DNA of 64,000 bases from an uncultured Gammaproteobacteria bacterium. GTDB taxonomy: Bacteria; Pseudomonadota; Gammaproteobacteria; CAWCPV01. The stretch spans positions 512,001 to 576,000 of the forward strand of contig CAWCPV010000004.1 of NCBI GenBank assembly GCA_963797555.1. Direction: 5' to 3'. Each line of letters opens with the position of its first letter. The stretch's first letter is position 1. Of the stretch, positions 1 through 64,000 are shown in pieces. Below the pieces are notes generated by a model that saw only the letters and a list, made by a program, of their open reading frames with translations, had not been told where the DNA came from and searched no databases. The position numbers were made by a program, and so were the translations under genes.

Positions 1-3000
1 CACAGCGTCCGCCCGCCACGTTGAAGGAGAACCGGCCTGGGCCATAGCCGCGCATGCGCGCATCAGGCGTTGCCGCGAACAGCCGCCGGATGGCATCCCA
101 TAATCCGACATAGGTCGCCGGGCAGGAGCGCGGCGTCTTGCCGATAGGGGTCTGGTCCACCTCCAGGACGCGGCGCAGCGCTTCCCAGCCGCGAACTTCC
201 CGACACCCGTGCAGACGGGCGGCGGAGCGTGGACGTTGCCCGCGGCGGCTGTCGTGGAGCAGTTGCTTCAGGTTCTCGTGCAGTACCTCCCGTACCAGGG
301 TGCTCTTGCCGCTTCCGCTGACACCGGTCACGCACACGAGCCTCCTCAGGGGGACGCGGACTTGCAGGTCCTTCAGGTTGTGGAGAGCGGCGCCCGTGAT
401 CGCGAGATGCGGGTCGGTGTCCGGGTCGGTCGGCCTGCGCTCCATCAGCGGGTGGCGCAAGGGCTCGGCCAGAAACCGTCCGGTCACCGACTCGGGGCTG
501 CGCATCAGCTCTTCCAGGGTGCCCTCGGCGACGACGCGTCCCCCGTTGACGCCGGCCGCGGGACCGAGATCGACCACGTACTCGGCGCGGCGGATGGTGT
601 CCTCGTCGTGCTCCACCACCACCACGGTGTTGCCTTTGTCCTCCAGGCGTCCCAGGGTGTCGAGGAGCATCCGGTTGTCGCGGGGGTGCAGGCCGATGGT
701 GGGCTCGTCCAGGATGTAGCACACGCCCCGCAGGTTGGAGCCCAACTGGGATGCCAGGCGGATGCGCTGGGCCTCGCCGCCGGACAGGCTGGGGGCCGAG
801 CGCTCCAGTGCGAGATAGGAGAGTCCGACCTCCCTCAGGAAGGCCAGCCGCGACCGCAGCTCGGGGAGGATGTCCCGGGCGATCTCGGCCTCGCGCCCGC
901 GCAGCCTCAGGGAACGGAAGAACCGCTCCGCGGCCGTCACCGACATCTCGGTCAGCTCCGCGATGGAGCGCTCGCGGAAACGCACCGCCAGAGCCTCCGG
1001 GCGCAGCCGTCGCCCGTGGCAGGCCGAGCATGGCCGCTCCTGACCTTCCCACCAGTCGTTCCACCAGATCTCCTCGCCGCTCTGATCGGCCTCGAAGCCG
1101 GGCAGATCCAGCCCGGTGCCGTAACAGCGCTGGCACCAGCCGTGTTTCGAGTTGTAGGAGAACAGACGCGGGTCCAGGGCCTCGAAGCTACGCCCGCAGC
1201 CCGGGCAGGCCCGCCGGGTGGAGAACAGGGCCTCGCCCACGGTCATCGCATCCGAGGAGGGCGTTCCCTCGCCTCGCCTGCCTCGGCGCGCGCGTGCGCC
1301 CCCGGCTCCTGCGCCGCCCGCCGCCGCCACCCGCACCACCCCCTTGCCCAGGTCCAGGGCGCGCGCCAGCACCCGGCGCAGCTCCGGCTCGGCCCGGGCG
1401 CCTGCCGTGATCTCGCCGACCGGCAGCTCGATATCGTGCTCCTTGAACCGATCCAGCCTGGGCCAGGGGTCGGTAGGCGTCGGCTCGCCGTCCACCCGGA
1501 AGCTGGAAAAACCCTTGGCGGCTGCCCACTTGGCCAAGTCGGTGTAGTAGCCCTTGCGCGCCACCACCAGCGGGGCGAGCAACGACACCGTGCGGCCGCG
1601 GTAGTCGCGCAGGATACGCGCCAGGATCGTCTCGGGCGTCTGGGGCTCGATGGGCAGGTCGCAGTCCGGGCAATATTGGGTCCCCAGCTTGACGAACAGC
1701 AGCCGCAGGAAGTGGTAGATCTCGGTCATCGTGGCCACGGTGCTCTTCCTGCCGCCGCGGCTGGTGCGCTGCTCGATGGCCACCGTCGGCGGGATGCCGA
1801 AGATGGCGTCCACGTCCGGCCGCGAGGCGGGCTGCACGAACTGCCGGGCATAGGCGTTGAGGGACTCCAGGTAGCGCCGTTGGCCCTCCGCGAACAGGAT
1901 GTCGAAGGCCACCGTGCTCTTTCCGGAGCCGGAAACCCCGGTGATGACAGTGAAACGATCCTGCGGGATGCGGATGTCGACGTTCTTGAGGTTGTGCTCC
2001 CGCGCACGGTGGATGGAGACCGAGTTGTCCCTGGCGGGGCCCGCCGGGCCGCCCGTCTCCGCCACCGCGGCCGGTTCGCGCGAGGGCGCCTCGGCCGGCG
2101 GCACCGCACTGGCGCCGATGCCGGCCTGGATTTCGCGCAGCGCACGGCCGGTGTGGCTGGTGGCGTGGGCTGCGACCTCCTGGGGCGTGCCCGTGCACAC
2201 CACCTGGCCGCCCGCGTCGCCACCCTCCGGGCCGAGATCGATGATCCAGTCGGCGGCGCGGATGACCTCCAGGTTGTGCTCGATCACCAGCAGGGAGTGC
2301 CCCTCGGCAAGCAGCTTACGGAAGGCTCCGAGCAGTTTGGCGATGTCCTCGAAGTGCAGGCCCGTCGTCGGCTCGTCGAACAGGAACAGTGTCGCCCCCC
2401 GGCGCCGCCCACGGGTCTCCGCCAGATGGCCCGCCAGCTTGAGCCGCTGGGCCTCGCCTCCGGATAGCGTCGGCACCGGCTGACCGAGGCGCAGGTAGTC
2501 CAGGCCGACCGCGGCCAGAGGCTGTACCGCGCCCAGGATGTCCGCCCGGTCGGCAAAGAAGCCGACGGCCTCCGACACGGTCATGTCCAGGATGTCGGCG
2601 ACGGACCGGCCCGGCCCGCCGCCGGCGGGGAACAGCTTCACCTCCAGCACCTCGTCGCGGTAGCGCCGGCCGTTGCAGTCCGGGCAGCGCAGGTAGACGT
2701 CGCTCAGGAACTGCATCTCGACGTGCTCGAACCCGTTGCCGCCGCACGTGGGGCAGCGGCCGTTCCCGGAGTTGAAGCTGAACGTGCCGGCGGTGTAGCC
2801 GCGCTCGCGCGCCAGCGGCTCGGCCGCGAACAGCTTGCGGATGGCGTTTAGCGCGCCCACGTAGCTCGCCGGGTTCGATCGTGTGGTCTTGCCGATGGGC
2901 GACTGATCGACCAGCACCACCTCGTGGAGGTACTCGTGCCCCCGAAGGCCCCGGTGCCGCCCCGCCGCCTCCACGGGCCTGCCCTGGAGCTTGCGCAGGG

Positions 3001-4996
3001 CGTTGTAGAGCACGTCCTGGACCAGCGTGGACTTCCCGGAGCCGCTCACCCCGGTGACGCACACCAGGCGCTGGAGCGGGATGCGGAGGTCGATGTCCTT
3101 GAGGTTGTGAGCGGCGGCGCCCAGCACCTCCAAGTGAAGGGACGACGGGGCAGGGGGGATGGCTCCAGGGGCCTCGACGGTCCTGCGGCCGCTCAGGTAC
3201 TGCGCCGTCAGGGAGGCATCGGAGCGCACCAGCGCCTGCGGGGTGCCGAAGAACACCACCTCGCCGCCGCGCTCGCCGGGGCCGGGCCCCAGGTCCAGAA
3301 CGCGGTCTGCGGCGAGCATGACCTGGGGGTCGTGCTCCACCACGATGAGCGAGTTTCCCGCGTCGCGCAGGCGGTGCAGAACGCCGATGACCCTTCCCAT
3401 GTCCCGGGGGTGCAGCCCGATGCTGGGCTCGTCCAGCACGAAGAGCGTGTTCACGAGCGAGGTGCCCAGGGCCGTGGTGAGGTTGATGCGCTGCACCTCC
3501 CCGCCGCTCAGGGTGCGGGATTGGCGGTCCAGGGTGAGGTAGCCGAGGCCGACGTCCGCGAGATAGCCGAGGCGGGCGCGGATTTCCCCGAGCAGCAGCT
3601 CGGTGGCCTGGTCCAGCGGGGCGGGCAGGTGCAGGCTCGCGAAGAACTCGCGGCAGCGGGCGATAGCCAGGCACACCAGGTCGTGAAGCGTCAGGCCGGG
3701 CAGGGAGGCGTAAGCCTCGGGCGGGATCTCCAAGCCTGCCGGCCGGAACCGGTCCGCGGCGGGCAGCACCCGGCCGGCGTCCTCCCGGGTGCCGAGCCTC
3801 CACAGCAAAGCCTCGGGCTTGAGGCGTGCTCCCCGGCAGGCCGGGCACAGCTCGTAGGCCCGGTACTTGGAGAGCAGCACCCGGATGTGCATCTTGTAGC
3901 TCTTGGTCTCCAGCCACTGGAAGAAGCGGTTCACCCCGTACCAGAGGTTGTCCTCCCAGTCCCCCTCGCCCTCCAGCACCCAGCGCCGGTGCTCGGCTTC
4001 GAGATCCCGCCACGGCACGTCGGTCGGCACGCCGCGCTTCCGCGCGAAGCGCCGCAAATCCGCCTGACACTCGCGGTAGCTCTCGGTCTGCCACGGCTTG
4101 ACGGCGCCGTCCGAGAGCGTCTTCGATTCGTCCGGGACCACCAGGTCGTGGTCGATGCCCATGGTGCGGCCGAAGCCGCGGCAGGTCTCGCAGGCCCCGA
4201 TGGGCGAGTTGAAGGAGAACAGGTTGGGGACCGGGTCGCGGCAATGGAGGTCGCAGTCCGGGCAGTGCAGGTCCGCCGAGAAGCGCCAGGGGAGGGCGGA
4301 TGCGCCTTCGTCGTCCACGGAGTAAACCGCCACCCGGCCGCGCCCGTGGTGGAGCGCGGCTTCCAATGCCTCGACGATGCGCGAGCGGCGCTCGGCCGAA
4401 AGGCGCACCCGGTCCTGGACGACTTCGAGCAGCCCCGGGCTGCGCCGGTGGATCTTCGTGTAGCCCTGCTTCTCCAGCAGGGCGATCACTTCCGGCTCGG
4501 TGAAGCTCTCGGGGACCCGCACCGGAAAGGTGATCAGGGCGCGCGGCTGCCTTCCCCCCTCAGCCTTCGAGAGCAGCGCCTCGAAGATCGAATCCGGCGT
4601 ATCCCGGCGCACCGGCCGGCCGCATCCCCGGCAGAAAAGCTGCGCCGCCCGCGCGAACAGCAGCTTCAGGTGGTCGTTCAGCTCCGTCATCGTGCCCACG
4701 GTGGAGCGCGAGGTACGCACCGGGTTGGTCTGGTCGATGGCGATGGCGGGCGGGATGCCATCGATGCGCTCCGCCTGCGGCTTGTCCATGCGGTCGAGGA
4801 ACTGGCGGGCGTAGGGAGAGAAGGTCTCCACGTAGCGCCGCTGCCCCTCGGCGTAGACGGTGTCGAAGGCGAGCGACGACTTGCCCGAGCCGCTGACGCC
4901 GGTCACCACGATCAGCTCGCCGAGCGGAAGCTCCAGATCCAAGCCCTTCAGGTTGTTCTGGCGGGCGCCCCGGATGAGGATGGAATGGCTGCTCAA
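1..4996 (-). CDS. uvrA: Excinuclease ABC subunit A, double-length form (two fused UvrA units); 3' end outside window
   Basis: TTG start at 4996 reads MSSHSILIRGARQNNLKG. Walker A GVSGSGKS recurs near 4880, 3040 and 1925, LSGGE signatures near 3500, 2460 and 775, and CxxC zinc motifs are present. Absent from the ORF track because there is no stop within the window. Confidence 0.9.
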   Translation of the reverse strand, partial: MSSHSILIRGARQNNLKGLDLELPLGELIVVTGVSGSGKSSLAFDTVYAEGQRRYVETFSPYARQFLDRMDKPQAERIDGIPPAIAIDQTNPVRTSRSTVGTMTELNDHLKLLFARAAQLFCRGCGRPVRRDTPDSIFEALLSKAEGGRQPRALITFPVRVPESFTEPEVIALLEKQGYTKIHRRSPGLLEVVQDRVRLSAERRSRIVEALEAALHHGRGRVAVYSVDDEGASALPWRFSADLHCPDCDLHCRDPVPNLFSFNSPIGACETCRGFGRTMGIDHDLVVPDESKTLSDGAVKPWQTESYRECQADLRRFARKRGVPTDVPWRDLEAEHRRWVLEGEGDWEDNLWYGVNRFFQWLETKSYKMHIRVLLSKYRAYELCPACRGARLKPEALLWRLGTREDAGRVLPAADRFRPAGLEIPPEAYASLPGLTLHDLVCLAIARCREFFASLHLPAPLDQATELLLGEIRARLGYLADVGLGYLTLDRQSRTLSGGEVQRINLTTALGTSLVNTLFVLDEPSIGLHPRDMGRVIGVLHRLRDAGNSLIVVEHDPQVMLAADRVLDLGPGPGERGGEVVFFGTPQALVRSDASLTAQYLSGRRTVEAPGAIPPAPSSLHLEVLGAAAHNLKDIDLRIPLQRLVCVTGVSGSGKSTLVQDVLYNALRKLQGRPVEAAGRHRGLRGHEYLHEVVLVDQSPIGKTTRSNPASYVGALNAIRKLFAAEPLARERGYTAGTFSFNSGNGRCPTCGGNGFEHVEMQFLSDVYLRCPDCNGRRYRDEVLEVKLFPAGGGPGRSVADILDMTVSEAVGFFADRADILGAVQPLAAVGLDYLRLGQPVPTLSGGEAQRLKLAGHLAETRGRRRGATLFLFDEPTTGLHFEDIAKLLGAFRKLLAEGHSLLVIEHNLEVIRAADWIIDLGPEGGDAGGQVVCTGTPQEVAAHATSHTGRALREIQAGIGASAVPPAEAPSREPAAVAETGGPAGPARDNSVSIHRAREHNLKNVDIRIPQDRFTVITGVSGSGKSTVAFDILFAEGQRRYLESLNAYARQFVQPASRPDVDAIFGIPPTVAIEQRTSRGGRKSTVATMTEIYHFLRLLFVKLGTQYCPDCDLPIEPQTPETILARILRDYRGRTVSLLAPLVVARKGYYTDLAKWAAAKGFSSFRVDGEPTPTDPWPRLDRFKEHDIELPVGEITAGARAEPELRRVLARALDLGKGVVRVAAAGGAGAGGARARRGRRGEGTPSSDAMTVGEALFSTRRACPGCGRSFEALDPRLFSYNSKHGWCQRCYGTGLDLPGFEADQSGEEIWWNDWWEGQERPCSACHGRRLRPEALAVRFRERSIAELTEMSVTAAERFFRSLRLRGREAEIARDILPELRSRLAFLREVGLSYLALERSAPSLSGGEAQRIRLASQLGSNLRGVCYILDEPTIGLHPRDNRMLLDTLGRLEDKGNTVVVVEHDEDTIRRAEYVVDLGPAAGVNGGRVVAEGTLEELMRSPESVTGRFLAEPLRHPLMERRPTDPDTDPHLAITGAALHNLKDLQVRVPLRRLVCVTGVSGSGKSTLVREVLHENLKQLLHDSRRGQRPRSAARLHGCREVRGWEALRRVLEVDQTPIGKTPRSCPATYVGLWDAIRRLFAATPDARMRGYGPGRFSFNVAGGRC

Positions 4997-5228
4997 GCTG
5001 AGGTGTCGACGGAGTTGGAGGCACTCACGAGAAGGGATCCTCCCACGCGGGAGGATGCGTACGGCACCGGGCAGTGTAAGGGAAATGGAGGCCGGTTAGC
5101 GAGGAGGGCTGTAGCGCCAAAAGTTGTAATATCCCCTGGGCCGAGGTGCGCCAGCGTGCCGGAGTCGGTACCACAGCGCTCAACCCGTATGGTAGTCTTC
5201 GAAGAACACACTGAACACAGAGAACACC

Positions 5229-5507
5229 ATGCAAAGCAAAGGCAAGAGCGTGTCCGTACGGCTGGACGACGACACCCTGGAGCGCTTGGAAACTCTGGCT
5301 AAGACCATGGATCGTCCCCGCGCCTGGGTGATGGCTCAGGCCATCCGTCAGTATGTGGAGGCCCAGTCCTGGCAGGTCGCGGCCATCCGGCAGGCCACGG
5401 AACGAATTCACAAAGGCGAAGCGAAGTTCGCGGCGCATGAGGAGGTCGAAGCCTGGCTGGAGACCTGGGGTAACGATGATGAGAAGGCGCCCCCGGAGTG
5501 CCGCTGA
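5229..5507 (+). CDS. CopG/RHH antitoxin
   Basis: SVSVRLDDDTLERLETLAKTMDRPRAWVMAQAI RHH motif; overlaps the downstream RelE/ParE gene. Confidence 0.85.
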   Translation: MQSKGKSVSVRLDDDTLERLETLAKTMDRPRAWVMAQAIRQYVEAQSWQVAAIRQATERIHKGEAKFAAHEEVEAWLETWGNDDEKAPPECR

Positions 5508-5788
5508 GCCTGCGTTGGCAAGAAGACGCTATCGCTGACCTTCAGGCACTGCGAGCCTACATCGCACAGGATAACCCGCGGGCCGCATCACGGGTTGCAA
5601 GGCAAATACGGGAAGCGGTTGGCCGGCTGCGCGATCAACCAGCGATGGGCAGACTCGGCAGGGTGCCGAATACACGCGAGTGGGTGGTCCCCGGAACTCC
5701 CTACGTACTGGCTTACCGGGTGGACGAGAGGATGCTTACAGTGCTCCGGCTGCTTCACGGGGCGATGCGATGGCCGATGTCATTCTGA
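5498..5788 (+). CDS. RelE/ParE family toxin
   Basis: LRWQEDAIADL..YIAQDNPRAA..P.MGR.GRV..TRE..V...PY...YRV..LRLLHG pattern. Confidence 0.85.
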   Translation: MPLSLRWQEDAIADLQALRAYIAQDNPRAASRVARQIREAVGRLRDQPAMGRLGRVPNTREWVVPGTPYVLAYRVDERMLTVLRLLHGAMRWPMSF

Positions 5789-6150
5789 CGGAACTCGTCG
5801 CGAGGATTAGCGATAGTGTAGATTTGCCGACGCACGACATCTCATGCGGCGCAATACCCTGAGGCTATTGCGCCCTACGCGGGGTGTAACGCCAAGGTCG
5901 TAACGTCCCCTGGGCCAAGGTATCCGCACGCTGTGGTGCCGCGGTGCCAAGCATACCGACAAGGGTCCACCCCGTGCGTCTCATTTCGCTCCGGCGAAAT
6001 GTTTTCCGTGAGTGCCTTCATCCAGGTGGACACGTGCGACCCAGCGGGACTGGAGCGGTGGTCTGCGCCGTTGCGCCCGACCGCCTTGATCGCTTTGCGC
6101 GCGGCCACTACACTGCTCCCACCCTAGGCCGGTGAATTTCGAATCCTTTC

Positions 6151-7719
6151 ATGATGTCTGCTAAAGGGTTATGGTCTTCAGAGGTCGAAGCACTTGAAAC
6201 GGCGGTGGAAGAGGCTGCGCGCTCAACGGAAAAGGGTGTTGAACGGTTCGTTGAACCAGCGCATGGAGTACTTCGCCGGGCTGTCTCCGCGCGGAATCAC
6301 CTGATCTTCGGACGCCGCGGGTCCGGGAAGTATAGTCTCCTCCGGAAAGCCTGTGCAGAGCTCACGGTCCAGCGGCGACCAATTGCCTACGTGGACTTGG
6401 AGCCGTTCAAGGGCCATAGCTATCCAGATGTCCTGCTCAGCGTCTTAATCGAAGCCTTCGAGCGGTTTGCCGAATGGCTAGAAACTGCGGCAGTCAATCC
6501 CGCTCACAAGGCCTCCTTTTGGAAGAGGCTCTTTGGCACGAAACCGAAGCAGCCGCCCTTAAACCGGAAAGAAGCGGATAGGCTCGCCACCCAGCTCAGG
6601 TCCAAGGTAAGAGAGCTGGAAGCCGAATTACATCGACACGACTCGGTCCAAACGGAGGCGCTGGATCGGCTGGAAGCACAGAAGAATTCTGGCTCATCGA
6701 TCGGTGGACATGTTGGCACCGAACGGTTGCAAGTTCAGGCGGGGGCGAAGCAAGGCCAAAGCCACTTGGCGACGCGGGAAGTACGGCGCACATTTGCCGA
6801 CAAAAAGAGGGACTTCCTTCATCGTCACATCCAGGAATACCGACAGCTATTTCGAAGCATCTCAGAATTGGCTTGCGGCGATTGCTACCTCGTCTTGGAC
6901 GACGCGTACCACATCCGACGAGCGGACCAACCATTAGTCATCGACTATTTTCACCGCGTTTCAAAGGGAAACAGGCTGTGGCTCAAGATTGGAACAATAA
7001 GGCATCGCTCGAGTTGGTACGTGAACGGCGATCCTCCCACCGGCATGAAAATTGGCGATGACGCCGATGAAATAAGTCTTGACCTGAGCCTAGAAAAGTT
7101 TCGCAATACTCGCGATTTTCTTCTCCAGATCATAGATGGCTTCTTCAAGGCCTGTGAGTTGAGCCGCAGGGATCTTGTGACCGATGGCGCGGTTGACCGG
7201 CTTGTACTCGCGAGCGGGGGTGTTGCGAGAGACTTCCTCGGTATCTTTCGCCGGGGCATCGACCAGGCGCGAGAGCGGCACGATGATAAGCGGCCCAAGT
7301 TGAACGCTGAAGATGTCAACAATGCCGCCGGTGAGTATGACAAGTCGAAACAGCAAGAATTCCGTCGCGATACCTCCGAAGATATTTCTGAGCTAGAGAT
7401 CGAATTCGGGAGAATCCGCGACTTCTGTACTCGGCGGACCAAGAAGAACGTGTTTCTAGTAGACAAGGACTCACCAGGAACTTTTCGTGATCGATTGGAG
7501 GAACTTGTAGACTTGCGCCTAGTTCACAGAGTGAACTCTCGCGTGACCGTCAGTGGTAGGAAGAGCAAGCTGTACGAAGCTTTCATGCTTGACATCAGTC
7601 AATACACGGCTGCACGCAAGATCAGGGATTTCGAGATTATCGAATTCTGGCGCCAAGATCGGCGTGACCGCATTCGGCTGTTATCGATCATCTGCGAGCC
7701 GGAGGGGGCCTCCGTTTGA
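6151..7719 (+). CDS. P-loop NTPase (ORC/CDC6- or STAND-like), possibly defence-related
   Basis: 522-aa ORF with lower GC than its flanks; LIFGRRGSGKY (Walker A with Y in the S/T position) and LVLDD Walker B. Confidence 0.7.
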   Translation: MMSAKGLWSSEVEALETAVEEAARSTEKGVERFVEPAHGVLRRAVSARNHLIFGRRGSGKYSLLRKACAELTVQRRPIAYVDLEPFKGHSYPDVLLSVLIEAFERFAEWLETAAVNPAHKASFWKRLFGTKPKQPPLNRKEADRLATQLRSKVRELEAELHRHDSVQTEALDRLEAQKNSGSSIGGHVGTERLQVQAGAKQGQSHLATREVRRTFADKKRDFLHRHIQEYRQLFRSISELACGDCYLVLDDAYHIRRADQPLVIDYFHRVSKGNRLWLKIGTIRHRSSWYVNGDPPTGMKIGDDADEISLDLSLEKFRNTRDFLLQIIDGFFKACELSRRDLVTDGAVDRLVLASGGVARDFLGIFRRGIDQARERHDDKRPKLNAEDVNNAAGEYDKSKQQEFRRDTSEDISELEIEFGRIRDFCTRRTKKNVFLVDKDSPGTFRDRLEELVDLRLVHRVNSRVTVSGRKSKLYEAFMLDISQYTAARKIRDFEIIEFWRQDRRDRIRLLSIICEPEGASV

Positions 7720-8189
7720 ATTCGGACCCGGCTCCGCTCGGCGACCGTGGGGACGGTTTGTGCGGGGACTACGGCGCGAAATGCTGGAAGCCTGCGCCAC
7801 CGCCCCTTAGAGCTATCGGGGGATCTCGTTGCCCATCCGGCTGCTATATTGCGAGGGCCAGCCCTACTGCGGTCACTGCAAGACGGGCACTTCGACAGCC
7901 TCAGGACAGGGCATGGGACCAGACTGGCGCGATGTCTCCTCCATTACCGGCAGGAAGCTATACCGGTACTCGAGGCCGCAGAGGACACCAACGGATCCCG
8001 TACGCCGCGCTGGCGCAATAATTCTACAACTGGTCCAGCGCCGCATGCACCGCGAGGTCCGGCGGCCAGCAGATGTGCTGTTGTGCCGATGGGGTTCCTG
8101 AGTCGCCATGGTGCCGTTCCCCGCCCAGGCGGGAGTTACTGCCCTCCCTGAGCGCGGCAACGCGGATCGGATCGGTGAGGGACTGTGCA

Positions 8190-8443
8190 GACCGCGTAGG
8201 GCGAGGCGCCTCGGGGCTCACGCCCGGGAGGCGCCTCTATTTTGTATATGCCCGACGGGCTGCCCCGGAGGGCCTTCCGTGCGGACGGGACTCGCCTGCG
8301 CCATCTTCAACCCTTCGCCTCGGGCCGCAAACCGTGGTCGGCGGCCATTTCCGGAAGCGCTGCCCGGGCCGGTGAGGGTGGGGGCGCCCGCAACCGGTCG
8401 GTGGACAACACACGAGACGACCGGCGCCGTTGAAGGGGGGTAA
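8190..8443 (-). ncRNA. Putative structured DGR spacer (Sp) RNA downstream of TR
   Basis: Non-coding GC-rich stretch directly 3' of TR with several inverted repeats, ending in a GAGGCGCCTC...GAGGCGCCTC stem; occupies the position of Sp in DGRs. Confidence 0.5.
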
Positions 8444-8579
8444 AGATGTGGGACGCGCACACCAGCCGAAAACCCAGATTGTCGTTGCGGTTGTCGGGGG
8501 TGTTGTGGTTGCGGTAAGCCGCGCGCGCGTTGTCCGGATTGTTGTTCCAGGAGCCGCCGCGCACCACCCGTTGCTCGTT
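8444..8579 (-). repeat. DGR template repeat (TR)
   Basis: AAC-rich copy (TGG AAC AAC AAT CCG GAC AAC ... CGC AAC CAC AAC ACC CCC GAC AAC CGC AAC GAC AAT) of the target gene's 3' end; all 22 hand-counted substitutions versus VR fall on TR adenines. Confidence 0.95.
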
Positions 8580-8614
8580 GCCAGGGAGCCCCACCGGCCG
8601 AGGCCGGCGCGATG

Positions 8615-8643
8615 ATTGTGCCACGATCCCGGCGAGCCCGCAA
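8615..8643 (-). promoter_or_regulatory. Putative sigma70 promoter driving TR RNA
   Basis: Minus strand TTGCGG-17 nt-CACAAT with an extended -10 TG, about 35 nt upstream of TR. Confidence 0.5.
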
Positions 8644-8654
8644 AAAATCGCGCG

Positions 8655-8691
8655 GAGCGCGCTGCGCGCGCTCAATGCCGCTCACGCGGCA
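8655..8691 (-). promoter_or_regulatory. Twin GC hairpins downstream of VR (DGR target-recognition hairpins)
   Basis: TGCCGC-GTGA-GCGGCA (8676-8691) and GAGCGCGC-GCA-GCGCGCTC (8655-8673), just after the target stop codon. Confidence 0.75.
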
Positions 8692-8706
8692 CCCAGTGGT
8701 CAGGGA

Positions 8707-11700
8707 TCAGGAGATGGGGGACGCGCACACCAGCCGAAAACCCAGACTGACGTCGCGGGCGCTCGGGGGGGTCGAGGCAGCGGCAAGCCGCGCGCGCGTA
8801 GGCCGGATTGACGTCCCAGGAGCCGCCGCGCACCACCCGAAGCACGCCTGACTCCGGCCCCCGGGGATTGTCCCGCGGGCTGCGGGCATAGTAGCCGGCG
8901 TCGTACCAATCCTCGACCCACTCCCAGACATTGCCCGCCATCTCATGGCAGCCGTACGGGCTGGCGCCGGCCGGATAGTGCCCGACGGGGGTCGTCCCGC
9001 GCCCGGAGACGTTGCACTTGTTGCCGTCCCAGCGCTCTCCCCAGGGGTAGCGGCGAGCGTCCGTGCCGCGGGCGGCCTTCTCCCACTGCGCCTCGGTGGG
9101 CAGCCGCTTGCCGCACCACTCGGCGTAGGCGCGGGCATCGTCCCAGGTCACGTTGACCACCGGGTGGCGCTCTTTGCCGGGCGCAAAGGCGCCGTGCCAG
9201 TCGCCCGCGGCCCGGTAGCCGGTCTCCTCGACGAAGCGGGCGTACTGGGCGTTGGCGACGGGGAACCGGTCAATCCAGTACTCGGCCAGGACGGCAGTGT
9301 GTTGTGGCCTCTCGTCGGCGGAGTCGCTGTCGCTGCCCATCCGGAACTCGCCCGCGGGCACGTGGACCAGGGGGTGGCCGAGCCTCTCCAAGAGGTCGAG
9401 GATGCGCGCGCGCAGGTGGGGGGCGGCGCGGGGCAGCTCGGCGTGCAGCAGGCGCAGGATGCGGCCCTGGTCGGCGAACAGCCTGGCTTCCGTGGCCTGG
9501 TCCGCCCCCTGGGTGAGGGCGAGCAACGCAGCAAGCGCCACTGCGGCCTCCACGCCCTCGCTCGAAACGGCATCGGCGAGGAACGCCTTCGCCCCCCAGC
9601 CAGAGAACGTCCGCCAGGGCGTCCGCCGCCGTCCTGGCGCCGGGCCGGTTCCTGCTGAACCAGGCCCTGCAGGTCGCCGACGATGGCCTCGGCGCTGCGG
9701 CGAAAGCTCGCGGTGTCCTGGGGGCGGGCGTCAGCGAGGCAGCCCGCGGCGAGCAGCAGATCCGTTTCGCGAAACCGTTCCAGGAGGAGTGTGGCATCGC
9801 CCTCCAGCCCGGCATAGAGCCGGATGACCTCCCGCCACCAGTCCTCCCCGGCATGGGCGAGCAGCGCCTCGGCGTCCCCGCGCTGGCGAAAGGCGCGTGC
9901 GGTGAAGAACTCCTGGAAGGTCAGGTGCACGAAGTCGTAGGAAATGCGAGATTTCTGGCGCAGCAGGCCGGTGTGGCGCATCAGCTCCTCGAGCAATTCG
10001 CCCGGGTCCGCCCCGCCGCAGCCGCAGGCGGGCAGGGCATCTTCGAGTGCTGCCAGCAGCCCGGCAAGCTCGAACACTCGCGTGCCCGCCTGGTGAAAGC
10101 GCGCGGCCACCTCGGTCAGGATCGCTTGCTGCTGCGCCGGGGAAAAGCGCGGCGCCCGCGTGACACCCCGCCGGCGGTCCCACTCGGCGGTGAGCAGCCC
10201 GACGCACTCCTCGTAGACCACCGCCCGGCGCTCCGGCAGGTCCCAGCGGTTCTCGTAGAGCAGCGTCATCAGGGACAGCAGCAGCGGGTTGCTCGCCAGG
10301 GCCCGCAGGCGCGGGCTGCGCCCGAGCGCCTGCAGCAGCCCCTCCACACGGCGCTCGCGCGCCTGCGCATCCGGCGTGTCTGCAAACCAGCCGTGCACGA
10401 AGGCCGCGATCTGCGCCTCCTTGAGCGCCTCCACCTCGAGCTGGCGATACCCGGTGAGGGTCCCCGGAAAACCCGCGATGCGCGAGGTCACCAGGATCTG
10501 ATTGCCCTCGCCGTGGCCGGTGCGCAGGCGGTTGACTTCCGCCACCACGCGCTGGCGCGCCGTCGGGTCCACCACCTCGTCGAGCGCGTCCAGCAGCAGC
10601 ATGCACTCGCCCCGCGCGAGCCTGCGGGCGAGGAAGCGCTCCCCGTGGGCGAACCGTGCACCTGCCAGGGCCTCGGCGAAATGCGCCTCGATCGGCCGGG
10701 CGTCGTGCGCGAGGTGGTTCAGCGTGAGGTAGACGGGCAGCGGGTAGCGCGTGGCGCGCTGCAGCACCCGGCGCAGCAGCGCGAGCGGCGGGCGTATCCA
10801 GTAGGGATAGAGCCAGAGGGCGACGCCGAGGCCCATCAGCCCGACGGCGAGCGGCCCGACCAAACCGGGTGCCGAGACTGTGTAGGCGAGCCCGCCCAAC
10901 GCGAGGCCGATGCCGACCAGGGTCGACTTGCGGCTGAACTTCACGGCGATCAGTAACAGCGCGACGAGGAACAGGACCCACAGTCCCAGGGCCGTGAGCG
11001 GCATGGGCGAGCGGAAGACCTGGGCGAGCCAGACGACCAGGGCCGCCAGGCTCGTGAGAAAACCCGGCCAAAAAACGCTCGCCCCGGACAGGAAACGGAT
11101 CGCGGGCTCCAGGATCCGGGTGAGGCGCGCGGGCATCAGGGCGCGGGCGAAGGGGGCGAGGCGCGGGTCCCGGCGGGCGAGCTGCAGCACCAGGTACTTC
11201 AGCAGGGTGGTCTTGCCGGAGCCGGGGTCCCCTAGCACCACCAGGCGCCGGCCGAGCGCAAGCGCCTCGGCAACGTCCACCGTGCGCCCGGCGTCGGGCA
11301 CGGGCAGCTCGTCGGCAGGGCCGGTCGGGGCATCGGGCTGCAGCGCCGGGGGACTGTGCGCGCCCACCTTGAGGCTCACGTAGATATGCTCCAGGTCGAG
11401 TGGTGTCGCCCGGCCGAGAAAGCTGAACTCGCGGTGCTGGGCCTCCAGGGTGCGCAGGTAGCGTCGAGTGTTGCGCCGCGCGAAAAGGGTGGCCGCGAGC
11501 CATGCCTGCCACCGCTGCCAGAGTCCGGGCGCACCCGCCGGCGGCGCCAGCCGCAAGCGATCCCATTGTCCGACCGAGATACTCACCTGCCGGCCCAGCT
11601 CCGTGGCGCTGTCGAAGAACCCGACCATTTGCTCGCACCCGAGCTCGCGGCGCAAGGCGGCGATGCGCCCGCCCGCCTCGTCGTCCCCGGTGGCGTCCTT

Positions 11701-12036
11701 CCACTCCTCCAGCCACGGCGTGCCGTCCTTCAGCAGGAACAGGCGGCACGGCTTGCCGGTCTCGAGCGCCTTGCGGTACTCCAGCTCGGTGATGGACCTC
11801 TGCCCGGGGTTGCCGTGCTCGGGCGGGGGCACGTAGCCGTAACGCCAGGCGAACAGACCCAGGTACAGGTCACAACCGGCCACGTCGGCCAGGCATTTCA
11901 CGACCGGGCGCTGGTCCGTGGCGACGTAGTCCTCCATCGCGATGACGTCGTGCCCCATCTGCCGCAGGGTGCGGTAGACCGTCTCGCGGTAGTCCTTGAG
12001 GTCAGCGTAGGTGGAGGAGACGTAGATCCTTGCCAT
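8707..12036 (-). CDS. DGR target: DUF4062 + NACHT NTPase (with TM insert) + FGE-sulfatase/C-type-lectin domain; frameshifts near 9634, 9595 and 8762
   Basis: MARIYVSSTYADLKDYR (DUF4062); LGDPGSGKTT, LLLDALDE and FVHLTFQEFF (NACHT); GEFRMGS..RLPTEAQWEKAARG..MAGNVWEW..RGGSW (FGE). Split over ORFs 9148-12078 and 8672-9553. Confidence 0.85.
8712..8848 (-). repeat. DGR variable repeat (VR)
   Basis: 137 nt aligning to TR 8444-8579 with A-to-N changes only, plus one 1-nt insertion; encodes RVVRGGSW...LGFRLV of an FGE/CLec fold. Confidence 0.95.
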
Positions 12037-12124
12037 GGGCGCGTTTGTTACCGTCACCGCGACCGAGCGCGTCAGCATTCAACGCCGGATGCGGTGCGAC
12101 GCACCCGGCGCGACACCTTGCCGC

Positions 12125-12407
12125 CGCTCAAAGCCGTCAGGCCACCGCCACGCGGCGTGGAACACGTGCAGATCTGAACCCGGTCGTTTTTGATGCGATA
12201 GGGCAGGATATAGCAAGGCATAACGACCAGCTCTCGCGTGCCTTCGACGCGGCCCGGCCTTCCCATTTGGGGATGGTCGGCCAGACTCTCGGCCGCCTCC
12301 CGCATCTTCGGGATGGTTGCGTGAGCGGCCGCGGGGTTGTCTGCCGCAATGTACGAAGCGATGTGATCGAGGCTCCGCTCCGCGCGCCGCAGCCATCTTA
12401 CCCTCAT
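12125..12407 (-). pseudogene. RelE/ParE toxin, frameshifted near 3' end
   Basis: MRVRWLRRAERSLDHIASYIAADNPAAA..HPQMGRPGRVEGTRELV; C-terminal VFHAAWRWP lies in another frame. Confidence 0.75.
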
Positions 12408-12649
12408 TGTCCAGGTAGGTACTTGTTGTTGAGGGCCTCGACCTCCTCCTGGCTCGCGAAATCTTCAGCGTCAGCTTCGGGATTGGCCGTCTTGGTCTGC
12501 TCTACCTGCCACCGCTGCACTTCGAGGAACATATCGATCGCTTGCACCACCACCCAATCGCGCGATCGGCGGAAGCGACGCGCGAGCTGATCGATCTGCT
12601 CTTGCTTCTCTCGGTCGATACGAACAGTAAAGGCTGTCTCCTGGGTCAT
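12404..12649 (-). CDS. RHH antitoxin
   Basis: AFTVRIDREKQEQIDQLARRFRRSRDWVVVQAID; paralog of 5229-5507. Confidence 0.75.
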   Translation of the reverse strand: MTQETAFTVRIDREKQEQIDQLARRFRRSRDWVVVQAIDMFLEVQRWQVEQTKTANPEADAEDFASQEEVEALNNKYLPGQ

Positions 12650-13050
12650 ATGAGTAAGCACCGCTGCAATGGTGGTTCAATACGAACCATAGGGCTTGGA
12701 TCTTCGATGGTCAATCCCTGGAGGTGTCGGCCATGCTGCAGGTCTTCGCTGTCGAGCCGGGCACATCCGGCGTCGAGGGCGGCGGCGATGATCGGGGCGT
12801 CGTAGAAGCCGTAGCGGTAGCGCGCCTGGATATCGAGGGAGCGGTGAAGTTCTTGCAGCGCTTCCACCTCAACGCAGGACGCTGCGCGATACTGAGTCAG
12901 CCCCCTGCCAAGTGCTGCACCTCGTAGGATTTCCGCATCAACAGTCTCGGGAACGCTGATCGCTTTGAACAGGGGGCGCAGAACGTCCAGCCGGTCAATG
13001 AGGGCGAGAGAGGCAAGCGGGCCGGTGTTCGAGATCAACAGGTCTCTCAC
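12646..13050 (-). pseudogene. Chimeric PIN toxin: DUF3368-type N-terminus joined to a VapC C-terminus
   Basis: LISNTGPL..LALIDRLD.L..LF..I.VP..V (DUF3368) followed by LDIQARYRYGFYDA..IAAALDAGC..SEDLQHG, nearly identical to 15413-15580. Confidence 0.65.
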
Positions 13051-13303
13051 GGGGTGCGCCCTTCGAACTCGGCCTCTAGCTCGTCCTCGTCCCAGGCCAC
13101 AGTCGCTACACCGTACCGCCTGCAGCTCAGCAGGAACTCCACGCGCGGGATACTACGAGCCTGGCCGCCTGGACGGAGGTCAAGCCGCCTATCTCGTAGA
13201 GCTTCACCGCCACGGCCATCCGGGCCTCTTCCTCGGAAGACTCGGGGCTCATGTTGAGGCTGGCCAAGACCGATTCCGGGTACTCGATGGTCAGTCTCTC
13301 CAT
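13047..13303 (-). pseudogene. UPF0175 family antitoxin, frameshifted
   Basis: MERLTIEYPESVLASLNMSPE..ARMAVAVKLYEIG / ..IPRVEFLLSCRRYGV..WDEDELEAE. Confidence 0.65.
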
Positions 13304-13413
13304 GTCGCTATCCTCCTATGGCACCCGTCTCATACCTCTCATAAAGAATCGGACATAGAATCTCCACGGAATAAGTCAACATCATCGCAGCGCTATGGTC
13401 CTCGCCATTTCCT

Positions 13414-14328
13414 CTATGACTTTGATGTGGTTTCCCGCTGCCTTCGCTTCAGGAAGTCCTGCATGTCCTCCGCGTTGTCCCAATCGATTCTTCCGGTATT
13501 GAGGAGAAAGCGAACCAACCGTTTGAAGCTGACCAGATCGGAACTCTTGCCGCGCTCACGCTGGTATCTTTGCAGGTCGTCAACATCAAGATCTAACAGC
13601 GATCGAGGCGGATCGGACGCCGACAAATAAGCGTCGGTGAAAGTCGTAATCGTGCTGGCGTGTTGCTCGGTCATCTTCAAGCTTAATCCGGAAGCAGCGA
13701 GGTCTTTGCGGAAAGCTTCCAGCACTTTTCGATTGCTGGTGTGGATGGCTTGCCGGATATCCTCCACGCTGCGCGGATCCAGCGAAATAATCACCTCGCC
13801 GCGTTCCTGAATCTGGCGGTAACCGTCGTTCAAGTTGCGCCGGATCCCGCTGCCGAATGTCACCGGGTATGGGACCAATAGGCTATCGTAAATGATCTTG
13901 CCTTCGAAGGGGAGTAAGACGGCCTGCACCAGCACCGGCAGTGCCGGGGAGGGGGTAATCTCCTGGATAGAGCTTGCCAAGCCCAGCACCCCATAGGCCT
14001 TGGGTGGGCGCTCTTGAGCGAGGAAGATGGAGTATTTCTTGAGATGCCGAAGGATGAAAAACTGTCCTGTCACGCGATCACGCCAGCTCGCCGCCAGCGC
14101 TAAGTCCGCTGCCGGCAGGCCGGCCGGGTTGTCCGCAATAAAGGCCTCGCGCAGCTCATCCGAGGCCCATAGCACTTGGCGGATTCGATGGGCATCTTCG
14201 CTTTTGAGCCTCATCTCTCCAGGTACCGGCGGCAGATCGGGGACAATGCGGTGCTGTGCATTGACATAGCGCAGCAGCGCCCACCAGATGCGGTAGAAAC
14301 GCTCAGTGTCTTGGGCGGACAATTTCAT
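13414..14328 (-). CDS. Hypothetical protein (about 304 aa)
   Basis: ATG at 14328 ([16 protein letters not shown]); plausible globular sequence with lower GC. The upstream in-frame extension is uvrA debris. Confidence 0.65.
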
Positions 14329-14343
14329 GTATTTGATCCTTGG

Positions 14344-14719
14344 CGAGGCGGGCCCGGATTTCCCCGAGCAGCAGCTCGGTGGCCTGGTCGAGGGGGGCGG
14401 GCAGGTGCAGGCTTGCGAAGAATTCGCCGCAACGCGCGATGGGCAGGCACGCCAGCTCGTGCACGGTGAGGCCGGGCAGAGAGGCGCAAACCTCCGGCGG
14501 GACCTCCATCCCGAGGGGCCGGCACCGCTCCGCGCCGGGCAGGACGCGGTCGGCGTCCTCACGGGTGCCGAGCCTCCACAGCAGGGCCTCGGGTTTGAGG
14601 CGCGCTCCCCGGCAGGCCGGGTAAAGCTCGTAGGCGCGGTACTTGGAGAGCAGCACCCGGATGTGCATCTTGTAGCTCTTGGTCTCCAGCCACTGGAAGA
14701 AGCGTTTGACCCCGTACCA
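14344..14719 (-). pseudogene. uvrA: Diverged internal uvrA fragment
   Basis: Colinear with 3568-3943 ([30 protein letters not shown]...[15 protein letters not shown]) with scattered substitutions. Confidence 0.85.
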
Positions 14720-15412
14720 CCCGCATCTTGCCCTGCTCGCAGCCAGCGGAGCCTTGCGCCGACCGGGCGAGGCCGCATGGACCGCACCCATCACCGCCAC
14801 GGCCAGACACCGAAACGGCTTTTTCTCTATCCACTAGACAAGCGCGCCCGCGAGAAACTGGCAAAGCCGTCACCACAGGGCACACGCATGGTCGACTTAG
14901 CCGGCTACTCGGAGGGTTCGCTTAAGTAAGCGCCATTCGTGTCCGACCCCATGGAGCGGGAGGGTCAAGTCTTGCAATCGAGCACATGGGTCCCATACCG
15001 GACAATAAGGGACGGACCTGGACATACCACGATTACCTCTGAGTGGCTTCGCTGGGCGGTTTCAGGGGGGCGGCGGTCCTTTAGCACGACCGGGCGCCGC
15101 CGGCTGCGATCGGTCATTTTCAGGCAGGGCCGTGTATTCCATCCTCGAGGACGAAGGTGGACTGCTGAGATGACAGTGTCCAGCCATGGGGTCTACCATC
15201 GGATTTATGCAGCCCGCACAGAAGCGCATGGGAGGGACGAGGTGCGGCGCGTCATAGGGCGGTCCTGGCTGCGCCCATCGCGGGCCGCTCGATCCCGATG
15301 CGGCCCATAACTTGCCGGCACTGTTGGCGGCGGGCTCGATACGCGCTCACGGCCCCAGCGTTCGTGCCTGTCGTCGGCAACCCCAAACCGCAAATACCTC
15401 ATCGAGAAGTCG

Positions 15413-15835
15413 TCACTCTTCGAACGGATTTTCGATGGTCAGTCCCTCGATGCGTTGACCATGCTGCAGCTCTTCGCTGTAGAGCCAGGTGCATCCGGCA
15501 TTGAGGGCGGCGGCGATGATCAGGGCGTCGTAGAAACCGTAGCGGTAGCGCGCCTGGATATCGAGGGCGCGGTGATAAAGCCCCTGGCTGGGCCATGATG
15601 CGCCACAACGGCACGAGCACTTGGTCCATGAAACGCCGCGCGTCTTCCGGGGTTGCCGGCGTTTCGAGCTTGCGGGTGATGACATGAGGGTTTCCTGAAT
15701 CACCTGGAAGCTGATACCGGCTGTACCGGTTTCCAGCGCCGAGTAGATCAGTTGTTCTGAGGTCTGGCGTTTGCGGGGGTCGGTCTCGTCGAACAGGTAG
15801 AGGAAGACGTTGGAGTCGATGAACTCACCGCTCAT
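15413..15835 (-). pseudogene. VapC/PIN toxin with internal frameshift
   Basis: FIDSNVFLY..ISFQVIQE..FYDALIIAAAL..LYSEELQHG. Confidence 0.8.
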
Positions 15836-16049
15836 TCATCTCGTCCCGAGTAAACTTGCGCCCACCCGTGCGTACATAGTCCCGCAGGCGCTCCACCACG
15901 GCCATCGCCTCATCGGCCCGCTGCTTGCGCTGGCCGTAATCGGCGAGCCAGCGCCGGAACTGCTCGTTGAGCGTGGTATGCTCGGCGCGCGCGCGCTTGC
16001 GGGCCGCCTCGATGAGCTTCTCGTCGGCGCTCAGCGTGATGTTTTTCAT
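15825..16049 (-). CDS. Antitoxin partner of PIN toxin
   Basis: MKNITLSADEKLIEAARKRA...GRKFTRDEMNER; overlaps the PIN gene start. Confidence 0.8.
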   Translation of the reverse strand: MKNITLSADEKLIEAARKRARAEHTTLNEQFRRWLADYGQRKQRADEAMAVVERLRDYVRTGGRKFTRDEMNER

Positions 16050-16325
16050 GGCTCGGACCTCTCGGTGAATTCGAACACGAGCGCAGTGTACACGATTGCC
16101 GCGTGCACTCAGCGCGGGGTGCCTCGTTCTCGACCCAGGCGGCGATCATGGGGTGCGACTCAGCCTCGATCCGATGGTTTTCGGGGTACCAGCGCAAGGT
16201 CAGCCGCTCCGGTCGTAGTCAATTTGATCCGCTGCGGGTTACGCTGCCGGTTCCTGGGTTTCAGTTCCTCGGGGTACGGCGAGCGTAATGGAGATCGCGG
16301 ACTTGTGCCCAAAGCTTGCGGCTGA

Positions 16326-16772
16326 TCACTGCCGCTCGAACGACTCTCGCGGCAGGCTGGAATGCCGGATAACGGACTGCAACGTGCCGACGCGGATCTC
16401 GTCATGCAACGGTACCGGGACGGTGACAGTGGTTCCCCCGATGCGTTTCCACATGACGGCGCGACTTCCGCGCTGTCGAACCTGCTCGAATCCGTGCTCG
16501 GCCAGCAAGGGGCAAAGCTCCCGGCCTGAGAATATCCGGAGCCTAACCAATATAGTAACCTCGACGCGGGTCACGAATACTTCTTCGTGCAGCCTCCCCT
16601 CTACCTCGGACGGGTCGGCCGTCTCGAAGAAAAGCTCGATCGCCTCTGCAAGATTGCGGCGCGCCTCCTCGATGGTGGTGCCCTGACTAGCGACGTCGAT
16701 CTCGGGGCAGAGCGCGGCGTAACCGTCGCCTTCTCGCTCGATGATGGCCGTGAGTTGCCGTTTCAGAGCCAT
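16326..16772 (-). CDS. HicB-HicA in-frame fusion
   Basis: TAIIEREGDGYAALCPEIDVASQGTTIEEARRNLAEA (HicB) runs into LRIFSGRELC..HGFEQVRQRGS..VPVPLHDEIRVGTL (HicA). Confidence 0.75.
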   Translation of the reverse strand: MALKRQLTAIIEREGDGYAALCPEIDVASQGTTIEEARRNLAEAIELFFETADPSEVEGRLHEEVFVTRVEVTILVRLRIFSGRELCPLLAEHGFEQVRQRGSRAVMWKRIGGTTVTVPVPLHDEIRVGTLQSVIRHSSLPRESFERQ

Positions 16773-17109
16773 GGCGAACACCTCTCATTTCGGGTTGGCT
16801 CAGTGTAGCAGCCCGCAGAGGACGGAACTATGGATGGGTTCCGCCGCTCCGGGGCAAGCCGAGATGCAAGCCGCCCCGCGGGCATCCGGGCCGCGACGCA
16901 TCGCACGCGATCGAGCGGACCTCCTGCCTGGCCACTCGGTGCTTTGGAGTGGTAAACGCGAACTACTGGGGTCTGTAGGGAGGGTCGAGGCGCAGATGCA
17001 CGCCGGTTGTAGCGGTTAGCTTGCCTCACCAGCGCGACGTCGCCCGCGAGTATGGGTCGCGGTCGGCGGTCTCCGGGTAGCGCCAACTCCAGAACGTTTG
17101 GATCGTCCG

Positions 17110-17304
17110 TCATGCGCTGTGCTCTTGCCCGTCCGGAATCGCCTCCGGGCTCAGCCAGACGACCTTGCCGTCGCGCCACACCGCCACCGCGTTTCCGGCC
17201 TTCTTGTGCCGGGCCAGCGCCTCCCGCACGGCGGCGCGCAAGGCGCTCTCCACCTTGGCCGTGTCCGATAATAGCTGTTCCAGGTCCTGGGGCTGCTGTC
17301 TCAT
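17110..17304 (-). CDS. Small hypothetical protein of a type often found next to TA toxins
   Basis: ALRAAVREALARHKKAGNAVAVWRDGKVVWLSPEAIP. Confidence 0.55.
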   Translation of the reverse strand: MRQQPQDLEQLLSDTAKVESALRAAVREALARHKKAGNAVAVWRDGKVVWLSPEAIPDGQEHSA

Positions 17305-17844
17305 CGGAAGTCCTCCAGCAAGTTTGACCATGTCGCGCTGTCGCTGACATCATGCCGTGTGCACTGAGCGCAGGCTGCCTGCGGGCGCCTCCTCGCGCAA
17401 GCCCAGCCATGCTTCGCTCCCCTGGTAGCTCGCGAGGCCGGGTCGGGAGCAAGGATACTGTCACCGGAATTCCGCCGAGTGCTACGTCAGCTCAACGCGG
17501 TTGTCGGGGACACTCGTCAGGCAGCTACTTTCGCCTGCGCCAGTAGCTGGGGCGACGGCTGTGGTGGGCTACGGCCAGGATCCGGATCTCTTCTCCGGAA
17601 ACGCTGTGGATGAGCGCATATGGAAACAGCTTCATGACGCAACGGCGAATATCGCGCCGCCGCCAAAGCGTTCCCAGCCGCGGATGTCGCAGTAGGACAG
17701 CGACGGAACGTTCGAACTCGCCCAGCAGGGGCTGGGAAAGAGCGATGCCTGCGCGCTCTCGATAGAACTCGGCTGCGTCCGAAGGCATCCCATTACACAC
17801 AACTCAAAGGGCTTGGGCCTCACGGGCGTAGTGGAGTCCAAACG

Positions 17845-18000
17845 GTATCACGTGCTGATCTGGTCTGGTACGAAGCGCATGAGCGCATGGAGAATGCCAT
17901 CTTGCGCGAGAAACAACTGAAGAAATGGTCCCGCGCCGCCAAAATCCGGCTGATCGAACAGGGCAACCCCGGCTGGAGCGATTTGTGGCCCGGGCTGGTA
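17845..18000 (+). pseudogene. GIY-YIG nuclease (UPF0213-like) C-terminal fragment
   Basis: LVWYEAHERMENAILREKQLKKWSRAAKIRLIEQGNPGWSDLWP. Confidence 0.75.
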
Positions 18001-18009
18001 TCCCCACCC

Positions 18010-18282
18010 CTGGATTCTGGATTCCGGCATTCTCCATGGGAAAAGACGGGGCCGGAATGATGACTCGCGCAAGCATCCTTGCTCGGGGGGGCGAGTCCGG
18101 GTGAGGGTCCAGGCGCGTAGTCCGGACCGCACTTCCAGCGACTCGCATGGGATGGGTTAGCCGCATACCGTTCCACGCACTCGTCATTCCGGCAGGGAGT
18201 GCCGGAATCCAGTGGCCAGGGATGGTCATCCGGATCACTTCCCTGTGTCCTGGATTCCGCCATTCCCTGGCGCAATGACGGT
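18010..18282. repeat. REP-like GTCATTCCGGC/CTGGATTCCGGC palindromes
   Basis: CTGGATTCCGGC..GCCGGAATGA; CGTCATTCCGGC..GCCGGAATCCAG; CTGGATTCCGCC..GCAATGACG. Confidence 0.7.
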
Positions 18283-18350
18283 GACACGTCGTTTTGTGTG
18301 TAACGACATGGTCCGAAGGGCCCTCTCAGGCTCGGGGTGCAGCGAATATC

Positions 18351-18565
18351 TCATCGAAAGTCGGCTTTAAGCTTTTCCAAGGTCTCTGGACCCGGGAGCA
18401 GCGAAACGGCTCCGCTTTCAATCTGGGCATGGCGGCGCTCGACTTCTGCGGCTCATGCCTCTTCGGTTTCGGGGTCGACATCGAGGCTGGCAATCAGCCT
18501 CTCGACCAGTCGCGCTCGTTCGGCTGCCGGCAACCGCAACGCCTCGGCTTCCAGCGTTTCTAGCC
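18351..18565 (-). pseudogene. Addiction-module antitoxin (TIGR02574-like) with internal stop
   Basis: EALRLPAAERARLVERLIASLD..EEA*AAEVERRH. Confidence 0.7.
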
Positions 18566-18620
18566 AACCAAGGGAGACCCCCCGGCTTTGCCGGGGTGGC
18601 AGTAGGAGTTACTCCACCCG

Positions 18621-19055
18621 CTACGTGTTGATACCACGGGTGACAGGCAGCTTGAGGATCTTGCCCGCGTCGAGGAACCCACCGTCGAGCGTCAGAATCT
18701 TCTTGGCACCGTGGTTCGCGGCGACGGCCAAATGCAGCGCGTCACCGCCGCGAAGCCCCGTCGAAAAGTGCTCGATGTAGTCTCTGGCCAAACTGAAATC
18801 CCCCACCGTCGGCAGCAGCACGCTCAAGGACTCGTTGATCAGACGATCGAACTCGCGAAGCACGGTGCGGGCATCGGCGTCCGCCAGGTTCTTCAGGCGA
18901 ACCTCCCGGGCAATGACGCTGGCAAATTCCAACACCGTCCAGTGGCTGATATACGAACTACCCGCCGGCAAGTTGCCGACAAACGCCTCGACCGCTGCGC
19001 TGGTGGCTTCGTTGAGTAGCAGCGGAGCGATGAAGCTGGTGTCGAGGTAATACAC
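18621..19055 (-). CDS. VapC/PIN toxin
   Basis: YLDTSFI..ISHWTVLEF..LRGGDALHLA..LTLD. Confidence 0.9.
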   Translation of the reverse strand: MYYLDTSFIAPLLLNEATSAAVEAFVGNLPAGSSYISHWTVLEFASVIAREVRLKNLADADARTVLREFDRLINESLSVLLPTVGDFSLARDYIEHFSTGLRGGDALHLAVAANHGAKKILTLDGGFLDAGKILKLPVTRGINT

Positions 19056-19058
19056 CGG

Positions 19059-19292
19059 TCATCGTTCCTCGTCGCGCACGGCGCGCACGAGGGAGGCGCT
19101 ATCTTCCGACCAGCCGGGCAATCCCGCCCGAAAGGCGGCCCGTGAGGCGACCACACGCTTCGGTCGCTCGACAGGCAAGAGACGCACTACCGGTCGTCCG
19201 TGGCGCGTGATCAGAATTTCCTCACCCTTCTCAGCCTGGTTAATCAGCTCGCTGAGCTGGGCCTTTGCGGTGGCAAGGCTCACGATGCGCAT
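19059..19292 (-). CDS. Phd/YefM antitoxin
   Basis: VSLATAKAQLSELINQAEKGEEILITRHGRPVVRL. Confidence 0.9.
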   Translation of the reverse strand: MRIVSLATAKAQLSELINQAEKGEEILITRHGRPVVRLLPVERPKRVVASRAAFRAGLPGWSEDSASLVRAVRDEER

Positions 19293-19525
19293 GGCTGGTC
19301 CTTTATGGTCATGGAATTGGTCAGATTATACGGCCCTTGCTGGGGCGCCGGTAGTGCGCCCAGCACGCAGCCAACACCCTACGAGCATGCTCGGCGCACT
19401 TGGTGCGGTCGTAAGTTTCGCTCAAGGCGCAGGACCAATGGGCCACGGTATGCGCCGGTTGCGTTCCAAGCCGCGCGGTCTACCGCCGTTCGATAGGACA
19501 CGTGGGCGCTGAAGCCACCCCCGCA

Positions 19526-19655
19526 TCTCGTCATTCTGCACGAGGGGTGCAGGAAGTGTACGGAATCCAGGAGCGAGGATGCCCGACCCATGCCGTCCGT
19601 GGCGTCTGGATTCCAGCTTCACAGCCGGAATGACAGTCGCGACCGGGAGTCGTGT
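19526..19655 (+). repeat. REP/REPIN-like doublet, left copy
   Basis: TCTCGTCATTC..GTACGGAATCCAGG..CATGCCGTCCGTG..CTGGATTCC..GCCGGAATGACAGTCG; inverted copy at 23546-23664. Confidence 0.75.
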
Positions 19656-19816
19656 GCAATGGTATGCGCCGAGCCCCTGAATGGACTGCGGCGCTTTCTG
19701 TCGTTGAGATCGTCCCCGGCGAGGCGTATAAAAAAGGTCGCGGAACCATGCCCGGACCAAGAAGTTCGGGCGACCCCGGCCGGGGTGCACCGGCCGACAC
19801 CAAGGAGGATAGCGCC

Positions 19817-20422
19817 ATGGCAACTGACTGGAGGCTCAAGGGGTCGTACTTCGAGGCGTGCAACTGCGAGGCGGCATGCCCCTGCAACTTCCATGGACCG
19901 CCGACCGACGGCAACTGCACCGTGCTGGTGGGCTGGCACATCGACCAGGGGATATTTGGGGATACCAAGCTCGACGGACTGAACGTCAGCATGGTCGCGC
20001 ACTCGCCGGGCCACATGTTGGAAACGAAGTGGAAGGTGGCCCTGTATCTCGACAGCCGCGCGAGCGACGCGCAGCGCGAGGCGCTGACGCAGATATACTC
20101 GGGCAAGGCCGGCGGCCTCATGGGGGATCTGTCCGCGGTCATCGGGGAAGTGGCCGGCGTGCGCAGCGTGCCGATCGAATACCGGGCCGAAGGACGCACG
20201 CGCTCAATCCGCATCGGTAACGTCGGCGTCGCCGACATCGAGGCCATCAAAGGCGGCGACGGCGGCGAGACGCTGATCCACAATCCTCCGCTGAACCTCG
20301 CGGTGGGCGAGCCGCTGGTCGTCGCACGCAGCAAGAAGTACCGGTTCGCCGACTACGGCATGCAGGTCGAGGTCTCGAACAAGAACGGCTTCTACGCGCC
20401 GTTCACGTACACGCCGGCCTGA
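19817..20422 (+). CDS. DUF1326 family protein
   Basis: WRLKGSYFEACNCEAACPC..GNC; AGGAGG RBS. Confidence 0.85.
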   Translation: MATDWRLKGSYFEACNCEAACPCNFHGPPTDGNCTVLVGWHIDQGIFGDTKLDGLNVSMVAHSPGHMLETKWKVALYLDSRASDAQREALTQIYSGKAGGLMGDLSAVIGEVAGVRSVPIEYRAEGRTRSIRIGNVGVADIEAIKGGDGGETLIHNPPLNLAVGEPLVVARSKKYRFADYGMQVEVSNKNGFYAPFTYTPA

Positions 20423-20436
20423 CGCGGCGCCAGCCG

Positions 20437-21201
20437 ATGACGCCGGCGCCCGAGCGCGCGGCGCGCGTGCTGGTGTTCGCCGCGCTGGCGGTGCTGACCG
20501 GGCTGGCCTGGGCCTGGCTCAGCCCGATGAACATGGTCCCGACGGGCGTTCTGTCCCGTGCACCGCCGGCGTTCCCCGCGCCCTGGACCGGGAGCATGGC
20601 GCTGTTCATGTTCGTCATGTGGAGCGTGATGATGGCGGGCATGATGATCCCCTCGGCAGCCCCGATGGTCTTCGCGGTCGAGCGCATGGCGCGCCAACGT
20701 CGGGACGGGCGGCCGCTCGCCGTCACGGCGGCGTTCGTGCTCGCCTACGTCGTCGTGTGGACGGCATTCAGCGCGGTCGCGACCGCCGCGCAGTGGGCGC
20801 TCGAACGCGCGGGGCTCATGTCGAACACGATGGCGAGCGCGAACGTCTGGCTGACCGGACTCGTCCTGGTCGCCGCGGGTCTCTACCAGTTCAGTGCGCT
20901 CAAATATGCGTGCCTCACCCGCTGCCGCACGCCGATGGGCTTTCTGCTTACCGAATGGCGTCCTGGCGTTCGCGGGGTCTTCGTCACCGGCTTGCGCCAT
21001 GGCGCCCATTGCGTCGGCTGTTGCTGGGCGTTGATGGCCTTGCTCTTCGTGTTCGGTACCATGAACCTCGCTGCGGCGGCAGGCCTTGCGGCACTCGTGC
21101 TCGCGGAGAAAGCGCTCCCCGGCGTGCCCGTCATCGCCCGAGTCATCGGGGTTGCCCTCGCGGGCTGGGGGCTCTGGATCCTCATCCGCGCAGTTGCGTG
21201 A
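20437..21201 (+). CDS. DUF2182 metal-binding integral membrane protein
   Basis: MWSVMMAGMMIPS..YQFSALKYACLTRCRTP..CVGCCWALM. Confidence 0.9.
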   Translation: MTPAPERAARVLVFAALAVLTGLAWAWLSPMNMVPTGVLSRAPPAFPAPWTGSMALFMFVMWSVMMAGMMIPSAAPMVFAVERMARQRRDGRPLAVTAAFVLAYVVVWTAFSAVATAAQWALERAGLMSNTMASANVWLTGLVLVAAGLYQFSALKYACLTRCRTPMGFLLTEWRPGVRGVFVTGLRHGAHCVGCCWALMALLFVFGTMNLAAAAGLAALVLAEKALPGVPVIARVIGVALAGWGLWILIRAVA

Positions 21202-21275
21202 CGCTCACCGGGGAGGGGGGCCACGGACGTCGGCGATCCACAGGCGCTTGCCGCTCGGGCGGAGGCGCTGCCAAC

Positions 21276-22541
21276 GTGAGCGCGAAACGCTTGCCGCCGG
21301 TATTCGTCGGCCATGAGATCTACCGCCAGCCTGCCTACGGCAACAATCACCCGTTGGCAATTCCGCGCGTCGAGCGCGTCATCGACTTGTGTCACGCGCT
21401 CGGCTGGCTGCACCCGGAAGAATTCTGCCCGAGTCCATGCGCGAGCGCCTCCGAGCTCGCGCGCTTCCACACGCCCGAATACATCGCGGCGCTGCGTCGG
21501 GCGGCGCAGGAGGGCAAGGCCGACGCGCAGACGCGCGAACGCTTTGCCATCGGCACTCTGGAGAACCCGCTGTTTCCGGGACTGTTCGAGCGTGCGTCGA
21601 CCTGCGTCGGTGGCTCGATCCGTGCGGCGGAGCTGAGCCTCGAAGGCCGCATCGTTTTCCACCCGGCGGGCGGTACCCACCACGGCCGGCCGGATCGGGC
21701 GAGCGGTTTCTGCTACTTCAACGATCCCGCGCTTGCCATCCTCACGCTGCTCGATCGCAGCATCGAACGACTGCTTTACGTCGACTTGGACGCGCACCAT
21801 GCGGATGCGGTCCAGGATGCTTTCGCCGCGGAGGCGCGGGTGTGGACGATTTCCGTGCATGAGCAGGGCCGCTGGCCGTACACGGGGGCGGTAAGCGACA
21901 CCGCGGGTGGGCGCGCCTGCAATCTCCCCGTGCTTTCGGGGTTTCACGATCGAGAGCTGCGCTTTCTGCTCGATGAGGTGATTCTGCCCCTTGGGCAGTG
22001 GGCCGCGCCGCAGGTCGTCGTGCTCGTGTGCGGTGCGGATGCGCTGGCCGGCGATCCCCTGTCCTCGATGGCGCTGTCGAACGTTGCGCTGTGGTCCGCC
22101 GCGTCCGACATCGTGGCGCTCGCGCCGGCGGCTGTCGTGCTGGGCGGCGGGGGGTACAACCCGTGGACGGCTGCGCGCTACTGGACCGGGCTGTGGGGGA
22201 CCTTGTCCGGCCGAGAAATGCCGCCGACGTTGCCGCCGGCCGCGCGTGAGGTTTTCGCGGGACTGGAATGCGATCTGATCGATGCCGAGGACGTGTCGCC
22301 CCTCTGGTCGACGACGCTCGCCGACGCACCCAATGAAGCGTCGGTACGGCACGAGATCGAAGAGCTGCGCGATGAGGTGCTGCGCCTCACGGGTGCACGG
22401 TGCTGGTCGCCAACGCCAGGGGCCGCAGCGGAACCGGTGCTGGTTGCACCTTCGTCGTGCGCGGCACGACCACGGACGGCGGCAACCGGCATACGGTCCC
22501 CCGGACTGCGCGAACGTCCCCCAAACCGGGACTGGCCTTGA
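21276..22541 (+). CDS. Histone deacetylase family / AcuC-like protein
   Basis: GGTHHG..ASGFCYFND..YVDLDAHHAD..GADALAGDPLS..GGGGY. Confidence 0.85.
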   Translation: MSAKRLPPVFVGHEIYRQPAYGNNHPLAIPRVERVIDLCHALGWLHPEEFCPSPCASASELARFHTPEYIAALRRAAQEGKADAQTRERFAIGTLENPLFPGLFERASTCVGGSIRAAELSLEGRIVFHPAGGTHHGRPDRASGFCYFNDPALAILTLLDRSIERLLYVDLDAHHADAVQDAFAAEARVWTISVHEQGRWPYTGAVSDTAGGRACNLPVLSGFHDRELRFLLDEVILPLGQWAAPQVVVLVCGADALAGDPLSSMALSNVALWSAASDIVALAPAAVVLGGGGYNPWTAARYWTGLWGTLSGREMPPTLPPAAREVFAGLECDLIDAEDVSPLWSTTLADAPNEASVRHEIEELRDEVLRLTGARCWSPTPGAAAEPVLVAPSSCAARPRTAATGIRSPGLRERPPNRDWP

Positions 22542-22580
22542 CTGGTCCGCGCTATTCGGCGCTTAGGGACTGGCCTTGCG

Positions 22581-23240
22581 CTAGGCCGGATGCGGCTGAA
22601 TTTCCCACTTGCCGAAACGGATCAGCGCGAAGTGGCCAAGCGGAGGCATCGAGCGGCGCTCGATCAGATGCACTTCCTCAGTCCGCGCGGCCCAGCGGGC
22701 GAACCGCGCCCAAGGAAACTCGGAGCGCCATCCGAGCCGGCTCACCAGGGGCATGAGCCAGCGCTCGACGGTGCGCCTCGGCCCGGCTTCCGCGCCGACC
22801 CGGTTCAGGAGCACCAGCTCGCCGCCGGGCTTGAGCACGCGCGCGAATTCGTCGAGCGTCGCCTCCGGGTTCGGGACCGTGTTGATGACGTACTGCGCGA
22901 CGACGACGTTGAACGCGGCGTCGGGGAAGGCCAACCGCTCGGCGTCCATGACCGCGAGCCCCGCCACGTTGTGCAAATTCAGCCCGGCGACGCGCTCCTG
23001 CGCCTTGCGCAGCATCGCCAGAGACAGATCGACTGCGACGACGCTCGCCGCCTTCGCATAATGCGGTAGCGCAATGCCGGTCCCAACGCCCACGTCGAGG
23101 ATGCGCCCGCCGATCCGAGCGGCGGCGTCAATGGCCGCCTGCCGCCCGCGGTCGAAGAGTGAGCCGAAGACGAGGTCGTAGACCGGTGCCCATCGCTCGT
23201 AAATCTTGCTGACCGCCTCCCTGTCGAGCTCCGTTCCCAT
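22581..23240 (-). CDS. pmtA: Phosphatidylethanolamine N-methyltransferase (PmtA-like class I SAM MTase)
   Basis: YERWAPVYDLVFG..ILDVGVGTG..VMDAE.L.FPD..VVVAQYV..VPNPEATLDEFARVLKPGG. Confidence 0.75.
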   Translation of the reverse strand: MGTELDREAVSKIYERWAPVYDLVFGSLFDRGRQAAIDAAARIGGRILDVGVGTGIALPHYAKAASVVAVDLSLAMLRKAQERVAGLNLHNVAGLAVMDAERLAFPDAAFNVVVAQYVINTVPNPEATLDEFARVLKPGGELVLLNRVGAEAGPRRTVERWLMPLVSRLGWRSEFPWARFARWAARTEEVHLIERRSMPPLGHFALIRFGKWEIQPHPA

Positions 23241-23545
23241 TGATCTTCTTTTGCCGCTGGAACCCGCGGCCGGGCCGGCTGCCCGCTCCGGCGACACGAG
23301 TACGCAACTTTCATCCGATCGATCGCTCTTTGTCATGGTGATTTCACGAAATCGCCTCAAGTTCTAAACAGTTAGTTCGTACTTTGAGCATCGTACTTTA
23401 ACTCAGTACGGCGAAATAATACCAGAGCCTGACCGATGCGACTGTGAGTACAGGTGGAACGCGGTGTTTATCTCGAAGCGGCGCAAGAAGCGAATCTTCG
23501 GGAGGGCGGCCCACAGTCTTATGGCCCTGCGAGGTATGACATGAC

Positions 23546-23664
23546 CCACGACTGGCGGTCTCGACTGTCATTCCGGCCGGGAAGCCGGAATCCAGGGATC
23601 ACGGACGGCATGCGCGGCCTCCGTGCGCCTGGATTCCGTACACTCCCTGCACGGAATGACGAGA
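23546..23664 (-). repeat. REP/REPIN-like doublet, right inverted copy
   Basis: Reverse complement aligns with 19526-19655. Confidence 0.75.
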
Positions 23665-23969
23665 CGTGTGAAAACGCGTGCCTTCGAGGGGCTCACCGAA
23701 TAGGCCTCCGGCTTGCCGGAGGTCGTTCAACTTGTGTGCAACCGGTGCCGAGGAGGGATTGATGCGCGGGTTTCTTCGAGCTCTCGAAGTGCAGCGGTGG
23801 GACGACCACCGGTACACCACCACAGCTACATCAACCAGGCGCTGCACTTCGTGGTGAAGTAGCATCTGCCCTGACTGGTCGCAAATTGTAGGCTCTTTCG
23901 GAAATTGTGTGGGTCGCGGTGCCGCAAGACAGTGCTGCTCGCCATCTGGGGGCTCTCGCCGCTCGCGCT

Positions 23970-24165
23970 CTATTTCGACCCGACCCTGACCGGCAGCTCG
24001 AGGCGCTTACCCGCCGCCAGGAGCCCGATGTCGAGCGTCGGGATCTTCTTCGCACCTTGGTTCGCTGCAATGGCCAGGTGAATCGTATCCCCACCGCGAA
24101 GCCCGGTCGCAAAGCCCTCGATGTAGTCTCTGGCCAAGCTGAAATCGGCCGCCGACTCCCTCAAT
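23970..24165 (-). pseudogene. PIN toxin C-terminal fragment, paralog of 18621-18800
   Basis: DFSLARDYIEGFATGLRGGDTIHLAIAANQGAKKI. Confidence 0.75.
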
Positions 24166-24290
24166 GTGCTCAGGTGGTGTTGACTGGTCCGCACCTGAGG
24201 ACTACCCTTCCGCTGTCGCCAGCGACGGCTGGATTTCCTTCCAGGGCGGAGTCGTTTCAGCGATGGCATAAAAGCAGCCATTCAGCGCCG

Positions 24291-25967
24291 ATGGGAGCCA
24301 AGCCGGAAGTGAAACGTACTCGTCTCCCTCTAGTGGTCGTATCCGACGTGGGGGACGGGTTGGCCGGAAAGACGGGAATCGCATCGCGTCTGAGCTTCGC
24401 AACCCGAACGAGCGCCCTAGCCCTTGGCGCCGTGCTGGGCGGCTGCAGCATGGTTGGCCCCAATTTCGTGACCCCCAAATCCGATGTCGCCAAAGCCTGG
24501 GCGACGAAAGAGGCGGCGCGTATCAGCACCGCTCGCCCTGAAGACGCCGCCTGGTGGAAGACCTTTGGCGATCCGACGCTCAACCGCCTGATCGATCTCG
24601 CCTACAGGCAGAATCTGGGACTACAGCAGGCCGGCGTAAACGTCTTGCGGGCGCGGGCCCAACTGGGGGCGGCGATCGGCGAGGAGTATCCACAGCAGCA
24701 GCAGGGATTCGGACAGTATCAGTACCGCAACCGCGGCAGCGACGACTTCACCTCGCTTCCGATCGGCACCACGGATTTTTCGTACAGCACGCTGCGGTAC
24801 GGATTTACATCGAGCTGGGAAATCGATTTCTGGGGGAAATTCCGACGCGCTGTTGAATCGGCTGACGAAAATTTCCTGGCATCCATCAGCAATTACGATG
24901 CCGCGCTGGTCAGCCTGACGGCGACTGTCGCCACCACTTACGTCGCGATCCGCACCTTCGAGGCAAGGCTCGGAGTCGTACGCCAGAACGTCAAGGTCCA
25001 AGCACAGAATCTCAAAGTAGCCCAGGCGCGATACCAAAACGGCGAGACCGGCGAGCGTGACGTGACCCAGGCCAGCTCGCAACTGGCCGAGACGCAGGCG
25101 CAAATTCCGCCGCTCGAGGTGAGCCTGGCACAGAACAAGAATGCGCTTGCGGTGCTTTTAGGCATCACCCTTGCCCAGCTTGGCGCTGAGCTTACGGGGG
25201 ACCGGCCAATTCCCACTGCGCCCGGCAAAGTCGCGGCCGGAATCCCGCGCGATCTGTTGCGCCAGCGTCCGGACGTGAAACAGGCGGAGCAAGTGGCGGC
25301 GGCGGAATCGGCGCTGATCGGTGCCACGAAGGCCGACCTTTATCCCGCCTTTTCTCTCAGCGGCACCTTCGGATTCAGCTCATCCGACATCGCCAACCGC
25401 ACCCTGGGCGACGCATTCACGTGGAACGGCCGCGTGGCCAGCATCGGCCCGGCGTTCCAGTGGAATCTTTTCAATTACGGCCAGATCACCAATCAGGTCC
25501 GTGCCCAGGATGCCCAGTTCCAGGCCGCGGTTTTGGCTTATCAAAACACCGTGCTCGAAGCGCAGCGCGAAGTCGAAGACGCGCTGGTCGCCTTCGTCAA
25601 AGCGGGCGAGACGGTGCGCTATTTGGAACGTGCTGTTGCAGCCGCGAAACGCAGCGTCGAGCTTTCGGTCGCCCAATACAAGGAGGGTGCCACCGATTTC
25701 ACCACCGTGCTCACCGCGGAACAAAGCCTGTTGCGACAGCAGGACCAGCTGACCGTCGCGCGCGGCAACGTGCCGCAAAGCCTCATCTCGGTCTTCCAGG
25801 CGCTGGGCGGCGGCTGGCAGATCCGCGAAGGCCACGACTTCGTGCCGGACGACATCAAGGACGAGATGCGCAAACGTACCAACTGGGGAGATCTGCTCGA
25901 AGTCAAGACCCACGCTCCGCCGTCCGCGGAAGAGCGAAAAGCGCTCATCCGCCGGCCGGACTGGTAA
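24291..25967 (+). CDS. RND outer membrane factor lipoprotein (NodT/OprM family); start uncertain
   Basis: Lipobox VLGGC-SMVGP; WWKTFGDPTL, WEIDFWGK, LLRQRPDV, ALGGGW. Confidence 0.9.
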   Translation: MGAKPEVKRTRLPLVVVSDVGDGLAGKTGIASRLSFATRTSALALGAVLGGCSMVGPNFVTPKSDVAKAWATKEAARISTARPEDAAWWKTFGDPTLNRLIDLAYRQNLGLQQAGVNVLRARAQLGAAIGEEYPQQQQGFGQYQYRNRGSDDFTSLPIGTTDFSYSTLRYGFTSSWEIDFWGKFRRAVESADENFLASISNYDAALVSLTATVATTYVAIRTFEARLGVVRQNVKVQAQNLKVAQARYQNGETGERDVTQASSQLAETQAQIPPLEVSLAQNKNALAVLLGITLAQLGAELTGDRPIPTAPGKVAAGIPRDLLRQRPDVKQAEQVAAAESALIGATKADLYPAFSLSGTFGFSSSDIANRTLGDAFTWNGRVASIGPAFQWNLFNYGQITNQVRAQDAQFQAAVLAYQNTVLEAQREVEDALVAFVKAGETVRYLERAVAAAKRSVELSVAQYKEGATDFTTVLTAEQSLLRQQDQLTVARGNVPQSLISVFQALGGGWQIREGHDFVPDDIKDEMRKRTNWGDLLEVKTHAPPSAEERKALIRRPDW

Positions 25968-25976
25968 CGCCGGCCC

Positions 25977-27194
25977 ATGAAGAGACCACTTTTTCCTGTT
26001 CCAAGCCGCCGCTTCGTCCCCCCGGGCACGCTCGCCGTTTTGCTGTCCCTTTCCGCCTGCGGCGAGGGCAATAAATATGAGCCGCCGCCGCCCCCGCCGG
26101 TCACGGTCGCCCATCCGGTCGTCGAGCCCGTGACCAATTTTCTGGACCTGACCGGATCCGCGAGCGCGGTGGCATCCGTCGATCTGGTGGCGCGGGTGCC
26201 CGGCTATCTCGAGTCTGTGAATTTCGAGGACGGCAGCGTGGTCAAGAAGGGCGACTTGCTGTTCGTGATCGAGCCGGCACCTTACGAAGCTAACGTCAAG
26301 TTGGCCGAGGCGACGTTGGCCGAACAACAGGCGCAACTGATACGCGCCAGCGCCGAATACGACCGCCAACTCCGTCTCGTGAAGCAAAGCGCCAGCTCTC
26401 AGGCCAATGTCGAGAAATGGCTGGCGGAGCGCAATTCCGCCGCCGCCGCCGTCGATCAGGCCAAAGCCAATATCGATATCGCCAAGATCAACTTGAGCTA
26501 CACGAAGGTCACAGCGCCTTTCACTGGCCGAATCGGCCGGCATCTGGTGGACGCCGGAAATCTGGTGGGCACGCCGTCACCCACCAAGCTCGCCACCATC
26601 GAACAGATCAAGCCTATCTATGTTTACTTCAACGTGGACGAGCAGACCGTGCTGCGCATCCGCACCATGATGCGGCAGCGCGGTCTCGGCCCGGCCGACT
26701 TGAAGAAGGTACCGGTCTACGTGGGCCTGCAAACCGACAACGGTTATCCGCACGAGGGGAAGCTGGATTTCGTCGCTACCGGCGTCGATACGTCTACCGG
26801 CACGCTACAAGTCCGCGCCGAGCTTCCCAATCCCGACCGGATTCTCCTTCCCGGCGTATTCGTCCGGGTGCGTGTCCCCGTGGGGCGGGATGAACACGCA
26901 CTTTTGGTGAGCAACCGTGCGCTGGGTGTCGATCAGACGGGCAGTTACGTGCTGGTCGTCAACGCCGACGTAGTGGAGCAACGCGCGGTCCAGATCGGCG
27001 CTTTGGTGGATGGTATGCGGGTCATCTCCAAGGGTCTGCAGCAGACCGATTGGGTAGTGGTCGAAGGTCTGCAGCGCGCGACGCCGGGAACGAAAGTCGT
27101 GGTAACCCGCGCGGGCCGGACGGCGGCAAATCGGCCGCCCGGCGGCGCGCCGGCTCCGGACGCGCCAAAGCCCGAGTCCGGCGCGGTGCAGTAG
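25977..27194 (+). CDS. RND membrane fusion protein
   Basis: LSAC lipobox; ARVPGYL..VKKGDLLF; APFTGRIG. Confidence 0.92.
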   Translation: MKRPLFPVPSRRFVPPGTLAVLLSLSACGEGNKYEPPPPPPVTVAHPVVEPVTNFLDLTGSASAVASVDLVARVPGYLESVNFEDGSVVKKGDLLFVIEPAPYEANVKLAEATLAEQQAQLIRASAEYDRQLRLVKQSASSQANVEKWLAERNSAAAAVDQAKANIDIAKINLSYTKVTAPFTGRIGRHLVDAGNLVGTPSPTKLATIEQIKPIYVYFNVDEQTVLRIRTMMRQRGLGPADLKKVPVYVGLQTDNGYPHEGKLDFVATGVDTSTGTLQVRAELPNPDRILLPGVFVRVRVPVGRDEHALLVSNRALGVDQTGSYVLVVNADVVEQRAVQIGALVDGMRVISKGLQQTDWVVVEGLQRATPGTKVVVTRAGRTAANRPPGGAPAPDAPKPESGAVQ

Positions 27195-27204
27195 GACCAA
27201 GCCT

Positions 27205-30200
27205 GTGTTTTCTAAATTCTTTATCGAGCGTCCGGTCCTATCCAACGTCCTCGCCATCATCATCGTGCTGATCGGCGCGGTGGCGCTTTACCGTCTTCCA
27301 GTGTCGCAGTATCCGGAAATCACGCCGCCCATCGTCCAGGTGCAAACCCGCTATCCCGGCGCCAGCGCGCAGATCATCGCCGACACCGTCGCCAATCCCA
27401 TCGAAGAACGGGTGAACGGCGTCGAGGGCATGATCTACATGCAATCCACCAGCGCTGCAGACGGGACCTACACTCTCAATGTCACCTTCGACGTCGGTAC
27501 GGATCTCGATTTCGCCCAGACGTTGGTTCAAAACCGCGTGGCGCAGGCGCTGCCCCAGCTTCCGGATGCCGTCCAGACCCAGGGAGTGACTACGCGCAAG
27601 AAGTCGACGGCCATTTTGCAGATCATCACGCTGAGTTCTCCGAACGGACGTTACGACAGCCTCTTTCTGGCTAACTATGCAACCATCAATTTACGCGACG
27701 AGATCGCGCGGCTGCCCGGCGTCGGCGACGTCACCATCTTCGGAGCCGGGGAATACAGCATGCGGGTGTGGCTCGATCCCGACCAGCTCGCCGCTCGCAA
27801 GCTGACACCGGCCGACGTCGTCGACGCCATCCGCGGCCAGAACCAGCAGGTCGCGGCGGGCCAGGTGGGGGCGCCGCCCGCCCCGCCCAATCAGGACTTC
27901 CAGATCACCGTCGACGTGCCGGGCCGTCTCGTCGACCAGAAAGAATTCGGCGACATCATCGTGAAAACGGAGCAAGGTCCGGACACGCGCATCACCCGCG
28001 TGCGGGACGTGGCGCGTACGGAACTCGGGGCACAAACCTACAGCCAATTTTTCCGCCTCGACACGAAACAGGCGGCAGGCATCGCGGTGTTCCAGCTACC
28101 CGGCGCCAACGCGCTCGATGTCGCCCAGGAAGTCACCTCCAAGATGGCGGAGCTTTCCAAGAATTTTCCGCAAGGTCTCGAATACGGAGTTCCCTTCGAT
28201 ACCACCTTGTTCGTCAAGGCTTCGATCCACGAGGTCTACATAACGCTGGCCGAGGCGGCGATTCTGGTGCTCATCGTCATTCTGGCGTTCGTTCAGGATT
28301 GGCGCGCCATGCTGGTGCCAGCGACCACCGTTCCGGTCACCATCATCGGCGCCTTCGCGGCGATGGCCGCGCTGGGCTTTACCGTAAATCTCCTCACGCT
28401 CTTTGCCGTCGTGCTGGCTATCGGCATCGTCGTGGATGACGCCATCGTCATCGTGGAGGGCAGTTCCCACCATATCCAGCAAGGCAAAGCGCCCAAGGAA
28501 GCCGCCATTGCGGCGATGTCCGAGTTGTTCGGACCGATCATCGGCATCACTCTGGTTCTCATGTCGGTGTTTTTGCCCGCGGCGTTCTTGCCCGGTATCA
28601 CCGGCGAGATGTACCGTCAATTCGCCCTCGTCATCGCCGCGACGGCGCTCATCAGCGCCATCAATGCGATCACGCTGAAACCGACGCAGTGCGCGTTGTG
28701 GATGCGCCCTGCGCGTGCGGATACGAAGAAGAATTTCATTTACCGCGGCTTCAACGCGCTCTACGGCGCATTGGAGCGCGGTTACACCGGTCTAATCGGC
28801 CGCATGGTCCATCGTAGCGCCGCCATGACCCTGATCGCGTTGACCTTGGCCGCTATCGGGGTCTGGGGCTTGGTGCGGTTGCCCACCTCCTTCATCCCCA
28901 TCGAGGACCAGGGCTACGTGCTGGTGAGCGTCACGCTCCCGGACGGCGCTTCCCTGGAGCGCACGCGCAGCGTGGTGGCACAGGTCGAAGCCGCAGTGAT
29001 GAAGGTTCCCGGCGTCGAGCACGCCATCTCCATCGGGGGCATTTCGATTCTCGACAATTCAGCCACACTGGCCAATGCCGGCGTCACCTATGTGGTGTTG
29101 AAGCCCTGGGATGTCCGCGGCACCAAAGAGGGGTTGCGCCCTGTCCTGGAACATATCCAGGAGGCGGTTTCGGGTATTTCCGAGGCGGTCGCGTTCGTGA
29201 TCGTCCCGCCGCCGATCCAGGGCATCGGGAATTCCAGCGGCTTCCAGATGCAGGTCGAGCTGCGCGACAGCAGCAAGGACTACGTGAAACTACAGCGAGT
29301 GACGGAGGCGATCACCGCGGACGCGTCCACGCAATCCGGAATCCTGCGTGTCATCTCGACCTTCAGCGCCAACGTCCCGCAGATCATGGTCGAGGTGGAC
29401 CGTATCAAGGCACGTCAGCTCGGCGTCGACGTCAACGATGTGTTCAGCACCTTGCAGGGCTATCTGGGCTCGACCTATGTCAATCAATTCAACAAGTTCG
29501 GCCGAACCTTCCAAGTCTATGTCCAGGCCGACCGTCAATACCGGCTCGACCCCGCGGATGTCGGCCGCTTTTATGTGCGCAATGCGAGCGGCGGGATGGT
29601 CCCGCTCGGGACGCTCGCCGATGTCCGTTACGTGCCCGGGCCGTCGCTCATCGGCCTTTATAACCTTCATCCCAGCGCTGCCGTCATCGGCGCGCCCAAC
29701 CTCTTCTTCAGCTCCGGGCAAGCCATTTCACTTCTGGCCCAAATCGCCGACCGGAAGCTTCCGTCCGGCATGGGGTATGAGTGGACCGGGATGTCCTATC
29801 AGGAGAAGCTCGTGGGCAGCCAAGCCTATTTCATCTTCGCCATCGCGCTGGTACTCGTCTTTTTGGTGCTCGCTGGCCAATACGAGAATTGGCTGACCCC
29901 CTTCGCCGTCATTCTCGCCGTTCCCTTGGCGCTGTTGGGCACCGTCGGCGTGCTGACCGCAGTGCACGTCGCGAACAATATCTATATCCAAATCGGCATC
30001 GTGCTGTTGATTGCGCTCTCAAGCAAGAACGCCATCCTGATCGTCGAGTTCGCCCGCGATCTGCGCGAAAAGCAAGGCATGACTTTGGCGGAGGCGGCGA
30101 CCGAAGCGGCGCGTTTGCGCTTCCGCCCCATTCTCATGACGTCTTTCGCGTTCATCCTGGGCGTCTTGCCCCTCGTGCTCGCCACCGGCGCCGGCGCCTC

Positions 30201-30378
30201 GAGCCGCAAATCCATCGGGATCACGGTCTTCAGCGGCATGCTGGCGTCCACCTGCATCGCGGTGCTGTTCGCGCCGTCCTTCTTCGTCGTATGCCAGCGC
30301 ATCCATGAATGGCGCCAGCGGCACAAGAAAGGGACCGCGCCGGCTCGCAGTCCCGGCCTGCCGCCCAGCGCGGAATGA
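27205..30378 (+). CDS. RND efflux permease (AcrB/MexF family)
   Basis: MFSKFFIERP..GIVVDDAIVIVE..KNAILIVEFA..RFRPILMTS. Confidence 0.97.
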   Translation: MFSKFFIERPVLSNVLAIIIVLIGAVALYRLPVSQYPEITPPIVQVQTRYPGASAQIIADTVANPIEERVNGVEGMIYMQSTSAADGTYTLNVTFDVGTDLDFAQTLVQNRVAQALPQLPDAVQTQGVTTRKKSTAILQIITLSSPNGRYDSLFLANYATINLRDEIARLPGVGDVTIFGAGEYSMRVWLDPDQLAARKLTPADVVDAIRGQNQQVAAGQVGAPPAPPNQDFQITVDVPGRLVDQKEFGDIIVKTEQGPDTRITRVRDVARTELGAQTYSQFFRLDTKQAAGIAVFQLPGANALDVAQEVTSKMAELSKNFPQGLEYGVPFDTTLFVKASIHEVYITLAEAAILVLIVILAFVQDWRAMLVPATTVPVTIIGAFAAMAALGFTVNLLTLFAVVLAIGIVVDDAIVIVEGSSHHIQQGKAPKEAAIAAMSELFGPIIGITLVLMSVFLPAAFLPGITGEMYRQFALVIAATALISAINAITLKPTQCALWMRPARADTKKNFIYRGFNALYGALERGYTGLIGRMVHRSAAMTLIALTLAAIGVWGLVRLPTSFIPIEDQGYVLVSVTLPDGASLERTRSVVAQVEAAVMKVPGVEHAISIGGISILDNSATLANAGVTYVVLKPWDVRGTKEGLRPVLEHIQEAVSGISEAVAFVIVPPPIQGIGNSSGFQMQVELRDSSKDYVKLQRVTEAITADASTQSGILRVISTFSANVPQIMVEVDRIKARQLGVDVNDVFSTLQGYLGSTYVNQFNKFGRTFQVYVQADRQYRLDPADVGRFYVRNASGGMVPLGTLADVRYVPGPSLIGLYNLHPSAAVIGAPNLFFSSGQAISLLAQIADRKLPSGMGYEWTGMSYQEKLVGSQAYFIFAIALVLVFLVLAGQYENWLTPFAVILAVPLALLGTVGVLTAVHVANNIYIQIGIVLLIALSSKNAILIVEFARDLREKQGMTLAEAATEAARLRFRPILMTSFAFILGVLPLVLATGAGASSRKSIGITVFSGMLASTCIAVLFAPSFFVVCQRIHEWRQRHKKGTAPARSPGLPPSAE

Positions 30379-30810
30379 TGCGAGGCATGAGGGCACGAAT
30401 AACGCCTATTTGCGCCAGCCCGACCGCGGTCCGGCTTCGCCCCTGTCGTCGCTCCTCTGGCGGAGGACTCAGAGCTTGTGAAGAAATCGTCGCGAGCGGC
30501 CCGAGAGCACGGCGTACGGAGCGCAGCGACGAGACATATCAAGTAGATAGGCGAGGAGCGACCGAATGGCAGGATGGCCATTCGGCACGTCCGCAGGACG
30601 CCCAAAAGGGGTGGCGTACAGGGGGTACGCCATGAACACCGCGCAACGCGGCTATCGGGACGCGCAGTAGATTTATTCACAGGCTCTCAGATCCAGAACG
30701 TGAGCACCAGGGGCAGCACCAGCACCGCGAGCAGGGTCGAGGATTCACCTGGCACCCGCACGCGCACGACTCACCCGCCGGACCCCCGTGGTCGCGCCGA
30801 AAGTGGCGCG

Positions 30811-31038
30811 GTCAGGCGGTATCCAGCTTCTTCTGGAGTTCTTCTTGGCGGACTCGGTATTCGCCTTCCAAGGCTTCGATATGTGCGAGCACGTTTTCCA
30901 AGGCTTCCTGCTTCGAATCGTCTTGCGCCTCCTCCACCCACTGTGCGAACTCTTCGTGCAATGTAAAGAGAAGATCCGAAAGCTCCCTTGACTTCGTGAA
31001 GCTCTCGTTCCAACTGGGAAATGCTATCGCTTGACATG
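30811..31038 (-). pseudogene. Small coiled-coil protein, frameshifted
   Basis: MSSDSISQLERELHEVK / LSDLLFTLHEEFAQWVEEAQDD..LQKKLDTA. Confidence 0.35.
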
Positions 31039-31604
31039 CGAGATCCGTTCATATGCCGTTGTTTGTGAAAATCCCGGAATGCGACTTCGACACGCACTTG
31101 CCACAGCACGAATACTCTTGCCCCCGGCCGGCCGATGATAGCAGTAATCTGTGTGCATTCATACGGATCCGGCCAAGGCCGGAGAACCGACCCGGTACCG
31201 GCGAATGACCGAGCGGCATCGGTGCGTCGCCGCGAGTATGGCAAAGGACATGGGGCGATGGGAGGCGCAGGCAGATCGTTGTGCGACCCCGAGGCCGAGC
31301 GCCAGTCCGGGGCGGTGGGGTGGAGGACACATGACGCCAGTCGAGTCCACGGGCTGACTAGACCTGCCGTGCGGCGCTTGCTACGCTTGCGCTGAAAACA
31401 ATTCCAACGCCAATCGACCGTCTTCAGGATGAACGACGCGGCTAAAAGAATCCACGGGTTTGGTGGTCGGCCGGAATCGAGCCGAAATGGGAACCCGATG
31501 GACCGGGGCCGCTGCCCATCGGCGCTGGCCCCCGCCGGACCGGGTGGCCGGTGCATGCGCGTTCCGGCTCCGGGCGCGCCAGCTTCGCGCTACGTGCGGT
31601 GAGG

Positions 31605-34533
31605 ATGGCTGCCTGCGCGCATTCCGGTCGGGAGGCTGGATACCCTAAATGCTCCATTTTCCGCTTCAGACTTCGGGTCTTTCTGTCCTCGCCGGGTGAC
31701 GTCGCTGACGAGCGCTCGCTGGCGCGCAGGCGGCTGCAGTACCTGAACAAGGACCCGTCGCTTCGGGGACGCGTGGCTCTGGAAGAGGTGTCCTGGGACG
31801 ACCCGGCCGCTCCGGTACCCTTGGCCGCACACCTCACCCCCCAGGAGGCCATCAACCAGCAGCGACCGAAGCCTTCCGACTGCGACATCGTGGTGGTGAT
31901 CCTGTGGTCCAGAATGGGAACGCCGCTGCCGGCCAGCGACCGAAAACCGGACGGCAGCCCTTACGCGTCGGGCACGGAGTGGGAATTCCTCGACGCGATC
32001 CATGCGGCGGAACAGGGCAGCCGGCCCACGGTGCTCGTATACCGGCGCACCGAGGTGCCGAACGTGAGCCTCGACGATCCCCAACGAGACGAGAAGGTAC
32101 GTCAGTACGAGGCCGTGAACGCATTCTTCGCCTCCTTCCGTCACCCCGACGGCTCGATTCGCTGGAGCCACGAGACCTACGAGCACCCCAGCGAATTCGC
32201 GGAGCGGCTGGAGCGGGAGCTGCGCGAGCTGGTGGTGTCCCTGCTCCCGAAGCAGCCCGAGCCGCAGTCCTCCGGCCAGGACGACCGGCAGCCGACCTCG
32301 GCCGCTGAGCGCGAGGTGATCTGGCAGGGCAACCCGTACCGCGGGCTGGAGCCCTTCCGACTGGAGCACAGCCCCGTGTTCTTCGGCCGCGGCCCCGAGA
32401 CCGATGCGTTGCTCCAAACAATCGGCGCGAAAGGGGCTCGCTTCGTCGCCGTGGTCGGCCCCTCCGGCTCGGGGAAGTCCTCCCTGGTCTCGGCCGGGCT
32501 CCTGCCGCGGCTCGAAGGCGGCGCGCTGGCGGGAAGCCGGGAGTGGGTCCACGTGCGGTGCACGCCCGCCGAGGCCGGCGGAAACCCGTTCCAGGCGCTG
32601 GTGCAGCGCCTCGCGCCGCGCATGGGGGAGCGACCGCAGGAGCCTGGCAAAGACCCGCTCGAGCGGCTGGCGTCCGAGCCGACAGCCATCGCAGAGGTCG
32701 CGGATCGGGTGCTCGCCAAGCGGCCGGCTTCGGCGGAGCTGCTGCTGTTCGTCGATCAGTTCGAGGAGCTGTTCGCGCGGGTGCCGGAGCCGTACCGCGG
32801 ACCCTTCGTGGCGCTGGTCGACGCCGCCGCGGCATCGGATCGGATACGTGTGGTGCTCACGCTGCGCGCCGATTACTACGAGCACTGTACCCGGTTCGAG
32901 CGGTTGGCCGAACGGCTGCGGACCGGGAGCTTCCCCTTGGCGACTCCCGGCGAGCGCGCACTCGCCGCCATGGTCGAACGCCCGGCCCGCGCGGCCGGCC
33001 TCGAGCTGGAGCTGGGGTTGGTGGAGCGCATCCTGAAGGACACCGGTACCGAGCCCGGGGTTCTCGCCCTCATGGAGTTCACCCTCGAACGGCTCTACGA
33101 CGCGGGCGATGACCACCGCCTCACATTGCGTGCCTACGACGCCATCGAGGGCGTCGCCGGGGCCGTGGAGATTCAGGGCGAGCGGGCCGTTCACGACGAA
33201 CAGGGCCAGGTGAACGAGACCGCCCTCGGGCGCGTATTCCGAGCGCTGGCGGAGGTGGACGAGGCGGGCGGCGCGGTCCGCAAGCGCGCCCCGCTCGCGG
33301 CGTTCTCTCCGGTCGAAGGTGCGCTCGTCGAGCGTCTGGTCAAGGCGCGGCTGCTGGTGACGGATACCGACGACAACGGACGAGCGTTCGTCGAGGTGGC
33401 GCACGAGGCGGTCCTGCGGCACTGGCGCAGGTTTCGCGAGTGGCTGAAGGAGAACCGCGGCTTCGAGCTCTGGCGCAAGAAGCTCGAGGTCTGGCGGGAC
33501 AGCGGGACGCCGCTCAGGGACCCGCCTCTCGCAGAAGCCAAGGGGTGGCTCGAACAGCGCAAGGACGACCTGGAGCCGGCCGAGCGGGATTACATCCGGA
33601 AAAGCTCCGACGCCGCCCGGCGCCGATCCCGGGTGCTCCGGTCGGCAGCAGTGGCGATCGTGGTCCTGCTGTCCGCCTTGAGTGTCTGGCAGTATTTCAA
33701 GCTGGAGGCGGAGCGCGAGCGCCGCCGCCCCATCCTTCGGGAAGACGCGTGGGTTCCCATCCAGCCCGGCGAGTTCCAGATGGGCTCTGCAGCGGATGAC
33801 GACGAAGCCGCTACAGACGAGCGACCGCGGCGTCGCGGCCAGGATCGCGAAGCCCTTCAAGCTCTCACGCTACGAGGTCACTTTCGAGGAGTACGACCGA
33901 TTCGCCTATGCCACCGGACGGCGGCCCCCGAGCGACAGCGGGTTCGGCGCGCAGCTCAACGAAGACCAGCGCAAGCGCATGCCCGTGATCAACGTCTCGT
34001 GGAAGGACGCACGGGCCTACGCCGAATGGCTGTCGAAGGAGACCGGCCGGCGGTACCGGCTGCCCACCGAGGCGGAGTGGGAATATGCGGCTCGAGCGGG
34101 TACCACCGGAAGCCGGTTCTGGGGCGACGACCTTTCCGAAGCTTGCAAGTATGCGAACGTCTTCGACAGCCGCAACGCCGCGTATTTGAAGAGCAAGTAT
34201 CCGTCGATCACCTGGGAAAACTTTCCGTGCGGAGATGCCTACCCGGAGACGGCCCCGGTGGGCTCCTTCCACCCCAATCGCTGGGGCCTTGACGACATGC
34301 TGGGCAACGTCTGGGAGTGGGTCGAGGACTGCTATCACGACAGCTACGAAGGCGCGCCAGACGACGGCTCCGCATGGCGGGAGGCGAACGGCGGCAACTG
34401 CGGCCGGCGTGTGGTCCGCGGTGGTTCCTGGTACAACGGACCGAGGAACCTCCGCTCGGCGGGCCGCATCAGGGCCGACGCCGTTGACCGGGACGACAAT
34501 CTCGGTTTTCGTCTCGCCCAGGACCTGCAGTAG
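31605..34533 (+). CDS. DUF4062-like + nSTAND1 NTPase + TM + FGE-sulfatase/CLec; start uncertain, frameshift near 33835
   Basis: LRVFLSSPGDV; NPYRGLEPF..FFGR..GPSGSGKSS..VDQFEELF; VEVAHEA; TM helix; RLPTEAEWEYAAR..GNVWEW..RGGSW..GFRLA. Confidence 0.85.
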
Positions 34534-34736
34534 TGCCCCTCTGCTCTTTGCGCTTTTACCCTTTGCCGCGGGCCGCGAGGCACGCGGTCGGCGCGTGAGA
34601 ACGACCGTCGGTACGGCCGCTTTACCGCCAAGAGCAGCCCGAGCCGTCCTGCCTGCCGATTTTCATGGCCTTCCATGCGCGGCTTCTGCGGAAAATGGCA
34701 CTAAACTGAGATAGTATGGGGTTCGGAGGTGCCGTG

Positions 34737-36062
34737 ATGCTTATAGAGTTCCGCGTCGAGAATCACCGTTCCATCCGGGACGAGCAGGCGCTCACCATGG
34801 AAGCGGGGCGAGTCGGTGACGAGATGGATCCCCGGCCGCGAAGCGTCAAAGGGCAGCCGGTGCGCCTGCTCCCGGTCGCCGCGCTGTACGGAGCCAACGC
34901 GAGCGGCAAGAGCAATCTACTCGGGGCACTCAGCTTCATGCGGGATGCGGTCATACAGTCCCACCGCGCTTGGCCACCTGAGGGCGGCGTTCCGCGGGAG
35001 CCGTTCGCCTGGGGCGCCAAGGCGACTGAGCCGTCGCTCTTCGAGGTAACGGTCTTGGTGGACGGCGTACGTTACCAGTACGGATTCGTCGTGGACGACC
35101 AGCGCTTCCTCGAGGAGTGGCTTTACGCGTGGCCCATCGGGCGCAAACAAACTTGGTTCGAACGAGAGAGCGACGACTTCACATTTGGCGAACACCTACT
35201 CGGTGAGAACCGCCTGGTCAAGCAGATTACGCGCTCCAATGCGCTTTTCCTGTCTGCCGCAGTGCAACACCGGCACGAGCAACTCGCCCCACTCTACCGG
35301 TGGTTCCGGACGCTGCATACGGTGAATATTGGCAGAAGGCGTCGCCTAATGCCGGGCATGCCGCCGGACCGCTGGGTCTGGCGAAGTCTCGATGCATCGC
35401 TCGGTTACGGCCCCCAACAGGTTGCTTTGTTCGATGAAGCAGATCCGGACGATCAACGCACCGAACCCCTGCGGGAATCCTTCCGCGAGCTTCTCCGCGC
35501 TGCCGACATTGGGATCGTGGACGTGAAGCTTGAAGAGGACCACGGGGAGACCCGTCGCGCAAGCGGTCTGAGGGGGGATTCTCGGGTCCGGCTGCTGTTG
35601 CGCCACCAGAGCAGCGAAGACGACGCTTGGCTTCCACTCGAGGAAGAGTCGCAAGGAACTCTCCGCCTGTTTCGGATCGGGCCGGTTCTGTTGGATACCC
35701 TCCGTAGTGGAGGTATGCTCCTTATCGATGAACTCGAAGCTAGTCTCCATCCCTTGCTCGCCCTTGAGATCGTTCGTCAGTTCAACGACCCTGCCAGGAA
35801 TCCGCGCAACGCACAGCTTGTCTTTACAACCCACGACACCAACTTACTCGGGACGGTAACTGGCAGTCCGCCGCTGCGGCGCGACCAGATTTGGCTCACC
35901 GAAAAGGACCACGAAGGGGCCACCTGCCTGTACCCTTTGACGGATTACAAACCCCGCAAGGCCGAGAACTTAGAACGCGGTTACCTTCAGGGTCGCTACG
36001 GTGCGATCCCCTTCTTAGGAGATTTGGCGAAGATCGGGGGATTACCGGCTAGTGGCGAGTAA
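34737..36062 (+). CDS. RloA/AbiLi-like ATPase (AAA_21)
   Basis: MLIEFRVENHRSI..YGANASGKSN..ESQGT..LIDELEASLHP..QLVFTTHD..YLQGRYGAIP. Confidence 0.9.
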   Translation: MLIEFRVENHRSIRDEQALTMEAGRVGDEMDPRPRSVKGQPVRLLPVAALYGANASGKSNLLGALSFMRDAVIQSHRAWPPEGGVPREPFAWGAKATEPSLFEVTVLVDGVRYQYGFVVDDQRFLEEWLYAWPIGRKQTWFERESDDFTFGEHLLGENRLVKQITRSNALFLSAAVQHRHEQLAPLYRWFRTLHTVNIGRRRRLMPGMPPDRWVWRSLDASLGYGPQQVALFDEADPDDQRTEPLRESFRELLRAADIGIVDVKLEEDHGETRRASGLRGDSRVRLLLRHQSSEDDAWLPLEEESQGTLRLFRIGPVLLDTLRSGGMLLIDELEASLHPLLALEIVRQFNDPARNPRNAQLVFTTHDTNLLGTVTGSPPLRRDQIWLTEKDHEGATCLYPLTDYKPRKAENLERGYLQGRYGAIPFLGDLAKIGGLPASGE

Positions 36063-36689
36063 GCGCCGCAACCGCCCCCGGCGCCGGGCGCGTGCCGCAG
36101 CGCGCAAGCATCCGAACCGCCGCCTGCTGATCGTGTGCGAGGGCAAGGTCACCGAGCCGACCTATTTCCGCGGCTTCGAGCGATGGATGCGGAACACCAC
36201 GGTCGAGATTGAAATCCCCGATGAGCAAGGCGTGCCGCTGACTCTCGTACGCCAAGCCGAGGAGCGGAAGCTGCGGGCGGAGAGCGACGCACAGCGCACT
36301 GGCGACGCTTTTCTCGCCTATGACGAGATCTGGTGCGTGTTCGACGTCGACGAACACCCGAACCTGAACGATGCCTCCCAACTTGCAGCCGCCAGGCACA
36401 TCGAGCTGGCAGTCTCCAACCCCTGTTTCGAGCTGTGGCTACCGCTGCACTTCCGAGAGAGTCCGGGCGCCCTGCACCGCCGCGACCTGCAGCGGATGCT
36501 CGGCAATTCGTTGCTGGGTGCGACAAGCACCTCGAGTTCGATTCGTTCGTGCCCGGCATCCAGGATGCTACGGAAAGAGCCCGGAGGCTGGACGACGAGG
36601 CCAATAATGAAGGCGAGCCCGGCCGCAATCCTACCACTGGCGTTTTCCGGTTGACCGAATCCATCGCATGCAGGGACGACGAGGCATAA
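36052..36689 (+). CDS. RloB/AbiLii-like protein, frameshift near 36510
   Basis: LLIVCEGKVTEPTYF..WCVFDVD..SNPCFELW; C-terminal NPTTGVFRL in another frame. Confidence 0.85.
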
Positions 36690-37059
36690 ACGCCTTCGCG
36701 CCGCTGGCCATTCGGCTGCAGACCGGTGTCGGACCGATTGCGTCTCCGCGTAAAGTTGTCTGCCTTTGGGCCGGTGATGCGTCCTAGCCACCAGGGTCCA
36801 ATGTCTCATGTACTGCCTGCGCCGCTCGCGCTCCTGGACCGGCGGCAACCCCGGCGCCTTCTTATGCCGGTTCGGCCCGCCTCGGGCGCTCAAAACCCGC
36901 CCGCGGGCCTGTCCGACTGCGCCCAGTCCCCCGAACCTCCCCCGACGTTGACCGGTCGGCACGCACGGACTACGCTTCCTCTACGCCAGAGGCGGTTGGG
37001 TATCCTGTCCTCTGCTAGAACGAAGACCCTTGAAGGGATTTGAAGGGAGGAAGGAAGAA

Positions 37060-39574
37060 ATGACCGCGAGGAGACTGGGCCTTCCGGTAGTCGTCTTTGG
37101 GTTGGGGGCAATCATCTTTGCGTGCAGCACGCTCGTTCGCCACGGACCGACCTGCGGCAGCGGCGCGGGACTGGTGAAAGACGAGGCCCTGTGCGTCGGG
37201 CGGAAAGCGGAAAGCTTTCCGGCTGCGGACGAGGATTACTTCCGGGACATGGACTACGGGGTGACCCAGCGTCCGGAGCAGGTCGCCGCCGCGCTCGATC
37301 CCAACCTTCCGGGGATCTCACCGCACGACGCGGTGAGTGCGGTCGTCAAGGGGCGCAACAACTGGATCGTCTGGACCGGGGGTGACGACCGTCTGTGGGA
37401 CGTTCCTGACGACCAAGACCGTCGGCAATCTGGACTTCCTGAAGACGCTCTCGAACCACCCCAGTCTCAATTACAGCCGCGACAACCGCTGGCGTTATCT
37501 CGGCCTGGTCAACGAGCCGTGCTTCCGCAAGGCGACGGGACCGCGAAAGGATCGCTACGGTCTCTGGCTCGACGAGCGTGCGGAAGGCTGTGCGCCGGAC
37601 CCGTTCGAGAACGAGCAAAAGTATCCGGGGGTGGGGATCGGCGCCCGGGGCAAGAACATCCCCGTCGGCTCCTATTACGGCTATGCGAGCGGAATCGTGG
37701 GGCTGCGGCTGTTCCCCAACCCCGACTTCGACGAGGCGGCCGAAAAACGCTGGGACCCCGTGCGTTACTACGAGGATCCGAGCTATTACAACGACAAGAG
37801 CCTGGTTCGTCCCTACCGGGTGGGCATGTCCTGCGCCTTCTGCCACGTCGGACCGAATCCGGCCAACCCGCCCAAGGACCCTGAGAACCCCAAGTGGGAG
37901 AACCTCAATTCCAACGTCGGCGCCCAGTATTTCTGGGTGGACCGGATCTTTGTGTGGAACGTCGACGAGTCGAGCTTCCCCTATCAGCTCTTCCACACCT
38001 CCCGCCCGGGCGCCCTGGACACGTCATTCGTCTCCACCGACTACATGAACAACCCGCGGACGATGAACGCGGTTTACGCGCTCGGAGCCCGCATGGCCAT
38101 CGCCAGACGGCTGGGCAAGGAGCGTCTGGCGGGCGGTGAGCTGAACAATGAGCAGCTCAACCCGTACGTCCCCGCGGGCAGCCCGCTCGCCAAGTTCTAC
38201 GAGGCGCCGGATGCGGTCTGGACGCCGCGGGTCCTAAAGGACGGCTCGGATTCCGTCGGGGCGCTCGGGGCGCTGAACCGGGTCTTCGTGAATATCGGCC
38301 TGTTCAGCGAAGAATGGCTGGAGCACTTCATCCCGCTGGTCGGGGGTACCGGTTTTACGCCATTTCCGATCGCCACCGCCGACAAGAACTCGAGCTTCTG
38401 GAGGGCCACCGAGGCGCAGACCCCCGACGTTGCGCTGTTCTTCCTCGCGACCGGTCAGCCGGATTACCTCAGCAACGCGCCTGGCGGACAAGCATACCTG
38501 ACGGCCGACCGCAGAACACTGACCCGCGGAAAGGTGGTCTTCGCGGAGCGCTGCGCCCGCTGCCATTCGAGCAAGCTGCCCGAAAAGGCGTTCCGCTTCT
38601 TCCCGGACGACGGCTGCGTGGGACCCGGCTATCTCAAGTGCTGGAGCGACTACTGGACGTGGACCAAGAGCGCGGACTTCAAGCGCGAGATGCGGAGAAT
38701 CGTGCTCGCGGACGACTTCCTGCACGACAACTTCCTGTCCACCGACCTGCGCGTGCCGGTCACCCTGCTGGAGACGAACGCCTGCTCCTCGCTGGCGACC
38801 AATGCGTTGGCCGGGGACATCTGGGACAACTTCTCCTCCCAGTCCTACAAGGCGCTGCCCTCCGTCGGCAAGATCATGGTGCATCACCCGATCACCGGGG
38901 AGCCGCGCGAATACACCATGCCGGCGGGCGGCCGGGGCTACATCCGTCCCCCATCCCTTATCAGCGTGTGGTCGACCGCGCCGTTTCTCCTCAACAACAG
39001 CCTGGGCGACTTCTACTGGTCGGGGTCGGTCGCGGACCGGATGAAGTCCTTCGACAGCGGCATCGAGCAGCTCCTGTGGCCGGAGCGACGCAAAGGCAGC
39101 CGGCGGTACATGACGGCCTCGGGCAAGACCGTTCCCGGCATCGTCGACGTGACGACCGCAACCAGTTACCTGCGGGTGCCCACCGGCTATCTTCCCGATT
39201 TCCTGCAACCCCTCGTGGGTCCGTTGAGTACCGTCAAGCCCTGGCTGTTCGGACAGGAAGGCATCGAGATCGGCCCGATACCGAAGGGCACGCCGATCAA
39301 TCTCCTGTCCAACATCGATCTGGAGCGCAAGCCCGAAGTCATCGACGTGCTTCTCAAGGCCAAGAGAGAGCTCAAGGCGCTGCCGCGGGACGCCACTGAC
39401 GCGCAGGCGCGCCAGGCCTTCGCCGACCTGGTCGATCCGCTCGTCGCCGTCAGCAAGTGCCCGGACTATGTCGTGAATCGGGGCCACTACTTCGGCACCG
39501 ATTACTTCAAGGAGGAGCCCGGCCTCGGCGACGCGGACAAGCGGGCCTTGATCGAGTTTCTGAAGACGATGTAG
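37060..39574 (+). CDS. Exported dihaem cytochrome c (RoxA-like), frameshift near 37405
   Basis: Signal/lipobox IIFAC; CAFCH and CARCH; PPSLISVWSTAPFLLNNS; NRGHYFG. Confidence 0.75.
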
Positions 39575-39645
39575 GCGGCTTCCGGCAGCGGAGCACTCGA
39601 TGCCGACGCCTGCCGATTGACTGCACCCGTCCCGTCTTCCGGGCC

Positions 39646-41646
39646 ATGCGCAAGACAACCCTTTCCGCCGACCGTGGAGTGTCCCGACGCCGCTTCCTCG
39701 AAGTCTGCGCCGCGTGCGCCTCGGGGGCGGCCGCGCTGCTCGGCGGATGTGCGCGGCTCCTGACGCCCGACTGGGCTTCGCGGCCGTTCCCCACGTTGAC
39801 CTGCTCCCCTGCCGGGGGTGGGGAGGAATTCGACTACATCGTCGTCGGATCCGGCGCCGGCGGGGGTCCGCTGGCCGCCCGGCTGGCGCTGGCCGGTTTC
39901 CGTGTGCTCCTCCTGGAGGCGGGCGGCGAGGACGAGCCGTACAACTATCAGGTGCCCGCCTTCCATCCCAGGGCCTCGGAAGACAAGCGCCTGGCGTGGA
40001 GCTTCTTCGTGCGCCACTACGCATCCGATGCCCAGCAGGCGCGGGACGAAAAGTTCGTTCCGCAAGAGAACGGAGTGCTCTATCCGCGCGCGGCCACGGT
40101 GGGGGGATGCACGGCGCACAATGCCATGATCATCATCTATCCCCACAACAGCGATTGGGACTACATCGCCGAGATAACCGGGGACGCCTCCTGGAGCGCG
40201 GACAACATGCGGCCGTATTTCGAGCGCCTCGAGCGTTGCGAGTACGTGGCCAGCAGCGACACGGAGAGCCGTCACGGCTTCAAGGGGTGGCTGGCGACCA
40301 ACGTGGCAGATCCGTACCTCATGGTCCGCGACAAGTTCCTGCTGACGCTGGTGGGGGCGGCGCTGAAGGAATCGTTCGTCACCCTGGGCCGACCGGTCAC
40401 CCAGGTGTGGATGAAGCTGCGCAGCCACTTCGACCCCAACGATTGGCGGCTCGTCGAGGAAAGCGCCGAGGGCGTCTGCCTGACGCCCCTGTCCACCGAC
40501 GGGGGCAAGCGCACGGGGAGCCGGGAATTCCTCCGCCATGCTCGGCAGGCGTGCCCCGATAGCCTGGTAATCCGGACCCATGCCCTCGCCACCCGGGTCC
40601 TGCTGGACGACGACAACCGTGCGAAGGGGGTGGAGTACCTCGCAGGCGCCCATCTGTACGCGGCCGACCCCAGCTTCACGCAAGGCGCATCCGCCGGGAC
40701 CGAGACCGCAGCGGCGCGGCGGGAGGTTATCCTGTGCGGCGGGGCATTCAATACCCCGCAACTATTGAAGCTCTCCGGAATAGGACCCAGGGCCGAGCTG
40801 ACGGCCCAGGGCATCGTGCCGCGCGTCGACCTGCCCGGCGTCGGGGAGAATCTCCAGGACCGTTACGAGGTGTCCGTCGTCACCAAGATGAAGGGCAAGT
40901 TCTCCTCCATCGAGGGCATGACGTTTCGAGCCCCGGAAGCCGGGGAGGAGCCCGACCCGCAGTTTCGCGAGTGGCTCCAAGGCAAGGGTCCCTATACGAC
41001 GAACGGAGCGGTCGTGTCCCTGATCAAGCGCTCCTTCCCGGACCGCCCGGAGCCGGACCTCTTCATCTTCGGGCTGACCGGGTTCTTCAAGGGCTACTAT
41101 CCGGGCTACTCGGAAGCGATCGCGAGGGGTCAGGACTACTTTACGTGGGCGGTGCTCAAGGCCCACACCAACAACAGGGCGGGACGGGTCACCTTGCGCT
41201 CCAATGACCCGCGGCAGGTGCCGGACATCGACTTCCACTATTTCGATGAAGGCATGGACCCCTCGGAGGACCTGGACTCCGTCGTCGCCGGGGTGCAGAC
41301 GGTGCGCCGTATCACCGAGCGCTGCCGGGAGGTCATCGAGGAGGAGATCCTGCCCGGGCCGAGCGTCGAGACCCCCGAAGCGATCCGCAAGTTCGTCCGA
41401 GACAACGCCTGGGGCCACCATGCGTCTTGCACTTGCAAGATGGGGCCGGCCACGGACCCTCTGGCGGTCGTGGACAGCCGCTTTCGCGTGTATGGGACAC
41501 GGAACCTGCGGGTGGTGGATGCCTCGGTCTTCCCCAAGATTCCCGGATTCTTCATCGTGTCTGCGGTGTACATGATCAGCGAGAAGGCCAGCGACGTGAT
41601 CATCGAGGACGCAAGGGCGCGCTCCGGCGCCCAAGCGCACACGTGA
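39646..41646 (+). CDS. Tat-exported GMC oxidoreductase (lipoprotein)
   Basis: SRRRFL Tat motif, LLGGC; DYIVVGSGAGG; GVGENLQD; HHASCTCKMG..LRVVDAS. Confidence 0.9.
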   Translation: MRKTTLSADRGVSRRRFLEVCAACASGAAALLGGCARLLTPDWASRPFPTLTCSPAGGGEEFDYIVVGSGAGGGPLAARLALAGFRVLLLEAGGEDEPYNYQVPAFHPRASEDKRLAWSFFVRHYASDAQQARDEKFVPQENGVLYPRAATVGGCTAHNAMIIIYPHNSDWDYIAEITGDASWSADNMRPYFERLERCEYVASSDTESRHGFKGWLATNVADPYLMVRDKFLLTLVGAALKESFVTLGRPVTQVWMKLRSHFDPNDWRLVEESAEGVCLTPLSTDGGKRTGSREFLRHARQACPDSLVIRTHALATRVLLDDDNRAKGVEYLAGAHLYAADPSFTQGASAGTETAAARREVILCGGAFNTPQLLKLSGIGPRAELTAQGIVPRVDLPGVGENLQDRYEVSVVTKMKGKFSSIEGMTFRAPEAGEEPDPQFREWLQGKGPYTTNGAVVSLIKRSFPDRPEPDLFIFGLTGFFKGYYPGYSEAIARGQDYFTWAVLKAHTNNRAGRVTLRSNDPRQVPDIDFHYFDEGMDPSEDLDSVVAGVQTVRRITERCREVIEEEILPGPSVETPEAIRKFVRDNAWGHHASCTCKMGPATDPLAVVDSRFRVYGTRNLRVVDASVFPKIPGFFIVSAVYMISEKASDVIIEDARARSGAQAHT

Positions 41647-41737
41647 CTGGGCGCCAGTCGAAAACCCGGCCGTTTCTCCGAGGCGAGACACGGAGAGACG
41701 GCACCAGTCGGCCCCAACGGCCGCGGAGGCGTAAGCC

Positions 41738-42337
41738 ATGAGCACGATTCCCACGGCGGGTAGCGGCCCGGCCGAGTCGGTCGATCCGGTCCGTGCGGCG
41801 AGGGATCTCGTCGGACGAGACCGCAGCGCCGGTCTTGCGGCCCTGAACCGGCTGTTCCGGGGCGGGCGGGTCCCGGATCCGCCGCCGGACGGCCCTTACG
41901 ACGGCCAGCTCGTGGCGGTCGACCTTGCGCCGGGACTCAGCCAGCTCGTGGAGTGGCTCGCCTCGCTCTGGATGCCCTGGAAAGGCAAGTTCCTGATCCA
42001 GGCGCAGAGCAAGGGGGACAACATCTTCGCCCGCAGCTCACGGACGGCGCTGCGCATCCTGTTTCCCTTCTACCGGGGGATGGCCGACTACGAGCCGGAG
42101 ACGTTCCGCGCCTTCGTCTTCCAGACCTCGGTCGATGCCGGCATGGCGGATCGGGACCGTCAGGTGTTCAGGATCGATTACGACCGCCCGGACAATCCGG
42201 GCCTTTCGATCCGGCGCATCGTCGACGAGATCGTCCAGGTGGAGGACGGCCTGTATCTCGGCAAGATCCACTTCAGGTGGTGGTGCGGCCGCTGGGGGAT
42301 GATCGGCTACTTCGTCCTGCGCCGACGCCCCATCTGA
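41738..42337 (+). CDS. Hypothetical beta-barrel-like protein
   Basis: PWKGKF..IDYD.P.NP..IRRIVDEIVQV.DGLYLG; in operon. Confidence 0.7.
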   Translation: MSTIPTAGSGPAESVDPVRAARDLVGRDRSAGLAALNRLFRGGRVPDPPPDGPYDGQLVAVDLAPGLSQLVEWLASLWMPWKGKFLIQAQSKGDNIFARSSRTALRILFPFYRGMADYEPETFRAFVFQTSVDAGMADRDRQVFRIDYDRPDNPGLSIRRIVDEIVQVEDGLYLGKIHFRWWCGRWGMIGYFVLRRRPI

Positions 42338-42461
42338 GTGGACTGCGGCTCTTCTGGGCGAAGGCGTTGGGAATTGGGCGGGATGGGCGCGGCCCTGCGG
42401 ATGAGCGCCGCAGGCGTTCGAGCACCCGCCCTGTTGCGCGGTGTCGTGAAGGAGACTAGCG

Positions 42462-44117
42462 ATGGCAGGTGACGCCCGACAGACTGACGGTGCCTCTCAC
42501 AACCGTGGCTGGGGCACCAAGTTGTTTCGATGGTGGACGGTGCTCTCGGCGCTGGTCGTCGGCATCGTTCTGATGGTCGTGGTCTACGCCGCGGTGCGGT
42601 TTCTGCCGAACCGGGCGGTGAGCTATGCGGATATCCAAGAGCACTTCAAGTACGGCTCCACGGGCGGTGAGGTCAATTTCGGGTTCCCCTACTGGATCTG
42701 GCAGGAGTTGCCGCTGCTCTGCGCCGACTTTCTGCCGGCGGACCGATTGCCCCCGGACTACGGTGCGCGGGTGTCGAGCTACCGCCGGGGAGAGACCACC
42801 GCGGACCGACTCGCCCTGTCGCGGGAAGGGTACAAGGCGCTGGGCATGCTCTACGAGACCGGGCCGAATGGGCGAGAGAAGGATCTGCCGGTGGGTGTAT
42901 CCAAACGCCGCAACCTCGGCCTGGATCGCGTGTTTGTCAACTGCGCCGTCTGCCATACCAGCACCGTGCGCGATAGCCCGGCTGACGGCCCGCGCCTGGT
43001 GCTCGGGATGCCGGCCAACCTGTTCGACCTCTACGATTTCGAGCGCTTCTTTTTCCAGTGCGCGAACGACGAGCGCTTCAACAAGCACAACATCATCCCG
43101 GCAGTCGATGCGCTGGGGGCCGATGTCGGCGTGGTGGACCGTTACCTGGTCTACCCGGTCGCGATCTGGATCATGCGCGACCAGGTGAAGCAGCTCGAGA
43201 GCCGGCTCGGCTTCGCCGCCAAGCAGCCCCCGTGGGGTCCCGGCCGCGTGGACACCTTCAGCGCCGCCAAGGCCATCTTCGACTGGCCGTGGAAGGAGCT
43301 GCCCGACTGGCACAAGGACGGGCGTGTCGACAGCGAGTCGATCGGCACTGCCGACTTTCCGTCCATCTGGCTGCAGGCGCCGCGCAAGAGCCGGGCGGAC
43401 GGCAAGCAGATGCAGCTCCACTGGGACGGCAACAACGACAAGGTGGAAGAGCGCAATCTGAGTGCCGCCTTCGGCACCGGCGCCTTGCCGCCCATCATCG
43501 ATCACGCGGCGATCGGCCGCATCGAAAACTGGCTGCTGACTCTGGAGCCGCCCCCCTATCCCTATCCCATCGACCGGCAACTCGCGGCGCAAGGGAAACA
43601 GGTCTATGCGACCTATTGTGCCGCCTGTCACGGTGCCTCCGGGAGGGATTTCACGGGGGCGCGAGTCGGCTTCGTTACGCCCATCGAGGAGATCGGCACC
43701 GACCGGTATCGGCTCGACAATTACGTCTACGATCTGGCCGTCAACCAGGCGACACTGTACGCGGGCACACCCTATCGGTTCACGCATTTTCGGAAGACCT
43801 TCGGCTACGCCAACATGCCGCTCGACGGTATCTGGCTGCGGGCGCCCTATCTGCACAATGGGTCCGTCCCCAATCTGCGCGCCCTGCTGGAGCCGGCGAG
43901 CGCGCGGCCCCGGGTCTTTTACCGCGGCGACAACGTTTACGACCCGAAGGACATCGGCTTCGTGTCGGACGTGGCAGATGCACAGGGGCGGCGGTTTTTT
44001 CAGTACGACACGACCGTCCCCGGCAACGGCAATGCAGGTCACGAAGGACCGGCGTTCGGTACGCAGCTTCCGGAGCGGGACAAGGCGGCGCTCCTGGAAT
44101 ATATGAAGACCTTTTGA
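42462..44117 (+). CDS. Membrane-anchored dihaem cytochrome c (RoxA-like)
   Basis: TM anchor; HFKYGS; NCAVCH; CAACH; LDGIWLRAPYLHNGSVP; GNGNAGH. Confidence 0.85.
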   Translation: MAGDARQTDGASHNRGWGTKLFRWWTVLSALVVGIVLMVVVYAAVRFLPNRAVSYADIQEHFKYGSTGGEVNFGFPYWIWQELPLLCADFLPADRLPPDYGARVSSYRRGETTADRLALSREGYKALGMLYETGPNGREKDLPVGVSKRRNLGLDRVFVNCAVCHTSTVRDSPADGPRLVLGMPANLFDLYDFERFFFQCANDERFNKHNIIPAVDALGADVGVVDRYLVYPVAIWIMRDQVKQLESRLGFAAKQPPWGPGRVDTFSAAKAIFDWPWKELPDWHKDGRVDSESIGTADFPSIWLQAPRKSRADGKQMQLHWDGNNDKVEERNLSAAFGTGALPPIIDHAAIGRIENWLLTLEPPPYPYPIDRQLAAQGKQVYATYCAACHGASGRDFTGARVGFVTPIEEIGTDRYRLDNYVYDLAVNQATLYAGTPYRFTHFRKTFGYANMPLDGIWLRAPYLHNGSVPNLRALLEPASARPRVFYRGDNVYDPKDIGFVSDVADAQGRRFFQYDTTVPGNGNAGHEGPAFGTQLPERDKAALLEYMKTF

Positions 44118-44131
44118 GGAGGTAAAGTGTC

Positions 44132-45607
44132 ATGACCGGGATAGCCGAGGGATTCAAGAAGAGGCCGATTCTGATAGCGACGGCTGCCGTCATCTTGGTG
44201 CTGATCGCGGGCGTCGCCTTCGTTGGGTGGTACAAGTTCTTCCGCGAGGAGCCCCAGCCGGCCTGGGTGACCGCGGATCCCGATACCCGCTTCAAATACG
44301 GCTCCATCGGGGCCGAATGGGATGCCGGCATTCCCTATTGGATCTTCTACGTGCTGCCCAGGATGTTTCCCGAGAAGCTGCCGGGGCCGGGCGGCTACGC
44401 CTCGTTCGGGGTCCCCTGGGAGGAAGGTCAGGAGCTGCCGGTGGGGTTCACCAAGAAGGTTATCGGCTTCCCCCGGGTTGCCAACAACTGCGCGGTCTGC
44501 CACGCGGCGCGCTACCGCACCAAGGCGGCCGAGATTCCTACGGTCGTCACCGCGGCGCCAGGCAACACGACCAACGTGGAGGCGTTCTTCCGGTTCTTCG
44601 TGGATTGCGCCAAGGACCCGCGCTTCAACGGCGACAACGTCCTCTGGGAGATCATGAACGTCACCCAGCTCTCGTGGCTGGACAAGCTGCTCTACAAGTA
44701 CCTCATCATCCCAATCACCAAGCAGCGGCTGGTGGAACGGGAAACGCAGTTTGCGTGGGTCTACCGGCCCGACTTTCCTGACTGGGGTCGTGGCCGCGAC
44801 GATGCCATGAATCTCACCAAGTACTTCATGCTGAAGCTGCCGATGGACGATACCTTCGGACCCACGGACATGCCCTCCATCTGGAACCTCAAGAAGGACG
44901 ACGCACCCAACAACCGAATGAATTGGGCGGGCGACAGTTACGACGCCTATTCCGTCATCGTCGACTCGGCGCTGGGGCTGCTCGGTTCCCAGAACGGACC
45001 CAAGCACAAGAACGAGTTCCTGGCGCAGATCGATTGGCTGAAGAACTATTTGCGAAACAAGCGCGCCCCGGCCTATCCGTTCCCTGTCGACGAGGCAAAG
45101 GCCGCGAGGGGTAAGGCGGTCTTCGGTCAGGCCTGTGCGTCCTGCCACGCGAGCGACAGGACCGGGACGCCCATTCCTTTGGCCGAGGTCGGCACGAACC
45201 CGGACCGTATCGCAACCTGGGGCAAGGAGTACGCCGTGGCGTCCAACAAGGTGGTGAGCGCCATGGGCATCGAGAGGAAGGGCCTGGTGGAGGCGCCGCT
45301 TATCGGCTACGTCGCTCAATATCTGGACGGCATCTGGTTGAGGGCGCCGTATCTTCACAACGGCTCGGTGCCCACCTTGCGCGACCTGTTGCGCCCCGTT
45401 GCCCAGCGGCCCGCCGCGTTCTATCGGGGTTACGACCTCTATGACCCAGCGAATGTGGGCTTCGTCTCGTCGGGGCCCGAAGCCGAGAAGGTAGGTACCA
45501 AACTGGACGTCACCAAACGGGGAAACGGCAACGAGGGGCACACTTTCGGTACCGATCTGCCCGAAGCCGACAAAGACGCACTCGTGGAGTACCTGAAGAC
45601 GCTCTGA
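44132..45607 (+). CDS. Membrane-anchored dihaem cytochrome c (RoxA-like), paralog
   Basis: RFKYGS; NCAVCH; CASCH; LDGIWLRAPYLHNGSVP; GNGNEGH. Confidence 0.85.
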   Translation: MTGIAEGFKKRPILIATAAVILVLIAGVAFVGWYKFFREEPQPAWVTADPDTRFKYGSIGAEWDAGIPYWIFYVLPRMFPEKLPGPGGYASFGVPWEEGQELPVGFTKKVIGFPRVANNCAVCHAARYRTKAAEIPTVVTAAPGNTTNVEAFFRFFVDCAKDPRFNGDNVLWEIMNVTQLSWLDKLLYKYLIIPITKQRLVERETQFAWVYRPDFPDWGRGRDDAMNLTKYFMLKLPMDDTFGPTDMPSIWNLKKDDAPNNRMNWAGDSYDAYSVIVDSALGLLGSQNGPKHKNEFLAQIDWLKNYLRNKRAPAYPFPVDEAKAARGKAVFGQACASCHASDRTGTPIPLAEVGTNPDRIATWGKEYAVASNKVVSAMGIERKGLVEAPLIGYVAQYLDGIWLRAPYLHNGSVPTLRDLLRPVAQRPAAFYRGYDLYDPANVGFVSSGPEAEKVGTKLDVTKRGNGNEGHTFGTDLPEADKDALVEYLKTL

Positions 45608-45629
45608 GCAAGCGGCCCAGTGGATTGCG

Positions 45630-45866
45630 ATGGGCAAGCCAAAACACCAATCCTTGAAGCCGTCCACGGCGCGGGGACTGCACAAGGCGGGCGTGATGGA
45701 TCAGCTTCACGCTGCGTGAATTCGACCGGCTGTGCCTGCCGCCGGTCGCGCCGCTGAAGCCGGAGCAAATCAAGCAAATCCGCGAGGCCTCGCGGGTCAG
45801 CCTGGCGGCGTTCGCCCGTCTGCTGAACACCAACGTCTCGACGGTGGAGAAGTGGGAGGTCGGCTG
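45630..45866 (+). pseudogene. HigA-like HTH antitoxin fragment
   Basis: TLREFDRLCLPPVAPLKPEQIKQIREASRVSLAAFARLLNTNVSTVEKWE, truncated. Confidence 0.65.
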
Positions 45867-46114
45867 CCGGGTCAGGCGCGGCACGGAGATGTCGAGGGCG
45901 TCGATGTTCTTATCCGGCGATGCTTTTGGCAATGCGCGCTAGGTCGCCTCCGGTTAGACCAGATGCGGATAGGGTTGGCGTTTCTGGCGGCCGATCAGCG
46001 CCTTCGTGGTCCACATCGAACTCGGCCAGGAGGCTGCCTTCAACCTCCGCAAGGAGAAGTATGGCTTCTAATTTTGCCGATTCATGGCACTCCGCGGTTA
46101 CATGACCGTACCCT

Positions 46115-46537
46115 TCACTGCCACGGGTTGAACAACGAAACCCGCGCTTTCGCGTAATCGTCGGTGTTCCGCGTCACCACGGTCAGGCCATGTTGCAACC
46201 CCGTCGCAGCAATGATGAGATCAGGCTGTGAGAAGGTATGGCCCGTCTTTCGACCCTCCTCGACCAGCAGCCGCCACTTGAACATGATGTCCTCGGTGAC
46301 CGGCAGCACGCGCTGCTCGAACATCGGCCTCACCTTGAGGGTCAGCCAGTCCGTGAGCTCCGCGCGCCGGGTGGCGTCGGTGACGAGCTCGATGCCGAAC
46401 CTGAGCTCGGCAAGCGTGACCGCGCTAATGAACAGTCGATCGAGCGGCTGCGCGGCAACAAAGGCCAGCACCTTGGAGGAGGGCCGCGGACGCCGCAGTT
46501 CGGAGAGGACGTTTGTATCGAGGAGCCACCCCGTCAC
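46115..46537 (-). CDS. VapC/FitB PIN toxin
   Basis: WLLDTNVLSE..ISAVTLAEL..DLIIAAT..VTRN..D. Confidence 0.92.
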   Translation of the reverse strand: MTGWLLDTNVLSELRRPRPSSKVLAFVAAQPLDRLFISAVTLAELRFGIELVTDATRRAELTDWLTLKVRPMFEQRVLPVTEDIMFKWRLLVEEGRKTGHTFSQPDLIIAATGLQHGLTVVTRNTDDYAKARVSLFNPWQ

Positions 46538-46824
46538 AGGCTCACATCCCGCACCGGCATCGGCATACGCTGAGGTTCGATCTCAATGTCACGGTGCGGC
46601 GAGGCTTGCATGGCGTCGATGAGCGCCTGGCCCGTCTGTTCACCCCGCAGACGCCGGAACTCCTCGGCCGCGATGACGACCACTTCCTCACGTCCGTGCA
46701 CGGTGACGTGCTGGGGTCCCTCGCTGCGGGCGCGGCGCACGAGCTCGCTGAAACGCGCCTTGGCGTCTTGCAACAGCCAATGGCCAGGGAGTAAGGGGGA
46801 ACGCGACTTGGCGGGTTTGCCCAT
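46534..46824 (-). CDS. Phd/YefM antitoxin
   Basis: WLLQDAKARFSELVRRARSEGPQHVTVHGREEVVV. Confidence 0.88.
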   Translation of the reverse strand: MGKPAKSRSPLLPGHWLLQDAKARFSELVRRARSEGPQHVTVHGREEVVVIAAEEFRRLRGEQTGQALIDAMQASPHRDIEIEPQRMPMPVRDVSL

Positions 46825-47019
46825 CGGGTCTGTAAAGCTGTCGTCATTAGATCTAGTCATGCTGACCAGATTAGCATGTGCCTTCGAAGTGGCTCAAGGG
46901 AAAACGAGGCGCGGGTTGCCGTAACCGTCTGTTTCTCTAGCGGGTTTAAGTCCCGCGAAGGAGTTGTCCGTGCACCTTTCTAGCGCCGGGAAGCAGCGCC
47001 TGAGCACGGTGGAGCCCGA

Positions 47020-47734
47020 CTCGTGCGTTATGCCGATGATCTCCTCACTCGTATGTGCACGGGGGGTGGAGCCACCGATGCGGGTGCTGCGCAGCGTATT
47101 GAAGCGGCTGGGTCTCAGCCTCAACGAGGCCAAGACGCGGGTGGTGGATGCCCGAGAACAGTCCTTCGACTTTCTCGGCTTCAGCTTCCATCTGCGGCCC
47201 GAGTGGCCACAGTGGCAAACGCTACCCGCATGTCGAGCCGTCGAAGCGTTCGGTGCAGCGTATCAAAGACAGTACCAAGCAGTTGACCCATCGACGGCGG
47301 ACCCCGGTGCCGATGCCCCGGATCATCGGGGAGCTGAACCGGAGCCTGCGGGGCTGGAGCCACTACTTTCACCACCGCAACTGCAGTCAGGCACTGTCCA
47401 AGGTGAAGCTGCACGTGGAAGAGCGGGTACGTACCCATCTGCGTCGGCGCCACAAGCTCCTCAGCCGGGCGCAGGCGTACCGGCGCTTTCCCGGGCAGGT
47501 GCTCTACGGACGTTATGGACTCTTCAAGCTGCCGACGACGGCACCCTGGCGCACGGCGCATGCCCTGGCGTGAAGAGCATCGGAAAGCCGTGTACGGGAA
47601 AACCGTATGCACGGTTTGATGAGAGGGGGCTGGCTACTGCGGCTACGGATGGGCTATTGAGGCACCGCCAGCCGAAAGGGGCGGCAACAGATAGGCCCAG
47701 CCTACGGTCTCGGGACACCTGGCATCTACTCGAC
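47020..47734 (+). mobile_element. 5'-truncated group II intron (RT domains 5-7 and X frameshifted, DV-DVI intact)
   Basis: RYADD; LSLNEAKT..FDFLGF; LNRSLRGW..YF; DV GAAAGCCGTGTACGGGAAAACCGTATGCACGGTTTGATGAGAGGGG; 3' end CTCGAC. Confidence 0.85.
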
Positions 47735-47785
47735 CCATTGACCCCTTTGCCTTGCCTTATTCGAAAGAACTGAACGGAGCAATGC

Positions 47786-50458
47786 ATGGGCGACTTGCAT
47801 CATCTTTCATCGCAGGAAGCGCTGGCTGCCGTTGATTCGACCGCGCACGGTTTGAGCCAAACCGAAGCGGCGCGGCGCCTCGCGCAATATGGCCCGAATC
47901 GCCTGACGCCCGCCAACCAGCGAGGCAGCCTGATGCGGTTCCTGCTGCAATTCCACAATGTGCTGATCTACGTGCTGCTCGCCGCGGCAAGCGTCACCGC
48001 ATTACTCGCGCATTGGGTGGACACCAGCGTGATCATCGGCGTCGTGTTCATCAATGCCGTCATCGGCTTCATTCAGGAAGGCAAGGCCGAGAAGGCGATG
48101 GATGCCATCCGCCGCATGCTTTCACCTGAAGCCACCGCGTTGCGCGACAGCCGGCGCGAAGTGATCGCGGCCGAAGAGCTGGTCCCAGGTGACATCGTAC
48201 TGCTGCAATCCGGCGACAAGGTGCCTGCCGATCTGCGCCTGCTGTCGGTGAAGAACCTGCGCATCGAAGAAGCCGCTCTCACTGGCGAATCCAGCGCGGT
48301 GGAAAAAAATATCGCCGCAGTGGACGACAATGCCCTTCTGGGCGACCGATTCTGTATGGCCTATTCGGGTACGCTGGTCGTGTATGGACAGGGCACGGGC
48401 GTGGTGATCGCCACTGCCGACAATACCGAGATCGGGCGTATCAGCGCCATGCTGGATGAAGTACAGACTTTGACCACCCCGCTATTGCGCCAGATGGATA
48501 TCTTCGGGCGCTGGCTGACGATCGCGATCACGGTGCTGGCGGTCTTTGCATTCTTCGTCGGCTGGCTGATACACCAGTTCGATCTCGGCGATATGTTCAT
48601 TGCCGCCGTGAGCATCGCAGTGGCGGCGATCCCCGAAGGTCTTCCAGCGGTGCTGACCATCACACTGGCACTGGGTGTGCGGCGTATGGCCAAACGCAAC
48701 GCCATCATCCGCCGCCTGCCTGCGGTGGAAGCCCTGGGTTCGGTAACCGTGATCTGTACCGACAAGACCGGTACCCTGACGCGCAATGAAATGACAGTGC
48801 AACGCGTTCTTACCGCCGACCGCGTGCTCGAGGTGAGCGGCGGCGGGTATGCACCGCATGGCGGATTCACCCTGGCCGGCAAGGATACGGATATCGCCGG
48901 CGACACCGAAGTACTCGATCTGTTGCGCGCCGGAATGCTATGTAACGATGCGGTGCTGCGTGAGAACGGCGGGACATGGCACGTAGCGGGCGATCCCACC
49001 GAGGGGGCGCTCATCACGCTGGCCATGAAAGGCGGTTTTGACCCGGTACGCGAACATGAATCGCTGCCACGCATCGATCTCATCCCTTTTGAATCGGAAC
49101 ACCGTTTCATGGCGACATTGCACCACGACCATGCGGGACATGCCTTTATCGTTGTGAAAGGTGCGGCCGAGCAGCTCCTGGCGATGTGCGACCGGCAGCG
49201 CCAGACGAATGCAGACGCACCCCTCGATCTGCAGCAGTGGCACGACAGAATGGCCGGGGCCGGCGCACTCGGCCTGCGTGTACTGGCTCTGGCGACAAAG
49301 TCTGTGGGCGCCGGGAAGCGCGAACTGAATTTTGCTGACATGCAGGGCGGTTTCTCGCTGCTCGGCCTGGTAGGCATCACCGATCCGCCGCGCGAAGAAG
49401 CCATCGCTGCCGTGCGCGACTGTCATGCGGCGAGCATCCGCGTCATGATGATCACGGGCGACCACGCCGGAACGGCGGGCGCGATCGCCACACAATTAGG
49501 CATCGGCAACGGCCGCACGCTCGGCGGAAGCGAACTGGATGCGATGGATGAGGCCGCATTGTTGCAGGCCGTGCGCGATGTGGACGTGTTTGCACGCGCC
49601 AGCCCAGAACACAAGCTACGCCTAGTCCGGGCGCTACAGGCCAACGGCGAGGTGGTTGCCATGACCGGAGATGGCGTGAACGACGCGCCGGCCCTGAAAC
49701 GGGCCGACATCGGCCTGGCCATGGGCATGAAAGGAACCGAGGTGGCCAAAGAAGCCTCGGGGATCGTGCTGGCAGATGACAACTTCTCCACTATCGCGCA
49801 CGCCGTGGAAGAAGGCCGCACCGTTTACGACAATCTCAAGAAGGCCATCGTGTTCATCATCCCGACCAATGGCGGCGAAGCAGGCATGGTGCTGGTCGCC
49901 ATCCTCTTCGGCATGACATTGCCGATCACCCCGGTGCAGATCCTGTGGGTCAACATGGTCACGGCGGTCACACTTGCGCTGGCACTTTCATTCGAAAAAG
50001 CAGAGCCGGATGTGATGCGGCGCCCGCCGCGTTCGGTCGGCGAACCGTTACTGTCCGGCTTCATGATCTGGCGCATCGTGTTCGTGTCTGTGCTGCTCAC
50101 GGCAGGCCCCATATTCCTGTTCACCTGGGAAAGCGCGCGCGGCGTCAGTGTGGAAATGGCCCGCACCGCCGCGATCAATGCATTGGTCGCCGGTGAAATT
50201 GCCTACCTGTTCAATTGTCGCTACCTGCTGGCACCGGTACGCACCTGGAAAGATTTCACCGGCAATTTCTACATACTGCTTACTGTTGTCATCCTGGCCA
50301 TCATCCAGGCCGTATTCACTTACACGCCATTCATGCATACGCTGTTCGGCGTCGTCGATATCGACTTCGCGGCATGGGTACGCATTCCGTTCTTCGGGGT
50401 GTCTCTGTTTGTGGCAGTGGAATTGGAGAAGATGCTGATCCGACGCATCAAAGGATAG
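47786..50458 (+). CDS. Cation-transporting P-type ATPase (type IIA, PacL/CtpF-like)
   Basis: TGES, IPEGLP, DKTGT, MITGD, TGDGVND. Confidence 0.97.
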   Translation: MGDLHHLSSQEALAAVDSTAHGLSQTEAARRLAQYGPNRLTPANQRGSLMRFLLQFHNVLIYVLLAAASVTALLAHWVDTSVIIGVVFINAVIGFIQEGKAEKAMDAIRRMLSPEATALRDSRREVIAAEELVPGDIVLLQSGDKVPADLRLLSVKNLRIEEAALTGESSAVEKNIAAVDDNALLGDRFCMAYSGTLVVYGQGTGVVIATADNTEIGRISAMLDEVQTLTTPLLRQMDIFGRWLTIAITVLAVFAFFVGWLIHQFDLGDMFIAAVSIAVAAIPEGLPAVLTITLALGVRRMAKRNAIIRRLPAVEALGSVTVICTDKTGTLTRNEMTVQRVLTADRVLEVSGGGYAPHGGFTLAGKDTDIAGDTEVLDLLRAGMLCNDAVLRENGGTWHVAGDPTEGALITLAMKGGFDPVREHESLPRIDLIPFESEHRFMATLHHDHAGHAFIVVKGAAEQLLAMCDRQRQTNADAPLDLQQWHDRMAGAGALGLRVLALATKSVGAGKRELNFADMQGGFSLLGLVGITDPPREEAIAAVRDCHAASIRVMMITGDHAGTAGAIATQLGIGNGRTLGGSELDAMDEAALLQAVRDVDVFARASPEHKLRLVRALQANGEVVAMTGDGVNDAPALKRADIGLAMGMKGTEVAKEASGIVLADDNFSTIAHAVEEGRTVYDNLKKAIVFIIPTNGGEAGMVLVAILFGMTLPITPVQILWVNMVTAVTLALALSFEKAEPDVMRRPPRSVGEPLLSGFMIWRIVFVSVLLTAGPIFLFTWESARGVSVEMARTAAINALVAGEIAYLFNCRYLLAPVRTWKDFTGNFYILLTVVILAIIQAVFTYTPFMHTLFGVVDIDFAAWVRIPFFGVSLFVAVELEKMLIRRIKG

Positions 50459-50510
50459 AAATTCAACCGAGCGCCATTCGGGTCTGAGCCCATTTCCATT
50501 TCGCGTGTGA

Positions 50511-51090
50511 TCACCGCCTCGAGCCTAACGCCATGGGCGATGCCAGGCTCCGAAGGCTGTCGCGCAGCAGCTTCCCTACCGAGCTCCTGGGCAGGCGGTC
50601 GACGAAGGTCACCGCCGTGGGCGCTTGGTAGGGGGGAAGGTGCGCTCGGCCGAACGCGACGATGTCCTCCTCGGTCGCCGGCGCGCCAGCGGCACGCACG
50701 ACGATGGCGACCGTGACCTCGCCGCGACCGTCGGCGTCGACATGCACGACGCCGACGTTGGCGATCGAGGGGTGTTCGAGCAAGACCCGCTCCACGTCGC
50801 CGGGGTAGACCGCGCGCCCTTCCGAGAGGAAACGGTCCGCCACCCGGTCGACGATCCAGACGTACCCGTCGTCGTCGGTGCGCGCGGCGTCCCCGGTTCG
50901 CAGCCATCCGTCGGATGACAGCACCGCCGACGTGGCCTCGGGATCGTTCCAGTATCCGGCCATCACGTTCGGGCCGCGCACCAGCAGCTCACCCGTCTCC
51001 CCCGACGCGACCGGTGCGCCGTCAGGGCCAACGATCTGCACGTCGACCAAGAGCGGCGGCCGTCCGGCGGACCCGATCTTCGCGAGCATG
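50511..51090 (-). pseudogene. Acyl-CoA synthetase C-terminal fragment
   Basis: GELLVRGPNVMAGYW..GWLRTGD..IVDR..LPRSSVGK; 5' end cut at a RAYT-end motif (51091). Confidence 0.8.
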
Positions 51091-51239
51091 GCCAAAGGGG
51101 CCAGGCTCGGATATCCTGTTGCACAAAGTGGATTCATACCGCCAGTGCTCCCTGGCCTGGGTCATGTGCGACGGAGTCGTCTCGCCTGGCACGCGGCCTG
51201 CCTCGCGGCTTCGGTTCCCGCCGCTGGCCCGTCACTGCC

Positions 51240-51870
51240 TCAATCTTGGCATAAAAACCGTGCATTGCCCAAAGGCTGATTCTGATTCAGCGCCAGCCGT
51301 AGGTCGTTGATCGCTTCTTGGTCCAGTTGCGCCCGGAACAGGCTCCGGTAGGCAGCCTGCCTTTCCTTCGCCTCCCTGCCCAGCGACAGATACAGAGGAT
51401 GCGGGGTGAAATACGGGTTGACCTGCCCCAGGGCATTGTGACGGTAGCTCGTCCAGCGGTAATGCGCAGGATCATCGATCATGGCTGCCCATGTAGGGGG
51501 TTGAGCTCGATGTATCGCTGGCAGGCAAGCAGGTAGGTTTCGGCTTGGATCAGCGAGGATTTGTAACGGCTATCCCATAGGGTGCGGTCCGGCGGTAGGT
51601 GGTGTTGATGTACTGCACGTAGCGCCGCCCCAAGGCAATGATCAGCCGGGGGACGGCTCCGGCATGCTCGGGGCTCAGAAGCAGGTGGACATGGTTGGTC
51701 ATCAACGCGTAGGCGTGAAGCGCGCACCGCTCTTTCTTCAACGCCTCGCCCAACCAGTGGAGGTAGGCCTGATAATCTCTTCGCCAAAGAAGCACGGTTC
51801 GCGGTTGTGCCCGCGTTGCACGATGTGCAGCGGTACGCCATCAAGATGGATGCGGGGGCGGCGGGGCACA
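51240..51870 (-). pseudogene. REP-associated tyrosine transposase (RAYT, Y1), frameshifted
   Basis: MPRRPRI..HIVQRGHNR..YALMTNHVHLL..LWDSRYKS..YIELNP..YRWTSY; flanked by AAAGGGGCCAGG motifs (51094, 51898). Confidence 0.85.
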
Positions 51871-51934
51871 TTGAAGTATCATAAGCAAATACTTCGACCC
51901 TGGCCCCTTTGGCCCCTCCTTTGGCCCCCTAGGA

Positions 51935-52315
51935 TGGCCTTGTCGCGCTCCAGCGCCTCGATCCGCCGGTCCTTGGCATCCTTGAGCGTCTTGCGACCAG
52001 GCTTCTTAGGTGCAAGCCCGGCCTCGCCTTCACGCTCGAGCTGCACACGCCAGGCTGCTAACTGGGAGCTGTACAGTCGCTCTCGACGCAGCAGCGCCGC
52101 CAGTGCTCCGCGTTCACTGCAAACCTCGGCCTCGGCCAAGATACGTTGCTTGTCCTCGGCCGAGAAGCGCCGGCGCAACCGCCGATCATGCTCAGGGTTG
52201 GCTACCACCTCAGTACCGCTTCCAACTGAAACAGGCTTGGGCATGACATCCTCCAGTGCGCCCTCGAATCATACTGACATTTCAAGAAACCCGTGTCTCA
52301 GTCATTATTGGCACA
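51935..52315 (-). mobile_element. IS3-family left end and orfA fragment
   Basis: TGTGCCAATAATGACTGAGACA end at 52315; RRRFSAEDKQRIL..LLRRERLYSSQLAAWR. Confidence 0.75.
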
Positions 52316-52319
52316 GAGG

Positions 52320-52662
52320 GGATGTATCGCTGGCAGGCAAGCACATGTCCACCTGCTTCTGACGCCCGAGCCGTCCCCCGGCTGATCATTGCCTTGGGGC
52401 GGCGCTATGTGCAGTACATCAACACCACCTACCGCCGGACGGGCACCCTATGGGATAGCCGTTACAAATCCTCGCTGATCCAAGTTTGGCGAAGAAGATT
52501 ATCAGGCCTACCTCCACTGGTTGGGCGAGGCGTTGAAGAAAGAGCGGTGCGCGCTTCACGCCTACGCGTTGATGACCAACCGAAGCACGGTTCGCGGTTG
52601 TGCCCGCGTTGCACGATGTGCAGCGGTACGCCATCAAGATGGATGCGGGGGCGGCGGGGCAT
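52320..52662. pseudogene. Scrambled second RAYT copy
   Basis: Same segments as 51509-51870 with two internal blocks individually inverted. Confidence 0.75.
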
Positions 52663-52685
52663 TGACGTATATAGAAATAATTCGA

Positions 52686-52727
52686 CCCTGGCCCCTTTAA
52701 CCTATCCCTGGCCCCTTTAACCTATCC
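52686..52727. repeat. Tandem 20-bp RAYT-end repeat
   Basis: CCCTGGCCCCTTTAACCTAT x2; related motif at 51898-51930. Confidence 0.7.
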
Positions 52728-52735
52728 ATCCGGTC

Positions 52736-54004
52736 CTACAGTTCCGCATTAATGACCCGGCGGCGATACGGGCGCAGGATTCTGTGCAACACTGCGAGCC
52801 GCTCGACGTCGTCCTCGTATGTCGGCATTTGGAGAGCCCGGAGCATGAACGGCGGCCTACGGGACTTGCCTCGTGCAACAAGCTCCACATTCGTGCCCAC
52901 GGCGAGTCCCATGCCGGCTTCGATGCAAGTGTTCAGATTGTCGTCAGTGATATCAGCAAGTACCACGAACGCGTCGCATACCTTCTTCATGATGGCCGAC
53001 TGCAGGTTGTCCTCATGGATCTCGCTGCCGACAATTGTGGCCATGCCCGTTATCCGTTCAATCAGGTGTCGTATCGACCCGCCGGCCCGGGCCAGGTCGG
53101 AGTCCAGATCCATTGCACAGAAGACGTACTGGGGGGCAGGGGGCTCCCGCCACTGTTCCCACAGCCCGCTGAGGTTGACAGACACCGAAGTCGGGCATTG
53201 CGCCGCCGCAGTTTCCATCCGAAGCCAGCTAGCGTCGGAGCCATCGACGCGGCGGACCCGAGGGTCGGCGACTATCACGGTCGGGAGGTCGAGCCGGCCG
53301 GCTACGTCCATTTCATGAACGAAATAGTTGTATGGCCTCTCGCCAGCAGAGGCAGACTCAACTTCGCGAAAAGGGAGAATGCCGACAAAGGCTCCGCAGC
53401 TGGCGATGATGCGCTCGACCCTCTCGCCCATTCCGAAGCCCTTCTGGTCGCGAGCGTCTCCAATCAAGCGGAAGCCCTGTTGTACAAGAGCGCGGCACAC
53501 GGCACGCGCACTGTCGCTATCGTCAGGTTGCCAGGAACAGCTAATGAAGATGTCACGAGCAGTTGCTGGGTTCGGGCGCTTCTCGCCCGGGTAAAACGCT
53601 TGAATGATTGCGAGCGCGCTGTCGGGGTCGAGGCAAGGTCCGGGAAGGTCAATCCAGGTGGTGCCTCTGAGCAATTCTTCGACGTTCGCGTTAGGGAGGC
53701 GAAGTGCCACAACACGAAAGGCATCGTGGTTCGCGCGCTCGTCCATCGCCGAGTTGTATTCCGCCTTCACCCAACCCCGTGCGAGTGACTTGTCAGACGC
53801 CACCAGCAGTATCCCACGACATCGCTCTATAGCCGCTTGGAGATCGGTGGCGAGCAGCGCACCGCCAGCCAACTCTCGTGCGTCGTACCAGACGCGCAGG
53901 CCGGCATTCGTCAACCAGCGATCAAGCTGCGACACAAAAGCTGCGTCCTGATGCGCATGGCTCAGGAAGACGTTGAAGTCTCGCCTCTGTATCGGGAGAG
54001 TCAT
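52736..54004 (-). CDS. TIR-domain protein with additional TIR/NDT-like domains (cassette gene)
   Basis: VFLSHAHQD..GLRVWYD..WVKAE; second IFISCS..E block; C-terminal VVLADIT..NLNTCIEAG. Confidence 0.8.
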   Translation of the reverse strand: MTLPIQRRDFNVFLSHAHQDAAFVSQLDRWLTNAGLRVWYDARELAGGALLATDLQAAIERCRGILLVASDKSLARGWVKAEYNSAMDERANHDAFRVVALRLPNANVEELLRGTTWIDLPGPCLDPDSALAIIQAFYPGEKRPNPATARDIFISCSWQPDDSDSARAVCRALVQQGFRLIGDARDQKGFGMGERVERIIASCGAFVGILPFREVESASAGERPYNYFVHEMDVAGRLDLPTVIVADPRVRRVDGSDASWLRMETAAAQCPTSVSVNLSGLWEQWREPPAPQYVFCAMDLDSDLARAGGSIRHLIERITGMATIVGSEIHEDNLQSAIMKKVCDAFVVLADITDDNLNTCIEAGMGLAVGTNVELVARGKSRRPPFMLRALQMPTYEDDVERLAVLHRILRPYRRRVINAEL

Positions 54005-54087
54005 CGGGTCACCCGAGTACGCGGCACGAATTGCGTGGTCCATTTGCGCATTGTCGGAGCTGATACGAGATCATACCTCCAGGTGCG

Positions 54088-54145
54088 GCATAACGTTGCG
54101 CTTAGCGGCGCGCTTCAGCGCGTCCGCTGAAGCAGCAAGTTAGGC
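54088..54145 (-). other. attC site (58 bp)
   Basis: Minus strand GCCTAAC TTGCT GCTTCAGCGGACGCGCTGAAGCGCGCCGCTAAGC GCAAC GTTATGC, directly after a stop codon. Confidence 0.9.
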
Positions 54146-54634
54146 GCGGCCTAGAATACCTCAATATCGTCACGGCTGAATCCGGCTAAATTTGCGATGA
54201 TCTGCTCGAGTCCCCACGTCGGCGAAACAAACGCCGCATCCAATCGGAAGCGATGGTTGTACAAGGTTCCGAAAGCGTTCAATCTCATCCTCGGGGCAGA
54301 TAACGAATAGCATTTTATCCGTCGTGCAACGAATAGCATTTTATCCGTCGTGCGGCAGCATGATGGATAAAATGTGTTGAACTGAACCGCTGGATTCAGG
54401 CGACCGGCCTATGGGGATTGTATGGGGGCAGTCCCGCGTTGGGGCCGCTTGGGGTGTGGCTGGTCGGGTGGTTATGTGGTGCATGGACCGCTCGCTGGGC
54501 CTCGGTCTGGTGTGATGTCCCCCGCAGGGCACTATGGCAAAGGTGTGGTGGGCGGGTCAAGGGCTGGGGAAGGCCAAAGGGGACTGTGGCCGGCTTGCGG
54601 GGAAGCGGTCGGGGGCTTCGGCGGGTGATGGTCG

Positions 54635-55853
54635 TCATGAGAGCGGTGGGGGTCCGGTCGCTTTCGGGGTGGGGGGTGCAGCCCTGAGCGGCACCACGAG
54701 AACGATCCGCTGCAGGTGCCCTTCTCCGCAGTAGGGGCAGCGCTGGATATCGATGCCCGTCAGGCGCAGCATTGCCGCCCCCACCGACTCGGGTTCTCGT
54801 GGCGCTGGCGCTGGCTGGCCGAGCAGCGCCCGGCAACGGGCTAGGCGCTCGGTACGGTGGCGGTTGGCCAAGAGCCCGACATGGCGGATACGCATCAAGC
54901 CAGGTGGGAGCACATGGAGCAGGAAGCGGCGGATGAACTCCTCGGTCTCCAGACGCATCACTTTGATCCGATTGCCCCGGGCATAGTCCCGGTAGCGAAA
55001 GCGCACGGTGCCATCGTTGAGATCGAGGAGCCGCTCGTGGCTGATCGCCACCCGGTGGGTGTAGCGTCCCAGGTAGGCCAGCACCTGCTCGGGACCCGCA
55101 AATGGGGGCTTGGAGTAGACTACCCAGTCCTGGGAGTGCAGCTCGGTGAGAAAACGGTCAAAGCCCGCTGGCTCGGCGAGCCCCGCCAGCTCGCCGGCGA
55201 AATGCAGCTCACCGCGCCCGCGGGCCTGTTGCAGGATCTCCAGGTACTTGCCGCGGAACACCCGGGACAATGCCCGGACCGGAAACAGGAAGCCGCGCTT
55301 GGCGGGAATCCAGCGGCCGGCGTCGACGGAGAGCGCACCGCCGGTCACCACGCAGTGCACGTGGATATGCTGGCCGAGGTTCTGGCCCCAGGTGTGCAGC
55401 ACCAGGGTCGCGCCGAGTTCCCCACCGAGCCAGCGGGGATTGCGCCCAAAGTCCTGCAGTGTCTCGGAGGCGGCCCGGAACAGAGCATCGTAGATCTGCT
55501 TGGGATTGCCCTGCGCCAGCGCATTGAGAGCATGCGGCAGGGTGAACACCACGTGGAAGTACTCCACAGGGAGGAGCTCCCGCGCAGCGCGCCTGCAGCC
55601 AGTGCTCCTTGGCCAGCGTCTGGCACTTGGGGCAATGGCGGTTGCGGCAGGAGTGGTAGCGCAACTCGATGCGCCCGCAGCGGTCGCACTGCACCGCTTG
55701 AGCCCCCAGCAGGAGCGTGCGGCAGGCCTCGATGGCCCGCATCACCCGGTGCTGCTGAGCGCACAGCCGATGGGTTGCCCGGAAGTGCTCCCCGTGGGCC
55801 CGGAAGATATCCGCCAGCTCCAGCCGCCCCGCTCCCGCGGGACGGGTACACAC
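54635..55853 (-). pseudogene. IS91-family (Y2 HUH) transposase with 1-nt frameshift near 55580
   Basis: SCRNRHCPKC; HTWG..HIHVH; YLGRY; intact in copy 2. Confidence 0.9.
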
Positions 55854-55856
55854 CGC

Positions 55857-56715
55857 CTAGAACTGCGTGGGGCTCTCAGGGATCTCCAGCAGGTCGAGCG
55901 GCGAGGCGGTGCCGGTCAGGCGCGGCCTCGCCAGGTGAAAGTAGCGCAGGGTGGTGCTGAGGTGCCCATGGCCCAACAGGCGCTGGATGGTGTGGAGAAT
56001 CCACTGCCGCCTCCAGCAGGTGGGTGGCGAAGGCATGCCTCAGCCCGTGGATGCCGCAGCGCTTGGTGATGCCCGCCCTGCGCTTGGCTGCATAATAAAT
56101 CTTCTGGGCCGAGCGGGGCTCGATGGGATGTTCCCCGTCGCGCAGAGGAAAGAGCCAGCGCTTGGGGCGGTAGGCCATCCAGTAACGGCGAAGCTCAAGG
56201 AGCAAGCGCTTGGAGAGCAGCGTGTAGCGGTCCTTCGCCCCCTTGGCCTGCTCCACCCGAAGGGCCATGCGCTCGCTGTCGATGTCCGAGACCTTGAGGT
56301 GCGCCACCTCGCTCACCCGCAGCCCCGCGCTGTAGGTGGCCATCAACAGCGCCCGGTGCTTGAGGTTCAAGGTCGCCTCGAACAGCCGCTTGATCTCCTC
56401 GCGGCTCAGGATCTCGGGCAGCCTGGAGGGCTGTCGGGGGCTCGGCAGACAGAACTCGGCCTCGGAGCGGCCCAAGCTGACTCGGTAGAAGAACCGCAGG
56501 CCATTGGCGATGATGTTACAGGTGCTGCTGGAAAGTCCCCGCTCCGGAAGCCCGTGCAGCAGGTAGCTCTGCACCTCGGGCTCGGAGATCTCGTCGGGCC
56601 TGTGTCGGTAGAACCTGGCCAGACCCCGTACCGCATCGAGATAAGCCTCGCGGGTGCGCACCGCCATCCCGCGCAGCACCATGTCGTCGTCCATCTTCGC
56701 GCGCAGCTCGCTCAT
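55857..56715 (-). CDS. Tyrosine recombinase with SAM-like N-terminus; +1 frameshift near 55998
   Basis: YSAGLRVSE; KGAKDR; HGLRHAFATHLLE; LHTIQRLLGH..TTLRY in a shifted frame. Confidence 0.9.
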
Positions 56716-57148
56716 GACAGCCTCCTTTCAAGCAGAGAGTGGGAAAGACCCACGCAAAGCTTGGCAGAGCAGTCATGAGAGATCGCAAAACGTCAGGCGA
56801 AGATGAGGATCCGGCATAGCCGGTCGCATTACAGCGCCAAAATAGCGGAGCAGTTCAGCCAGAAACAATGCGAAAACGCCAAAAAAACCAAACCATCGCG
56901 TAAGCGGTTTAGTTCAACAATGAATGGGTGTGGAAGACTGAAGTTTCCCTTCTTTCGCCACCCACGTTCCCACCAGAATTCATTTCGGTAACGGCGACCG
57001 CCACCCGCACCATCGTTAGAACCCATCTGCTCGATAAAAGGTGTGATCTTCGAAATGGGCTGATCGTCGAAATGGCCGGCGTTATATCGAGATACCAGAC
57101 GGGATTTGCGCCTCCACCTCGACCTTGTTTCTTTGTTATCGCTATACC

Positions 57149-57852
57149 CATCCCATTACACACAACTTGAGGACACTCGTGTAACATCCTGACACAATGC
57201 TACAAGAGGGAGGGTGTCGGGATGAGCTGGGCAGCGGAGGAGTTCCAGGGCATTGACTTGGGCGACAAGCGGCTGGACAAGCGAGCGGTGTTGCTGGCCG
57301 AGCGGCTGGCGGAGAAGCCGACGGCGAGCATTCCAGGAGCGTGTGGGGGCTGGGCCGAGACCCAGGGGGCTTAACCGTGAGGCCGCCAGCTTCGAGCCAG
57401 CGGCCGAGATCATCGACTGGTATCGCGCCCGCTGGGAGATTGAACTCTTCTTCCACGTGCTGAAGAACGCCTGCCGCGTGGAGGCATTGCAGCTCAGCAC
57501 CATGGAACGCCTGGAACGGGCGCTGGCGCTATTCATGGTGGTCGCCTGGCGCATCGCCCGGCTGATGCGCCTGGGGCGCACCTGTCCGGACTTGGAGGCC
57601 GAGTGGTTGTTCGAGCGCGAGGAGTGGGAGGCAGCCTTCCTCCTGAACAAGAAACGCCCACCGAAGACGCCACCCCGACTGAACCAAGTGGTGCGTCTCA
57701 TCGCCAGGCTCGGCGGCTTCCTGGGGCGCAAGGGCGACGGCGAGCCCGGTGTGAAAACCCTCTGGCAAGGGCTGCAGCGGGTTATGGACTTCGCGGCAGG
57801 ACTGCACTACGCGCGTGAGGCCCAAGCCCTTTGACTTGTGTGTAACGAGATG
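57149..57852 (+). mobile_element. Internally deleted IS4 (IS50-like) element
   Basis: IRs CATCCCATTACACACAA / TTGTGTGTAACGAGATG; 9-bp TSD CGCTATACC (57140-57148, 57853-57861); N-term WAAEEF..LGDKRL joined to Y..RW.IE.F..LK C-term. Confidence 0.92.
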
Positions 57853-58153
57853 CGCTATACCATAGGGGGCAAATTCAAACTGACGCCCTTCGATCTCCCC
57901 TAGCAGCAAACATAGATGCTCGAGCGGCGTTTCCGTGAAACAGACGCACTTCTGAGACTCGGTCGCCTGGTGCGCCTCTTCGAGTCTTGTGACCGCTGGC
58001 CCGAACGGTGTTCGCGCCTCTACTCGCGTTGACTCGAGAATAGACTCAAGGCGCTCGCGCGCCGTCTGGTTTTCACCATCTCTCGTAAGGTGCACGAGAA
58101 AAGTGCCAAGGTCGGTTCTGCGCGCGATAACTTCGCGAATGTTCATGCGTGGT

Positions 58154-58216
58154 ACCTAACGTGCCAAGCTCAGGGGCCGCGACGTAGGAGCGGTCCCCTG
58201 GAGCGCAGAGTTAGGC
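58154..58216 (-). other. attC site (63 bp)
   Basis: GCCTAAC TCTGC GCTCCAGGGGACCGC..GCGGCCCCTGAGC TTGGCAC GTTAGGT; hicB stop lies within R''. Confidence 0.9.
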
Positions 58217-58423
58217 CATGACCTCGACGTACTCCACATGGCTAGCCGGCTGCGGAATCGGCAGCCCGTCCTCGTGCATCCCCGCCAGGTGAAACTCAAT
58301 GGCTTCCCGGATGGCGACTTCAGTCTCCTCCACCGTGGCCCCAGTAGCCACACAACCGGGCAGGTCTGGAACGTAGGCCGAGTAGTTGCTCTCCGCCTTC
58401 TCAATCACGACCGCATAACGCAT
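58211..58423 (-). CDS. hicB: HicB antitoxin
   Basis: MRYAVVIEKAESNYSAYVPDLPGCVATGAT. Confidence 0.9.
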   Translation of the reverse strand: MRYAVVIEKAESNYSAYVPDLPGCVATGATVEETEVAIREAIEFHLAGMHEDGLPIPQPASHVEYVEVMA

Positions 58424-58431
58424 GGCCACAC

Positions 58432-58620
58432 CTACTTTTTCCAACCCGCTTGCTTGAAGACACTGTTGAGCGTCCCAGGCGCCAGATCGTCGCTGGGCTT
58501 GCCCGCAACCGTCACGCGACCGGGCTTGGTCGGATGTTTCAACTGCCGATGGCTGCCCCGCGTTGCCACCACGTACCAGCCATCCTCCCGCAACTTCTCT
58601 AGCACCTCGCTGACCTTCAT
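58432..58620 (-). CDS. hicA: HicA toxin
   Basis: MKVSEVLEKLREDGWY..RGSHRQLKHPTKPGRVTV. Confidence 0.9.
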   Translation of the reverse strand: MKVSEVLEKLREDGWYVVATRGSHRQLKHPTKPGRVTVAGKPSDDLAPGTLNSVFKQAGWKK

Positions 58621-58626
58621 CAAGCA

Positions 58627-58655
58627 AGCATACTGCCCCACTGAGAGGTGGTCAA
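58627..58655 (-). promoter_or_regulatory. Sigma70 promoter of hicAB cassette (probably leaderless)
   Basis: TTGACC-17-TATGCT, 6 nt before the ATG. Confidence 0.65.
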
Positions 58656-58675
58656 AACGGGCTGGATAGCGAGCG

Positions 58676-58753
58676 GCCCAACGCCGGTGCTCACCCGCGA
58701 CGACGGCGGCCGTCAGGCCGCCGGAGGCGTCGTGGTGGAGCGGCTGGTTAGGC
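58676..58753 (-). other. attC site (78 bp)
   Basis: GCCTAAC CAGCC GCTCCACC..GGTGAGC ACCGGC GTTGGGC; upstream ORF stop lies within R''. Confidence 0.9.
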
Positions 58754-59236
58754 AGCGGAGCCAATTCCAGCATGCTCATTGATTTTCTCGAACCATATTT
58801 GAGCCATCTCTTTCGACATTGTGATGCCCCGTGGTAGAGGTTGCTCTGCTTCGATGTGGAGGTACAACGCGTGAGAAATCTCCGTGTACTCCTCGAAGAG
58901 TTCTGGGACGTTCGGTGCCCGCAGAATCAAACGCATGATTCGGAGCCAGCTATGAATCTGGTGTCGTCCGTCGCGGCTCTCAGTCTCTAGTAAGAGATAG
59001 ACGGACTGGTTGACCAGCGCTGGCAGAAGCGATCGAAGGTATGGAAAGTCCTTCTCCCAAAGTCCTTCAATCAACGCGATACCTACGCTTCGCTTTTGAG
59101 AACCGCCGGTCAGGTATTCCAGAGCCTGAATTAGAACCCGATGCCGCTGCTCGCCCCGACGCTCGAGGTACGCAGTGACGGCCAGGAGCCCAGCAACTAA
59201 CCAACCACCAACGGCAGCGATAACGGCTTCGGTCAC
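58748..59236 (-). CDS. Hypothetical cassette protein with N-terminal TM helix
   Basis: GTG start after GTTAGGCAGCGGAG; the cassette start is complementary to CTCCGCTGCCTAAC at its end. Confidence 0.7.
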   Translation of the reverse strand: MTEAVIAAVGGWLVAGLLAVTAYLERRGEQRHRVLIQALEYLTGGSQKRSVGIALIEGLWEKDFPYLRSLLPALVNQSVYLLLETESRDGRHQIHSWLRIMRLILRAPNVPELFEEYTEISHALYLHIEAEQPLPRGITMSKEMAQIWFEKINEHAGIGSAA

Positions 59237-59250
59237 GTCGAGTCTCCGCT

Positions 59251-59309
59251 GCCTAACGAATAGCATTTTATCCGTCGTGCGGCAGCATGATGGATAAAAT
59301 GTGTTGAAC
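59251..59309 (-). other. Atypical attC-like hairpin forming the element's downstream end (also 54324-54382)
   Basis: GTTCAAC A CATTTTATCC ATCATGC TGCC GCACGAC GGATAAAATG CTATTC GTTAGGC; RYYYAAC and GTTRRRY are present but the spacers are 1 vs 6 nt. Confidence 0.6.
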
Positions 59310-59561
59310 TGAACCGCTGGATTCAGGCGACCGGCCTATGGGGATTGTATGGGGGCAGTCCCGCGTTGGGGCCGCTTGGGGTGTGGCTGGTCGGGTGGTT
59401 ATGTGGTGCATGGACCGCTCGCTGGGCCTCGGTCTGGTGTGATGTCCCCCGCAGGGCACTATGGCAAAGGTGTGGTGGGCGGGTCAAGGGCTGGGGAAGG
59501 CCAAAGGGGACTGTGGCCGGCTTGCGGGGAAGCGGTCGGGGGCTTCGGCGGGTGATGGTCG

Positions 59562-60779
59562 TCATGAGAGCGGTGGGGGTCCGGTCGCTTTCGGGGTGGG
59601 GGGTGCAGCCCTGAGCGGCACCACGAGAACGATCCGCTGCAGGTGCCCTTCTCCGCAGTAGGGGCAGCGCTGGATATCGATGCCCGTCAGGCGCAGCATT
59701 GCCGCCCCCACCGACTCGGGTTCTCGTGGCGCTGGCGCTGGCTGGCCGAGCAGCGCCCGGCAACGGGCTAGGCGCTCGGTACGGTGGCGGTTGGCCAAGA
59801 GCCCGACATGGCGGATACGCATCAAGCCAGGTGGGAGCACATGGAGCAGGAAGCGGCGGATGAACTCCTCGGTCTCCAGACGCATCACTTTGATCCGATT
59901 GCCCCGGGCATAGTCCCGGTAGCGAAAGCGCACGGTGCCATCGTTGAGATCGAGGAGCCGCTCGTGGCTGATCGCCACCCGGTGGGTGTAGCGTCCCAGG
60001 TAGGCCAGCACCTGCTCGGGACCCGCAAATGGGGGCTTGGAGTAGACTACCCAGTCCTGGGAGTGCAGCTCGGTGAGAAAACGGTCAAAGCCCGCTGGCT
60101 CGGCGAGCCCCGCCAGCTCGCCGGCGAAATGCAGCTCACCGCGCCCGCGGGCCTGTTGCAGGGTCTCCAGGTACTTGCCGCGGAACACCCGGGACAATGC
60201 CCGGACCGGAAACAGGAAGCCGCGCTTGGCGGGAATCCAGCGGCCGGCGTCGACGGAGAGCGCACCGCCGGTCACCACGCAGTGCACGTGGATATGCTGG
60301 CCGAGGTTCTGGCCCCAGGTGTGCAGCACCAGGGTCGCGCCGAGTTCCCCACCGAGCCAGCGGGGATTGCGCCCAAAGTCCTGCAGTGTCTCGGAGGCGG
60401 CCCGGAACAGAGCAGCGTAGATCTGCTTGGGATTGCCCTGCGCCAGCGCATTGAGAGCATGCGGCAGGGTGAACACCACGTGGAAGTACTCCACAGGGAG
60501 GAGCTCCGCGCAGCGCGCCTGCAGCCAGTGCTCCTTGGCCAGCGTCTGGCACTTGGGGCAATGGCGGTTGCGGCAGGAGTGGTAGCGCAACTCGATGCGC
60601 CCGCAGCGGTCGCACTGCACCGCTTGAGCCCCCAGCAGGAGCGTGCGGCAGGCCTCGATGGCCCGCATCACCCGGTGCTGCTGAGCGCACAGCCGATGGG
60701 TTGCCCGGAAGTGCTCCCCGTGGGCCCGGAAGATATCCGCCAGCTCCAGCCGCCCCGCTCCCGCGGGACGGGTACACAC
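59562..60779 (-). CDS. IS91-family (Y2 HUH) transposase, intact
   Basis: 405 aa; Zn-binding N-terminus, HIH, YLGRY. Confidence 0.93.
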   Translation of the reverse strand: MCTRPAGAGRLELADIFRAHGEHFRATHRLCAQQHRVMRAIEACRTLLLGAQAVQCDRCGRIELRYHSCRNRHCPKCQTLAKEHWLQARCAELLPVEYFHVVFTLPHALNALAQGNPKQIYAALFRAASETLQDFGRNPRWLGGELGATLVLHTWGQNLGQHIHVHCVVTGGALSVDAGRWIPAKRGFLFPVRALSRVFRGKYLETLQQARGRGELHFAGELAGLAEPAGFDRFLTELHSQDWVVYSKPPFAGPEQVLAYLGRYTHRVAISHERLLDLNDGTVRFRYRDYARGNRIKVMRLETEEFIRRFLLHVLPPGLMRIRHVGLLANRHRTERLARCRALLGQPAPAPREPESVGAAMLRLTGIDIQRCPYCGEGHLQRIVLVVPLRAAPPTPKATGPPPLS

Positions 60780-60782
60780 CGC

Positions 60783-61641
60783 CTAGAACTGCGTGGGGCT
60801 CTCAGGGATCTCCAGCAGGTCGAGCGGCGAGGCGGTGCCGGTCAGGCGCGGCCTCGCCAGGTGAAAGTAGCGCAGGGTGGTGCTGAGGTGCCCATGGCCC
60901 AACAGGCGCTGGATGGTGTGGAGAATCCACTGCCGCCTCCAGCAGGTGGGTGGCGAAGGCATGCCTCAGCCCGTGGATGCCGCAGCGCTTGGTGATGCCC
61001 GCCCTGCGCTTGGCTGCATAATAAATCTTCTGGGCCGAGCGGGGCTCGATGGGATGTTCCCCGTCGCGCAGAGGAAAGAGCCAGCGCTTGGGGCGGTAGG
61101 CCATCCAGTAACGGCGAAGCTCAAGGAGCAAGCGCTTGGAGAGCAGCGTGTAGCGGTCCTTCGCCCCCTTGGCCTGCTCCACCCGAAGGGCCATGCGCTC
61201 GCTGTCGATGTCCGAGACCTTGAGGTGCGCCACCTCGCTCACCCGCAGCCCCGCGCTGTAGGTGGCCATCAACAGCGCCCGGTGCTTGAGGTTCAAGGTC
61301 GCCTCGAACAGCCGCTTGATCTCCTCGCGGCTCAGGATCTCGGGCAGCCTGGAGGGCTGTCGGGGGCTCGGCAGACAGAACTCGGCCTCGGAGCGGCCCA
61401 AGCTGACTCGGTAGAAGAACCGCAGGCCATTGGCGATGATGTTACAGGTGCTGCTGGAAAGTCCCCGCTCCGGAAGCCCGTGCAGCAGGTAGCTCTGCAC
61501 CTCGGGCTCGGAGATCTCGTCGGGCCTGTGTCGGTAGAACCTGGCCAGACCCCGTACCGCATCGAGATAAGCCTCGCGGGTGCGCACCGCCATCCCGCGC
61601 AGCACCATGTCGTCGTCCATCTTCGCGCGCAGCTCGCTCAT
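60783..61641 (-). CDS. Tyrosine recombinase; same +1 frameshift near 60924
   Basis: Identical to copy 1. Confidence 0.9.
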
Positions 61642-62598
61642 GACAGCCTCCTTTCAAGCAGAGAGTGGGAAAGACCCACGCAAAGCTTGGCAGAGCAGTC
61701 ATGAGAGATCGCAAAACGTCAGGCGAAGATGAGGATCCGGCATAGCCGGTCGCATTACAGCGCCAAAATAGCGGAGCAGTTCAGCCAGAAACAATGCGAA
61801 AACGCCAAAAAAACCAAACCACCGCGTAAGCGGTTTAGTTCAACAGTGAGTGGACCTTAAAGTGCGGTGGTTAAACACGGACATTGGTCCGTCTATCCCG
61901 CAGACCGTGCCCCGGCCGCCAGACCCTCCGGTTTGCTTCCAACGGAGTGATGTGCTTGGACGAACAAGCGGTTGCATGACACTCGATCACTGACGAGGCC
62001 CGGCAAAGCAGGCGTCCCTTCCGGGGATAGGCGGACATTGTCCGTCTATCCTCGCACGCGTCCACGGGGAAGGTTGTTCCGCTCAGGACACGGCCTCCCA
62101 GCGCGGCCTGATGTCGTCGACCGCCTGGACGGTGCCGGGTCCTCTCATGGCCTCCCATGTGCCTCCCGGTGGTCTGGTCCGCCACCTTTTCGGCCGCCCT
62201 CCCCCGAGGAGGACCGGCTTGCCCGTGCAACCCCCCGGAGGGAGCGCTTGGCGCTCTAACGAAGTCTGACGAGCGCGAGACGGGCTGTCAAGGCGGGCGC
62301 GCGGTTTACCGGGCGGCCGACGCCCGGGCCATCGGGCACCGGCGGGCGCACCTCGCTGGCAACGGCGCGCGGCGGCCGAGCAGGATGTCGACGCGGCTCA
62401 TGCCGGTAAAGCACATTGACGTCGGCCCCCAGCCGCGGCGCAAGGGCCAGGTCGGGCCGTTCGGGTCCCTTGTGCGCCGCCGAGGACGCGCAGCCTCACG
62501 GGCGAGCGTCGGCGCCCAGCACTGTCTGAGCCCGGCGTCCCGCCGGATCGGCGGATGGCAGGTCAGCGAGCGCTGGCGCAGGCAGAAGCCGGCCCTCG

Positions 62599-64000
62599 CT
62601 AGGCCCTGTCACGCCGCCGCGCGCACCTGCGGGTGGGCGACCGGTTTGGCGTGCCTGTGGGCGATCCAGGTCTGGAACCTCTCCAGATACAGATAGATGA
62701 CCGGGGTGATGTAGAGGGTCAGCACCTGGGAGAACAGCAGCCCGCCCACCACCGCGAGACCCAGCGAGCGGCGCGTGTCTCGCTCCCGCCCCCAGGCCGA
62801 GCGCGATGGGCAGGCTGCCCATGAGGGCGGCCATGGTGGTCATCATGATGGGGCGGAAGCGGATCAGGCAGGCGTGGTAGATGGCCTGCAGCGGCGTCAT
62901 GCCTTCCCGGCGCTGTGCCTCGAGCGCGAAGTCGATCATCATGATGGCGTTCTTCTTGACGATGCCGACCAGCATGATGATGCCGACGAAGCCGTACATG
63001 TTGAGATCCAGGTGAAACAGACAGCGTCAACAGGGCGCCGAGGCCCGCGGAAGGCAGGCCGGAGAGCATGGTGAGGGGGTGCATGAAGCTCTCGTAGAGG
63101 ATGCCGAGCACCAGATAGATGACCAGGATGGCGATGAGCAGCAGCAGGCCCAGCCCTGGAGGGAGGCTTGGAAAGCCTGGGCGGCGCCCTGGAAGCTCGC
63201 GGTGAGCGTGGCGGGCAGGTTCAGTTCGCTCTTCGACCCGTTCGATCTGGTCGATGGCCTCGCCCAGGGACACGCCGGGCCTGAGGTTGAAGGAGAGCGT
63301 CACCGCGGGCAGTTGCCCGAGGTGGTTGACGGTCAGCGGGCCGGCGCCGCGGGTCATGCGCGCCACGGTGCTGAGGGGCACCAGCGCGCCGTTCGAGGAG
63401 CGCACGTAGAGCGGGACAGGGCCGAGGCATCGCGCTGGTATTCCGGCGCCAGCTCCAGGATCACCCAGTACTCGTTGCTCGGCGCGTAGATGGTGGACAC
63501 CTGGCGTGACCCGTAGGCGCTCTACAGCGCATTCTCGATCTGGCCGGGCGTGACGCCCAGCGCTGCGGCCTTGTCGCGGTCGATGTCCAGCGTTCACCTG
63601 CGGGTTGTTGATCTGCAGATCGGTGGTGACGTCCTGAAAGCCCGGCAGGGTGCGCAGCTTCGCCTCCAGGATCGGTGCCCATTCGGTACAGCTCGTCGGG
63701 GTCGGCGTCCTGCAGGGTGTACTGATACTGGCTCTTGGTGAGCTGGCCGCCGATGCGGATGGGCGGCAGGTTCTGCGAGATAGGCCTTGATGCCCGGCAC
63801 GGCGGCCAGCTTGGGGCGCAGCTCCTGGATAATCTCGTCGGCCGTCAGCTGCGCTCCCCGACACGGCTTGAGGCGGATGAAGAGCGGGCCGGTGTTGGCC
63901 GTGGCCGCGAGCCGCCGGCGCCGACCGACGGACATGAAGCCATGCACATTCGGGTCCGCGCGCGATGATCTCGGCCAGCGCCGCTGGTTTTTGCACCATG
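62599..64000 (-). CDS. RND permease (MdtB/C-like) 3' part, many frameshifts; 5' end outside window
   Basis: [16 protein letters not shown]; LGILYES; [14 protein letters not shown]; RFRPIMMTT. Confidence 0.85.

What the first reader, a model, noticed from the sequence alone, without database searches (positions are those of the whole stretch)
54302..61844. Tyrosine recombinase + IS91-like HUH element that looks like a self-mobile integron cassette
Seen: there are two 2.59-kb copies. On the minus strand each begins GTTGAAC (a GTTRRRY core) and ends in a 59-nt hairpin from GTTCAAC (RYYYAAC) to GTT. In the excised circle the stem would extend to AGCGGTTCAGTTCAAC pairing with GTTGAACTAAACCGCT (15/16), which is the same start/R'' complementarity shown by the true cassettes beside it. 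Neither copy has a target duplication; only GTT is shared. Copy 2 sits at the core site GTTAGGC of the first cassette. An IS91-ori-like motif CAATCCCCATAG (54409-54420, 59336-59347) lies about 80 bp inside the real end. Established: IntI crosses over at G|TT on folded single-stranded attC, and IS91 Y2 transposases generate ssDNA by rolling circle. Inference: the HUH enzyme supplies ssDNA circles, the attC-like end folds, and the element's own recombinase (or a host IntI) integrates it at GTT sites, giving a rolling-circle/integron hybrid that targets cassette arrays. Caveat: the hairpin spacers are non-canonical (1 vs 6 nt, no clear extrahelical base). Int+IS91 gene pairs are already known; the end structure and insertion logic are the new point.
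Basis: partly seen in the sequence, partly recalled or inferred. Interest (0 to 1): 0.88.

Follow-up and report, generated by a model that had tools for sequence, protein, structure and literature searches.

The report
IS91 element that mimics integron cassettes
Two copies of a rolling-circle insertion sequence that also carries an integron-like recombinase sit exactly where integron gene cassettes sit, and its relatives in other genomes do the same, so it looks like a jumping gene that uses the integron's own docking sites.

Summary
Two 2.59-kb copies (99.85% identical) lie on the minus strand. Each carries an IS91-family Y2 HUH transposase gene and a Xer/IntI-like tyrosine recombinase gene. 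Each starts GTTGAAC and ends in hairpin, CTATTC tail, GTT.

The nearest named relative is ISAzo26, so the gene pair is known.

What I add:
- In this clade the ends behave like cassette ends.
  - G precedes TTGRAC in 29 of 29 ends in 401 genomes.
  - GTT follows all 23 metagenome 3' ends I could call; the consensus is GTTAGGC.
- 8 of 81 ends with enough flank lie 166-418 nt from an integron integrase gene.
- attC-like sites are about 25-fold enriched in the flanks.
- Three junctions, copy 2 among them, match the R'' box of the next attC 7 of 7.
- Copy 2 sits at the end of an attI-like repeat, for which five empty paralogous sites exist.

- The recombinase is frameshifted in both copies and internally deleted in the two older copies.
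- The hairpin lacks extrahelical bases.
- Copy 1's target is not an attC.
- A shared end motif is ordinary for IS91 elements.
- A genome with nine copies has no intact integron integrase.

Verdict: a cassette-mimicking, integron-targeting IS91 variant. Which enzyme integrates it is unresolved.

The parts
59255..61844 (-). Copy 2 (W2) of the IS91-family + recombinase element. The transposase gene is intact; the recombinase gene is frameshifted.
54302..56918 (-). Copy 1 (W1). Differs from W2 by 3 substitutions and 1 indel. The transposase gene is frameshifted (extra base at 55579). Includes a 26-nt tandem duplication at its 3' end.
54302..54353 (-). Two tandem 26-nt units (54302-54327 and 54328-54353), each holding the 3' half of the hairpin, the CTATTC tail and GTT. 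Found in W1 only.
61829..61844 (-). 5' terminus of W2. A GTTGAAC core opens a 16-nt repeat that is complementary at 15 of 16 positions to the subterminal repeat at 59303-59318. A small terIS-like palindrome follows.
   Evidence: fold z -2.0; conserved in 101 metagenome ends
60802..61641 (-). Tyrosine recombinase ORF of W2 (279 aa). Reads out of frame after codon 239. W1 equivalent: 55876-56715.
60786..60923 (-). Recombinase C-terminal catalytic segment (LLGH...RY motif region). It is intact but lies in a different frame from the ORF above.
   Evidence: P0001 residues 240-285 align in another frame
59562..60779 (-). IS91-family Y2 HUH transposase gene of W2 (405 aa). HIHVH and YLGRY motifs are visible. 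In W1 the gene is split into 54635-55567 and 55209-55853.
59336..59347 (-). CAATCCCCATAG motif, conserved in distant relatives (L029, ISAzo26, second family on C7).
59303..59318 (-). Subterminal repeat AGCGGTTCAGTTCAAC. It would be the R''-like box.
59255..59302 (-). 3' terminal hairpin: 17-nt arms at 59264-59280 and 59285-59301 with a 4-nt loop. Two A.C mismatches in the top strand become G.T pairs in the bottom strand. Then the tail CTATTC (59258-59263) and GTT (59255-59257).
61867..62576 (-). Repeat X: a 0.7-kb non-coding repeat present in at least 6 copies in the genome. Its end (61845-61900) is the attI-like site into which W2 is inserted.
58676..58753 (-). attC-like site of the cassette that follows W2. 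Its R'' box GCCTAAC is complementary to the GTTAGGC at the W2 junction.
58154..58216 (-). attC-like site of the hicAB cassette.
54088..54145 (-). attC-like site of the small cassette that follows W1.

Best explanation
Identity (near certain). This is an ISAzo26-group member of the IS91 family: a Y2 HUH rolling-circle transposase plus a small Xer/IntI-like tyrosine recombinase.

Behaviour (well supported for its clade).
- Its ends imitate an integron cassette.
- It is found in cassette slots: at attI-type sites next to integron integrase genes, at true cassette boundaries, and inside attC arrays.

Mechanism (inferred).
1. The transposase peels off the bottom strand as a single-stranded circle, as shown for IS91.
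2. In that circle the 16-nt terminal repeats pair and the terminal hairpin folds. This gives an attC-like site with its crossover at G|TT.
3. A tyrosine recombinase joins the circle to a GTTRRRY core site. That enzyme is the element's own when intact, or otherwise a resident integron integrase or a sister copy's enzyme.

In this window:
- W2 entered the attI-like end of repeat X, at the head of an attC cluster that has no integrase of its own.
- W1 entered a look-alike secondary site within the array.
- Both copies now carry a broken recombinase gene.
For: Identity.

Ends are conserved while the hairpin sequence varies.
- 20 of 28 3' ends have a stem scoring at least 9.5 that starts 0-5 nt after CAAC.
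- Ten different hairpins fold with z from -2.9 to -7.8.

G|TT rule.
- G precedes TTGRAC in 29 of 29 ends and another base in 0, in the same 401 genomes. Two of the 29 are in unpublished genomes.
- GTT follows the tail in 23 of 23 callable metagenome junctions, out of 33 evaluable. Ten of these come from contigs found through the 3' repeat alone.
- GTT also follows W1 and W2.

The next four bases come from the target yet are biased to AGGC. In 24 heptamers position 4 is A in 15, position 5 is G in 19 and position 7 is C in 16.

Integron context.
- 8 of 81 5' ends with at least 300 nt of flank lie 166-418 nt from an integron integrase gene. Five are divergent, with the integrase N-terminus nearest, as for a first cassette. 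TIGR02249 is the best family for the fragments tested, from 5 of the 8 loci.
- 18 attC-like sites lie in 12 of 120 element loci (471 kb). Controls gave 1 in 682 kb and 0 in 484 kb; the element's own genome has 13 in 5.35 Mb.
- The junction heptamer matches the complement of the next attC's R'' box 7 of 7 in W2, L211 and L228.
- Five other X copies end at the same point, followed by GTTAG and then unrelated DNA. These serve as empty sites.
- The last bases of X resemble the real attI shared by the genome's two integrase loci.

Strand.
- The hairpin is more stable in the bottom strand in 7 of 11 elements.
- IS91 inserts only the bottom-strand circle (PMC13181058).

Recombinase.
- IS91-borne recombinases are reported as the closest homologues of IntI (bioRxiv 10.1101/542381, passage read).
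- The intact homologue P0001 scores 176.8 bits on the IntI model in two stretches.

Own machinery suffices. A 98%-complete genome, G270, holds 9 copies and no integron integrase above cut-off. It still shows GTT at 3 of 4 readable junctions.
Against: - No copy of this family in the genome encodes a one-frame recombinase, yet W1 and W2 are near-identical. The last move therefore needed either no recombinase or one supplied in trans.
- IS91 transposase alone inserts circles next to a tetranucleotide (PMC13181058).
- The hairpin has no extrahelical bases, and its spacers are 0-5 nt on one side against 4-7 nt on the other.
- W1's target is not attC-like.
- Only 6 of 63 5' flanks end in a strong hairpin.
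- Exceptions to GTT: GGT in C17 and C18; GTC in L029; ATT in ISAzo26; ATT and AGT in a Rhizobium plasmid; GAT in one G270 copy.
- The 13 Int+Y2 loci drawn from species genomes (about 50% amino-acid identity) show no neighbouring integron integrase. Only one has attC-like sites.
- The attC scanner is my own crude script, not IntegronFinder.
Confidence: 0.45

Rival explanations
1. Transposase-only. This is an ordinary IS91-type rolling-circle element whose transposase has an extended target preference (left arm, then GTT, then RRRY). Such sequences are concentrated in integrons. The recombinase is an accessory, for example resolving multimers or regulating, or it is decaying.
For: - IS91-family rules match the ends: a terIS tetranucleotide like the target tetranucleotide, subterminal palindromes at both ends, and a bottom-strand circle inserted by TnpA alone (PMC13181058, passages read).
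- The recombinase is broken in all four copies here while the transposase is intact in W2, C17 and C18.
- Several database homologues are also frameshifted, at different places.
- Most 5' flanks have no hairpin.
- Junctions other than GTT occur in the wider group.
- Nine copies exist in a genome with no intact integron integrase.
Against: - A four-base target cannot explain insertion exactly at attI crossover points next to integrase genes in 8 of 81 ends.
- It also cannot explain the bias at positions 5-7 after GTT, or the 7 of 7 matches to the next cassette's R'' box.
- The recombinase gene is kept at full length in most of the 120 listed homologues.
Confidence: 0.35
2. Passive cassette. The element is moved between these sites by a host integron integrase, like any cassette. 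Its own transposase is irrelevant to the placements seen.
For: - Placement at attI-type sites and at true cassette boundaries, in the same orientation as the neighbouring cassette genes.
- An apparently intact integron integrase exists on contig C7 (502.5 bits).
- Loss of extrahelical bases reduces strand choice but does not abolish attC x attI recombination (PMC2727003, passage read).
Against: - G270 has 9 dispersed copies and no integron integrase above cut-off.
- W1 and many metagenome copies sit at sites without attC or attI features.
- The transposase and its end motifs are conserved across the clade.
Confidence: 0.12
3. Survivorship or chance. Insertions are random at GTT, and those in dispensable cassette arrays simply persist.
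For: Cassette arrays tolerate insertions. Other insertion sequences are present here, such as an IS4/Tn5-like fragment at 57253-57834.
Against: - Base-exact coincidence with the X/cassette boundary, shown by five paralogous empty sites.
- A conserved left-arm signal, A at -7 in 59 of 99 flanks.
- 7 of 7 R'' matches.
- No hits in the controls.
Confidence: 0.05

Closest known systems
ISAzo26 group of the IS91 family (IS91-like transposase with an upstream tyrosine recombinase; Aromatoleum aromaticum EbN1 plasmid NC_006824.1)
   Same: - Same gene pair and gene order.
- About 65% DNA identity over the genes.
- Same motifs: TTGGACTAAACCGC at the start, then CAATCCCCATAG, a subterminal repeat and an AT-rich hairpin with a short tail at the end.
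   Different: - ISAzo26's 3' junction reads ATT, not GTT. A perfect palindrome abuts its 5' end.
- No integron context was seen there.
- The clade studied here has an invariant G|TT and an integron association.
IS91, IS801, IS1294 (classical IS91 family)
   Same: - HUH Y2 transposase.
- oriIS downstream and terIS upstream of tnpA, each with subterminal palindromes.
- No target duplication.
- The end tetranucleotide resembles the target tetranucleotide (GTTC).
- Bottom-strand circular intermediate (PMC13181058).
   Different: - They carry no tyrosine recombinase.
- Their target is four bases, with no reported integron targeting.
- Here the conserved motif lies about 80 nt inside the end, and the target consensus spans at least 7 bases plus a left arm.
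Integron gene cassette with its attC site
   Same: - Starts with TTRRRY after a G and is followed by GTTRRRY.
- The start is complementary to an R''-like box, here 7 of 7 and extendable to 15 of 16.
- The imperfect palindrome varies in sequence but keeps its structure.
- A C precedes GTT (G after AAC on the bottom strand) in most tails.
- Sits at attI and between cassettes, co-oriented with them.
   Different: - 2.6 kb, carrying two mobility genes.
- No extrahelical bases; spacers 0-5 nt against 4-7 nt.
- Multiplies in a genome without an intact integron integrase.
IS1111-attC elements and group IIC-attC introns (mobile elements that home to integron attC sites)
   Same: Mobile elements specialised for integron arrays (named in PMC9229058 and PMC3001079; listing and passage read).
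   Different: - Their enzymes differ: a DEDD transposase, or a ribozyme with reverse transcriptase.
- They insert inside attC sites. This element occupies a cassette slot and brings its own attC-like end.
ISCR elements (IS91-like 'common regions' beside class 1 integrons)
   Same: IS91-like rolling-circle transposase linked to integrons, with gene capture by one-ended transposition (PMC13181058 and PMC7923331, passages read).
   Different: ISCR1 sits beyond the 3' conserved segment, not in a cassette slot. It has no recombinase and no cassette-like ends.

Membership tests
IS91 family insertion sequence | HUH Y2 transposase with an N-terminal zinc-binding domain | tested here: met
   PF04986 211 bits and PF14319 104 bits. 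NF033538 446 bits against a cut-off of 125. HIHVH and YLGRY are visible in the translation.
IS91 family insertion sequence | Two different ends (terIS upstream and oriIS downstream of tnpA), each with a subterminal palindrome, and no target duplication | tested here: met
   The ends are defined by four copies. The ter-side palindrome folds with z -2.0 and the ori-side hairpin with z -4.4. No duplication is present beyond GTT.
IS91 family insertion sequence | Target tetranucleotide next to oriIS that resembles the tetranucleotide at terIS (GTTC or CTTG type) | tested here: met
   The start reads GTTG. The flank reads GTTN in W1, W2 and 23 of 23 callable metagenome junctions. The rule itself is taken from PMC13181058.
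IS91 family insertion sequence | Rolling-circle transposition through a bottom-strand circle | not testable with these tools
   Three contigs run from a 3' end straight into a 5' end (L126, L132, L151). These may be tandem copies or circles. No junction was seen in the public runs laid.
ISAzo26 group (IS91 + tyrosine recombinase) | Recombinase gene immediately upstream of tnpA, inside the same ends | tested here: met
   The nearest named relative is annotated as ISAzo26 family.
Integron integrase (IntI) | Score above the family cut-off, and presence of the IntI-specific insertion in the catalytic domain | tested here: not met
   The intact homologue P0001 scores 176.8 bits against a cut-off of 265, in two stretches that skip the insertion. 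The window protein scores 128.9 bits. The literature also says the insertion is absent (10.1101/542381).
Integron attC site | R'' (RYYYAAC) and R' (GTTRRRY) boxes that pair, with the crossover at G|TT | tested here: met
   GTTCAAC pairs with G+TTGAAC at 7 of 7 positions, extendable to 15 of 16. My attC scanner accepts the natural junctions in L132 and L151. The crossover point itself is inferred, not mapped.
Integron attC site | Extrahelical bases on the R''-L'' arm (a G, and a T 6-8 nt away) | tested here: not met
   The arms are of equal length, with mismatches but no bulges. A.C in the top strand equals G.T in the bottom strand. Criterion from PMC2727003.
Integron attC site | Unpaired central spacer between the R and L boxes | tested here: inconclusive
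   An internal loop exists but is lopsided: 0-5 nt against 4-7 nt. The canonical spacer lengths are recalled, not taken from a call.
Integron gene cassette | Occupies a slot bounded by core sites: after attI or an attC, and before the TTRRRY of the next cassette | tested here: met
   - W2 lies between the attI-like end of X and the cassette whose R'' box matches 7 of 7.
- L211 and L228 also match 7 of 7.
- 8 of 81 ends lie beside integron integrase genes.
- Not met for W1, L118 (4 of 7) or L177 (5 of 7).
Integron gene cassette | Mobilised by IntI | not testable with these tools
   Needs a recombination assay. Nine copies in a genome without an intact integron integrase argue that IntI is not required.

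The most novel reading that the evidence does not exclude
These elements are autonomous integron cassettes. The HUH transposase makes the single-stranded bottom-strand circle that integron-type recombination needs. The folded ori-ter junction serves as the attC. An IntI-like recombinase, the element's own or the host's, docks it at attI. Because IS91-type elements often read through terIS, the same machinery could package neighbouring genes together with the element's hairpin into new cassettes. Two cases here look like that: a stretch without its own attC followed by the element, in W1 and in L228. If so, this would be a concrete route for the birth of cassettes and of attC sites.
Probability: 0.2. 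Interest if true: 0.9.

Novelty: new variant of a known kind. Interest (0 to 1): 0.72.

Why it matters
Integrons are the main gene-capture system of Gram-negative bacteria. Where cassettes and their attC sites come from is still open, and so is how single-stranded substrates arise outside conjugation.

An IS91-type element makes single-stranded circles, carries the closest known relative of the integron integrase, ends in a cassette-like site and lands at attI. That would link rolling-circle transposition to integron recombination and make the link testable.

It also matters in practice:
- These elements would be miscounted as cassettes, or as array disruptions, in integron surveys.
- IS91/ISCR relatives are already implicated in moving resistance genes next to integrons.

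What is in print, from my searches:
- Gene pairs of this kind are catalogued.
- IS91-borne recombinases are grouped with IntI (10.1101/542381).

I found no description of the cassette-like ends, the G|TT rule or the attI association. Subscription journals, ISfinder, TnPedia and all supplementary files were not searchable here.

Tried and rejected
- Rfam on repeat X gave no credible match.
- W1's target as an interrupted attC: rejected, fold z -0.6.
- 'The target is always a hairpin': rejected. A strong terminal hairpin is present in 6 of 63 flanks against 1 of 57 controls.
- My first attC scanner was too strict and missed the true sites. A looser one was used afterwards.
- The search for related loci with a recombinase alignment mostly returned XerC/D loci. 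Only 12 of 80 had a Y2 transposase next door. The others served as a control.
- The viral-contig scan for the 15-mer found 56 loci, none with a transposase. These are chance matches in phage genes and were used only as a second negative control.
- Public runs: only Logan contigs of soil and marsh metagenomes, none holding even half of the stretch's sampled words (best share 0.29). No RNA holder was listed. The laid fragments showed no circle junction and no empty site.
- Rhizobium plasmid copies: the ends could not be resolved to the base. One '5' end' proved to be a solo palindrome. I draw only the conclusion that GTT is not universal in the wider group.
- My early idea that the T/G difference after CTATTCG is carried by the element was dropped.
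- I worried that my search pattern forced the leading G. The H-versus-G test removed that worry.
- Programmed frameshifting in the recombinase gene: not supported. Other homologues are broken at different places, and no slippery run is at the site.

Full report
WHAT IS THERE

The window is contig C4:512001-576000 of a 5.35-Mb assembly in 20 contigs. On the minus strand lie two copies of a 2.59-kb element: W2 at 59255-61844 and W1 at 54302-56918. Inside these limits they differ by three substitutions and one single-base indel.

Each copy has a 279-codon recombinase ORF (Phage_integrase + Phage_int_SAM_4) followed by a 405-codon Y2_Tnp + Zn_Tnp_IS91 gene. The transposase scores 446 bits on NCBIfam's IS91 model, cut-off 125. 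It shows HIHVH and YLGRY motifs.

Two older copies, 88% identical, lie on contigs C17 and C18, and fragments lie on C7, C8 and C16. All four full copies share the same ends:
- a start GTTGAAC followed by a small palindrome;
- an end made of CAATCCCCATAG, a 16-nt repeat complementary to the start at 15 of 16 positions, a hairpin, the tail CTATTC, and then GTT (GGT in C17 and C18).

The hairpin segment is 55 nt by my count, not 59.

- The recombinase is frameshifted at codon 239/240 in both window copies. The catalytic C-terminus is intact but in another frame.
- The C18 gene has an in-frame internal deletion and the C17 gene a larger one.
- The W1 transposase gene is frameshifted. Those of W2, C17 and C18 read through.
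- W1 carries a 26-nt tandem duplication of the 3' half-hairpin, tail and GTT.
- In C18 an inverted copy of the 3' hairpin abuts the 5' start.
- An intact recombinase of a second Int+Y2 family lies on C5. An apparently intact integron integrase (502.5 bits) lies on C7, with a truncated twin on C3.

THE SURROUNDINGS

My own loose attC scanner requires paired RYYYAAC and GTTRRRY boxes 50-150 nt apart and a stable DNA fold. It finds 13 sites in the whole genome. Three of them lie in the window, all between 54088 and 58753. Two more lie beside the real integrase on C7.

Reading the minus strand, the order is:
1. repeat X;
2. W2;
3. a cassette with an attC;
4. a hicAB cassette with an attC;
5. a cassette disrupted by an IS4/Tn5-like fragment;
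6. W1;
7. a small cassette with an attC;
8. a TIR-domain gene.

No integron integrase is in the window. This is an attC cluster without an integrase.

The GTTAGGC after W2 is the exact complement of the R'' box (GCCTAAC) of the next attC. W2 therefore abuts a genuine cassette start.

THE TARGET OF W2

The 0.7 kb upstream of W2 is a non-coding repeat, X, with at least five other copies in the genome. All of them end at the same point and are followed by GTTAG. After that come different genes, and in two cases an attC about 0.7 kb further on. These are paralogous empty sites. W2 sits at that boundary to within the GTT triplet.

The last dozen bases of X resemble the attI shared by the two integrase loci of this genome. 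There, two different first cassettes also diverge right after GTTAG.

W1's target has a similar left arm. However, it does not fold like an attC (z -0.6).

THE FAMILY

The recombinase has thousands of homologues, most about 284 aa and full length. The nearest named element is ISAzo26.

A metagenome scan with the 16-nt start motif gave 120 loci totalling 471 kb.

5' ends. There are 101 of them. All are followed by the small ACCGC...GCGG palindrome.

3' ends.
- Of 33 evaluable matches to the 3' repeat, 23 showed a hairpin, a 4-7-nt tail and then GTT. Eighteen were called by script and five by eye.
- The other 10 could not be called, and some look truncated.
- Ten of the 23 come from contigs found through the 3' repeat alone.
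- Hairpin sequences differ widely but keep pairing. Ten of them fold with z from -2.9 to -7.8.
- The bottom strand is the more stable in 7 of 11, because A.C mismatches there become G.T pairs.

The seven bases after the tail. I read 24 heptamers: 22 from metagenomes plus W1 and W2.
- Position 4 is A in 15, position 5 is G in 19, position 6 is G in 14 and position 7 is C in 16.
- GTTAGGC occurs exactly 5 times. Eight fit GTTRRRY.
- Close relatives differ after GTT(A), so these bases belong to the target.

A possible bias. My pattern began with G, so I tested for ascertainment. In 401 genomes of the class, the motif preceded by G occurs 29 times in 15 genomes. Preceded by A, C or T it occurs 0 times. 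Two of the 29 are in the unpublished genomes G039 and G307.

INTEGRON ASSOCIATION

- Of 81 5' ends with at least 300 nt of flank, 8 lie 166-418 nt from a gene 49-88% identical to this genome's integron integrase. In five the genes are divergent with the integrase N-terminus nearest, which is the first-cassette position. In three they are co-oriented.
- Six fragments from five of these loci have TIGR02249 as by far their best family.
- attC-like sites outside the element number 18 in 12 of the 120 loci.
- Controls gave 1 site in 682 kb of XerC/D loci and 0 in 484 kb of unrelated viral contigs.
- Where a downstream attC in the same orientation exists, the junction heptamer matches the complement of its R'' box as follows: 7 of 7 in L211, L228 and W2; 5 of 7 in L177; 4 of 7 in L118 (and by eye).
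- Left arm of the target: A at -7 in 59 of 99 flanks, with a TA-rich motif at -10 to -7. The sequences between integrase genes and elements share this, as do the end of X and the genome's own attI.
- Three contigs run from a 3' end straight into a 5' start, as tandem copies or circles would. My scanner accepts two of these junctions as attC-like.

LIMITS AND COUNTER-EVIDENCE

- The hairpin has no extrahelical bases, and its spacers are lopsided. Both features are defining for attC (PMC2727003, passages read).
- Only 6 of 63 5' flanks end in a strong hairpin. The usual target is therefore a plain double-stranded, attI-like or secondary site, not an attC.
- In the wider ISAzo26 group the junction is not always GTT.
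- The 13 more distant Int+Y2 loci from species genomes show no neighbouring integron integrase. Only one has attC-like sites.
- G270, a 98%-complete genome, has 9 copies at different places and no integron integrase above cut-off; only a C-terminal fragment is present elsewhere. Three of its four readable 3' junctions are still GTT. The site preference is therefore encoded by the element, and a host integron integrase is not needed.
- For IS91 itself the transposase alone inserts the bottom-strand circle next to a tetranucleotide. IS801 and IS1294 carry GTTC at terIS and insert beside GTTC (PMC13181058, passages read). A shared GTT is therefore expected for this family.

READING

Certain: this is an ISAzo26-group IS91 element.

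Well supported: its clade has cassette-like ends and a strong, base-precise association with integron attI sites, cassette boundaries and attC arrays.

Inferred: which enzyme makes the G|TT joint. I give these odds:
- 0.45 to the two-enzyme model (transposase makes the bottom-strand circle; an IntI-like tyrosine recombinase docks it);
- 0.35 to the transposase acting alone with an extended target;
- 0.12 to passive mobilisation by IntI;
- 0.05 to survivorship.

LITERATURE

I saw passages of:
- 10.1101/542381, where IS91 and IS3 recombinases are grouped with IntI and lack its insertion;
- PMC13181058, on IS91 ends, targets and the bottom-strand circle;
- PMC2727003, on attC features;
- PMC7923331, PMC11023631, PMC10288648 and PMC9345347, which held nothing relevant.

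Five searches found no account of cassette-like ends or attI targeting for these elements. ISfinder and TnPedia entries for ISAzo26-type elements, which I only recall, may say more.

Noticed in passing
window 61867-62576 (minus sense); also G000 C16:30252-30965, C4:465476-465865, C4:466385-467031, C4:640443-640629, C7:293143-293329: Repeat X is a 0.7-kb non-coding repeat, 80-85% identical between copies. It has a TTGACA/CAGACT promoter-like pair, repeated hairpins and a 36-nt palindrome. It ends in an attI-like site and heads attC clusters that have no integrase. There is no Rfam match and no similarity to IntI. What conserves it and how it spreads are unexplained.
   Followed up: partly
window 54302-54353: A 26-nt tandem duplication of the 3' half-hairpin, tail and GTT, in copy 1 only. 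It could be a slipped initiation or termination, or an aborted recombination.
   Followed up: partly
G000 C18:45332-45396 (locus L021): An inverted copy of the 3' terminal hairpin is fused to the 5' start of the C18 copy, through the 16-nt repeat.
   Followed up: no
window 47583-47734 and 47786-50458: An Rfam group II intron domain hit (46 bits, threshold 40) lies just upstream of a P-type cation ATPase gene. No intron-encoded protein is next to it.
   Followed up: no
window 52736-54043: A 435-aa TIR-domain protein gene starts right after an attC-like site, so it looks like a cassette. It may be a defence gene.
   Followed up: no
window 58211-58627: A hicA/hicB-type toxin-antitoxin pair forms a cassette with its own attC (58154-58216).
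   Followed up: partly
window about 57160-57840: An IS4/Tn5-like transposase fragment with short inverted ends disrupts the third cassette. More than 8 copies, about 96% identical, lie elsewhere in the genome.
   Followed up: partly
window 51544-52581: A set of long inverted repeats with arms up to 86 nt at 100% identity. The ORFs there have no Pfam match.
   Followed up: no
G000 C3:989422-990010 and C7:47393-48500: Two loci share the same integron integrase 5' region and attI. The C3 integrase is truncated (residues 1-138). Different first cassettes follow the same GTTAG point.
   Followed up: partly
L143 (metagenome contig): A 1.1-kb derivative with both element ends but most of the interior deleted, like a non-autonomous copy.
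   Followed up: no
L228, and window 56919-58153 plus W1: In both places a stretch with no attC of its own is followed directly by the element and then by a true cassette start. It is as if the element's hairpin served as that stretch's attC.
   Followed up: partly
L037 (Blastocatellia MAG contig): Two element copies flank two attC-like sites, the same arrangement as in the window.
   Followed up: no
L246 301-342 (Rhizobium sp. T136 plasmid): A solo 5' end is extended into a perfect 42-nt palindrome, away from any full element.
   Followed up: no
G000 C7:145047-147200, C5:279310-280300, C14:174989-175648: A second, 40-50% identical Int+Y2 family in the same genome. It has the same end architecture, but its one complete copy is not followed by GTT.
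   Followed up: partly
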